DNA from: Monocercomonoides exilis PA203
Taxonomy: Eukaryota > Protista > Preaxostyla
Direction: 5' to 3'
Length of the DNA stretch: 64,000 nucleotides
NCBI GenBank assembly: GCA_001643675.2
Contig: LSRY02000004.1
Location: 372,001-436,000 of the forward strand
Below the pieces are notes generated by a model, which saw only the letters and a program-made list of their open reading frames with translations, was not told where the DNA came from and did no database searches. Shown here piece by piece: positions 1-64,000 of the stretch. A program made the position numbers and the translations under genes. Position 1 is the stretch's first letter; every line of letters begins with the position of its first letter.

Positions 1-879
1 TTTGATATTTTCCCCCTCTATTATCTCCAACTTCATTTTCATCCTGTTTGATATCGATTTGTACATTTCAGATCTTTGTGTTGTTCTGTCACTTTTTCAG
101 CTTTTTATTCTTTGTCAATTTTTATAAATGAAACACATTTTCCTTTGCGACTCTCTTTTAATGGTAATTTTTGATGATGATAACAATATCTAATGCAAAT
201 GAAAGTGGAAATCATCATGATGGTGGAAATGAAAAAAAGATCGTTTTCGAATTTGAATGGAAAAGAATAATTTGAGCTCATTTTCATTAAATTGCTTCAT
301 TTCTGATTGCTGGAGGCATATTGAAGAGTTTAGCAAATTCTTTATCCTCTTTTTTTCAATTTGTTTTTCCATCTTTCATGAAAAGAAAGCATCATCAAGC
401 AACATAAATATTTGAATGCAATTGAACTTGAGTTGAATGAAAAATAGTAACTGATGGTAATAGAACATTTTGCTTCTTCAAGTGAAGTATATTTTAATAA
501 TTCACAGATTCAATTTTTCTAACCAGAAAATCCTCAAGATACATTTTCATTCAAAATCTTTTTCTGTTTATTCTTTAAATATGCATTATAATAGATAGAG
601 TCAGTAATTTATCGGGACCTTTTTTTTTAACGGTGCCAAATTTTATAAATTGAAAATAAAAATTCCCACTTTTTTCATATTTATTAACATTATCAGTATA
701 TAAGCAAACCCTGAAAATACGGATAATTTCTTTTGAATACGAAGTCTATTTCCAATAAGGGGGAGATGGGAGGGTTAATCTTTTTCATCAAAATAAACAA
801 ATAAATAGTTGGGAAACATGGTATGTGAAACCATTCAAATACGTATAAAATTTTAATAAAAATTTTATTTCGATGAAAA

Positions 880-2393
880 TTGAAAATAAAAATTAATAAA
901 TTAATAAATTGGACAGAAGATCAAAACCATAATAAAAAAATGAAAATTGCTGTGGAACAAAAGAGAATTGCTCGACAAAGGAAATTACGTGCTGCAATGA
1001 AATCTTTCAATTACAGAAGGATTGACAATCGGCTGGAACGGATGGCGCGCATTGTGGTGGATGGAGTTGTCAGGATCACGGATGCAATAATCTCCATGGA
1101 ATTCTCACGCAAAAGGATCAAAAATGCTGAACAGGTTTTGAGAAGCAAAAAGCTGGTTTCAAAAGTTGGAAGATCGCGATTTGTAAGCAGAGGCAAAGAA
1201 CAAATTGTGCTGGATGAAATTATCATTGAATCAAGATCTGGAAGCTATTTGCCTATTCGGAAAGTTCGCGAACTGGTTTGTTGTTCTTTAATAGTTAATA
1301 ACTTTAATAAAAATATTTGATGGAAAATGTAATTAATGATACAGACGACGAAGACGCCCCATTCATTAACGTTTCAATGGGAACCGCATACCAATTTGTG
1401 AAGCGCCATCCCGAGCAGAAGAGAAGTTTGCTGAAAAATGTTTATGTTAATCTCCTTTCAGTGTCGTGCCAAAGTGTTCTGCAGCCCTGGTATTCATTGC
1501 TGGACGGCTTACATGAAAAAAATGAATACTACAAAGAACTGATATTTAATATGGATGAGTCTTCACTGAGAGTTCCTACCAATTCTAAGCTGAGCGTGGT
1601 TCATCCAAAAAATGAAAATCCAGGATTTCGCAAAGAACCACCGAAAATGGCGAATTCCACTCTGGTCGCTGCTGTGGCTGCTGATGGATTTGCACTTCCT
1701 TCTGTGATTCTATGGCCTAGCAAAAGTCTTCCTGATGAAATGAAGCCGCTGCTTTCGCAGACTCCGGATATCTGGCCGAACGGAAGTGGTTGGATGGGCT
1801 GCAATCAGTTCAAAAAGTACGCACTTACAACACTCCTTCAAGAAATTATCGATCGCAGAAAGCACATGTCACTGGAAAACTCTCACTGCTTGCTTCCCAT
1901 CGACTCACACATTTCTTTCGCAGATCCGACAATCTGGAAAGAATTTCAAAAAGAAAATATCGACGTCGTCACCTTCATTCCTCACAGCACACATATCGTC
2001 CAGCCTCTTGACAGAGGAGTTTTCGCTGTTCTCAAAACAGAACGGCAAACAAAAAATGATCCTTTATCTTCGTCGACATCTTCATCGAAAAGAACAGCTC
2101 TTGTGGATGTTCTCCCTCAAGCAATTCACACCGCCCTCTCACCTGCTGTCATCAAAAAAGCCTTCGCAACGAGTGGAGTTCTTCACAACGAATCTGGACC
2201 GATTCTCATGTTGCTTCCAGAAACATCAGAATATCAACCTTCATCACATTCAAATAGATTCGACTTCTATGGAAAGTTAATAACTGATGAGAAGCTTCTG
2301 AATGATTGGAGTGAACATTTGGGAATTAAAGAAGAAAAAAAGTTGAAAAAGAAAAAAAAGTTGATGATGAAAAGAATTCTTCGGAAGAAATGA
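880..2393 (+). mobile_element. pogo-superfamily (Tc1/mariner) DD35D transposase gene, probably decayed; 5' part 880-1320 and catalytic part 1317-2393 are in different frames
   Basis: DDE_1-type motifs FNMDES, W..SGWM, DSH and THIVQPLDRGVF, with 35 residues between the 2nd and 3rd Asp. No in-frame intron joining the two ORFs and no TIRs found. Confidence 0.8.
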
Positions 2394-3141
2394 AAAAAGC
2401 AGAACAAAGAGAAGATAATGAGTTAGAGTCTTTGGTTGAAATGAAAAAAATAAAGAGAAAATTTGAAGTGAAAAAAGATGATCATGAAAATGAAAAGGAA
2501 AAAATCAATGTGATTGAAAGAAAAAAAGGAAAAAGAAAAGTTATACGTAAATTGGATTCGTCAATAGTTTTTTTTACTTTTCTTTTTTTTTTCTTGTTGA
2601 ATATCTTCTTCAGTGAAGTCATTCATCGGTCTGATTGAAATGCTATCTTTTTATTAGAAACAGATGATGCTTTGAATTTTATAAGAGCCACTCATAAGAT
2701 TATTCACACACTCCCAAAACTGATTTTTCTCACAGAAAAGTTATTGTGAACTTGATTATCAATAAATTGGGATTAAAAAAGTTACTTTGTAACAAATGAA
2801 TTTAGCATATATTCGGCTTACTTGCAATAAATCATTAAAATTAAGATTTGAAATAAAACTAATCAAATGTGAAAATGAAGAAGATTTTTAATAAATAGAA
2901 AAGAAATAAAAATTAAATGTGCACAAGCATTTAATCTTTCTTTTCCATAAATAAAGAATAAGATTTTCAAAATTCACAAACATTTAAGAATGGCAAACTC
3001 AATAAAAAATGTAACATTGATACTAAAAACTATAAATATTTAATCTATTTATTGCTTCAATCACGAAAAATCACGCACTGTCAATAATTATGAATTCACT
3101 GATTAATACAAGCAAATCAAGAATATCAAAAAGGAAGTACT

Positions 3142-5066
3142 TTACCAATTAACAAGCTTGACAAGATCAGTGTCAAAAATGATTGTAAGCGCTAATGAAC
3201 AAAGTCCAAGGAGTGCACCAAGCCAGAAAACAAACCATCCTAAAATGTATCCAAATCCTTTTTTGTGTTTAGCAGATCGAATAATTTGCTCACTTAAAAT
3301 TTCAGGTTCTATACATTCTGTTGCTCTATTCTTCTTGGCATTAATGTGATCATGTTCGCAAACAGTTTCAGAGCTAATATCCAAAATTTCAGTGATTTTC
3401 AATTCAGTTCTATTTCTTTCTTCTTTAAGTTCATGCAAATACATTAAGGCTGGAGCAATAAACGATACAACAACACCTGCTGTTGATCCAATAAGATCAA
3501 ATACGAAGTTGACTCTGTTCGCAAATATTGCCAGAATACTTGCGCATGCTACCAAGCAAGTTCCAATGACACAAGAAACAAAAGTTCCTTTTGAAATGAT
3601 AGTTCTTTGAAAATTCTTTTTGTTATCTTCACAAGCTTTTTCAACTTTGTCTTTTTTTGATTTTCCATCTGTCAATTGATTTTGCTTCTGAACGCTTTCA
3701 ATGATTTTGTTGCTGCTACATGAAGATTTGAGACTCTCCTCCTTGTTTGTACTTTCCATTTGTAATTCATTATCGTCTGTGTTGCAAAACAAACGATCAC
3801 ATGAGCCTAATTCACAAATCTTCAACGATGAATCACAATCTCCATAACAGCAATCGCTTGAAATTGCATCTACCTCAATTGCTATTTGATTCTTGGTGCT
3901 TGTTACGTTAACATTTTTTGGATGCTCTTGCTCTAATTTTGGATCATTTTCCATTGGCAAATCAATAGAATTATCTGCCTCGTTACATGCTTTTTCTTTC
4001 AAAATACTTAATGCCTTTTTGATATTTGACAGAAGACTCTGTAATGAAATCCGTGCAGGTAGTGAATTCATAGGGCAGCTAAAGATGAGAGTTAAAAGTA
4101 TTGCAATTTTGCTTGCAATTATTAAATAATCTTTATCTTCATACAAATCAAGAAAACTTCCAGAATCCATTCGAGAAAGTAGAATTCCACTGAACTGCAT
4201 GTATCCAAAAAGACCAGCAACTAAATAGAGTACAGCAATCAAAACAGTACCAATGACTCCTGCCCGGATCATTTTTTCTTTTGAATGATTTTCAAGCTCT
4301 CTTTGTATCAGGGGTATGTTTTGATGGCAGCTAAACACAAAACTCAGAGTTGAAAATGCCTGTATTATAGAAACGCTTGGATGAACCGCTTCAACATGAG
4401 TGAAATCTACATTTTCATTAAACGGAATAAAATATCGAATAACAACCACACAAACGCAAAATGTTATCGAACTTAATCCAAGGAATGAAGTAAATCGCAA
4501 CGAATTTAATGTTTTAAGCCAAGATAAAGGTTGTATGACTACTGTTGATAATATAATGATGATAAACCATGGCTTACACAAAATTGAATTTTCAGAAAAT
4601 CCAATTCCGCGAAAAAGCGATGACATAAAACTTCCAATCATAATTAAGCATGACCATAGAGTACCAAAAGTTGAGCAAAAATTACAAAATTCCACAAAAA
4701 TTGCACCTTTAAGACCAAACGCGTATAGTGTCATCTGAAGATATGCACATAAGTTTAATTACAATAAATAACTTGAAATAAAATAAATTACGAAGATAAA
4801 CAAACCTCTCCAAAAGAAAAGCAATTTGTCTTTTTTGATGTATAAGCAAGAAAATACAACGATGTTATGCATATTGTTCCCATTGATGTTAGGATAACTA
4901 CACCAGGAACGATGCCTGCCTTTGCGAATGCCAAAGGAATCCCCAGTAATCCTGGTCCAAGTGCAGAATTAACAAAATTAATGACAGCGGTAGGTAAGTT
5001 TGCACTTTTTTTGGTAATCACAGTAAATTTCTGTTGTTTCTCAAACTTTGGTAATGCAAATGTCAT
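3142..5066 (-). CDS. Amino-acid transporter (Aa_trans/SLC38-like), exons 5066-4806 and 4734-3142
   Basis: NFVNSALGPGLLGIPLAFAKAG signature, PLSWLKTLNSLRFTS, FSCHQNIPLI and GLFGYMQF motifs, many TM segments. A 71-nt phase-0 GTTTGT...CAG intron (4805-4735) joins the two ORFs in frame. Confidence 0.9.
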
Positions 5067-5868
5067 GATTTTGAACGCTCTTTAGTTGATTAATCACATT
5101 TTGGGTATTCGATTAAATTATAATGGGTTAAAAAGAAAAAGATGCGTCATTCCTCGCTATGAAGGATATAAAAAAAAATATTAACCCTATAACTTACCAT
5201 AACAATATCATGAAAGGATAGAATGGTTAGTTATAGAGAGTTTAATGCTGTTATTGAATAGAAAACGAATTATTATTTTTAATTGCCGATTTATGCTATA
5301 GTTCTGATTAAAGGAAACTATTGAAAAGAGTCTCGTCCCCAATGTCGTTTTTCATTATAGACTAAACTCCGTGCGTTGCGAACTTTTGACAAATTACCAT
5401 TCATGGGTTCGATGATGTTATGAACGCACAATTTTCTTGTTCTGAATGTGTTTTTACTAAAATTATAACATGTTATTCTTATAAATTTGAGATTTATTGA
5501 AGGGCAATGTTTCATTTTTCAAAAATTGATTGTTTGCGAATTTTTGAAGTGTTCAAACAAATTAAAATTTTGTTTGTGAAGTTGAAAAAACGTTTTTTAT
5601 TTTCAAATTACTGTTAGCAGATTGAATGATAACTCATGTCTCGTTCAATGATATCTTTCTTTCTTTTTTTATGAATATTTTATGATACACATGAAAAAAG
5701 ATATTAAAAACTGATAGTTTTTGAAATGTTTTTTTTCCAAAAAGAAAATTAAATAATTTTGTTTTACATAATTAAACAGATTTTTGAAATTATCTTTTCT
5801 TGAAAAAACAACTCAAAACTTCGAAAAGCAGTTGAATTTCTCGATAAGACTTCCATAATAAAAATGAT

Positions 5869-17889
<12,021 letters not shown>

Positions 17890-18318
17890 GTGAACAGCCT
17901 TTGTGAATTTTTTGATTATTTTTTTAGTTGAAGACAAATTTATTCTTCTTTTATGAAGATAATTATTTTTGTGGTTTTTTTAATTGGAATTAGTAATTTC
18001 GGTAATATTTTATTTTTCATCAAAATATTTTTACAAGCATTTTATGATAATTTGCATTAATTTTTTGTACATATGACACAAATTAGTAGTTTCGAGAGAT
18101 ATATTTTTTTTGTGTGAAATATCTCTTATTTTCGTTTCTTTCTATTCAAATTATTTTTGTTTTATTTTATATTTATATAAAACGCAGGCTTAATATTGAA
18201 ACAATATTTGGTATATTTTATTTCGGGCATTTTATTTAGTTTGAAAAAAATTATCTATTGAATGAAGAAAATCCATCAGAACAATATTTGCTGCCCATAA
18301 TTATTTGTTCAAATTTTT

Positions 18319-21300
18319 ATGTCATCCTTACGCCCACCAGATTTGGTGGCAATTCCGCTCCCAGTGTCATACCCCATTCGATCATTTATTCTTAATGAAG
18401 CTTCTATTGTTCAGCCTGATATTTTTTCTATCTGCCCAATTTGTGATAAATCATTTTCAATATCAATTCCTGGGATAACTCAGCGTTATAACTGTCATTA
18501 TTGTGGACTTCCTATTTGCAATAAGTGTTTTGTTGTATTTTCTGATAAAGATATCCCTCAGCCATTTGGATATACAGGAAAAAGGTTCCAATATTCATGT
18601 AAATGCTGTTCTGCACTTTATCGTTTGAAGAAATTTTTATCAGTTTATAATTTTTTATTTTCCCCTATAATTATATTTTCGTTAGATCCTGATATGTATT
18701 CGTCAGATGATTTAAAAGAATTGATAAGAAAAAGATTGTCAATATTGGCATATGCTTCATTTTCGCATCCTTCTTTGAAGCAATTTTCATTATCTTTTCT
18801 TCCTCGCTGCTTCAAGCTCCATGAAAGTCACATTCAGTCCTGCAGTGTCCATCCAGAACTTATTTTAAATCGTGTTACAATATCTCTCATTAACTGCTTG
18901 ATTTATCATGAATCGTTCGTTCACCATTACACATCTGCGGGTTCGGATCAAACATCATTTGCAAATCAAGTTGTACCAGAATTGAAAGCACCAGTTCGCC
19001 CGATTTCTCAAACGAAAGAAAATTTGATGGGAACTAATAATCGAAATTCATCAAACATTGATAACGGTCATGTCGTCAACCAACCATGTGGATGTTTCCC
19101 TGTAACTGCTGAAAATATCATTGTGGAGCATTTTGTGAAAAGCGGAATTTTGATTCTTGCTCTTCTTTGGGTTGCGCATTTTAGCCCGATGCAGCCTGTG
19201 AGCTTGCAGTCTGCTCAGAGGCTGCTTAAACTGCGCAGACAGGAAAGAAGAGACAGAGTCCAAAGATTGAATGAAAACGAGACGAATTCGAATTTGGCAT
19301 TCAAACGAATCAAGTGGCGCTACGAAGACGATCTCAGAGACATCAGCAAGGCTGAAGAAATTCTTCAAGCATCAAATGGTAAATGTCATTTATTTTATAA
19401 TATTATTATTATGTTTTATTTATTCATTTGTTTGTTGCGTTTTCAAATATAATTTACACGATTTGAACGATTTTGTGTTATTTCTCCTCTAATTGCTGAA
19501 GAATGGGCCTCGCCAAAGCTCGACCTTTCGTTGATGGAGCCTTCTGTTCTGTTGCTGACATTGCTCCTTCGCACTCCATATGCTTTGTTTGCAGCTGTAT
19601 CATCGCCCACATCATCCCTCACAACTCAGCTTCTTCCTGTCGCTGCTGCATCGCTCATCAACCTCATATCCACAACATATCCCTCTTCTGCAACACCATC
19701 ACCTTCATCTTCTCCATCGCCATCCTCTTCTGCTTCTTCTTCTTCTTCTTCCTTCTTGTCATACGCAACTTCATCTTCCTTCGTTTCCTCCTCATTCACC
19801 TCGCAATATCCGTCACTCAACAATTCCTTAACCGGCCTGCCTCGTCGTCAAACATCTTACTCTTCTCTTAGTGTCGATGTCCGCATCAGCGCTCTTGAAT
19901 GCCTCCATCGCCTCTGCTGGACAGACAGCGGAAGAGACAGACTGGCTGCTCAAGGATTTGCTGTTCCGCTGCTGTTCTTGTTAGCAAGAGCTGAGAGGAC
20001 ATCGCTGAACTCAGAGCTGAGCGACGAATCAAGCGGATTGGACAGAAGAAACGACAAACTTCATTATGCAGAAGAAGACTCTCAGAAGACAGCGCTTTTA
20101 GTGAAGAAAAGCCGCACTTCTTCTTTTCTCCAATCGACCAAGCGGCTTCTGTGGACTGCTCTGCCACACACAGTGTCGATGCCTTTCATTGCGATCACGT
20201 CGATCAGAAAGCGAAGGGGCGTTGTGGAAGAAGGGTGCATATGCACTGGAGGCACACAACGCAGCATTTTGAGTGGAAGGAAGTTGATTGAACAGCAGAA
20301 GAAAAGAAATGGTGGATCAGCGAAAGTGGCTGATAACAAGATAGCACAGAGGCAGAGCAGTGAGAAAAAGAAGGAGAAAGAGAAGGTGAAAGAAAAGGAA
20401 AAAGAAAAGGAAAAGTATAAGACAAATGAAAAAAGAAGTGAGTTTGAAAACAAACAGAGCAGAACGAAAAAGATAGCTCTTGAATCGAATCCACCACATC
20501 CATACTTCATCAACCCTGTGCCATTGCATCCAACAGCCTCTGAAGAAAACACAAGCGAACAAGAGCAGCATGCAAAGGCAGATAACTCACTTGCACAAAG
20601 TGACTATTCAGCTGTGAGTGAAGAGAGCGAAGAGAGCGATGACTGGATTGAAAAGACGGTTTATCCATCGGCTCGCCTTGTTTCGCTGAGAGAGGCACAG
20701 CATCTGATTGAAGGAGATGAGCAAGCAAGGCTGAAGAGGGAGCATTTGATTGTTGCTCGCAAAGAAAGAAAGATCGCAAAAGTCAAAAAAATGATTGTGA
20801 AAGGGGAAAACTTGTCGAATTACTGTGATGTGTCGTCTTCAGAGGAAGATGAACAGATTCCTCAAGAAGACACCAAGACAGAAGAAGCTCCAGTTGATGT
20901 TTCGACAGACTCGCCTTTTCTGTCATCATACATTGAATCAGCATCTCAGTCATTATCGTCACCAACTGCATCTTCCTCTTCTCTGAATTCGACTTCTTCG
21001 TTCTCGTCTGCTTTTGATTCAGCTCGCTATCTCACCTCTCATTCAGCTGCATCTGCCCTTTCTTCCTCCATCTTCACCCCATCGCAACGCAAGCACTTGC
21101 ACCCCATTCGCTTCTCTGCTGCTCAGCTTGACCATCTTTTCTCCGCTCTTTCTTTGCTCTTCTCCTCTTCTCTCTCTGCTTCTCTTGCATCTGGCTCTGC
21201 TGCCACTCCATACAGCAGCACATTGCATTCATTTCCTCTTCAGCTCTCTTCAGTGTTCTTTTCTTTTCCTTCTCTTTCTGTTTTTCAAGACTTCGATCTC

Positions 21301-24300
21301 GACATCTCCTCAGCAATCGACTGTGTTGCTGACTATATCAGCGCATGTGCCGTCAGAAAGTCTGACATTGCACAGTACATTTTTGATGGCTCAGTGAATT
21401 CGCTTGGGACAAATGCATCGAAGGCTCATGAGTCTTGTTCTTCACTACTGCTGACACCGCTGATTCTGCATCTGGCGCATTCAATGTTCTCATTTCTTCT
21501 CTTCTGGCTGTGTGCCATTGAGAGAGAGATAGATGCTGTCAATCTGTTGACATCTGTTCATGACGAAGCACTCCCTGCATTTAGAAGTCCAAAAGACAAA
21601 ATGAAAATAAAAATGATGAATTCAAAGAAAAAGCACCTTGAAAGAAAAGAAGATGAAGGATCAAAACTGAATTTTGACAACAGTTCTGATTCAACCAGAA
21701 CTGATTTCGATGTCAAAACAACTCGTTCTCTTTCATTTTTCAATGAGACGCTCAATCGCTGTGCTTCGCTGCCAGAGCTTATAAGGAATCTGTTGAACAA
21801 CAGCATCCCATCGAACTTCAATCCGATGACTTCTTCTGTCTTTGTCAACTTTTCAAGTTCTTCGTCTCCTTCTCCTTCGAACAAACTATTGGAGAAGGAA
21901 ACAGAGCCAAATAACCAAAGTGAAGGTGTTGAATTGAAAGAAAAGGAATCTTCAATGGAGGCACAAAAAACAGCTTCTGAGACAAAAGAAGAGCCATCCA
22001 TCAAACAAGAAGAGAGTTCACAGGAAGAAAAAGCAGGAAAATCCTCCGGAGATTCTGAGGCTTTTTCAAAACGCAGCACGTGGGGAGGAACTATTGCAGG
22101 TTGGTTCAAACGAGGCGGGGACTCAAAAAATGCAAATAAATCAGATAAAAATAAATACAAAGCGAATAATACAACGGCAACACCAGCTTCTGAGCAGAGC
22201 AATCAAACAGAAGCTGTTGCAGTTAATCCATCAGCTGTGACAATGGCAACAGCAACAACAACAACAGAAGCAACAGAACCAAAAGGATCAAATGCAGTTA
22301 CAACATCAGTTGGCCATTCAGAAAACAAAAAATGTTCACAAGAAAGCACACGAAACAAAGAAGGAGAAGTGAATGATATACCAAAAGTGTTGCTTACACA
22401 AGAAGAGCAAGAAAAAGAATCAGCCAAAGAAATCGCACAGTCACCTGCCAAAACAAGTGGCACTTTCGCTTCTTCTGCCGATCTTCCTTCTCTTTCATCC
22501 TCTCCAGCGTCTTCTCCATCGCCAAAATCTCTCAAAGAACCTTTGACTTATTCGCCTTTCAGTTTCGGCCGTGTTTTTATGCCGTCTTCTGTGTTTGGTG
22601 ACTGCCCTGCACTCGATCCATATTTCTATTTTTCCATTGGCGAGCCTTCATTCAATCCTCATTCTGCTTCTTCGAGCTCATCTTCGGCAGCTCAGCGCCA
22701 AAGCGATGCTTCGAGTTCAAATATGTCATTTGGGGCTGCTTCTCCTCCAGCTTCTTCTTTAGCTATTGCTTCTGCTTCTGCTTCTTCTTCTTCTTCGCTG
22801 TTGAATTCTCCTTCAGCTTCTTATAAGCCCAGTTTCTCATCTGACTATTCATTTGAGGCACATCCTCTGTCGAATCAGCAAAGCATCGCCACATTCAACA
22901 TTTCTGAGCGTTCTTTTGTGCCAAAAAGCAATTACAGTGTTTCACAAGACTATTCACAATCATCTGAAAGCAATCAACATTTTGTTGAAAAATACAAAAG
23001 TTATTCTTCTTCTGCTCTGTGCAACATTCTCAAAACATCGCCTCTTTTCATTCCGATCGAAGGACTGGACATCAAATGGATCCTGTTCCTGTTTTTGGAG
23101 AAGCTCAGCCGTTTGGGTGTGCTGCTCATAGTTGTTATTCGCTTTTGTCATCTTCTATATTTAATTTTCTTTCTTTTAATTAATTATTATTATTATTATA
23201 ATTTCTGAATGTGAAATTTTCACATCTCCTTTTCTTTATCTTCAGCGCCTTCTTTTGTAGAGCGCCACAATCTGCAAGGAGCAATGCACGATTTTGCCAA
23301 GCAGTCATTTGAGCGTCTGAGCCATGTGATTTCGCAGATGCCCCAGCCGCCTTCGGAGCCTCCTTATTCGAAGCACAATCCCTCTCCAATCACAACGTTC
23401 TCTGACCTTCTGCTGAGCAACCTGACACTTGCACTGCTCTTTGAAGATATGTTTGACAAGGAAATTGTGAAGCCATCTGTCGAAAGAAGCGAGCTTTGTG
23501 TCTCTGCATCGTCAGCACTCTTTCCAGAAAAGAAGACAAACACACAAACATCAACAGCTGGATCTGCAAGTGCATCAGCTTCATCATCGTCATCATCTTC
23601 TTCTTCAATAAGCATATTTCATGCGCCAACATCAACGCCATTGCTTTCTGCTCCTTCACATCTTAACAGCGGTATTTCTTCTCTAACTGGTGCCTCTACC
23701 AGAAATTCCAGATCTCGAGCCAACGTTTTATCCGCCTCTCGTACATCTCGCTCAGATGCATCAAAACTTCCTCTTTCTTCTTCAACTGAGTTGGCACAAG
23801 TCCGCATTCAACAGAGTATAAAGACATCGCTTCCCACAAACTCCACACAGTCACTCGCTGCTTACTCGCTTTCCCGCCTGTTTGCGCTGCTCGGCCTGGC
23901 TTTCCAGATTTCTGTTGCTGTTCCGAAGCCTCTGAAAGGAAATGGATCTCAAATTGGTATTAGCAGATGGGATTCATTCACATTGGCATCTCAATCACAT
24001 CTGCATCTTTCGTATTTTGTTCCGCATCTCCTTTTGTCCTCCTATTTCCTCTGTTCTTTGTCGTCGCATTCTGAGAACAAAGGATCACCTGGATACAGTT
24101 CTCAGCAAGCGAGCAAATCGTTTTCTTCTTATTCTTCTGTCATTCCTTATCGCACCCAACGAAAGCCTCATGACATTCTCTTAGACATGATCAAGATGCG
24201 TTCTTTCTCTCCTTTTCCAAACTTTCTCCCTTTCTCGCTGCTCCATCCATCTTTCCTTCCTTCCTTCGACAGATTGCTTTCTTCAGTTCCAAGCAGCTCA

Positions 24301-27300
24301 TCTGATTCAGGCTTCTATTCTTTGCTTCTCAAAGTCGTTTTGTCGTTTGGTGCTTTGCCTTTTCCTCTTGCTTCTGTTTCCATACCCCGCTTTATCACCC
24401 AGCCGGCTTTTCTCCAGCGGCTTTTAGCTTCTTTGTTTGCTTTTCTATTGCAATGGAATGAATCACGTTGTGAAAGCAATCAAAGAGAAGCAGCATCGCC
24501 TCAGCAATCATTTGATAAAAAGAATAGAATTTTAGAGTCACATCAAATTAATCAGACTTTTACTCTTAAACCAAGAGACTCCTCTTCAAGCGAAAAGACA
24601 AGCAGCATACAAGCAACTGTTCAGTTAGAGCCTGAACGGTTAAATATTCCACAAAAAGATCAAAAAATAGAAGACGATGAAGCGAATTTAATGAAATTGA
24701 GCAAATTCTATCCGACTTTTCTGCTCTTCATGGCATCGTTGCCATACGCAGAGCAGCATTTCGAAGTTATTCAGCAGGAAATTTTGTCAAAAGAAAAAAC
24801 AAGTCATACCAAAAAGACAAGAGGAATCAACAAGCTCAAAGAAAAACATTCAATCTCTGACACTCAGATAGGAGTTGCAGAGAGAGACAAATCTGACAAA
24901 ATTTCCAAGGAAGATGAAACAAGCAGCGAAAGTGAATATGTCAGTGATGCAATACAGCTGCAGGCTGAAAGCGACACTGACTCTTCATTGGGTTGTGAAG
25001 AGCCAGCGTATCTTCTGTCAGATGAAGAAGAGGATGACGAGGATGCTGCTTTCTTTAACATCACTGAAAAGAGAAATCAATATCGTTCAAAATATCCCTC
25101 GTCGGCTTCTGTCAAATCATCAGCTGCTAATTCTGCATTGAGAATTAAGCCTGATTCGTTCTTCGACACATTTGAGAAGGAGTCTCTGGCTGTTTCTACG
25201 TTGATCGAGGCAAAATACGGGAAGGAAAAGACCCACCTTCCAGATAACTTGGAAGAGGAAGAGTCGGACGAAGATGTTGTTCAGCTCGCACCGTTGTCTT
25301 CTTCAGCACCTGTTGTACCTGCAGCTTATACAAATTCTTCATATTCACAAAAATTGCAAGGTGTACAAATGTCTGAGAATATTTCAGTGAATGATGGTAA
25401 CTTCCACATGGTTGACAAGCAGAAAGCCAATTCTATTGCATCAAAGAATCTTTCGCACAAGCGGTTTGCAACGACACATCCGCTTTTCGCTTCCTACGCA
25501 CTTAGCAACAGCCAACTGTCAACATATTCGCACTTTTCTGCTGATTCATTCACAAGCCAGGCACGAAATATCTGTCTAACAACATCTCCGTTGATGCTCA
25601 CTCGTCTACCTCCTCATATTGTGCCGTCTCTTCTTGTGGCATATGTCGAATTCTCCCGTCGCTGTGTGCTGCATCGCCTGTATTCGCAGCAGTATGTTCC
25701 TTATGCACTCCGCTCCTTCAGTCAGTTGCGTCTTCCTGATGAGCGTTGCAGTTCATATGAATTTTACACTGCCAATCCATTTTTTGCTTCGACGTGGCTG
25801 ATTATGAAGCAGAAGAGAGAATTACTCTCAGATGAGATGGAAGCAGAGACAAACAGGACGAGGGCCAGAGCATATCTGAAAGAGAGAAGGCAAATGAAAA
25901 AAATGCAGGATATCATCGAAAAGACAGAACAAGCAAATAATTCAGAGGAAGTGAAAGACAATGAGAAGAAAAAGAAGAAGAAGAAGAAGAGAAGGTTGGA
26001 TCTTTTGGCAGCAGCTTCAGAAAATATTGACGACAGCCAGCTGGAAGAAGAAAAGCAGAGGAGTTTGTTCGAGGAGCAGCAGAAGAAGCTGGCTGTTGAT
26101 GAAACAGAGCAGCTGAAATCAAATGAAATTCGTATTCAATATCAATGGAGAAATCACACAGCTTCGTTTAACAGCCAGAAATGGAAAAGTGTTCTGGGAA
26201 TTGACAAAGGTGATGACAACGACATCAACATGTGGAATACTGAAAGAGATGAGGCAGAGCAATATGGGGATGCATTGCTCCACAGCTTTATTAATAGCCA
26301 AGACGTTGGTGATGTTGAATTAAGCAAGCTTCAGATAGATGAACTCAATGCAGAAAAATGCAGAAAAAGTGTGGAAAATGAGCAAAAGATTCGCAATTTC
26401 TTTGTGAAAGAAGAGGACAAATTCCATTATGATCAAATGTTTTATGCATCTCAAGCTAAACAAAATAACTCTTCATCAAGTGAAGCACTTGCAGCCAAGC
26501 CTTCATCATCAAATTCTTCTGACTCTGCCTCAGTTGATACTTTGCACCCACAAACATCTGGTGTTTCTTCTTCTCTGACGAATCATTCATCGGCTGATTT
26601 GTTGTCCACATCAAATGAATGTTCTGAAAGCTCCAATGGAACAGCTGCTATAAATAATTCTCTCATACCTTCAAGCGCAGTCTCCCCTGGCCAAACTTCT
26701 TTGAAAGGAGATGATTCTTCTTCAGCACTTCCAGAAGTCAGTGTCCTTGTCCATTCTCCATATTCCTCTCAATCGCTATACAGAACTCCTTCACCTGTGA
26801 CAACAGAAGAAAAAGCCCAGTGGGACGCGTATTTCACAAAGCCTCCGTCTGAGCTTGCGACTCCTCCAAAGCTCATCACTCAAAACACAGAGCCTCCGAC
26901 AAAGCAGGAACAAGACGAATGGGACAGGTATTTCAGATATCCACCACACAGCGGATTCGATTCAGGTAAAACTCAGCAGTCTCCTTTTGTTCATCGCCCG
27001 CTGCCTCGCCAAATGCAGCCGAAAGAGTCTTTGTCTTCTGCTGTGCCTGAGAGCCTGTCCCATCCCTCGCCTCCATTCTCGACTGTCTCTTCAGACGATC
27101 AGTCTTCACCGCTCAGTGCTGCTGCCACAGTCTCGCCAGACTCGCAGATTTTGGACACAGAAACATCATTTACGCTTTCTCCATCACCTTTCCCCGTTCA
27201 GCAAGTTCCGTTCAGCAAAGATGGTATCTCTTTCCAGTCAGATCAGATGCTTCCAACACAAGTTAGTCAACTATCTTCTTCCTTGGGCATTCCTGGCATG

Positions 27301-30300
27301 TGTGATTATTCTCCTCTTCAAAACAATTCATCTTCTTCTTCTTCTGTTTCCGCTTCTGCTTCTGCCTCTGCCTCTGCCTCTGCCTCTGCCTCAGCATCTG
27401 CTCCTGCATCTTCTTCGAATTCTTTATCTAACAATCTCAAAAGCTTCCTTATCATGCCCCAGCAGGAGATGCATCCATTGGAGCAGACTGCAGACTTCTC
27501 TGGATACGGCGATGACAAACAACTGAGTTTTTATTCTCCAATGCCTTCTCCCCAGTTGTCTCCGTCTCCAGTTCCAGCAACTCCTGTTTCAGCATCTCCT
27601 GTTTGCGGGATAAGCCCTTCTGAGCAAAAAAATGTGAATCAAGCTGAAATAATCTATAGCAATGATTTGAAGCAGTTAATTAAAGAGGAAAGAGAAAGGA
27701 ACCAAGGTGCAACTATACAGTGGGGCTTAACATATGCAACTTCCCAAAAGATTGAGAATTCTGCTTCGCAATCAGCAAAACAGCAAAGTGAGGCAGAAGA
27801 CAAAGTTTTGGATCCAAAACAGCAGAAGAAAGCGGAGAAGCTGAGAAAGAAAGAGCAGAAGGCTTGGAAGAAGATGAAGCAAAGGGAAATGAAGAATTTG
27901 AGCGATCTGATGGATGGCAAAACGAAGAAGAAAGCAGCACTTAATATTGACACCTTTGGTATTAATTCGAGATTAAAAGACGGAGACACTGAATATACTC
28001 CTATTTGTATGATTACGTTTATTTCTTTGATTTTCTTTTCATATTTTATATTGTTTTTATATAATTCATTACATAATTGTTTATGACATTCTTTTTATTT
28101 ATCTTTTTCTCTCTCTATTTATCACTCATTTAGATGATATTCTGCGTCTAAGCTTGAAGATTTTCTGCCTTTTGTGCTCAACTTTGGACGAAGTATCAGA
28201 ATCTTCCGTATTTTCTCTGAATTCTACTCAGAGCATGTCTTCGTTTCATCAAGATAAGCCATCTTCAAGCTTCAATCCTAATGCATCCTTCTATGTTCAA
28301 TCAACATCCACTCAAAATTCTTCACCTTCTGCGTCTTCTTCACAACAGAATAAAATGTTGATGTCTCAGAATTTCTCCCTAACAAATTCTTTTTATTCTT
28401 CATCATCATCATCTTTTTCATCTTTTTCTGCATCTGCTTCAGAACTTCCTCAATGTTCCGTTCTTTCTCTGTTTCCATCCCTTCTGCAAGTTTTTATCCT
28501 CTTTAATCATCTGTTTACGGAGAAAGAAGACAGAATTAATGCGCAATTTGGCTCAACAAAGAAGCAACTGATTTTAAACAACCGTTTTGCTCAGGATGGA
28601 AAGGGAAGTGCAATTCATATGCATTCTTCTGATTGCATTTCTGCAAAGTCATTGTCAACTTTACAAACAATGCATGACTCAGTTGTTTGCAACGAACAGC
28701 ATTGCACTTTATCCGTTCCTCCTCCCCCAAATTCTCACTTCTCTGCATCGCTTATTCAGATGGAGCAGAAAAGGAAAGAGTTGGTTCAGGTCGAACTTGT
28801 CGCAACTTTGAGAGAGCGTATGAAAATACAATCAGAAAAAACTGGGCAGAGCGATTTAGGCAATGAAGAGGACGGAGCATCCACTGAAGATGGGCAGTTT
28901 GAGCAATCAATTGTCGATTTGTATGTCGATCGGGGTGACGGGGTGGATGAGTGTGGCAATGTGTCATTTGACGAAGAAACAACTTTTGTAGTTGCTGATG
29001 ACAACAAACCATCACCTCCAAAGCTGAGCTTCTATCAATATCTATCTCCTTTTTCTCGTGCAAAGCAAGCGATATCACAGAAAGCTAACAAAAATGATAA
29101 AATGGAGCCTTTTACAGGGAAAATAACATGCCCTCCATTGTTTGTTCTTCCTTCGGACGAGTTCTCAAATGCACTTTATCAGCGTTCTTTGCTGTATCGT
29201 CAACTGCTCTACATCTCTTTCCTTAATCATCGCCAGCTCAGTTTAGATGATCGAGTGCTTATGGTTGGATTTATTTGCCTGCTGTGCTCGTCTTTGTTGA
29301 GAAAGATTGAAGAAACGGGAGCGCCTTTGACTCATCTCCTGATCTTCAATTGTTCTTCATCGCCTTCTCCTTTTGCCCATTTGTTCTGTTCGTCTCTCAC
29401 TGAAATGCTGAAGCTTCTTATCCATTCAATCTCAGTTCTTCACACTCATCTTCTTTACATTATTCATCACGACTTGTCTCTTTATCTGTCTGTGTCCTCT
29501 GACTTCTGCCAGCCTGGCTCTGCTTATGCCAGCGATGCAGACAATCTCCAGCCTTTTGGCTGCACGCTGCATCCAGAAGGGGTAAATTTGTTTTCTTCAA
29601 ATGATTTCATCAGCAACATATCTTTTATTGTCAGGTCTCTTGAAGTGAGACTAAAGACTTTCATTCCCAACATGGATAAATGTCTACCACGCAAATCTTT
29701 TCCTAATTTATCGAACTCGCCAACTTATCCTGCTGCTTCTTTTGGGGCAATGTCTTCTTCTGCCAAATCAGGTCTTAACCAGCTGTTCGCCAAATTCGAA
29801 TCTTCTAAAGCATTCGGGTCATCGCCTTCAAGTCCAGGCAAGACTGATTGCTCTACCAAGTCTTCGTATTCGGCTGTTTTCTCGTTTCTTACAGCGCCAA
29901 TTTCTTTGCTTTCCCGATTTCTGTTGGCTGAAATAGACACTCGCGAACAGCTGAAAGAGAATCTATCAAATGTTGTTCTGCAGTCATTCGATGTTTTGAA
30001 GGAAATTGCCATTTCTCCAATAATTCCATTGCAAAAAGCAGTTTTGAACAATGTTGTTGGGTTAGTTATAAGCAAGCTGCGTCATGATGATAACGAAAAG
30101 CGGGACAGATTTGCTGACAGCATCTGGCACGTTCTGTTTAATGCATCTTACATATGCGAAGTTGGAATAAACGAAAGCACAGGCGAAGTGTCCAGTTGGT
30201 GGGTGAATAGCGCATGTGAATCATCCATGTGCAAGGAAAGCAATTACAATTTGCATGAGCCAAATGGCTTTGTTAAGCAAAAGCCAATTGAATTCGGGTC

Positions 30301-31543
30301 TTTTGTCATCCCTCAAACTCTTCGCCCGTATCCGCTCATTTTCCACTGGCCACACTCCGTTTTTGCGAAATACAAAGCTTCGATGCCAACAAGTGATCTC
30401 TCAGAAAAATGTGAAATTGCAAGTGGGCAAAGTGAAATTGTGACGAGTCCTGAAATTTTGGAATTTCCTGACACATCGGAGAAACTATCAGAACAGGACA
30501 TTACCCAGTCTGAATCAACATTTGAGAGCAATTGTTTACAGACTGAGCAGTCGCCTCATCTGTCAACATCTGATCCGTCGTCGATGCTTCCTGAAAGCGA
30601 AACAATCTCTCCTTTTGATGAGAGCATTCCGCTTGAGATATCAGCACCATCTGCTTTTGAAAATGATAAGGTGGAAGATGATGCGTGTATAATAGATGCA
30701 AACAGTGTGTTGATATCAAATGATCTGCATTCTCTGGAGATAACATACTTGTCAATTTTGCTCGTGCTCACTAATTTTGAACTGGAGAATAAGCTTGCTG
30801 ATGCTCTAATATCACAAAGTGTAAATTGTCAAACAGAAAGAATAAAATTCTTGTTTAAATCACATCTCTACAACTTTTTGAATTCTTTGTCTCCTGAAAG
30901 AAAAGATGTCTTGTTTAAGTGTTTGCTTACACATTCCGGAGCGATGATTTGCATAGAGATTCTGACTTCAATGGACAATTCAGATCTTCCATGTATGTTA
31001 TTATTTTCCATTTTTCCTAATTTCTCTTAATATTATTTTTTTTTTCACTTGTTCGATGGAAATTTGTTATTTATTACAGCTATCATGGATTGCATCAGCT
31101 CACTAATTGGTGAACGAATTTCAAGCAGCATTCATCGTGGGTCCGGTTTTTATAAGTTCATTCACGAGCATAGGATGGATTTTGATTCGGAGCAAACTTT
31201 GGCTGATTGTGCAAGATCTGCAATTTATCTTGCATCGACACCAGAAAGCACGACTTCGTTCAATGGATCAACACACACTGAGAATTCGTCATTCGAATGC
31301 CAAGTCTCCAATCATTCGCTTGAAACACTCAACTTCCAGCCATTTCTTTCGTTCTTGAAGCATATTTCAGATAACAAATTATCCTTAATAAATGATATTG
31401 TCCATGGTGTTTGGATGGACTGGGCATATTCTTCATGTAACAGTCATACATCTAATTACGATGCTTCTATTCTCGGATCAAATCTAGATGAATATTTTAT
31501 AACTCCTTTTTCACCATGTGTTGCTCTTCTATGTGCAATTTGA
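18319..31543 (+). CDS. Giant (~4250 aa) protein with N-terminal FYVE-like Zn finger; exons 18319-19378, 19502-~23110, ~23246-28006, 28134-30992, 31080-31543
   Basis: CPICDKSF...RYNCHYCGLPICNKC...SCKCC has FYVE-type Cys spacing. Four phase-1 GT-AG introns link five long ORFs in frame. Intron 2 has alternative donors (23111/23117) and acceptors (23245/23260). Confidence 0.75.
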
Positions 31544-31984
31544 GGTGTTTTTCTTTCTTTTTATGTTTGAGTTATTTTTGTTATAAATTAAATTTTGAAC
31601 TTATATTTGTTTGATTTTTTGATAATGTTTAGGTTTGAATTTTGTGGTTGCAATTTTAAAAAAAATAAAAATTAACATATTTTCTGTTCTATTATCTGAA
31701 TTTGAGCTAAATGCAAATTTTCATAATATCTTAGTAATAATTTTTGCCATGATTGATGTTTTTAAATTGTATGGTTTTTAAAAAAAAAGATTGATAAGGC
31801 CAATGAATTCTGAAATTTTGCAAATTTTAATAAAGACAGTCAAAGATGTGATTTAATGATTCTCAAAAATACACAGTTAATATTATTTTCATACTCATTT
31901 ATTATACTTATATAAATACTATTTTGTCTATTGTCTTTTCAAAAATTAAAACAACAAAAAAAGAAAATAAAAGAAAAGAAAAGA

Positions 31985-33638
<1,654 letters not shown>

Positions 33639-33779
33639 TAATATGTTTATGTATTTTTGATTTTTTGTATCCAAAGAAATCACTTTGATTTTTTCAAATA
33701 AACAATTGTTAAAGAATTCTTAAACCTCTATTTCATCAATTTTTATTCCAATAAAATCTGAATTTCAAAAAATGATACT

Positions 33780-35090
33780 ATTTGTGATGTATTGCGAAGT
33801 GTTTGTGAAAAATAAGGAGTGAACGTTGAAATGGATTATTTCGAAACAAAAGGATCTTCAATTTTTCACTTGAAAAGTATTTGTAAATTGTGTTTCTTTT
33901 TGTTAAATATGGAAACACATCTTCAAAATCTTCACGTTCTTTTTCTTCCTCTAACCAATGAATTTCTTTTGTATTGCCTTTCTTTTCTCTTCTTTTCATT
34001 TCTTTGAAATTTCAGCAAAAAATGCATTGCATTCAAACCTCATTACGTCATTTAATGTTGGCAGATGAATATTCTCCAAAAAAGTATCAATGACTCTGCC
34101 TTTCAATAGCCAATCAATCTTCATAGCTCTGTTTCCCACAACTTTCCTTAAGGAAAAAGAATAGCAAACACTAATAATCCATAGTGCTCCACTGCTGCTC
34201 GAAAAAGCCCAACGATACAATTCACAGACACGACAAACTCCTCATTCACAATTTTCACAACAATAAAAAATTTTCAAGTGTTTAAATTCATCTCGCTAAA
34301 GAAATTCCTTCTTTCGCATCTTTTCTCTTCCAATGCATATACTTTGTAAATTCTTCTATTCCTCTTGCGACATCTTCTCAAAACGCAGCTCATTCACAAC
34401 AACCCCTTCCAGCTCTCTTTTCATATAGAATCCGTCAATCAAAAACTTCAAAACTGATTGTTAAGCAAGTTGCGTTAGATCGTGATGCTCTTGATGATAT
34501 TTGATGATTTCCGAAATCTTATTCAAATACAGCTCTTTTCTGACTTTCTAATTAGAATCATAAAAAAAATAAATATTGTCAAAAATGAAACAGAAACGCT
34601 CATACATTATATCCGAGAATGTTGCTCAAAGCTAGAAAAGTCACTTCTACTTCTTTTTGAATTCCCTCTCTTTCCTCTTTTTTCAAAGCAATTTTCAAAA
34701 GACAATGAACACAAATTGATAGTAATTCAGGTAGAAAATTGTAGCTTAGAGAAATATAGCATTCACAAAGATCAACAAGAAGCTTTTCCTTCCTTCCTTT
34801 CTTTTTGTTATTTTCTTCATCAATTATCATCTTCTCAAATCTTTTGTTCAATTAAAAAAATTCAACTTCATCAATTCATGCAAAATTCGACGCTCCGAAA
34901 TATCTGATGGATCTCAACAAAAAAAGCATTCTTTTTATCGACATTTATCTATCTTTAATCATTTTGTCCATTCTGTGGAAAAGTTCTTTTGTGTTGCAAA
35001 GGATTATTCTTTTTCATTAAAAATGCAAATCGGATCATCCATTTTTCGATTATATATTACTGCTCTTCCTTAACAGTGTTAAAGCTCATT
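33780..35090 (-). pseudogene. Decayed member of a multicopy hypothetical protein family (KLLxDLCECY...ICVxCLLKxALKKEE...QKEVE..LALSNI)
   Basis: Fragments in several frames with stops, best preserved at 34600-34851. Motif recognised from memory as an expanded Monocercomonoides family; boundaries approximate. Confidence 0.6.
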
Positions 35091-35707
35091 AAAAATTATT
35101 CTTAAAAAATACTGCTTTCAAAAAATCAATGGAAAATAATTACAAACAAGTGAGTTTTTCACTCTAAAGCAAAGACGTGTTCGGTTAAAATTACTTTAAG
35201 TGGACGGTTTGTGGAATTTATGTTATTTTTAAGATGAAGCATTTTGATAAATTGAAAAATTGAAATCAAAGATACAAATTCAGAAAATGATAAAAAAATT
35301 ATGCTTTTTGGTTTTTAACCAGCATATTTCATGATGTTGAATTTTATGAAGTTCATCTGCATTACAAAGTTTTAATCAATTACGAAACTGACGACGAATA
35401 AATTGAAAGAATATTTAAAGATAATGAGTTTTTTGAAAGAAGATAAAGAATAATTTTCAACTTTATTTTGATTCAGATTCACCCCAATTTTATAAATTCC
35501 TATATAATGAATTTCAATAGAAATATTTTTTCACTCAGCAATCGATGGATGTCGTTATTCACTGTCCTTTTTTATTCAAACAAAGAAACACAATGTTTTT
35601 CTGATAATTCTTTTTTCATTCCAAAAAAAGAATAAAAATGAGTTAATAATTCTTTTTCTAATTTGAAAAATCAAATATTTATATATGTATGTATGTATAA
35701 GTATATT

Positions 35708-37405
<1,698 letters not shown>

Positions 37406-38599
37406 ATAATAATTTTTGAGTATTTATGATAAACCTTTGCGACATACCGACAAAATCCATTATCTTCGACATCTCGACAGACATTAGAATTAAAAAAATC
37501 CAGTTAAAATTTCAAATTTGTTATTAACCATTGAAAAATGAAATAACGATTATTTTGAAAAATTTTGCAAATCAAAAGTTAATATCCAAATTGATTTAGC
37601 AATCAAAAGACTTTTGATTGGGATAATTTTTTAAAAAAATATTAAACTGTAATGGTTTTCGACAGATCGGGTTCATGGGGAGTATTTTGTGTCGAAGATC
37701 ATCATGTCGTTTGAAGCAAATAAGTTTATTATGGATGAAAAATACGATGCGGTATATAGGCAGTTACCAGCTGAACTGAAAAACAGTTTATCTTCTCCTT
37801 CAATTGTTTGCTTCCTTTTCTTCACTTAATAAATATCATTATTTCAAAATCTTATATGCAACTTAAAGATGGATGCATTCAAAGCGAAAATCGATGAGTT
37901 GAATAAAAATGGATGTACTCTTGTATCGTTGGTTCCAGGGAGAACAACAATTTTTTGCCAGTGTTTGTTTTCACTGCAAGATTTTTCTCATCATGATTTT
38001 GATAATATTTTTTATTTGCTTTCAGATTTTAAGCACCCAAACAATTCTGGACAAGAGATTGGAAAAGTTCATTTTGAAGAAGCCAAAGGAAAACTGTGGA
38101 TAGCATACGTACCTGTTCTTGCGGATGGTTCTTTGAAAAAAGACGGTCATTATTACTATTTATGTCCAAATTGCAAATGTGGAATTAACTGTACGTTTTC
38201 TGCAAGGAAAGGAACAAACCGAATTGATGATCATTATTGTTCACTTGTGCATTCAACAACAATTATCCCATATTTAGAAAAACAAGCCTTGCCAAAAGAA
38301 TGCAATTCACGATATATGCAATCTTCATCTCATTTTCAGTTCAACAAATTAATTGAGATGTTTTTGCGTCTTGTTAGTCATTGCAACATTGCATTTTTAT
38401 CGGCATATTCAAATGAGTTCAATGCGTTTATAACTGAAGTTATAAAAACATCTCAGTCTAATCCAACTCTCCATCACACATCAATATTTCCCATTCTTTC
38501 TGCAAGAAAACTTACGTCTTTGATCGAAAAAGAAACAAGGAAAAAGATTGAAGAAAGAAATGAAATTCTATCAAATTCTTCTGTTTCTGTGATGTTTGA

Positions 38600-40075
38600 G
38601 GTAAGAGGGAACATAACGTACTTTTAAAAAAGGATTTCATTTTGAAATCTTCTAAAAGAAATATCAATAATACGTTATTATAAAACTATTTATGTGGTGA
38701 ATGAAGAGATTTAAAAATGCCGAAATTTAAATAAAAATTGATCACACCCACAATTTAATTTATTTTTTGTGCACAAAAATTTTCATTTTAGATGTATTTG
38801 TTATATACATAAATCATGAATTTTTTATTTTTTGAATATTTCCATCATTATGACATCCTGTTTGAATGATTCAAGCGTAGAAATAAGCAAAATGAATGAA
38901 GCTTTCTCTTGTCTTTCTTGTTCTTTCGATTGGCTTATTGAAAACATTCTTCAAAATAAGTTCAAAAGATGTCCAAAATGCAAAAATAAAATGCGTATAT
39001 ATTCAAGATCGGAGACAATGAGGCAATTTAGATGTTATAAATGTGGAAAGGCAACAAGCATTTTTGATGGAACTTCGTTCCGATATTCAAAGATTCCAGT
39101 TAACAAACTTCTTCATATCTTTCTGTATTTTTCTCTAAAATTGAGCATCACTCAATCAAGCATTTTACTTAATGTTAACAGAAAGACATTTGGATTCTGG
39201 TATTCACATTGCAGATCTATTTCTTCAAAAATTATAATGGAAAATTTCGAACCTATTGGGGGAGAGGGTCATATCGTGGAAGTCGACGAAGCAATGTTGA
39301 GAAAAAGAAAACTTCAAAAATGATGGAAAAAGACACAAGTTTGGCTTTTTTGAGGAATAGAAAGAAAGCGCGAAGATGGTGGAGGAAGATTTTTTATTAT
39401 TCGCGTGAAGAACAGAAGCAGAAAAACCTTATTGCCTGTCATTGAAGCTAACATCAAACCAAAGACAACAATTTATAGTGATGAATGGCGTGCTTACAAC
39501 TGTCTAAATGATTTCAACTTCACTCATATGACTGTGTGTCACAAATATCATTTTGTTGACCCAATTACAGGTGTTTGTACAAATGGAATAGAGGGTTTGT
39601 GGTCAAGGTTTCGTGCGTTTTTGCCTAGAACTGGTGCAAAAGACAAATACATTGATGATTTCATTGCTAATTTCATGTTTCATTCATCAAAGAATTATAC
39701 TTTTAAAAAATTTGTCAAAGAAATAATGAACACACTTCCCACAGTTGATAAAGGAGACGATGATGAATCAAGTGATGCTGATGAAGATGATGATTCAATG
39801 ACCCCACTAGTGGATGACACTGATTCTGACAGCAGCAGCAGCAGTTTTGGAGCAGGAGATGGCTTATCTGCATCTGAGTATGAGGATTCATAGAAATTTT
39901 TGTCCCACAATTGTCTTTTTAAAATAATTTTTTTGTGAATTTTTATTTTCTCAAACACTTTTAAATCTCTTCATTCACCACATAAATAGTTTTATAATAA
40001 CGTATTATTGATATTTCTTTTAGAAGATTTCAAAATGAAAGCCTTTTTTAAAAGTACGTTATGTTCCCATTCACC
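38600..40075 (+). mobile_element. Merlin (IS1595/IS1016-related) transposon, 1476 bp
   Basis: 117-bp TIRs (38600-38716 and 39959-40075, 4 mismatches) starting GGT; perfect 8-bp TSD ATGTTTGA (38592-38599 and 40076-40083). Confidence 0.95.
38850..39893 (+). pseudogene. Merlin/ISXO2-like DDE transposase with two in-frame TGA codons
   Basis: CPKC...CYKC Zn ribbon, IGGEGHIVEVDE, IYSDEWRAY, TVCH...FVDP.TGVCTNGIEGLWS. One frame throughout, with TGA at 39321 and 39351. Confidence 0.9.
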
Positions 40076-42568
40076 ATGTTTGATGGAGGACTTGTGGCTG
40101 GAAAAAAATACATAGTTATTTCTGTTGTTGCATTACAAGCAAATGCACATCCTGTTTTTTGGGGACTTCGAAAACATTGCGCAACTTCAGAACAATACTG
40201 CGAGCTTGCAATGAATATTATGAAAGAGATGAAGGAAATAAAATCAGTGGTTAGATGTTTCTGTACTGACGGCTTAAAATCTCAGAAAATTGCGATTGAA
40301 AACATTCATGAATCATTGAAAACATATACAGCAGATTACGTTGATTATGATATTATTCCGTTCTTTGTTTACTGCAACAACCACTTGATAAACCTGATTG
40401 TAATACACTTGTTTGACTCTGACAAATATCTGAAAGATTTGAAGGAAACCATTGTCCAATTTTCAAAGAATTACAGAAAGCGTGCAACAAAGGATATATC
40501 GAAACCCAAGTGTCCAGTTTTTATCTCAACACGTTGGCTTTGTTTATATAATATTTGTTTTTTTATTAGAAAAAACTCTGATTTAATTCTCGATTTAAAT
40601 TTATTAGATAGATCAACAATAACAGATGTAATTAAATGCAAAGTTCTACTGTTCCCTCTTCAAACAATGCATCTCATTTTTGAGGATGATAAAACAAAGC
40701 TTGGTTCAGTATTTCAATGTATTTTACAAGCGTATGCTCAGTACACATGGCTATCTGAACTTGAAATATTTAAAGATGAAAAGTGGAATCAGAACATAAT
40801 ACAATGCATGGTTTTGTTACACAATTATTTTTTTGCAGGAGCAAGAGGAAATTTTCTTGCTCTTGCATTTTCATTAACGCCAGAAGGTTCGACTTTGTAC
40901 AGACAAGGCATGTTCATGAAATCTTTCTCACAAAAATTGGAAATTTTGAAAAATCTACACTCATCAAAAAATACCATTTCCCACAACGAAATATCCTCCC
41001 GTGAAATTGAAAGCGCTGCATCATCATCGTCGCAATCTGAACAAAACTCAGCAAAAACAATGCACTTCAATTCATTGACGTATTTGCCACCCTCACAAAA
41101 ATCTATATGTTCATCTGAAAATATTTATCTTGCGACGAATCATTCATTGGAATCATTCTCGAATTTTTCTGCCAAAACAACAAATCATCAATGTCAGTCA
41201 ACTCATTTTCAAAGTGAAACAACGGTTTTAACATCTTCACAAATGTTAAAGAGGGATCACCTTCAAAATGTTTCACCATTTAGCGTCAACGAATTACGAT
41301 TATCAATAAATAAATACAAAAAGGAAACACAACAAATAAATTCAATACCTCACACAGTTACATCTTTATTCACCAATCCTCTATTATCGACACAATTTTT
41401 ATCACCACTTGGACCAAAATCATCAAATGATAATATCCTTTCAACCATCATAAAATGTCTTGAGGAGAATTGTGCTTTGAATACATCATGTGAAGAAAAA
41501 GATGACGAAGAAATTTATAACGAGGATTTTGAAGAAATTTTCGGACTTGTTGAAGCTGAACAAGAGTCAGAAAATGACGAGTTTGATGAAACAAGGCTAT
41601 CCTCCAGTTTAGCATCCATTTCACCTTCGTTTTATCCCACTCGATTGGTTGATGCATCTTCAAAGCTCAGCGAAACAAACGATACAAACAGAATGGATGT
41701 TGAAAACACAGAAATTGGATCAAGCTGTTCGGAAGGAATAGAGGAGGAGGAAGTGGAAGAAATAGGTTCAAGCGGAAAAATTGATGATTCAAATATTCAG
41801 ATCACAGAAGAAAGAAAAAAATGCTTGTCGCAAATATTGCAGGCAATTCATATGGATTGGTTTGCAAGAATAAAAAGCGGATTCGTATCATATGTGAAGA
41901 AAGTCTTGTTTAATCAATCAGATCAACTTCAATCCGAGTGCATATCCTTGCTTTCTTATTTTCTGATTGATTATCATCCTTCGATTGTGCAGGACAATCC
42001 CTTTATTTATTACTTCGAAATTGGAAAATACAGAACAGTGCCTAATATTTATGCAAATATTTGTTACTCTCTAATCGTAGCTCCTGTAAGTGAATCCTCA
42101 TGTGAACGTCTTTTTTCTCGCCTGAAAAGAATCATTGGAGAAAGAAGATACTCCTTAAATCTGGACACACTGAATGCGTTGTTAATTTTGTGAAACGTTG
42201 ATGTTCATAATGTTATTTATCAATTACATTTTTTACTAAGTTATTATTTTTTTATTCTAATTTTTGACACATTCACCGATAGTTACAGATAACAAATTTA
42301 AGTTGTTTCTCTTGACTTTTGTTGTTCATGAAAGAGGAATAAAAACAATATAGGCAAAGTGAATAACTTCAGCGAGAGCAAGGAAAAAATAACAAATGAA
42401 GAAAAATGGGATGAATCTCTTTTCGAACATTTGATAATTACAACTTCATAATTGACCGTGTTGCTGGTTGAATAGGTCTTTTAACGATAATGGATTGTAA
42501 GTTGAAATGTTATCAGCACAAGATAACGAAGCCTTGAACATTTTTGCGAGAAGCATTAAATGCTTTGT

Positions 42569-43830
42569 TCATCTGGACTCTTTGCTATGCCATATTAGTC
42601 TCCACTGCAGTCTTTTCTTGTGTTGCATCTTCTTTCTGATCAGTAGAAATTCGTATTGAATACAGAAAGCATTGCTGCACCAAGCAGAAACCGCTGGACG
42701 AGCACGCGCTTCTCCTCTACGAGCGAGAATCTGGTGTTGGCGTTGTGTTCTTGTCACAACCTGAAAGTATTGAGCAGTGTGCTTTGCCTGCCGCTCATAG
42801 TCTTGGATTCTTTTTGCTTGATTTCTTCCATTAGGCATTAAATGCTTCTTATTTTGAAACGGCTTTTGAACAGTTAAGCTATATTGTTTCAACATTCCAA
42901 TCGAGAACTCCACTGTCTTCTTCGTCCCATACTTCTTCGCTCCATTCAACAGCTCCGGCGCCTTCCACCTCAGACACTCTTTCTTGTAATCGTCCTCGTC
43001 TTCAAAGGCAGACGAGGGCAGAGAGTCACTGCCATCATCATCGTCGTCATCACTGGCAGAGGTTACGACTGTTGAGGATGAGACAGAGGAGGAGTCTGAG
43101 TCGTCAGAAGATGAGCAGTCGGAGTGGAGGGCAATGCAGATAACCATGTGCTCCGAGAATAATACAATGTGTGGACTGAGATTGGCCAGCGAAGGCAATT
43201 CTTTTTCTTCATCAAACGAGTGGAGTGCGAGATTCGCCATCCAGAACAGGATCTGTGCAGCTGTTTGTTCTCTCTCCTTCAATGAGCTAATTGCCATCTC
43301 CTTTGTCTTGTTCAGCCCATGCAACAGCATGAACAGCGAATCCCTCAGATCCACAATCAGCTTCTCATGTGGAGATGAGCAGGCCATTGCATCCACCAGA
43401 TTCGACATCGACGAGGTTGTTGGACATAAACTCTCTAATCGAACAAATGTGGAATCTGAGTCAGTTGTTGAAGTGGATGAAATGGATGAAATTGATGGTG
43501 ATGGTGTTCTCTTCCTTATCTCTTCCTCCTCCTCCTTCTCCAGCACCCATTCGGGGATCTTGTCTGAATCTTTTCCCAAAATATATTCAGTTGATCCACT
43601 CTCAGACAGAAGATGCTCTGATGACTCCGAATGTCCCAGGCTTTTCTTATACACCCTCTTTTTGATCCTTTCTTCATTCTTCTTCTCTGCTTCCCTCTCA
43701 TCTCTCCTCCACTGCCCTCATGCGAAATCTTTTTTGTAACCATCTCAAATGTCTTTGGATCTTTTCTCATTGTATCATTCTCAATAACTTCACATCTCTT
43801 CGTTTCTTCTGAGATATTTTCTCTAATCAA
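42569..43830 (-). pseudogene. Frameshifted, 5'-truncated fragment of a multicopy kinase-like host family, inside the hAT
   Basis: LANLSPHIVLFSEH, ECLRWKAPELL and FSIGML resemble degenerate kinase subdomains VIb-IX. Frameshift near 43730 and scrambled C-terminus. Family recognised from memory of Monocercomonoides proteins. Confidence 0.65.
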
Positions 43831-44477
43831 ACAGTTGAAATAAATAAGAAAATTTGCAGCAAAAACATTAATAATTAATGCAACTTTCAAACACAAGAAA
43901 TCCTTATTTTTCTTTGAAAATATGAACCATTGTACCATCATCAATTTTAAATTGCCTTTATTTCATAAAATCAACATAAGTCTATACCAAAACAATACAA
44001 TGATATTTCAAAAACACTAATATATTGCACAAACTTTCAAAAACCTTTTTTTTTCAGATTTGTATTAAGTCAAGCTCATTCGGCCACCACTTGTGAAATA
44101 TGCGAATGAGGAAAATTATCAAACAATAAGAAATGATAATTCATTTTAAAAAATACGAAACTTAAATAATTGTTTAAAAAAAGAATATCTTGAAAGAGAC
44201 CTAAATGAAACTTGCGAGAATTAAAAAACATGCAATCCGCCTCAAATAAATGTTTCAACTATATATGAAATTCGAAGTTTACAGCATTTAATACATCATG
44301 ATTCGACTGATAAACAATTAACAATTTTGATCACACCCATACCAATGAAAAATTTATTGTATAATTATGGATAACAAGATCTTTGAAAAAACAATCACAA
44401 TTCATTAAGAAAAAATTTTTTGTTATTATGTTATTCGTTTTATTTTATCGAATTGAGCAACACAAGCATTCATTCAC

Positions 44478-44480
<3 letters not shown>

Positions 44481-44533
<53 letters not shown>
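44481..44533. repeat. Poly-A tract (~53 nt)
   Basis: Seen directly, ~50 bp inside the right hAT TIR. Confidence 0.95.
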
Positions 44534-44537
<4 letters not shown>

Positions 44538-45047
44538 TCGACACAAGATTTTATTATCGACCGACACGAACGTCACAAATTTTATATGTCGCAAAGGTTT
44601 AATTTATAAATCTATGCTTCAAATTTTTTGAGTCTATTTTTATGAAAATTGACTTAAGGAAAAAAGGAAAAGGACAAATAATTTCTCTTTATTATTCGAT
44701 TAAAAAAGCAAAAATCTTATTATTGATAATGATGTGAGTAAAAAATTATGAGGTATGTATTTGTTTTCGAAATTTCATTTTCTCCATTTGAATATTCAAT
44801 TCGAATATTTGTTGATTGCATATTTAAAATAAGCACAAAAAGAAAAATCAAACAAATACATAAATGAAAAAATTTTTCATTTATCATTCAAATCGACTTT
44901 CGAATCAACAATAATGACTTTTAACTTCGAAAGAAAAAATTTTTGTTTGTGATAAAAAGTCACTGATTATCAATTCGTGGAAAAAAGATATGGGTGTTTA
45001 TTTTTGAAATCATGTTTTTTCTATTAAATTACATGGCTTTAATGTTT

Positions 45048-45510
45048 ATATGGGTGATTATTTATGAAATCATAACTTTTTTCGGGGTGTTAGAAATTCT
45101 TATATTTTGTTTCTTGGAAGAGGAATTGTTATTTTGAAGGAAAAAAAAACATAATAATTGTTTGAAAAAACGATATTCGAGAACGTTTAAAAAAAAAAAC
45201 TCTTTTCAGCAGCTATTACTTTACAGTATCGATTAATCTACATTTTAAGTGAAAACTCAGACCGAAATTTTTGATTGAAAAAATATGGATTCAAAAATAA
45301 ATACACATATTGCATATTTGTCAGTGAACATTGAAAAGTGATAACACCGTTGACAAAAAAAATTGTCACAAATGCAACTCAAATGTGTTCATTTGAAATA
45401 ATTGCAATTTGTTTAATACTCGAATGATAATCTTCTGGTCATGATCAAAAGAAAACAAAAAAAATTAAAACTCCGAAAAAAGTGATGATTTCAAAAATAA
45501 TCACCCATAT
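45048..45510. mobile_element. MITE-like element with ~40-bp imperfect TIRs (ATATGGGTGATTATTT...)
   Basis: 45048-45090 is the reverse complement of ~45468-45510 with about 4 mismatches; non-coding interior; degenerate third copy at ~44988-45020. TSD (AT/ATAT) cannot be separated from the TIR. Confidence 0.65.
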
Positions 45511-46687
45511 GTTTGCAAAAATAATCACCAATTAAAAATTAATTTTTTTAATGAGTTGGAACGGAAATTCGATTTTTTTAGAACTTTATTGATTGTTTGA
45601 AAAATGAAAAAAAATAAATTTCTCATAAGAAACGACCAGTTAGTTAAATTTTGTTCAGATATTTTTTATTAATGAAATTGAACAAATATTAAAAATTCTT
45701 TGTTATTTTGCGCTTTTTGAAAAAGAATTTTCAAACAAGAGGCTTTAGAGAAAGATATTCAATTGTTAATAATTATTTTTAAAAAAAATGTCGAAAATTA
45801 GTAATTCACAGTCTTTAGAGATAATGGAGCCACAATAAAGATATTTGATTAATTTCATATTTTTGTCACAAACTGAAATATGATGAATGATTAAATAGTT
45901 CACATAAATATCCAAAAAAGAAAGAAAATTACTATAATATCTGGAAATGTTGTCACTAGAAAAAATTATATATTAATTATTTTCATATTTTATTTTTATC
46001 TTTCATAAATATTTGAATTCTCGTTTTTTTATGAGTGTCTGATAAAAAACTTCTTAAATTTATAATTTTTTTTCTTAATAAATAATAACATCAAAATCAT
46101 AAAATGATCGAATGACGAAATTTTTCTCATGAAGATACAAATGGTGTGAAATATTAAGCTTTACGAATTTTGTTGCACTTAAGAATGCCTTGTATTATTT
46201 CAGTTTTTTACTAAATTTTCTTTTATGGGAATGTTTCATTTTTTATGATACGATTGTATTTTTTTATGGAGCAATACAAGATTTTTTTTATAAACGGAAA
46301 AAATACGTTCCTGTTGTTCTCCACTTTTGAAAGAGAAGTAATTTCACAGCATATTGTTGGAATTCCTGAAATGTTGAAAATGAGTCATCATTTTTCAAAT
46401 CATATATTTTTACGTGGAATGTTTTATTTTTTCATTCGCAGTTGTTTTCAAAAGAAACATCAAAAAAGTGTTGCATGCTTTTTTATTATTGTCTTTTGAA
46501 TGAATGTTGTCACAAAAAGAGAGAGAAGTTTCTGTTTGATTTTTCAAAAATATTTGATTGACACCTTAGTTTTTGCGACAAATTGTCAATTCGAAAATTT
46601 TGTCTGAAAAATTTTGAAATCAAAAAGAATGACCCAATTTCAAAGAAAAAAAAAATCTATCGGAAAGAAAAGATAATTATTAATTTG

Positions 46688-47202
46688 GGTAAATGCAGAA
46701 AATAGGGGTACCAAAATTTTTTCATTGTTTTGTAATATATTGTAATAAAAACTTAATTCACATTTATTCATGCGTTGCATATAAGTTATACGTCAAATAA
46801 GAAAATTATGAAGGAAAAATGAAACAAACAATATCATATTCAAATTTGTTTTCTAATTTTATTATTATTTTGTTCAATTCAATAAATTTCAAAAAAAAGG
46901 AAAATTTGAATTATTACCGTCAAATACCTAGAAACAGGACGTAATATCATGCTTTTCAATGGCGCAACATGTAAAGTGGATTTTAAAGTTGTGGATAGCC
47001 GTGATGCTTCAAAATTATTTTTTAAGTTAATATTTTGGGTTACTTTTTTTTTTTCAAGATTTATTCATTGATACGCACTAATTTTTCTCCAAACCTAAAA
47101 AATTGTAATTATTTATCTTATAAATAGCATGTGGCTTGATGATAACGCAAGATGAATGATTAACTTCAAGATTTTTAGGTACCCCTATCTTCTGCTCTTA
47201 CC
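46688..47202. mobile_element. Non-autonomous Merlin-type MITE, 515 bp
   Basis: 25-bp TIRs matching 22/25 (GGTAAATGCAGAAAATAGGGGTACC vs GGTAAGAGCAGAAGATAGGGGTACC); perfect 8-bp TSD TTAATTTG (46680-46687 and 47203-47210). Confidence 0.88.
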
Positions 47203-47474
47203 TTAATTTGATATTTTTTTAAAGAATTTTTTTGATGTTTAAGAAAATAGTCAATTCAACAATTTCTATATGAAGTTTTTAAACAATCAATTGGTTTGAA
47301 AGCGAAAAAAATTTAATAACAACTCATTAACATAAGAAAATAAAAATATCTTGTATGTTTTACATCATGAATAGATAAATTTATCACTTTTAATAAACTT
47401 TTAAAATTTTATTTTTGACAAGATTTTAAAATCATTATTGTGTTGGGGTTCTGATCAATTTTGTTGATATTTTA

Positions 47475-47809
47475 ATGGCAGGGTTTGTATTTATAAAAAG
47501 TCTATTCAGTCTTAACTATCCTTTTCAAACACATTCAATTTTCAATATAAATTTGAAATAATATTCTGTATTTTGAAGAACGGGACAAACAACAAAAACT
47601 CTTTCATTTGGTGGAAGTGGAATGTTTAAGCAATACGGGAAAGATGACGCACCAGGAATTCCAGTGTTTGATGTTATTTAATGACTTTTTCAATTATTTC
47701 ATTTGAATTTGTTATTATGTTTTAAAGAGGGCCAAATGGTGTTCTTGGACTTAGCATTGGTTTCGTTGCCGTTGTTCTTGTACTCCATATCATTGGAAAA
47801 TTCTTTTAA
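47475..47809 (+). CDS. SEC61B: Sec61 subunit beta, 58 aa; exons 47475-47482, 47579-47665, 47728-47809
   Basis: Spliced product MAGTGQTTKTLSFGGSGMFKQYGKDDAPGIPVGPNGVLGLSIGFVAVVLVLHIIGKFF matches the Sec61beta Y.DD.PG..vgP..VL...LHI.GK signature; two GTTTG...AAG introns keep the frame. Confidence 0.9.
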
Positions 47810-48016
47810 ATGTAAGATAACTTTTTATCTTTTGATTGAGTGCGTTAAAGTCCACCTAGCAGTTTTCATAACGTTTCCGAAGTTTCTTTTAGCACTCTAA
47901 AAAATAAAATAGAATTTTGTGTACAAAATATAATTTTATAATTAAAATAATTTTTTAGAAGTTAAAAAAAATATTAAACAAAAAAACAAATTTCTTCTTT
48001 ATGTTATTATGACAAT

Positions 48017-50604
48017 TTAAATTCCTCTTCTCCATGATGGGACACTACGTGATTGAACAGATAGAATATAATTTTGATTTGATTGGGTGGTTTTTCTTCC
48101 AATTCCTTCTTTTTTTGATTCTTTAATTGATTGAAGATCAACGGAAGTTGAAAAAGCAGATGTTGGTCTTAGAAGTCGTGAAGCATCTCGCTTTGCAACA
48201 ACCGTTGGCTTTTCATTCATAAATACAAGTAAAAAAAAAAATGTTAAAATTTAAATAAAAGAAACAAGGTTTACAATTTCAAACCGTTGCATTTAATACG
48301 ATTGCAGATTTTTTCATTTTATCTTTTTCAAGTTTCATTGCAGCTTCTCTCCTTTCTACAGCTTTGATCATGCCAAATCGAGATTTTTCTATCAAAGATG
48401 CCGAAGAAGGGCGAGAAAGTGCACGTTTTCGCTGCTGCTCCCTAAGAATTGTTTGCCTTTGTTGTTCTTCATTTTCAATCTGAAACGAAAAAGAAAAGAA
48501 AGTCACATAATCATTATGATAAAAAGCAGAAATGATTGAAATGAATATTAACTGAAGGAGAATGATGGCAAACCTCAAGTCTTCTTTGTAGCAGTTTTTT
48601 TTCTATTTCTTCCTAAAGATATTAAAAAAAAAATATTATTAATAAATATAGAAATATCAAAAAACCCTTCGATGCTTTTCTTGTTCCTGTTTTTGACGTT
48701 CTTCTTCTCGTTTTTTCTTTAATTCAGTCAAAGCTGCCTCCCTTTCAATTCTTTGTTTCTCTTCCTATGTGATACATCAAAAATATATTCAATAATAAAT
48801 GTAAATTGCGAAAAAAAAAAAAAAAAATAAAGAAAACTTTAAAGTCGATTGCTGCAAAAAATAACAACAAAACGATAGACTTGTAAATTTCTATAATGAA
48901 TTTCTTAATCTTTTCAATTATTGTTTCTAATTTTCTTTTCGCAGTCATTTCATTCTCATACTTTCCAAAGAGCTATTTGCTTTTTCTTTTCCTCTCTGAT
49001 TTGTTTTTGTAGTTGAGCAATTCTTTAATAAAAAATAAAAAGCAATAAGATTTGTCAATATGAAAGTGGGAAATTAGAAATAAAAAAAAAAAAAATACTT
49101 TTGTTTTTGCTTTATTTCGTCATCTTTCGATTGTTCATCTACCTCGTCGCTGAATTCTTCTGCAATTTTCTTCACTCTCATCTATTGCATCATTCAAATA
49201 TAGAAAAATTTCACAAAGGTGTAAATAAAATTGAGTTAAAGTTTAACACACACAAAATATACACTTGAAAACATTCACTTTCTTCAATAAAGAAAGAAAC
49301 AAATAAAAAATATTTTTTTTCATTTTCAAAAATAATTTTAACATCAAAACACATTAAAAAATTCCCAAAATTAGATCATTACATCACTTCGATGCTTTCA
49401 ATCATATTATTCTTAAAAATACCTCTTTCTTTCGCTTCCACTCTGCCAACGCATTCTGCTTTCTTTCTTGAAGTTGTAAAAGCCGTTCGTAAAATCTAAT
49501 GTGCTGCTTCAATTCCTCTTCAGAACGAAATCCGAACAGGCGCTGAAGCTCTTCGATCATAGCAGAATGAGACTAAATGTTTAAGTTTTTGTTGTCGTTT
49601 CAGAAATCATAAATATTGAATTCCAAATATATAGATGCACACCGTGTGTTTAAAATACACTTTTACAAAGTGATTATGATCTGGATCGCTCCATCCATCC
49701 GTTAAGCCATGATCGCCAATAAAATCTTGATACATGGCTACATCAATCGGTAGTTTCTAAACAATAATAAATATAAATATGAATTCATAAAATTAAAAAA
49801 AGGCATTCACTTTATACAAAAAATAACCTCCTCAAATAATGTATTATGCTTGCGTTTTGAAATATCGTTCTGAGCGTATCCATCTTCATAATCACTTTCA
49901 ATTACTGCTTTTTCGCTGATCTCTTCATTTCGCAACATGATTTTCCGGTTACCAGCTTTCGAAGGAGATGATTGGCTAATTTTCATCTTCAAATCTGGAA
50001 GGGGTTCAGAAGCCCACAAATCTGCCTTTTCACTTATCAGTCTCAGCTCTGAATCAAGTTCTTGCTCCATTTCAATCATGTCATTTAACTGTATTTGTAA
50101 ATTATTTTTTTGATTGAATATCTGCTTTTCTGTTTCTTCAAGATGTAATTGAAGTTCAGATATATCTGAAAAATCAAATTTGACGAATTTCTCTCACATT
50201 AAAAGATAATAATAGAATACTGTCAGCAAAACGTCCAGAAGCAAGTTCACCTTTTGTTTTCTTAATGATCTTTTTAACATTTACAATGTCATCATGAATT
50301 CGAGAATCTATAATTTTGATTATTTCTTAAAAGCTTGAATTTACACTTAAACACAAACAATTATCTTTTCTTAATGCAGATGCATGTGACAAATCTTCAA
50401 TAATATCGTGATAATCATCAGTAAATGGCGATTTTTGGTTTTGAAAAAATAAATTGCAATCTCGTTCTAGGAGCTTTATTCTTTTTAAACAATTATAAAA
50501 ATTTGAATATTTTAAAGATTTTAAAATTTCTATTAATAAATAAAAGACCTGCCTTTTAAACGTCCAACTTCTTGAATCCAATTTCTTTTTTCTCTTATAG
50601 CCAT
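48017..50604 (-). CDS. CCDC112: CCDC112-like coiled-coil protein, multi-exon (not all junctions resolved)
   Basis: Exon translations IKLLERDCNLFFQNQKSPF, GWSDPDHNHFVKV, EELKQHIRFYERLLQLQERKQNALAEWK, RDASRLLRPT and VPSWRRGI* follow conserved CCDC112 blocks in order. Start codon tentative. Confidence 0.72.
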
Positions 50605-50710
50605 ATATTAATGAGAATGTAATTTTTTGGATTGTCTACCCATTCTAAAATAAAAGACGTATACAAATGATATAATTTGATCCTTTCTTGTCAAAGTTTC
50701 AGAAAAGACC

Positions 50711-52146
50711 ATGACTTATAGAGAGATTGTATCTGGCATTTACAATGTTGGTGTAGTTGATGCATTGGAAAGAGAATTCCATGTGCATGAAATTGGACGT
50801 GGAACATCTTATAACAGCTTTTTGATCAAAGATACAAAAATTACACTTATCGATACAGTAAAAGAGAATTTTGCACATCAATTTATTGATAACATCAAAG
50901 CATGCCTTCATGGAAAACAAGGGGATACAGGAGATGATGAGATTTTGAAGCAGTATGCAATGACATTTTCCTTTGTAAACATTTGATCAATATTTTCAGG
51001 ATCCAAATCATTTATGTTCTTCACACAGAGCCGGATCACAATGGAAGTTTACGTACATTGCACTCCCTTTGCCCAGATGCGGAAATCGTTTGCGGAAAAA
51101 TGGTTAAACAAAATCTTCTTCGTTGGTATCCAGAATCAAAAGATTGGAAAATCCATGTGGTTGCAAATAATGAGAAAATATCCACTGGAGAGTATTCATT
51201 GCAACTTATTGAAACGCCTTTGCTTCATTGGAATGATTCAACATTTGCATACATGGCTGAAAGGAAGCTTCTTTTCACTTCAGATGCATTTGGACAGCAC
51301 ATTGGAAATAACCTGAACACTGATTCTGATCTTGGCGAAGATGATCTCCTCGTACAAATGAAAGTTTATTATGCACAAGTGTTCAGCCAAGTTGTGAATC
51401 CAACTTTGAAAATGGTGAAAGATATTGAGAAGGCATCTACCGGAAAAGCAACTGAGACAACAGCTGGTTGCGAATGGAAATCCGGATTTGATTCAAGTGG
51501 AATTGATGGAATTCTTCCGGCACATGGTGTGTGCTTGCTTAAGAAAAGCACGATCGAAAGATCCGTGCGTCTTTACAGAAGATGGGCGGAACAAGTGCCT
51601 TGCCGTAAAGTTGTTATCTTGTACGAATCAATTTACGATACAGTTGGAAAGATTGCTCGCACAATGCGTGCTTCAATCGAACGATGTGCAGCAGAAGAGG
51701 CAATGAAAATTGCTTCTTCTTCCGCAACTCCATCAGGAACCGCAGCTCCAGCTCCTGTGGTTGTCGAGTTCATGTGCGCACGTAGAAACACGGTTTTGGA
51801 TATTGTTGGTGAGATTTTGGATGCGCCTGTTGTGCTCATTGGCTCAGCTACATTCAACAATGCAATTTTGCCGAATCTGATGAAAATGCTTCATACAATT
51901 CGCAGTTACAAGTGGAAAGAAAAGAAAGTCGTTTTGTTTGGAGCATATGGATGGACCCAACTTGCAATGAAAGAGCTGGAAAAGATTGTTGTTGAGGAAA
52001 TGAAGTGGAAGCCACTTTGCCCGCTTATTAGCTGCATCAATGAAATGGATGCTGCTACCGAAGAAAAAGCGAAAGAGGCAGGAGTTCTTGCCTTCAAGGC
52101 AGCAATGGAAATCGGATTGCCAGGAGGATGCCTTGCACTTGAGTAG
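50711..52146 (+). CDS. fprA: Class A flavodiiron protein (FprA-like O2/NO reductase), 462 aa; exons 50711-50952, 51000-52146
   Basis: GTSYNSFLI; diiron ligands HTEPDH, LHW, SDAFGQH, PAHG; flavodoxin domain YESIYD...GSATFN...FGAYGW; 47-nt GTATGC...CAG intron. Confidence 0.93.
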
Positions 52147-52415
52147 ATTAAAATTGAAAAACGATCCTTTTAATATTAACTGTATTTTATTTTCTGAATT
52201 TATAATGTAATAGTTTTCAACCTTTAATATAGCGGGTTTTTTTTTATTAATATTTTTATTTTATTCAATCACCCAATTTCAATAAAGTTTGTTCTACATT
52301 CATCATTTCTTCGTCAAATGAAACTTTTTTTTTTGAAATAAAAACAACTTAAAAACAAATCATCCTAAACAATTGAAATGTTAACGCTTTATGAATGAAA
52401 AATGTGACATTGCAT

Positions 52416-52733
52416 CACTTTAAAATTCCAAACAAGTTTCGTCTTTCTCTTCTGTTCATTTTGCATCTCTTTTTGATAAAAATGATGAATATCAAATTAA
52501 ACAGAAAAAAAAGTCTCAAACCCTATTGTTATCAACAATACACTTGTAGCTAAAAATATACACCCGGCAGAAAATGCAGGACTTGTTGGGATTCCAAAAA
52601 GAACATTCAGCCAATTATTCGCATCGATGTTGATATTAAAACCAGCAATAGCAACAATTGCTGCTAACACAGAAAGCAGTCCAAGTATCCCTAATATAAA
52701 TGCAGAAACATAAGCACATGATGCTTTTGCCAT
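52416..52733 (-). CDS. Small two-TM hypothetical membrane protein (second exon uncertain)
   Basis: ATG-initiated ORF with two hydrophobic helices, then a GTTTGA donor; a downstream AG would add CKMNRRERRNLFGILK*. Confidence 0.4.
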
Positions 52734-53156
52734 CTTTAAAACAGAAAAAACGATGCAAGTATCTTCGATGATGGTTGTTATGATCAGTTGAATTGATGCT
52801 GGAAATAGTTATTATCTGAATTATTTTCTTGTTCGTTATAATCATAAATATCTAACAGGTCAAATAACAAACTTGGACAAAAAACAAGGAAAATTTCTTT
52901 GTTTTCACAAAATATGCTCACACAATCAAGAAAGAAATAAGCATTGACCAAAGTTAAATTGCTGACTGTTTGAATATTGACCAAATAATAGTAATGAATT
53001 GCTGAGTTATATAAATACGCTATAAAATATACAGTAACAAAAAATTGTAGTACTTAAGCTCTAAAATTAATAATTTTCTTGAATAAGAAAAATTTTCAGA
53101 AAGTATCAAATTTGTTCCTCCCAAAAACAAAAAAGAAAAACAAGAAATCTTTCCTC

Positions 53157-54759
53157 TTACAATGAAAGAACATCTTCAATATCGTTGAACTTTGGTCTTT
53201 CTGGAAGAAGCCTTTTAACGCGACCAATTCCAACAAGAGGAGCTGCAATATTTCCTGGACCAGCAATGCAACCTCCGTCGCAGCACATGACCTCAATCAG
53301 ATTTCCAGGGGTGGAATCGGGCTTTGCTCCCCATCCCTTAATCTTCTTGAAAGAAGCTTTGTCCAGTGGGGAAACGAACACTGGTTTCAATTCAGCCGCT
53401 TTCTCATCAATTTCGTGTCCTTCCTTTTTGATGGCATCAGCAGCTTTTGGAACAGCTTGAACGACAGCTTGTGTCACTCCCTGAGATGCGCAATAATATG
53501 ATGCTTCGGCAGATGATGCTCTTGTTTTCTTTGGATCCTCCTTTGGCATTTTCATAACATCAGCATCATTGGCAGCAAAGATGCAGGAAAGTTCTTCGGC
53601 TGTAAGAACAAAATCTGTGTTTTCTTTCATAAGAGCTTCAGTTCTCTTTGCTGTGCATGGACCAACAAACACAGTCACACATTCAGGATCTCTCTTTTTG
53701 CAGAGATCACCAGTGTAAACCATTGGAGATTGAGTGTGTGATACAAATGGAGCGATTCCTGGGATATGAACCTGTGCGCATCTCACCCAAGCTGGGCAGC
53801 AAGAAGTTGCTAACAAGCGTTGCTTTCCAGGTGCGACTTCTTCCAAGAATTCTTTTGTTTCAGTAAAAGAGGTTGTATCGGCTCCAAGAGCAACTTCAAC
53901 CATCTCAGAGAATCCTGATTTCAAGCAAGCTTGATTGATCTGTGCTGGAGTTCCATTAAATTGTCCCAAAACAGCTGGTGCAAGCATAGCAATAACCTTC
54001 TTTCCTTGTTTGATGCGACTAACAACATCAACAACTTCTGAAGGCATGATTGCAGCTCCGAATGGGCAACGAACAGTGCATCTTCCGCAATGGATGCATT
54101 TAGCTGGATCAATAACGCTTCTGTTTTCGCTGTCCTTTGAAATTGCATCAACTGGGCAATCATCCATGCAAGGAACTCTTTTCTTAATGATTGCACCATA
54201 TGGGCAAACTTTCACGCACATTCCACAGGCAATGCACTTTGATTGATCGATCACTGCCTTTCCATCAACTCTGCTAATTGCCTTCTTTGGGCAGTTAGTC
54301 ATGCAAGGGCGAGCAACGCATCCTTCGCATGCATCGGTCACCATAACCTTTGAAGGTCCGCATCTCTTGCAAGCTTCAGGAATGATCACTGCTCCTGGAA
54401 CGTAGTCCTCCTTCTTGCGGGAAAGGGTTTCCTTCAAACTTTGTGAAAGAGGCTTTGTTGGAGGATCAGCTGGATTGATCTTCTCTCCAATGATCGACTG
54501 AAGCTGGCGGTGGCAAACCTCACGTTCTGTCAGGAATTTCAAAAAAATGAGGTTAAATATTAAGAAAAATAAATAGAAAGCAATTTTTCAAACCTTTTTC
54601 GAGAGTATCGAAATATTTTGGTTCTTGTCCATCCTTGAAAATCTGTTTCGGCAAATCGTCAATAGTACTCTCTAATGTTCCATCCATGATGCCTCTGCAC
54701 ACGCGGGTCATCAAATCTCTGTACATCATTGTTGCCTCACCTTTTGTTCCAATCTGCAT
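53157..54759 (-). CDS. [FeFe]-hydrogenase, group B-like with several ferredoxin motifs, 511 aa; exons 54759-54594, 54526-53157
   Basis: H-cluster motifs TSCCPAW, GPCTAKRTE and EVMCCDGGCIAGPG; Fe-S motifs CEGCVARPCMTNCP, CIACGMCVKVCP and CIHCGRCTVRCP; 67-nt phase-1 GTTTGA...CAG intron (54593-54527). Confidence 0.95.
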
Positions 54760-55011
54760 TTTAGATTTTTATTATTCTCGAGTGATCAAAACCTTGATTC
54801 GTATTGTCATTTATACTATCTAAGGTTCAAAAATTCATAATTTTTTTAAAAATTCTATTCCAAAATATAATGTTTTTATGTCTTTGGAAATGATATAGTT
54901 AGGATCATTCCTTTCGGAAATTGCTGTGGAAATAAAAAAATAAAAAGTAAACGAAAAATGAAAGAAAAAAATATTTTTAATATTTATAAAACATTGTTAG
55001 GGATTGAATTG

Positions 55012-58000
55012 TCAATGAATTGCAGGTGAAGTAGACGGGATTGGAGTTAAAAAGGTTGAGGAGCTTTGACGATCAGCTGAAGAATACGAAGGGGGCCTGC
55101 TTAAAGGAATCTGATTGGGGTTTCCATCGTATGATTGCATTCCTGAGTGAGAAGTGCGTATTTGACTGCTTTGAGGGTAAAGAGGAGGCTGATGGCCAGC
55201 TGTTGTGGCTGGATGAGGAGGCAGAAGCGGGAGAGATGGAAGCAGCGACAAAGGCTGTGCAGGCAATTGACTAGGGGGAGGAAAATGGGACGAGGCAGAA
55301 GACGATGGACGAGGAGCAGGGGAGGTGTGCAAATGTTTTGAATGGCGATGTTTTGAGGCAGAGGCATTTGTCTTAGGCGAAGTGGGTAGAAGGGCGTGGC
55401 TTGAATGAGATCTGCTGTGTGAGTGGTGGGAGTGATTGGAGTGGTGGGAATGTGGGTTGACAGAATGACGTGAGCTGCTCTGTGAATGGCGCCTGGACGA
55501 ACGAGATGAACGCGAATGGCGATGAGAAGAAGATGAAGAAGAAGATAATGAAGAAGAAGAAGAGGAAGAGGAAGAGGAAGAAGAAGAAGAAGATGATGAT
55601 GATGATGATGAAGTGGAAGGCAACTGAGGAGAAATTGTACTGTGATGTGAGAGTGACGATGATCTGTGAGATGAATGCTGAGTCTTTTCTGGTGTTTTTG
55701 AGTGTTTTCTCGATTCGCTTGGGCTTTTGTGCTTTTGCGAAGAACGAGAAGCTGATGAACGGCTGGCTGTGTGTGCTTTGCTTTGTGTGGGATCGATGGA
55801 ACTTACAGAAGTCTGGGCAGAAGTGTCAAAAACGACGTGTTTGTGGTGTTTGTGGTGTTTGTGGTGCTTTGTGGAGGATGAGGTGCGACGTGGGCGAGAT
55901 TCAGAGGAAGAGAGAGAAGACTCATCAGATGAATCGTCAGAAGTGCTGTCAGATGAGCCAATGGGCGTGTGAGATGAAGAGGAGCCTGTGTGAATTGGAG
56001 ATGGATTGGCTGCTTTTTGATGAGATGGGGAAGGGAGATCGGTTGAAAGATGGAAATAAGGAAAAGACGCAGCAGAAGAGGAGCGCTGGCGGTTGTCAAT
56101 GGGATTTGACTGGGCTGGTGGGAAAGAGCGATATGAATATGGCGTTGAGTCTGGAGAGAGTGGAGAAATGGCTGTTGGCAGGGCAGAAGAAGGAGAAGGA
56201 GAAGGAGAAGGAGAAGGAGAAGGAGAAGGAGAAGAGGAAGAGGAGAAGGAAGAAGAAGAATGCATCTGAGGCAATGCTGATGTTGATCTGCTTCTTTTTG
56301 GACTCAAACGAGCAACCTCAGGAGACATCGACAGAATGCGCCGTGCAGCTGGCGAGTCACTGGATGTTCTCTGCATCAGATGCTGTTTATGATGTTAATG
56401 ATGTTTATGATGTTTATGAGTGACAAACAAAACAAAACAAAACAAAATAAATAAATAAAAAATAAGTAATGAATAAATTGAAGATTGAAAAAGGATGCAA
56501 AGAATTTATAATAATAATAAATAAATAAATAAGCAAACAATCAGTAAATCTCTTTCTTTCTCTATTCTTTCCTGCTCTTCGTCAGCCATCTGCAGTTTCC
56601 GCTGCATTTCTTCCCGCTTCTCCTTCATCTGCTTCTTCATCTCGTCTTCCCGAATGCTCATTCTTCTTCTCATCTCCTTTTCTTTCTCCTCCACCGCCTC
56701 CCAGTTCGCATCCTTCCACTCTTCAATCTGCTGCTCCCTCTCCTTCTTCTCTCTCCTCCTCCTTTTTTCTTCCTCCTTCTGCCTCTTCTTTTCCCACTCC
56801 TCCCGCTCTTCATCAAACTGCTTCAACATCCTCTGCGCCTTCCGCTCTTCTTTCTCCTTCTCCCTCTCAATCTCCTCTTTCTCCCGCCGTACTTTCTCCA
56901 GCGCCTCCCCCAGCTGCTTCAGATCCTCCCCAAGTTTGATCAGGTCGTTCTTTGCCGTCTGCACATTCGCCTTCGACACCGCCTGCTGCTGCTTCAGAGC
57001 CTCGTTTTCCCTCTCTGCTGCAATTCTGTCGGATTCTGCTTCCACCAGCAGCTGGTGCAGAAGCAGATGCGGATCTTCGCTTCCTCTCTTCCCTTGCGCT
57101 TTCAGCTTTGCCACATCCACAATCGCCTTTTGCAGAACAGCTTGCTCTTTCTCCTTCTCCAGCCTCCTTCTTTGTTTCTCTTCTTCTGCTCTTTTCTTAT
57201 TCATCTTCTCTTCTTTGCTCTGTTTTTCTTTCTCTTTCTTGTCGTATTCATCTGCGTCATATTCTTCTTCTTCTTCTTCTTCTTCTTTAATTCCGTTTCT
57301 ACGCTTCCCTTCTTCCCTTCCCTTCCCTTTTAACTCCTCTTTTCCTTTCTCCTCTTCTTTTCCCCCTTCGCCCCCTCTTCTCCCATTAAAAACCACACCC
57401 AACGTTGTCTTCAACAGCTCCTCGTGCTGCTTCATCATCGCAATTGCTGCGTCTCTTTCTGTGGCCAGCCGAATAAGATCCTCTGAACTTGGCAAAGGAG
57501 AAAGATTCTGAGACAAAGAGTGAGAAAGCTGGGCATTCACAGCAGAAGAGGAGGCAGAGGCAGAGGAAGAGGAAGAGAAGGAGGAAGAAGATGAAGATGA
57601 AGAAGAGGAAAAAGAAGACTCACTTTCTTTGTCAGATTCTGATGATGAATGCTCTGAAGGTGAATTTGATTTATTCGAGCTTTCTCTATTTCTGTGTTTC
57701 TGCTTTTTTCTTCTTTTGTGCTTTTGAATTCTTCTGCCCAAAAAATCGCTTTTTTCTCTCCACTCCTCATTCCTCAACTGCTTCAGTTCCTCTTCTTTTT
57801 CCCTCAGTTTCTTCTCCATCTTCTCCAGCTGTTCTTTGTCCTCTTTAGCATTTCGCTGCATCTGCTGCATTTCCCCTTCCATCCGCTGCATCCGCCAATC
57901 CATCTCTGAGCACAGCGAAGAAGTGACATCCTGGAAAAAGGCACAGTCTGTGTTGAACGCATTTATAAAGGACTTCAATAGCATCAGCAGCGGCTTTGGT

Positions 58001-59441
58001 TTAATTTGGATCCCTGAAAAAAATGCGGATTAAAAGAAAATTCATATGTGTATTCATTCATTCATTCATTCATTCATTCAAGCAAACAAGCAAATAGACA
58101 GGAAAGAATGTGACAAAAAAAATGAATAAAAATTTTATGAACACAATCAAAAAACTTTTCGAAAAAAAAAACAAAACAATTTTTTCTTTTTCAAAATTGA
58201 TCTATAAAACTTTGCATTTCAAATGAAAATCATATTTTTTGCTTGTCTCTCTTTTGGCATTAGCAAGTATGGAGCACACCTTTCTTCACCAGACTTTTTC
58301 TTGCAGCAACAGCTTCGTTCTTCATCAAAGTCAATTTTTCTGCGTCTCTTTCTCTCCGCTCTTCTCGAAGCTCCTGCTTGGCTTGATCTGCCTTTCGCAT
58401 TTCCTCATCACGCATTGCTTCAAGCTTCTTAATCATCGCAACATTCAGTTTATTTGCTACCTTCTCCGATTCCAACTGTATTTCCAATCCTTTCAACTGC
58501 TTTTCTTTTAGATCTACTTCCCTTTCGAGCGCTTCTTTTGCCCCCTTCTCTTTGTCGCACATCTGCTGCAATCGCTCACTTTCTTCTTTCTCCCTCTTCA
58601 CAAGCACCTTATTTTCAATCAGTAGACTCAACACTTTCTGTCTCCATGCACTCATAATATCTGCAGACGGTGGAGATGACAGACTGAAGTCAAGTGAATG
58701 ATTCGAAAAATTGTCTTCCTTTTCTTCGTCAGAATCCAGCAGTATTGATGATTCAGTCGATGAATCCGAAGAATGTCCAGCCGAATGTGATTTTCTGTGT
58801 TTACGTGAATGGAGATTCTTTGAAGATAAAGCAGAAGGTGAATAAGGAGGAGACCCGCTGAGAGGTGCAGATGCAATGTGCGAAGGTGATTGCGTTGAGA
58901 ATGGATCGTTTGAAAGTGAAAAGGAAGGAAATGGGCTAAATGTCACATGTTTAGCATCATGCCTGTACCTTTCAATATCTTCCGATTGGCTTAAATCGTC
59001 TGAAATTGAATTTCTTTCATCCCCAGATTCGCTATCTAAATTTCTGCTTTTTAATGTTTTCCTTTTCTTTTTTTTCATCATTGCAATCTTCTTTTCTTCA
59101 ATGAGTTCCACAAGTCGTATCTCCATCTCTCTTAAAGCACGTCCCATTTTTACAATCTCTCTTTCTTGAAAAGCAATAAGTTCAGCTTCGCTTTCTTTTT
59201 TAGCCGTTTCCATAAGCTCAGCCGAAGTGGGTCGCAATGAAAGCAAATGAGAACCCTCAAGTTCTATGTTTTCTGTTTTTTGTCTCAACACATCATCTTC
59301 TGTTTTCACCTTATCTGTTTTAAAATTGATTTTTTCATCTTTTTTTTCGTTTGCCCTTTCATATGCTTCTTCATCGCTTGATTCCTTCTGCTTTTTGTTT
59401 CCCTCATCCTCATCAAATTCTAACAATGAATTTTTCTGCAT
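55012..59441 (-). CDS. Hypothetical coiled-coil protein with Ser/His/Pro-rich tail; exons ~59441-58280, 58013-56539, 56382-55012
   Basis: Three long ORFs joined in frame by GT-AG introns; E/K/R-rich helical segments; no recognisable domain; 5' end uncertain. Confidence 0.7.
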
Positions 59442-60097
59442 TAAAAGAAAAATTGAGTTTAAATTTGATCTGAACCATTTTATAATTTTGAATCAAATAT
59501 TTTTATTATCAGAATAGTAATTATTGTTGAAATTTCAATTTTAGTTTTTTCTGATAATTCTTAACTCAGCAAATTTTCTTTTTTTGTGATCTCATTTCCC
59601 CTCTCTTCATTTGGATGTAATATTTTAGGAAATCGTTTTTTTTTGACAAAGACTAATTTCATTGTTTTTCATTTATTCATTTTTTAATCAATGCTTCACT
59701 TTCAAGAAGTCTTTATTGATTTTTAACTTTTTCTGAAAAAGATTATTGATTAAAAAAAATAAAAAATATCATGTTTTTTTTTTTAAAATAATAATTGACA
59801 AAAGTTTGGAATAAGTGTAATTTAAGCAAAATATGGCTAATCCTTTTTGAAATGATTTTTTTGCTCGAATTTTGAACAAAAAATTATTTTTTGTGGGAAC
59901 ACCTTATTAAAAGAATGTTGAGAATATTATATCTATTCAGCAAAATAGAATAATAAGCGAACTTTTTTCAAGTATTCCCACAAAGAATAATTTTTTTTGC
60001 TCAAAATTTGAACGAAAATATGATTTCGAAAAGGAATAGACACTAAAATAAAAAAAGGAAGCAAAACATAAATATCTGATCTTCAGAGGCAATCAAT

Positions 60098-63000
60098 TTA
60101 CATCCCCACTGCTTTTTTCATAATTGGTGGAATATCAGCAAGAGAATTAATAAATTCGCCTTTTTCTTCATTTTTGAATGGAATTAAAGAAAGAAATTGA
60201 GAGGATATACATTCTCCTTCTTCAACACTATTTAGGGCTTTTGATGCCATTTCTTTGAAACTTTGAACTTCTCTTCTAACCAATGAAGTGCAAAGCTTTT
60301 GCTCAGGGAAGAAAATATCTTGAATCTTGCGAAATGGACTCGTAAATGTTGCATATCTAAACACATCATCAGCCGCAACGTTGCTTTTACATAATATTTT
60401 TTCATTCTTTTCGTTTTCAAGGTTTTTTTCTTCTTCATTGGAAGTTTCATCATCCAAGAAGCTTTCTTCTTCAACCTCTTCTCCTTCTTCAAGATGACAA
60501 CACAAAAACGGTCGCTCCCAACACACTGTCACAGATCGCTCATTATTCGACTGACGATATGCAAATGTCTCAGTTGTCCGATTTGAAACATGCGAAGAGG
60601 CAAATGAAATTTTCAAATTCGGATCTACAAGGAATGGATGGTCGCACGGAATCGAAGAGTGTTTATAAACACATGCAGAATGCCTGGCAGAATCAACTGC
60701 TTCTCTTCCAACGGCAGATGATTGGAGAATCTTCGCATGCATTGGGCATATGTCGCAGTGGGAGGGAATGGGGCATGTAAAGGCAACTACTCGACCCAAC
60801 GTGCCAAAAGGTACAAGACCAGTTGCAGCAACTGACGCAACACGATCACCTATGTGCAGCTGCCCGCCAGTGGTGTCGCTTCCATCGTTAGTTATACTGA
60901 AAACCGAAGAAATAAGGCATTTAGGATGAATTGAGAATGTCACATGAATGCGAGTTGTTTTTGGTTCTTTGACTTTTGAGTGATTATCAGCTGAGGAAGA
61001 TGCTGGGCTTTGCTCGTCTTCATTAAAAGTGAATGTATCCTTTGACCATCCGCTTTCCCTCTCGTATCTGTCCATTGCATTTTTCCCCATTTTCATTAGT
61101 CTCATTGTTGTGAACTTTCCGGGTTTTGCTTCTGGCTGCTTTAATATCAACTCCATCTTCTCCTCCATCCAATCATTGAACATTTCTGCTTCCTCCTCTT
61201 CATCTTCAAAACCGAACACGGACGATACGTCAAGCTTCTTCAGGCGACGTGGAATGGAAGTGAATGTTTCACACATATCAAACACATTTGGAAATTCCTT
61301 TTTGTATTCCAGCAGCAGCTGTAGTGTTAAAGTCGAATATTCCGCACAAGCTTTTAACGGATTGAAGCGTGCATACATTGGATAGTGACTGTTATTAGCC
61401 AGATCAATGAATGGGAACGATAAAGTCACGTCTGAAACATTGTAAACTTTTTCTACATCTGTTTCTTCATCCTCTGATTGATCTTTTTGATTCCATATGT
61501 TCGAGTTCCCTCGAATTCTTTGCTCTTTACTCCAGATTTTAATTGCAGATTCAGAATCGTCTCCAAAATCACTGCCATCGTCAATTATCTTTTCAATTTC
61601 TCCTTTCAGTCGGTCCTCATTCAGACATCCTTTGTAAACGCGATAAGTATCGATAATCAATGGGCCACTTATCCAGCGTTCTCCGTAATTTCTTTTCCTG
61701 TAGCAAATTCTCTTTGTGAGCGTTAAAGAAAAATTAGGCGTTGTCAACATACGAACAGTTAAATGAGACACGTGCAACAACTTTGAAACTTCATCCGTAT
61801 CAAACCACAAAAGTGAAGACGGTAAATAAGAAGAAAGAAGATTTGGATATAGTGAATATTTAGGAGGAAGAATAGTCGGCTTTGTACCATCACGTGTCAA
61901 TCTCTGACTCAAGATTTCTGAATGCAAAAGTGCAACTGGAATGTTGCTAAACAAACTTGTTTCCTTCCCTGGTATTTGTTCCTCAAATGCATCAAACTCA
62001 ACCTTTATTAGCACATCTTTATTTTTATCATCCGCATTTGCTTTCAAATTGTCTCTGTTTTCAACCATTAATTCTTTATCTGTCGCATTGCAAACACTCA
62101 AAACAGATCCGGATGCAGCCAGTAGAGCGAGTGGATGAGGAATAGAAGAAACAGAAAGAGGAACAAGCTCTCCAGATTCATCTCGTCTTGACACAGAAAG
62201 GACACTCAGATTGCTTCCACAAACGCATATTGCATCGCTTGGAGACAAAGACAGGGTTTCAGTCGGAAATGATTGAAAGGCTACAAGTTGCTGTTTCAAT
62301 TCAGCTAATTGTTCTGACGTCGCATTAACTGTTTCAGCAAACGAAGGGATTGCTGATATTAACTGTATTGGCACACACATTACATCACCCACATTGTACT
62401 CGGCAGAAACCACTTCTTCATCATAATCATAGATGTCGCTGAGCATGCTTTCACTATTAAATTTTTCTTTTCCATTTCCCTTTTGTGGACTCCAGACATC
62501 ACATATCCCAATCTTTCCGTCTGTTGCAGATCTTGTAGAGTTAAAACCATACAGTCCCTTTTTCAGACTTCTTTGTGCTCTCTCCAAATCTGCTTTGCTC
62601 ACCTCTTCTCCATCAGCTCGACTTCTCTGTACTAATTTTTCGGCTTCTGCGTAATTCAACATAAATTTCTTTTTTTCATATTTCAAACCTTCATCATCAT
62701 CAGAGTCTTCATCTTCATCATCTGTTTCTATTGGATCAAAGTATTTCTCCCCGCTTTTGTATTTATTTTGTTTCTGTAGCTCATCTATCATTTCTCTTTC
62801 ATCTCTTTCTTCCTCCTCCATTCTCTTCATCTCCTCTATCTTCATTGCTCTTCTTCGCTTTCTCCATCCTTTTTTCATCGAGCACAAAGGGTGCACATAG
62901 CACAAAATACTCGATGTCTTTCCCACATCAATGCCTCGCTTTGAAATCAGCTGGTTCCGAATGAATGAAAAGCGTTTATTGAAACATTCATCAGATAGCG

Positions 63001-64000
63001 GCTGAAGAGGAATAGAACGAGCAATTAAGCGAGCAAAAAGAGTTGGGCAGTTCAAAGAAAGAATGTGATGAATCTGCAGAAGAGATTTAATGAATGAAGA
63101 AGACAAGCAAGCACTTTTGGATCGTTCGATAAGAGGTGCTCTACGGTTGATGTTATTGTTGTCATTACTTTTGGATTCAAATTGCGATTGTGTTTGTGAA
63201 GCAGAGGCAGTGGCTGAATATGGAAAAGAAGTCGAAGTCGAAGTTAAAGAAGAAGAAAAACCTTTCTGGCTTTTTGGAAAGTTGTGCTGTGATTGTGAGT
63301 GGTCAGAAGGAGAATGAGCTTGTGGATTTTGATTTCTCATTCCTGAAAAATCATCTAGTCTCTGAATGTTTTGATATAAAGATAAGGATACACATGAATG
63401 CTGTGATTCTTCTTTACAAGTTTCTTTTGTCTGCACTTCATTCAGTGTTACATTGTTGTCCATGCTGTCTTTTGAATCTTCAAACAACTTAACTTCATTT
63501 TCGTCAATCTCTTCTTCTTCTTCTTCTTCTTTATCTTCTTGACTTTTGTTGTGCTTATTTTTGAGCGTTTCATTCATCCACATTGCTTTCATTATCTCGC
63601 AAAATAGAGTTTCTTCCTCCCTCGCTTTTTTCCATTGTTTGTATTCTTCCATTGTTTGTTCATCAATGTCTTCACAAGAACCAGCGTCAGAAAGCTCTGA
63701 AAGTCTTTCTTCTTCCATTTTACTCTTTAATTCATCCATCTTTCTCTCCAACCTCCTCATCTTCATCTCTTCCTCTTCTTCTCTCTCACTTGCCATAGGG
63801 TCCAGAACAAAACTAATTCCCCGTGCATCAATTCTGTACACTCTCGCTGGAATCAAATGGGGATAGGAAACATAGCAAACACACCCAACAAGCAACCGAA
63901 GTACATCGCTGACCATTTGAAGTCGTGTGGAGCAGGAAAAAGAAGCAAAAGAAGGAGGAAGAAAAGTTCTTGGATCAATTTTTGTTAACGAAGAAGAGTG
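60098..64000 (-). CDS. XRN1: XRN1-like 5'-3' exoribonuclease, C-terminal region (continues beyond window)
   Basis: VSYPHLIPARV, RGIDVG, YSTLTLQLLLEYKKEFPNVF and IGDRVASVAATGLVPFGTLGRVV resemble XRN1 D1-D3/SH3-like blocks in order. Frame is open to the window edge; catalytic domain not in window. Confidence 0.72.
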   Translation of the reverse strand, partial: HSSSLTKIDPRTFLPPSFASFSCSTRLQMVSDVLRLLVGCVCYVSYPHLIPARVYRIDARGISFVLDPMASEREEEEEMKMRRLERKMDELKSKMEEERLSELSDAGSCEDIDEQTMEEYKQWKKAREEETLFCEIMKAMWMNETLKNKHNKSQEDKEEEEEEEIDENEVKLFEDSKDSMDNNVTLNEVQTKETCKEESQHSCVSLSLYQNIQRLDDFSGMRNQNPQAHSPSDHSQSQHNFPKSQKGFSSSLTSTSTSFPYSATASASQTQSQFESKSNDNNNINRRAPLIERSKSACLSSSFIKSLLQIHHILSLNCPTLFARLIARSIPLQPLSDECFNKRFSFIRNQLISKRGIDVGKTSSILCYVHPLCSMKKGWRKRRRAMKIEEMKRMEEEERDEREMIDELQKQNKYKSGEKYFDPIETDDEDEDSDDDEGLKYEKKKFMLNYAEAEKLVQRSRADGEEVSKADLERAQRSLKKGLYGFNSTRSATDGKIGICDVWSPQKGNGKEKFNSESMLSDIYDYDEEVVSAEYNVGDVMCVPIQLISAIPSFAETVNATSEQLAELKQQLVAFQSFPTETLSLSPSDAICVCGSNLSVLSVSRRDESGELVPLSVSSIPHPLALLAASGSVLSVCNATDKELMVENRDNLKANADDKNKDVLIKVEFDAFEEQIPGKETSLFSNIPVALLHSEILSQRLTRDGTKPTILPPKYSLYPNLLSSYLPSSLLWFDTDEVSKLLHVSHLTVRMLTTPNFSLTLTKRICYRKRNYGERWISGPLIIDTYRVYKGCLNEDRLKGEIEKIIDDGSDFGDDSESAIKIWSKEQRIRGNSNIWNQKDQSEDEETDVEKVYNVSDVTLSFPFIDLANNSHYPMYARFNPLKACAEYSTLTLQLLLEYKKEFPNVFDMCETFTSIPRRLKKLDVSSVFGFEDEEEEAEMFNDWMEEKMELILKQPEAKPGKFTTMRLMKMGKNAMDRYERESGWSKDTFTFNEDEQSPASSSADNHSKVKEPKTTRIHVTFSIHPKCLISSVFSITNDGSDTTGGQLHIGDRVASVAATGLVPFGTLGRVVAFTCPIPSHCDICPMHAKILQSSAVGREAVDSARHSACVYKHSSIPCDHPFLVDPNLKISFASSHVSNRTTETFAYRQSNNERSVTVCWERPFLCCHLEEGEEVEEESFLDDETSNEEEKNLENEKNEKILCKSNVAADDVFRYATFTSPFRKIQDIFFPEQKLCTSLVRREVQSFKEMASKALNSVEEGECISSQFLSLIPFKNEEKGEFINSLADIPPIMKKAVGM

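Follow-up and report, generated by a model that had tools for sequence, protein, structure and literature searches.

The locus examined here raises the question of whether a DNA transposon that has landed in the coding sequence of another transposon can be removed from the transcript as an intron. Within a 64-kb window of the Monocercomonoides exilis genome (the window being the whole stretch of DNA that was analysed), a Merlin element lies nested in the transposase gene of a hAT element, and an earlier note had proposed that the terminal inverted repeats (TIRs) of Merlin supply an in-frame donor and acceptor through which the hAT transposase could be restored. Our analyses argued for a simpler account: the locus is quite likely a plain, gene-breaking insertion of Merlin into hAT, and productive splicing of Merlin is unlikely. 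Positions are given in window coordinates, and stranded features lie on the plus strand unless stated otherwise.

The host hAT element spans 37430..44601, a total of 7172 bp including the nested Merlin and the extra copy of its target site duplication (TSD), and 5688 bp without both. It is bounded by perfect 17-nt TIRs (TAAACCTTTGCGACATA at both ends), and its boundaries are the points at which similarity to two paralogs (C39 and C18) begins and ends. The flanking 8-bp TSDs, ATTTATGA on the left (37422..37429) and ATTTATAA on the right (44602..44609), match each other at 7 of 8 positions, and the C18 paralog carries a perfect 8/8 TSD. The transposase frame is divided by Merlin into a first part at 37869..38599 (243 codons plus the GA of an Asp codon, within ORF 37869..38627) and a second part at 40084..42193, which ends at the stop codon and belongs to ORF 40061..42193. 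The former ORF is 94-97% identical to its paralogs, and the C-terminus of the latter matched Dimer_Tnp_hAT (PF05699; 9.1e-05, 22.6 bits against a cut-off of 21.4), a domain also detected in the paralog. An Rfam scan of positions 37000-45000 detected no RNA family.

The uninterrupted hAT protein was represented by a proxy, the empty-site paralog L056:3364-4575, and the two exon ORFs were searched separately. Sequence searches of PDB and Pfam gave no match over the catalytic core, which was instead characterised by an exhaustive representative search and by fold comparison. In an alignment of 46 sequences, D244, D306, C341, H344 and R394 were invariant and W395 was nearly so; C99, C108, H122 and C124, all within the N-terminal 243 residues, were near-invariant in relatives. 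The predicted model (pLDDT 80.7) placed D244 in beta-1 (strand 238-248) and D306 just past beta-4, and its top 10 structural matches in PDB were Hermes chains (E about 1e-7). As modelled, the core is a Hermes-like RNase H fold in which the first and second Asp are conserved. Like Hermes and other hAT transposases, that of the window combines a Hermes-like fold and a dimerisation domain at its C-terminus with the invariant D, D, CxxH and RW positions, and its element has short TIRs and an 8-bp TSD. The family is very divergent, however, and the element contains, in addition, an antisense ORF and a long stretch of poly(A).

The nested Merlin (IS1595/ISXO2-type) is 1476 bp long (38600..40075) and reads in the direction of the hAT ORF. 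Its left TIR (38600..38719) begins GGTAAGAGGG and the reverse complement of its right TIR (39956..40075) begins GGTGAATGGG; together they make up a 120-nt inverted repeat that is 96% complementary, with ends starting with GG (GGTAAG.../GGTGAAT...). The transposase pseudogene (38850..39893) contains DDE_Tnp_IS1595 (PF12762, ISXO2-like; 1.4e-15, 58 bits against a cut-off of 27), which was found at 5e-17 in a sister copy, and shows a weak match to Zn_ribbon_IS1595. An intact transposase ORF is absent from the window copy, in which TGA stops interrupt the frame at 39321-23 and 39351-53; both stops are private, as both are GGA in the sister copies C14 and C28. C14 has a TGA of its own where the window copy reads CGA, its longest ORF being 250 aa, and no intact transposase ORF was seen in C28, which shows a 1-nt gap in the alignment. 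The sister copies are 97-98% identical to the window copy, each with its own 8-bp TSD, and perfect 8-bp TSDs were found in four copies of the family. By its domain, its TSD (8-9 bp being expected) and the GG start of its TIRs, the window copy belongs to the Merlin superfamily, and by its stops it is a defective member. Among its 24 private differences, 16 fall within one 163-nt patch; this clustering, and the fact that a cut-and-paste element brings earlier mutations along, led us to reject an estimate of insertion age from these differences.

Lopes et al. (2021, PLoS One, PMC8101967) described more than 100 Merlin copies from Monocercomonoides sp. PA203, in at least 7 families; their TSDs are 8 bp long, their TIRs open with GG and they encode a DDE_Tnp_IS1595 domain. 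The window Merlin agrees with them in organism, superfamily, 8-bp TSD, GG start and domain, but differs in TIR length, which is mostly 23-29 bp in the published elements and 120 nt in the present family. Introns or splicing are not mentioned in that paper (PMC8101967).

At the insertion site, the Merlin TSD ATGTTTGA stands at 38592..38599 and again at 40076..40083, while it occurs only once in five hAT paralogs (one each on C39, C27 and C21 and two on C18), where the empty site reads ...GTGATGTTTGATGGAGG.... These five paralogs prove the 8-bp TSD and bear out the nesting of Merlin in the hAT transposase gene. The insertion interrupts the first catalytic Asp codon in the midst of strand beta-1, and it is indeed the second TSD copy that supplies this Asp, as had been suggested: the GAT at 40082..40084 is D244 of the paralog ORF. 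The interrupted hAT frame meets a stop 27 nt into the Merlin TIR, and the window copy therefore encodes no full-length transposase. The sequence of events that we favor is that a defective Merlin, from a family of low copy number, would have been cut and pasted into a single member of the multicopy hAT, duplicating 8 bp and splitting the first catalytic Asp codon within beta-1 of the RNase H-like core, and that this hAT copy would thereby have been broken.

On paper, a splice that repairs this damage does exist. The left junction reads TTT GAG|GTAAGA, and since the GAG at 38598-38600 is a codon of the hAT ORF 37869..38627, the candidate 5' splice site GTAAGA (38601..38606) opens with a GT in phase 0. 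The right TIR reads CCTTTTTTAAAAG|, with the AG at 40053-40054, and continues as TAC GTT ATG TTC CCA TTC ACC ATG TTT GAT GGA, an open stretch in the frame of ORF 40061..42193; this candidate 3' splice site (AAAAG, 40050..40054) holds the sole AG of the right TIR in phase with the donor. Removal of 38601-40054 (1454 nt) would leave 1 + 21 + 8 = 30 nt, made up of a G, 21 nt of the right TIR and the second TSD copy, and would place 10 extra residues directly before the invariant Asp in beta-1. The earlier note was accurate to the base on all of these points: its donor, acceptor, open continuation and 10-residue arithmetic were reproduced. That the spliceosome actually removes Merlin from the GT at 38601 to the AG at 40054, the TIRs acting as intron ends and the hAT transposase regaining its full length with EYVMFPFTMF added ahead of the catalytic Asp, is nevertheless decidedly improbable. 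The presence of both sites in phase speaks for it; the evidence on the other side concerns chance, the host splice signals, the protein and the other Merlin copies.

First, a frame-restoring GT..AG pair within the insert was found in 49% of Markov-random 1476-nt inserts and in 56% of random window segments placed at the site, and such a pair alone is at chance level. The extended donor G|GTAAG[A/T] is non-random, and its conservation in three young Merlin copies (GTAAG[A/T] at the same position in C14 and C28) is consistent with splicing; yet it is a family-wide terminal motif, not one specific to this copy. G|GTAAG is the conserved terminal heptamer in at least two Merlin families of the genome, and in the second of them GGTAAG[A/T]GGG stands at both ends, with no AG in the last 30 nt. 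The transposase presumably recognises this heptamer or cleaves there. The +30-nt arithmetic, for its part, is given by the TIR sequence and the 8-bp TSD and shows no sign of having been selected. The remainder is open in all three phases, and the Merlin family would therefore be frame-neutral wherever inserted, a family property that can be counted in favor of splicing. With a plain insertion, the AG that lies 21 nt inside the right end would be just part of the palindromic TIR sequence.

Second, the candidate sites were set against nine hand-curated, frame-checked host introns within the 64-kb window. A tenth candidate (1276-1344) was dropped when its frame check failed, and automatic intron calling, by ORF pairs with composition scoring and by boundary hexamer enrichment, was discarded as too noisy. 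Eight of the nine introns combine a GT[A/T/G]TG donor with a YAG acceptor, in agreement with the earlier remark that host donors are mostly GTTTG/GTATG. The exception, at 19379-19501, is forced to a GTAAAT donor and an AAG acceptor; an A at +4 of the donor and an AAG acceptor therefore fall within the host range, which lends splicing some support, and the statement that several host introns use AAG acceptors stands for this one forced case while the other eight are YAG. Both the donor and the acceptor proposed for Merlin are accordingly of the host's minor type, although G|GTAAGT is the ideal partner of the canonical U1 5' end. HSP70 genes, located in the genome by a Pfam search, were intronless. 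As to length, all nine curated introns measure 47-266 nt and the published mean for M. exilis is 119 nt (PMC8767320), so that the would-be Merlin intron, at 12 times the host mean, is far beyond host size, just as the earlier note had cautioned.

The RNA between the two sites adds further obstacles. In both the MFE and the centroid folds, the two TIRs pair over about 115 bp, and the AAAAG acceptor, which lies with its T-tract within this duplex, would thus be buried. Pairing of the TIRs would also draw the candidate donor and acceptor close together, a point against the reading as a plain insertion. Eight AAUAAA/AAAUAA hexamers, poly(A) signals taken for M. exilis from PMC8767320, lie on the sense strand within 38601-40054. 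Furthermore, a competing acceptor, TTTTAG (40018..40023), which was graded stronger than the proposed AG and lies 31 nt upstream of it, does not share the frame of the 38601 donor. This acceptor is of the host YAG type and has a branch-like TTGAT motif 13 nt upstream, and a GTTTGA at 38594, within the TSD, fits the host donor type. If transcription ran through this copy, cryptic splicing might, for example, join either donor to 40023 and leave the gene broken all the same through a frameshift or premature stop: the 38594/40023 pair is phase-compatible and hits a TAA at 40049-51, and from the 38601/40023 pair four codons are read before a TGA. Such non-productive splicing would likewise be hindered by the length of the intron, the pairing of the TIRs and the poly(A) signals inside, and we consider it improbable.

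Third, the hAT protein and the hAT copy itself speak against the proposed splice. The 10-aa insert would fall in the middle of beta-1, adjoining the catalytic Asp, and the earlier caution that it lies beside the active-site strand was well placed. The window hAT copy carries 14 private substitutions (10 nonsynonymous, 4 synonymous), about what is neutral; the hAT is a multicopy, neutrally drifting transposon, and there is no sign of selection on this redundant copy. Merlin aside, its ORF is the sole close copy free of stops and frameshifts, a point against the plain insertion that is nevertheless unsurprising with 14 private changes in all. Expression of the second part alone was considered as well: the 710-codon ORF 40061..42193 has an ATG in the right TIR and keeps the Asp and the entire C-terminal part, and read-out transcription from Merlin could yield an N-terminally truncated hAT protein. 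That protein would, however, be without the N-terminal 243 residues, including C99, C108, H122 and C124, and protein database searches put no such protein on record, so that we regard its expression as exceedingly improbable. Exact-protein look-ups of both exon ORFs and word-index searches with exon 2 and with the paralog core gave no match, and no protein of the size expected from splicing was in the protein database, results of little weight as the genome's own records may be missing from it.

Fourth, we surveyed nine full Merlin copies with TSDs, belonging to two Merlin families, among the fetched loci. The window copy is the one of the nine with long open frames on both sides of its insertion site; the other eight have AT-rich flanks and no ORF through the insertion site, including a family-2 copy (L011) with a 240-codon frame upstream and only 13 codons downstream. 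No second insertion into an ORF was thus seen among these copies. Together with the foregoing, this leads us to infer that Merlin is not productively removed from any transcript, and to return to a plain nested insertion as the preferred reading.

Splicing of TIR elements is nonetheless established elsewhere, which is the general argument for the proposal. In maize, Ds/dSpm alleles carry exonic TIR elements that are spliced from host exons via cryptic donor and acceptor sites in their termini; removal is imprecise and leaves extra in-frame codons, it has been shown on RNA, and the alleles are leaky alleles of host genes. For Merlin, by contrast with this RNA-demonstrated case, splicing exists only on paper. 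Introners are transposons that generate spliceosomal introns and come from many transposon superfamilies (Gozashti 2025, PMC12130899; also Huff 2016; Gozashti 2022); Merlin is not named in the main texts of these papers. Like the window Merlin, they are TIR/TSD elements in coding sequence with a GT close to one terminus and an AG close to the opposite one, leaving a residue divisible by three. Introners, however, are defined by numerous, nearly identical copies that sit in unrelated genes and are annotated and spliced there as introns about as long as the host's own, whereas the window Merlin is the one exonic copy in nine, would make an intron of 1454 nt against a 119-nt mean and interrupts a gene that is itself a transposon's. 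With respect to the hallmarks of introners, a GT and an AG supplied by the element are present and in phase, but both are of the host's minor type and the length is 1454 nt against 47-266 nt locally, and many similar copies as introns of unrelated genes were not found among the nine Merlins. A broader proposal, that the conserved GGTAAGT-type ends of M. exilis Merlins are real 5' splice sites and that exonic Merlins are removed as long introns, with TIR pairing aiding and a 30-nt in-frame footprint left behind, would amount to an introner-like mechanism, derived from Merlin, in a metamonad and would here rescue the transposase of another transposon; we hold it to be highly improbable.

If splicing were true, Merlin and the metamonads would join the transposon lineages able to create introns, and a transposon insertion would be tolerated within the gene of another transposon. 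As the evidence stands, the locus is a well-resolved nested DNA-transposon insertion and not a new mechanism. In this AT-rich genome, about half of random inserts give an in-frame GT..AG pair, and introns drawn on paper in transposons therefore need RNA evidence. For the repeat annotation of M. exilis, the locus is useful in that it documents a Merlin family whose TIRs are 120 nt long and fixes the exact boundaries of a divergent hAT family.

The locus is demonstrably an ordinary nested insertion, in which a defective Merlin element interrupts a hAT transposase gene at a codon for an active-site residue. The outer hAT element (37430-44601) has perfect 17-nt terminal inverted repeats (TIRs) and an 8-bp target site duplication (TSD) agreeing at 7 of 8 positions, the C-terminal domain of its transposase is Dimer_Tnp_hAT, and the element is multicopy, with at least six paralogs of 77-97% identity. 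In the window sequence, ATGTTTGA borders the Merlin element on both sides; five hAT paralogs carry the empty site ...TCTGTGATGTTTGATGGAGGACTT... with a single ATGTTTGA, which proves both the Merlin insertion and its TSD. An antisense ORF inside the hAT, downstream of the transposase (42572-43717, minus strand, 382 codons, GC 0.46), had no Pfam match and may represent either a second gene of the hAT element or a captured one; paralogs on contigs C39 and C18 have ORFs of 268-281 aa at the equivalent position. A 53-nt poly(A) run (44481-44533), whose length differs among paralogs, lies inside the hAT right before the right TIR. A polyubiquitin gene (36141-36830, minus strand) comprising three perfect repeats of ubiquitin lies to the left, ∼600 bp from the hAT, and the plus strand carries two very large genes, one a single open frame of 3427 codons with GC 0.49 (7606-17886) and the other ∼13 kb long and interrupted by at least four short introns (18301-31540).

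The inner element (38600-40075) encodes a DDE_Tnp_IS1595 domain (1.4e-15) preceded by a weak IS1595 zinc ribbon and thus belongs to the Merlin superfamily, known from Monocercomonoides PA203 with more than 100 copies, at least seven families, 8-bp TSDs and GG-starting ends (PMC8101967). Each of its TIR arms (38600-38719 and 39956-40075) spans 120 nt, and the two are 96% complementary. Comparison with the genome (82,301,135 bases, 101 contigs) revealed two sister copies, on contigs C14 and C28, with 97-98% identity to the window copy, older copies with 77-89%, and a second family of ∼1485 bp with 64-68% (L011:1199-2683, L013:1309-2792, L014:1308-2792, and L015:1309-2796, with perfect 8-bp TSDs); every full Merlin copy was flanked by a perfect 8-bp TSD of its own. 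The defective window copy carries in-frame TGA codons at 39321 and 39351 that are both GGA in the sister copies. A single 163-nt patch (39293-39455) holds 16 of its 24 private differences, including both premature TGA codons, with ∼10% local divergence against ∼0.6% elsewhere in the element, and may be a gene-conversion tract from a diverged copy. A comparison of loci L004-L007 with window 38600-40075 showed that, relative to the transposase ORF, the terminal heptamers GGTAAG[A/T] and GGTGAAT have exchanged ends between young (window, C14, C28) and older (C34, C27) copies. Additionally, a 634-bp element (L015:625-1258) has inverted ends of the GGTATAATCCGAAGATATC type and an 8-bp TSD whose two copies agree at 7 of 8 positions; this element may represent a Merlin-like MITE.

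The uninterrupted hAT protein was represented by a natural empty-site paralog ORF (L056:3364-4575, 404 aa). Its core had no match in Pfam and PDB sequence searches and no relatives in a word-index protein search; an exhaustive search with the paralog found 124 relatives. D244 (the D of MFDGG), D306, C341, H344, P388, and R394 were invariant in a 46-sequence alignment. The AlphaFold model (pLDDT 80.7) displayed the RNase H order of elements, with D244 within strand 238-248 and D306 right after strand 299-305, and its top ten PDB matches were all Hermes transposase chains (E ∼1e-7). Taken together, the alignment, the model and the Hermes matches showed that the earlier note was right that the catalytic Asp is supplied by the second TSD copy; in the predicted fold, the Merlin insertion splits the middle of beta-1.

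The same note had proposed that Merlin may be spliced out of the hAT transcript, and its reading of both junctions was confirmed exactly. ORF 37869..38627 ends in TCT GTG ATG TTT GAG GTA AGA, with GAG at 38598-38600, so that the GT (38601-02) falls in phase 0; at the right end, GCCTTTTTTAAAAG, with AG at 40053-54, is followed by TAC GTT ATG TTC CCA TTC ACC ATG TTT GAT GGA, which is open and shares the frame of ORF 40061..42193. Removal of 38601-40054 (1454 nt) would leave 1 + 21 + 8 = 30 extra nt, the ten residues claimed, because GT stands at position 2, 21 nt separate AG from the opposite end, and the TSD is 8 bp. When 1476-nt inserts (2000 Markov-random and 2000 random window segments) were placed at this site, 49% of the former and 56% of the latter contained a frame-restoring GT..AG pair, rising to 84-87% with flanking sites permitted; such a pair alone is not beyond chance. 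Read by eye, the retained 22 nt contain no stop in any of the three frames, as could well happen in a sequence of this length. The extended donor is non-random, but as a property of the family rather than of the window copy: the same end reads GGTAAGT in C14 and GGTAAGA in C28, and older copies have GGTAAGT at the opposite end. Since the second family (L011, L013-L015) has GGTAAG[T/A]GGG at both ends, although it lacks AG in the final 30 nt, a GGTAAG terminus is common to Merlin families in this genome, and the heptamer is best read as a conserved Merlin terminus.

Host introns were hand-curated within the window, requiring long open frames on both sides and agreeing phases. Eight passed (47-266 nt, GC 0.19-0.28), with donors GTGTGC (twice), GTATGA, GTATGT, GTATGC, GTTTGC, GTTTGA, and GTTTGT and YAG acceptors in all eight, agreeing with introns of the oxymonad Streblomastix, which have A/U/G at +3 to +5 and a pyrimidine before AG (PMC1501061). 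A ninth (19379-19501) is only possible as GTAAAT...GAAG, so donors with A at +4 and AAG acceptors occur in the host as a minority, the type to which the candidate GTAAGA donor and AAAAG acceptor of Merlin belong. Further features also count against productive splicing. Host introns average 119 bp, calculated over 35,345 introns in the ONT assembly (101 contigs, ∼82.3 Mbp; PMC8767320), and the candidate intron has 12 times that length.

Of five AGs in the right TIR, the last alone is in phase. A host-type TTTTAG with a TTGAT branch-like motif lies at 40023, 31 nt upstream of the candidate acceptor; with donor 38601 the joined frame meets a TGA stop four codons later, and with the host-type donor GTTTGA in the TSD (38594) it meets TAA at 40049-51, as read by eye. 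Non-productive cryptic splicing of the hAT/Merlin transcript through such sites is possible yet improbable. In predicted RNA, MFE and centroid folds alike, the two TIRs pair almost perfectly into a stem of ∼115 bp enclosing the AAAAG acceptor and its T-tract. The candidate intron also contains, on the sense strand, eight of the hexamers AAUAAA and AAAUAA used as poly(A) signals in M. exilis (PMC8767320). We infer that both the stem and these signals weigh against productive splicing. In-frame rescue of the transposase by splicing 38601-40054 is improbable, slightly more so than the cryptic splicing.

Leaving Merlin aside, the window copy is the only close hAT paralog free of stops and frameshifts; every other one carries a 1-nt deletion or stops of its own. 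The 14 private substitutions of the window copy (10 nonsynonymous, 4 synonymous) are close to neutral, so selection is not required to account for its open frame. Nine TSD-bearing full Merlin copies were compared, and the window copy alone has long open frames on both sides of its insertion site; most of the others have flanks of 21-30% GC. One second-family copy (L011:1199) lies in an open frame of at least 240 codons, 13 codons short of its end.

Plain disruption of the hAT transposase gene by Merlin is, in our judgment, probable. That TIR elements can be spliced out of exons is well established, with maize Ds/dSpm as an example. At least half of the transposon superfamilies have given rise to introners (PMC12130899). 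If true, splicing of Merlin from the hAT transcript would be a further instance of this already known behavior of TIR elements.
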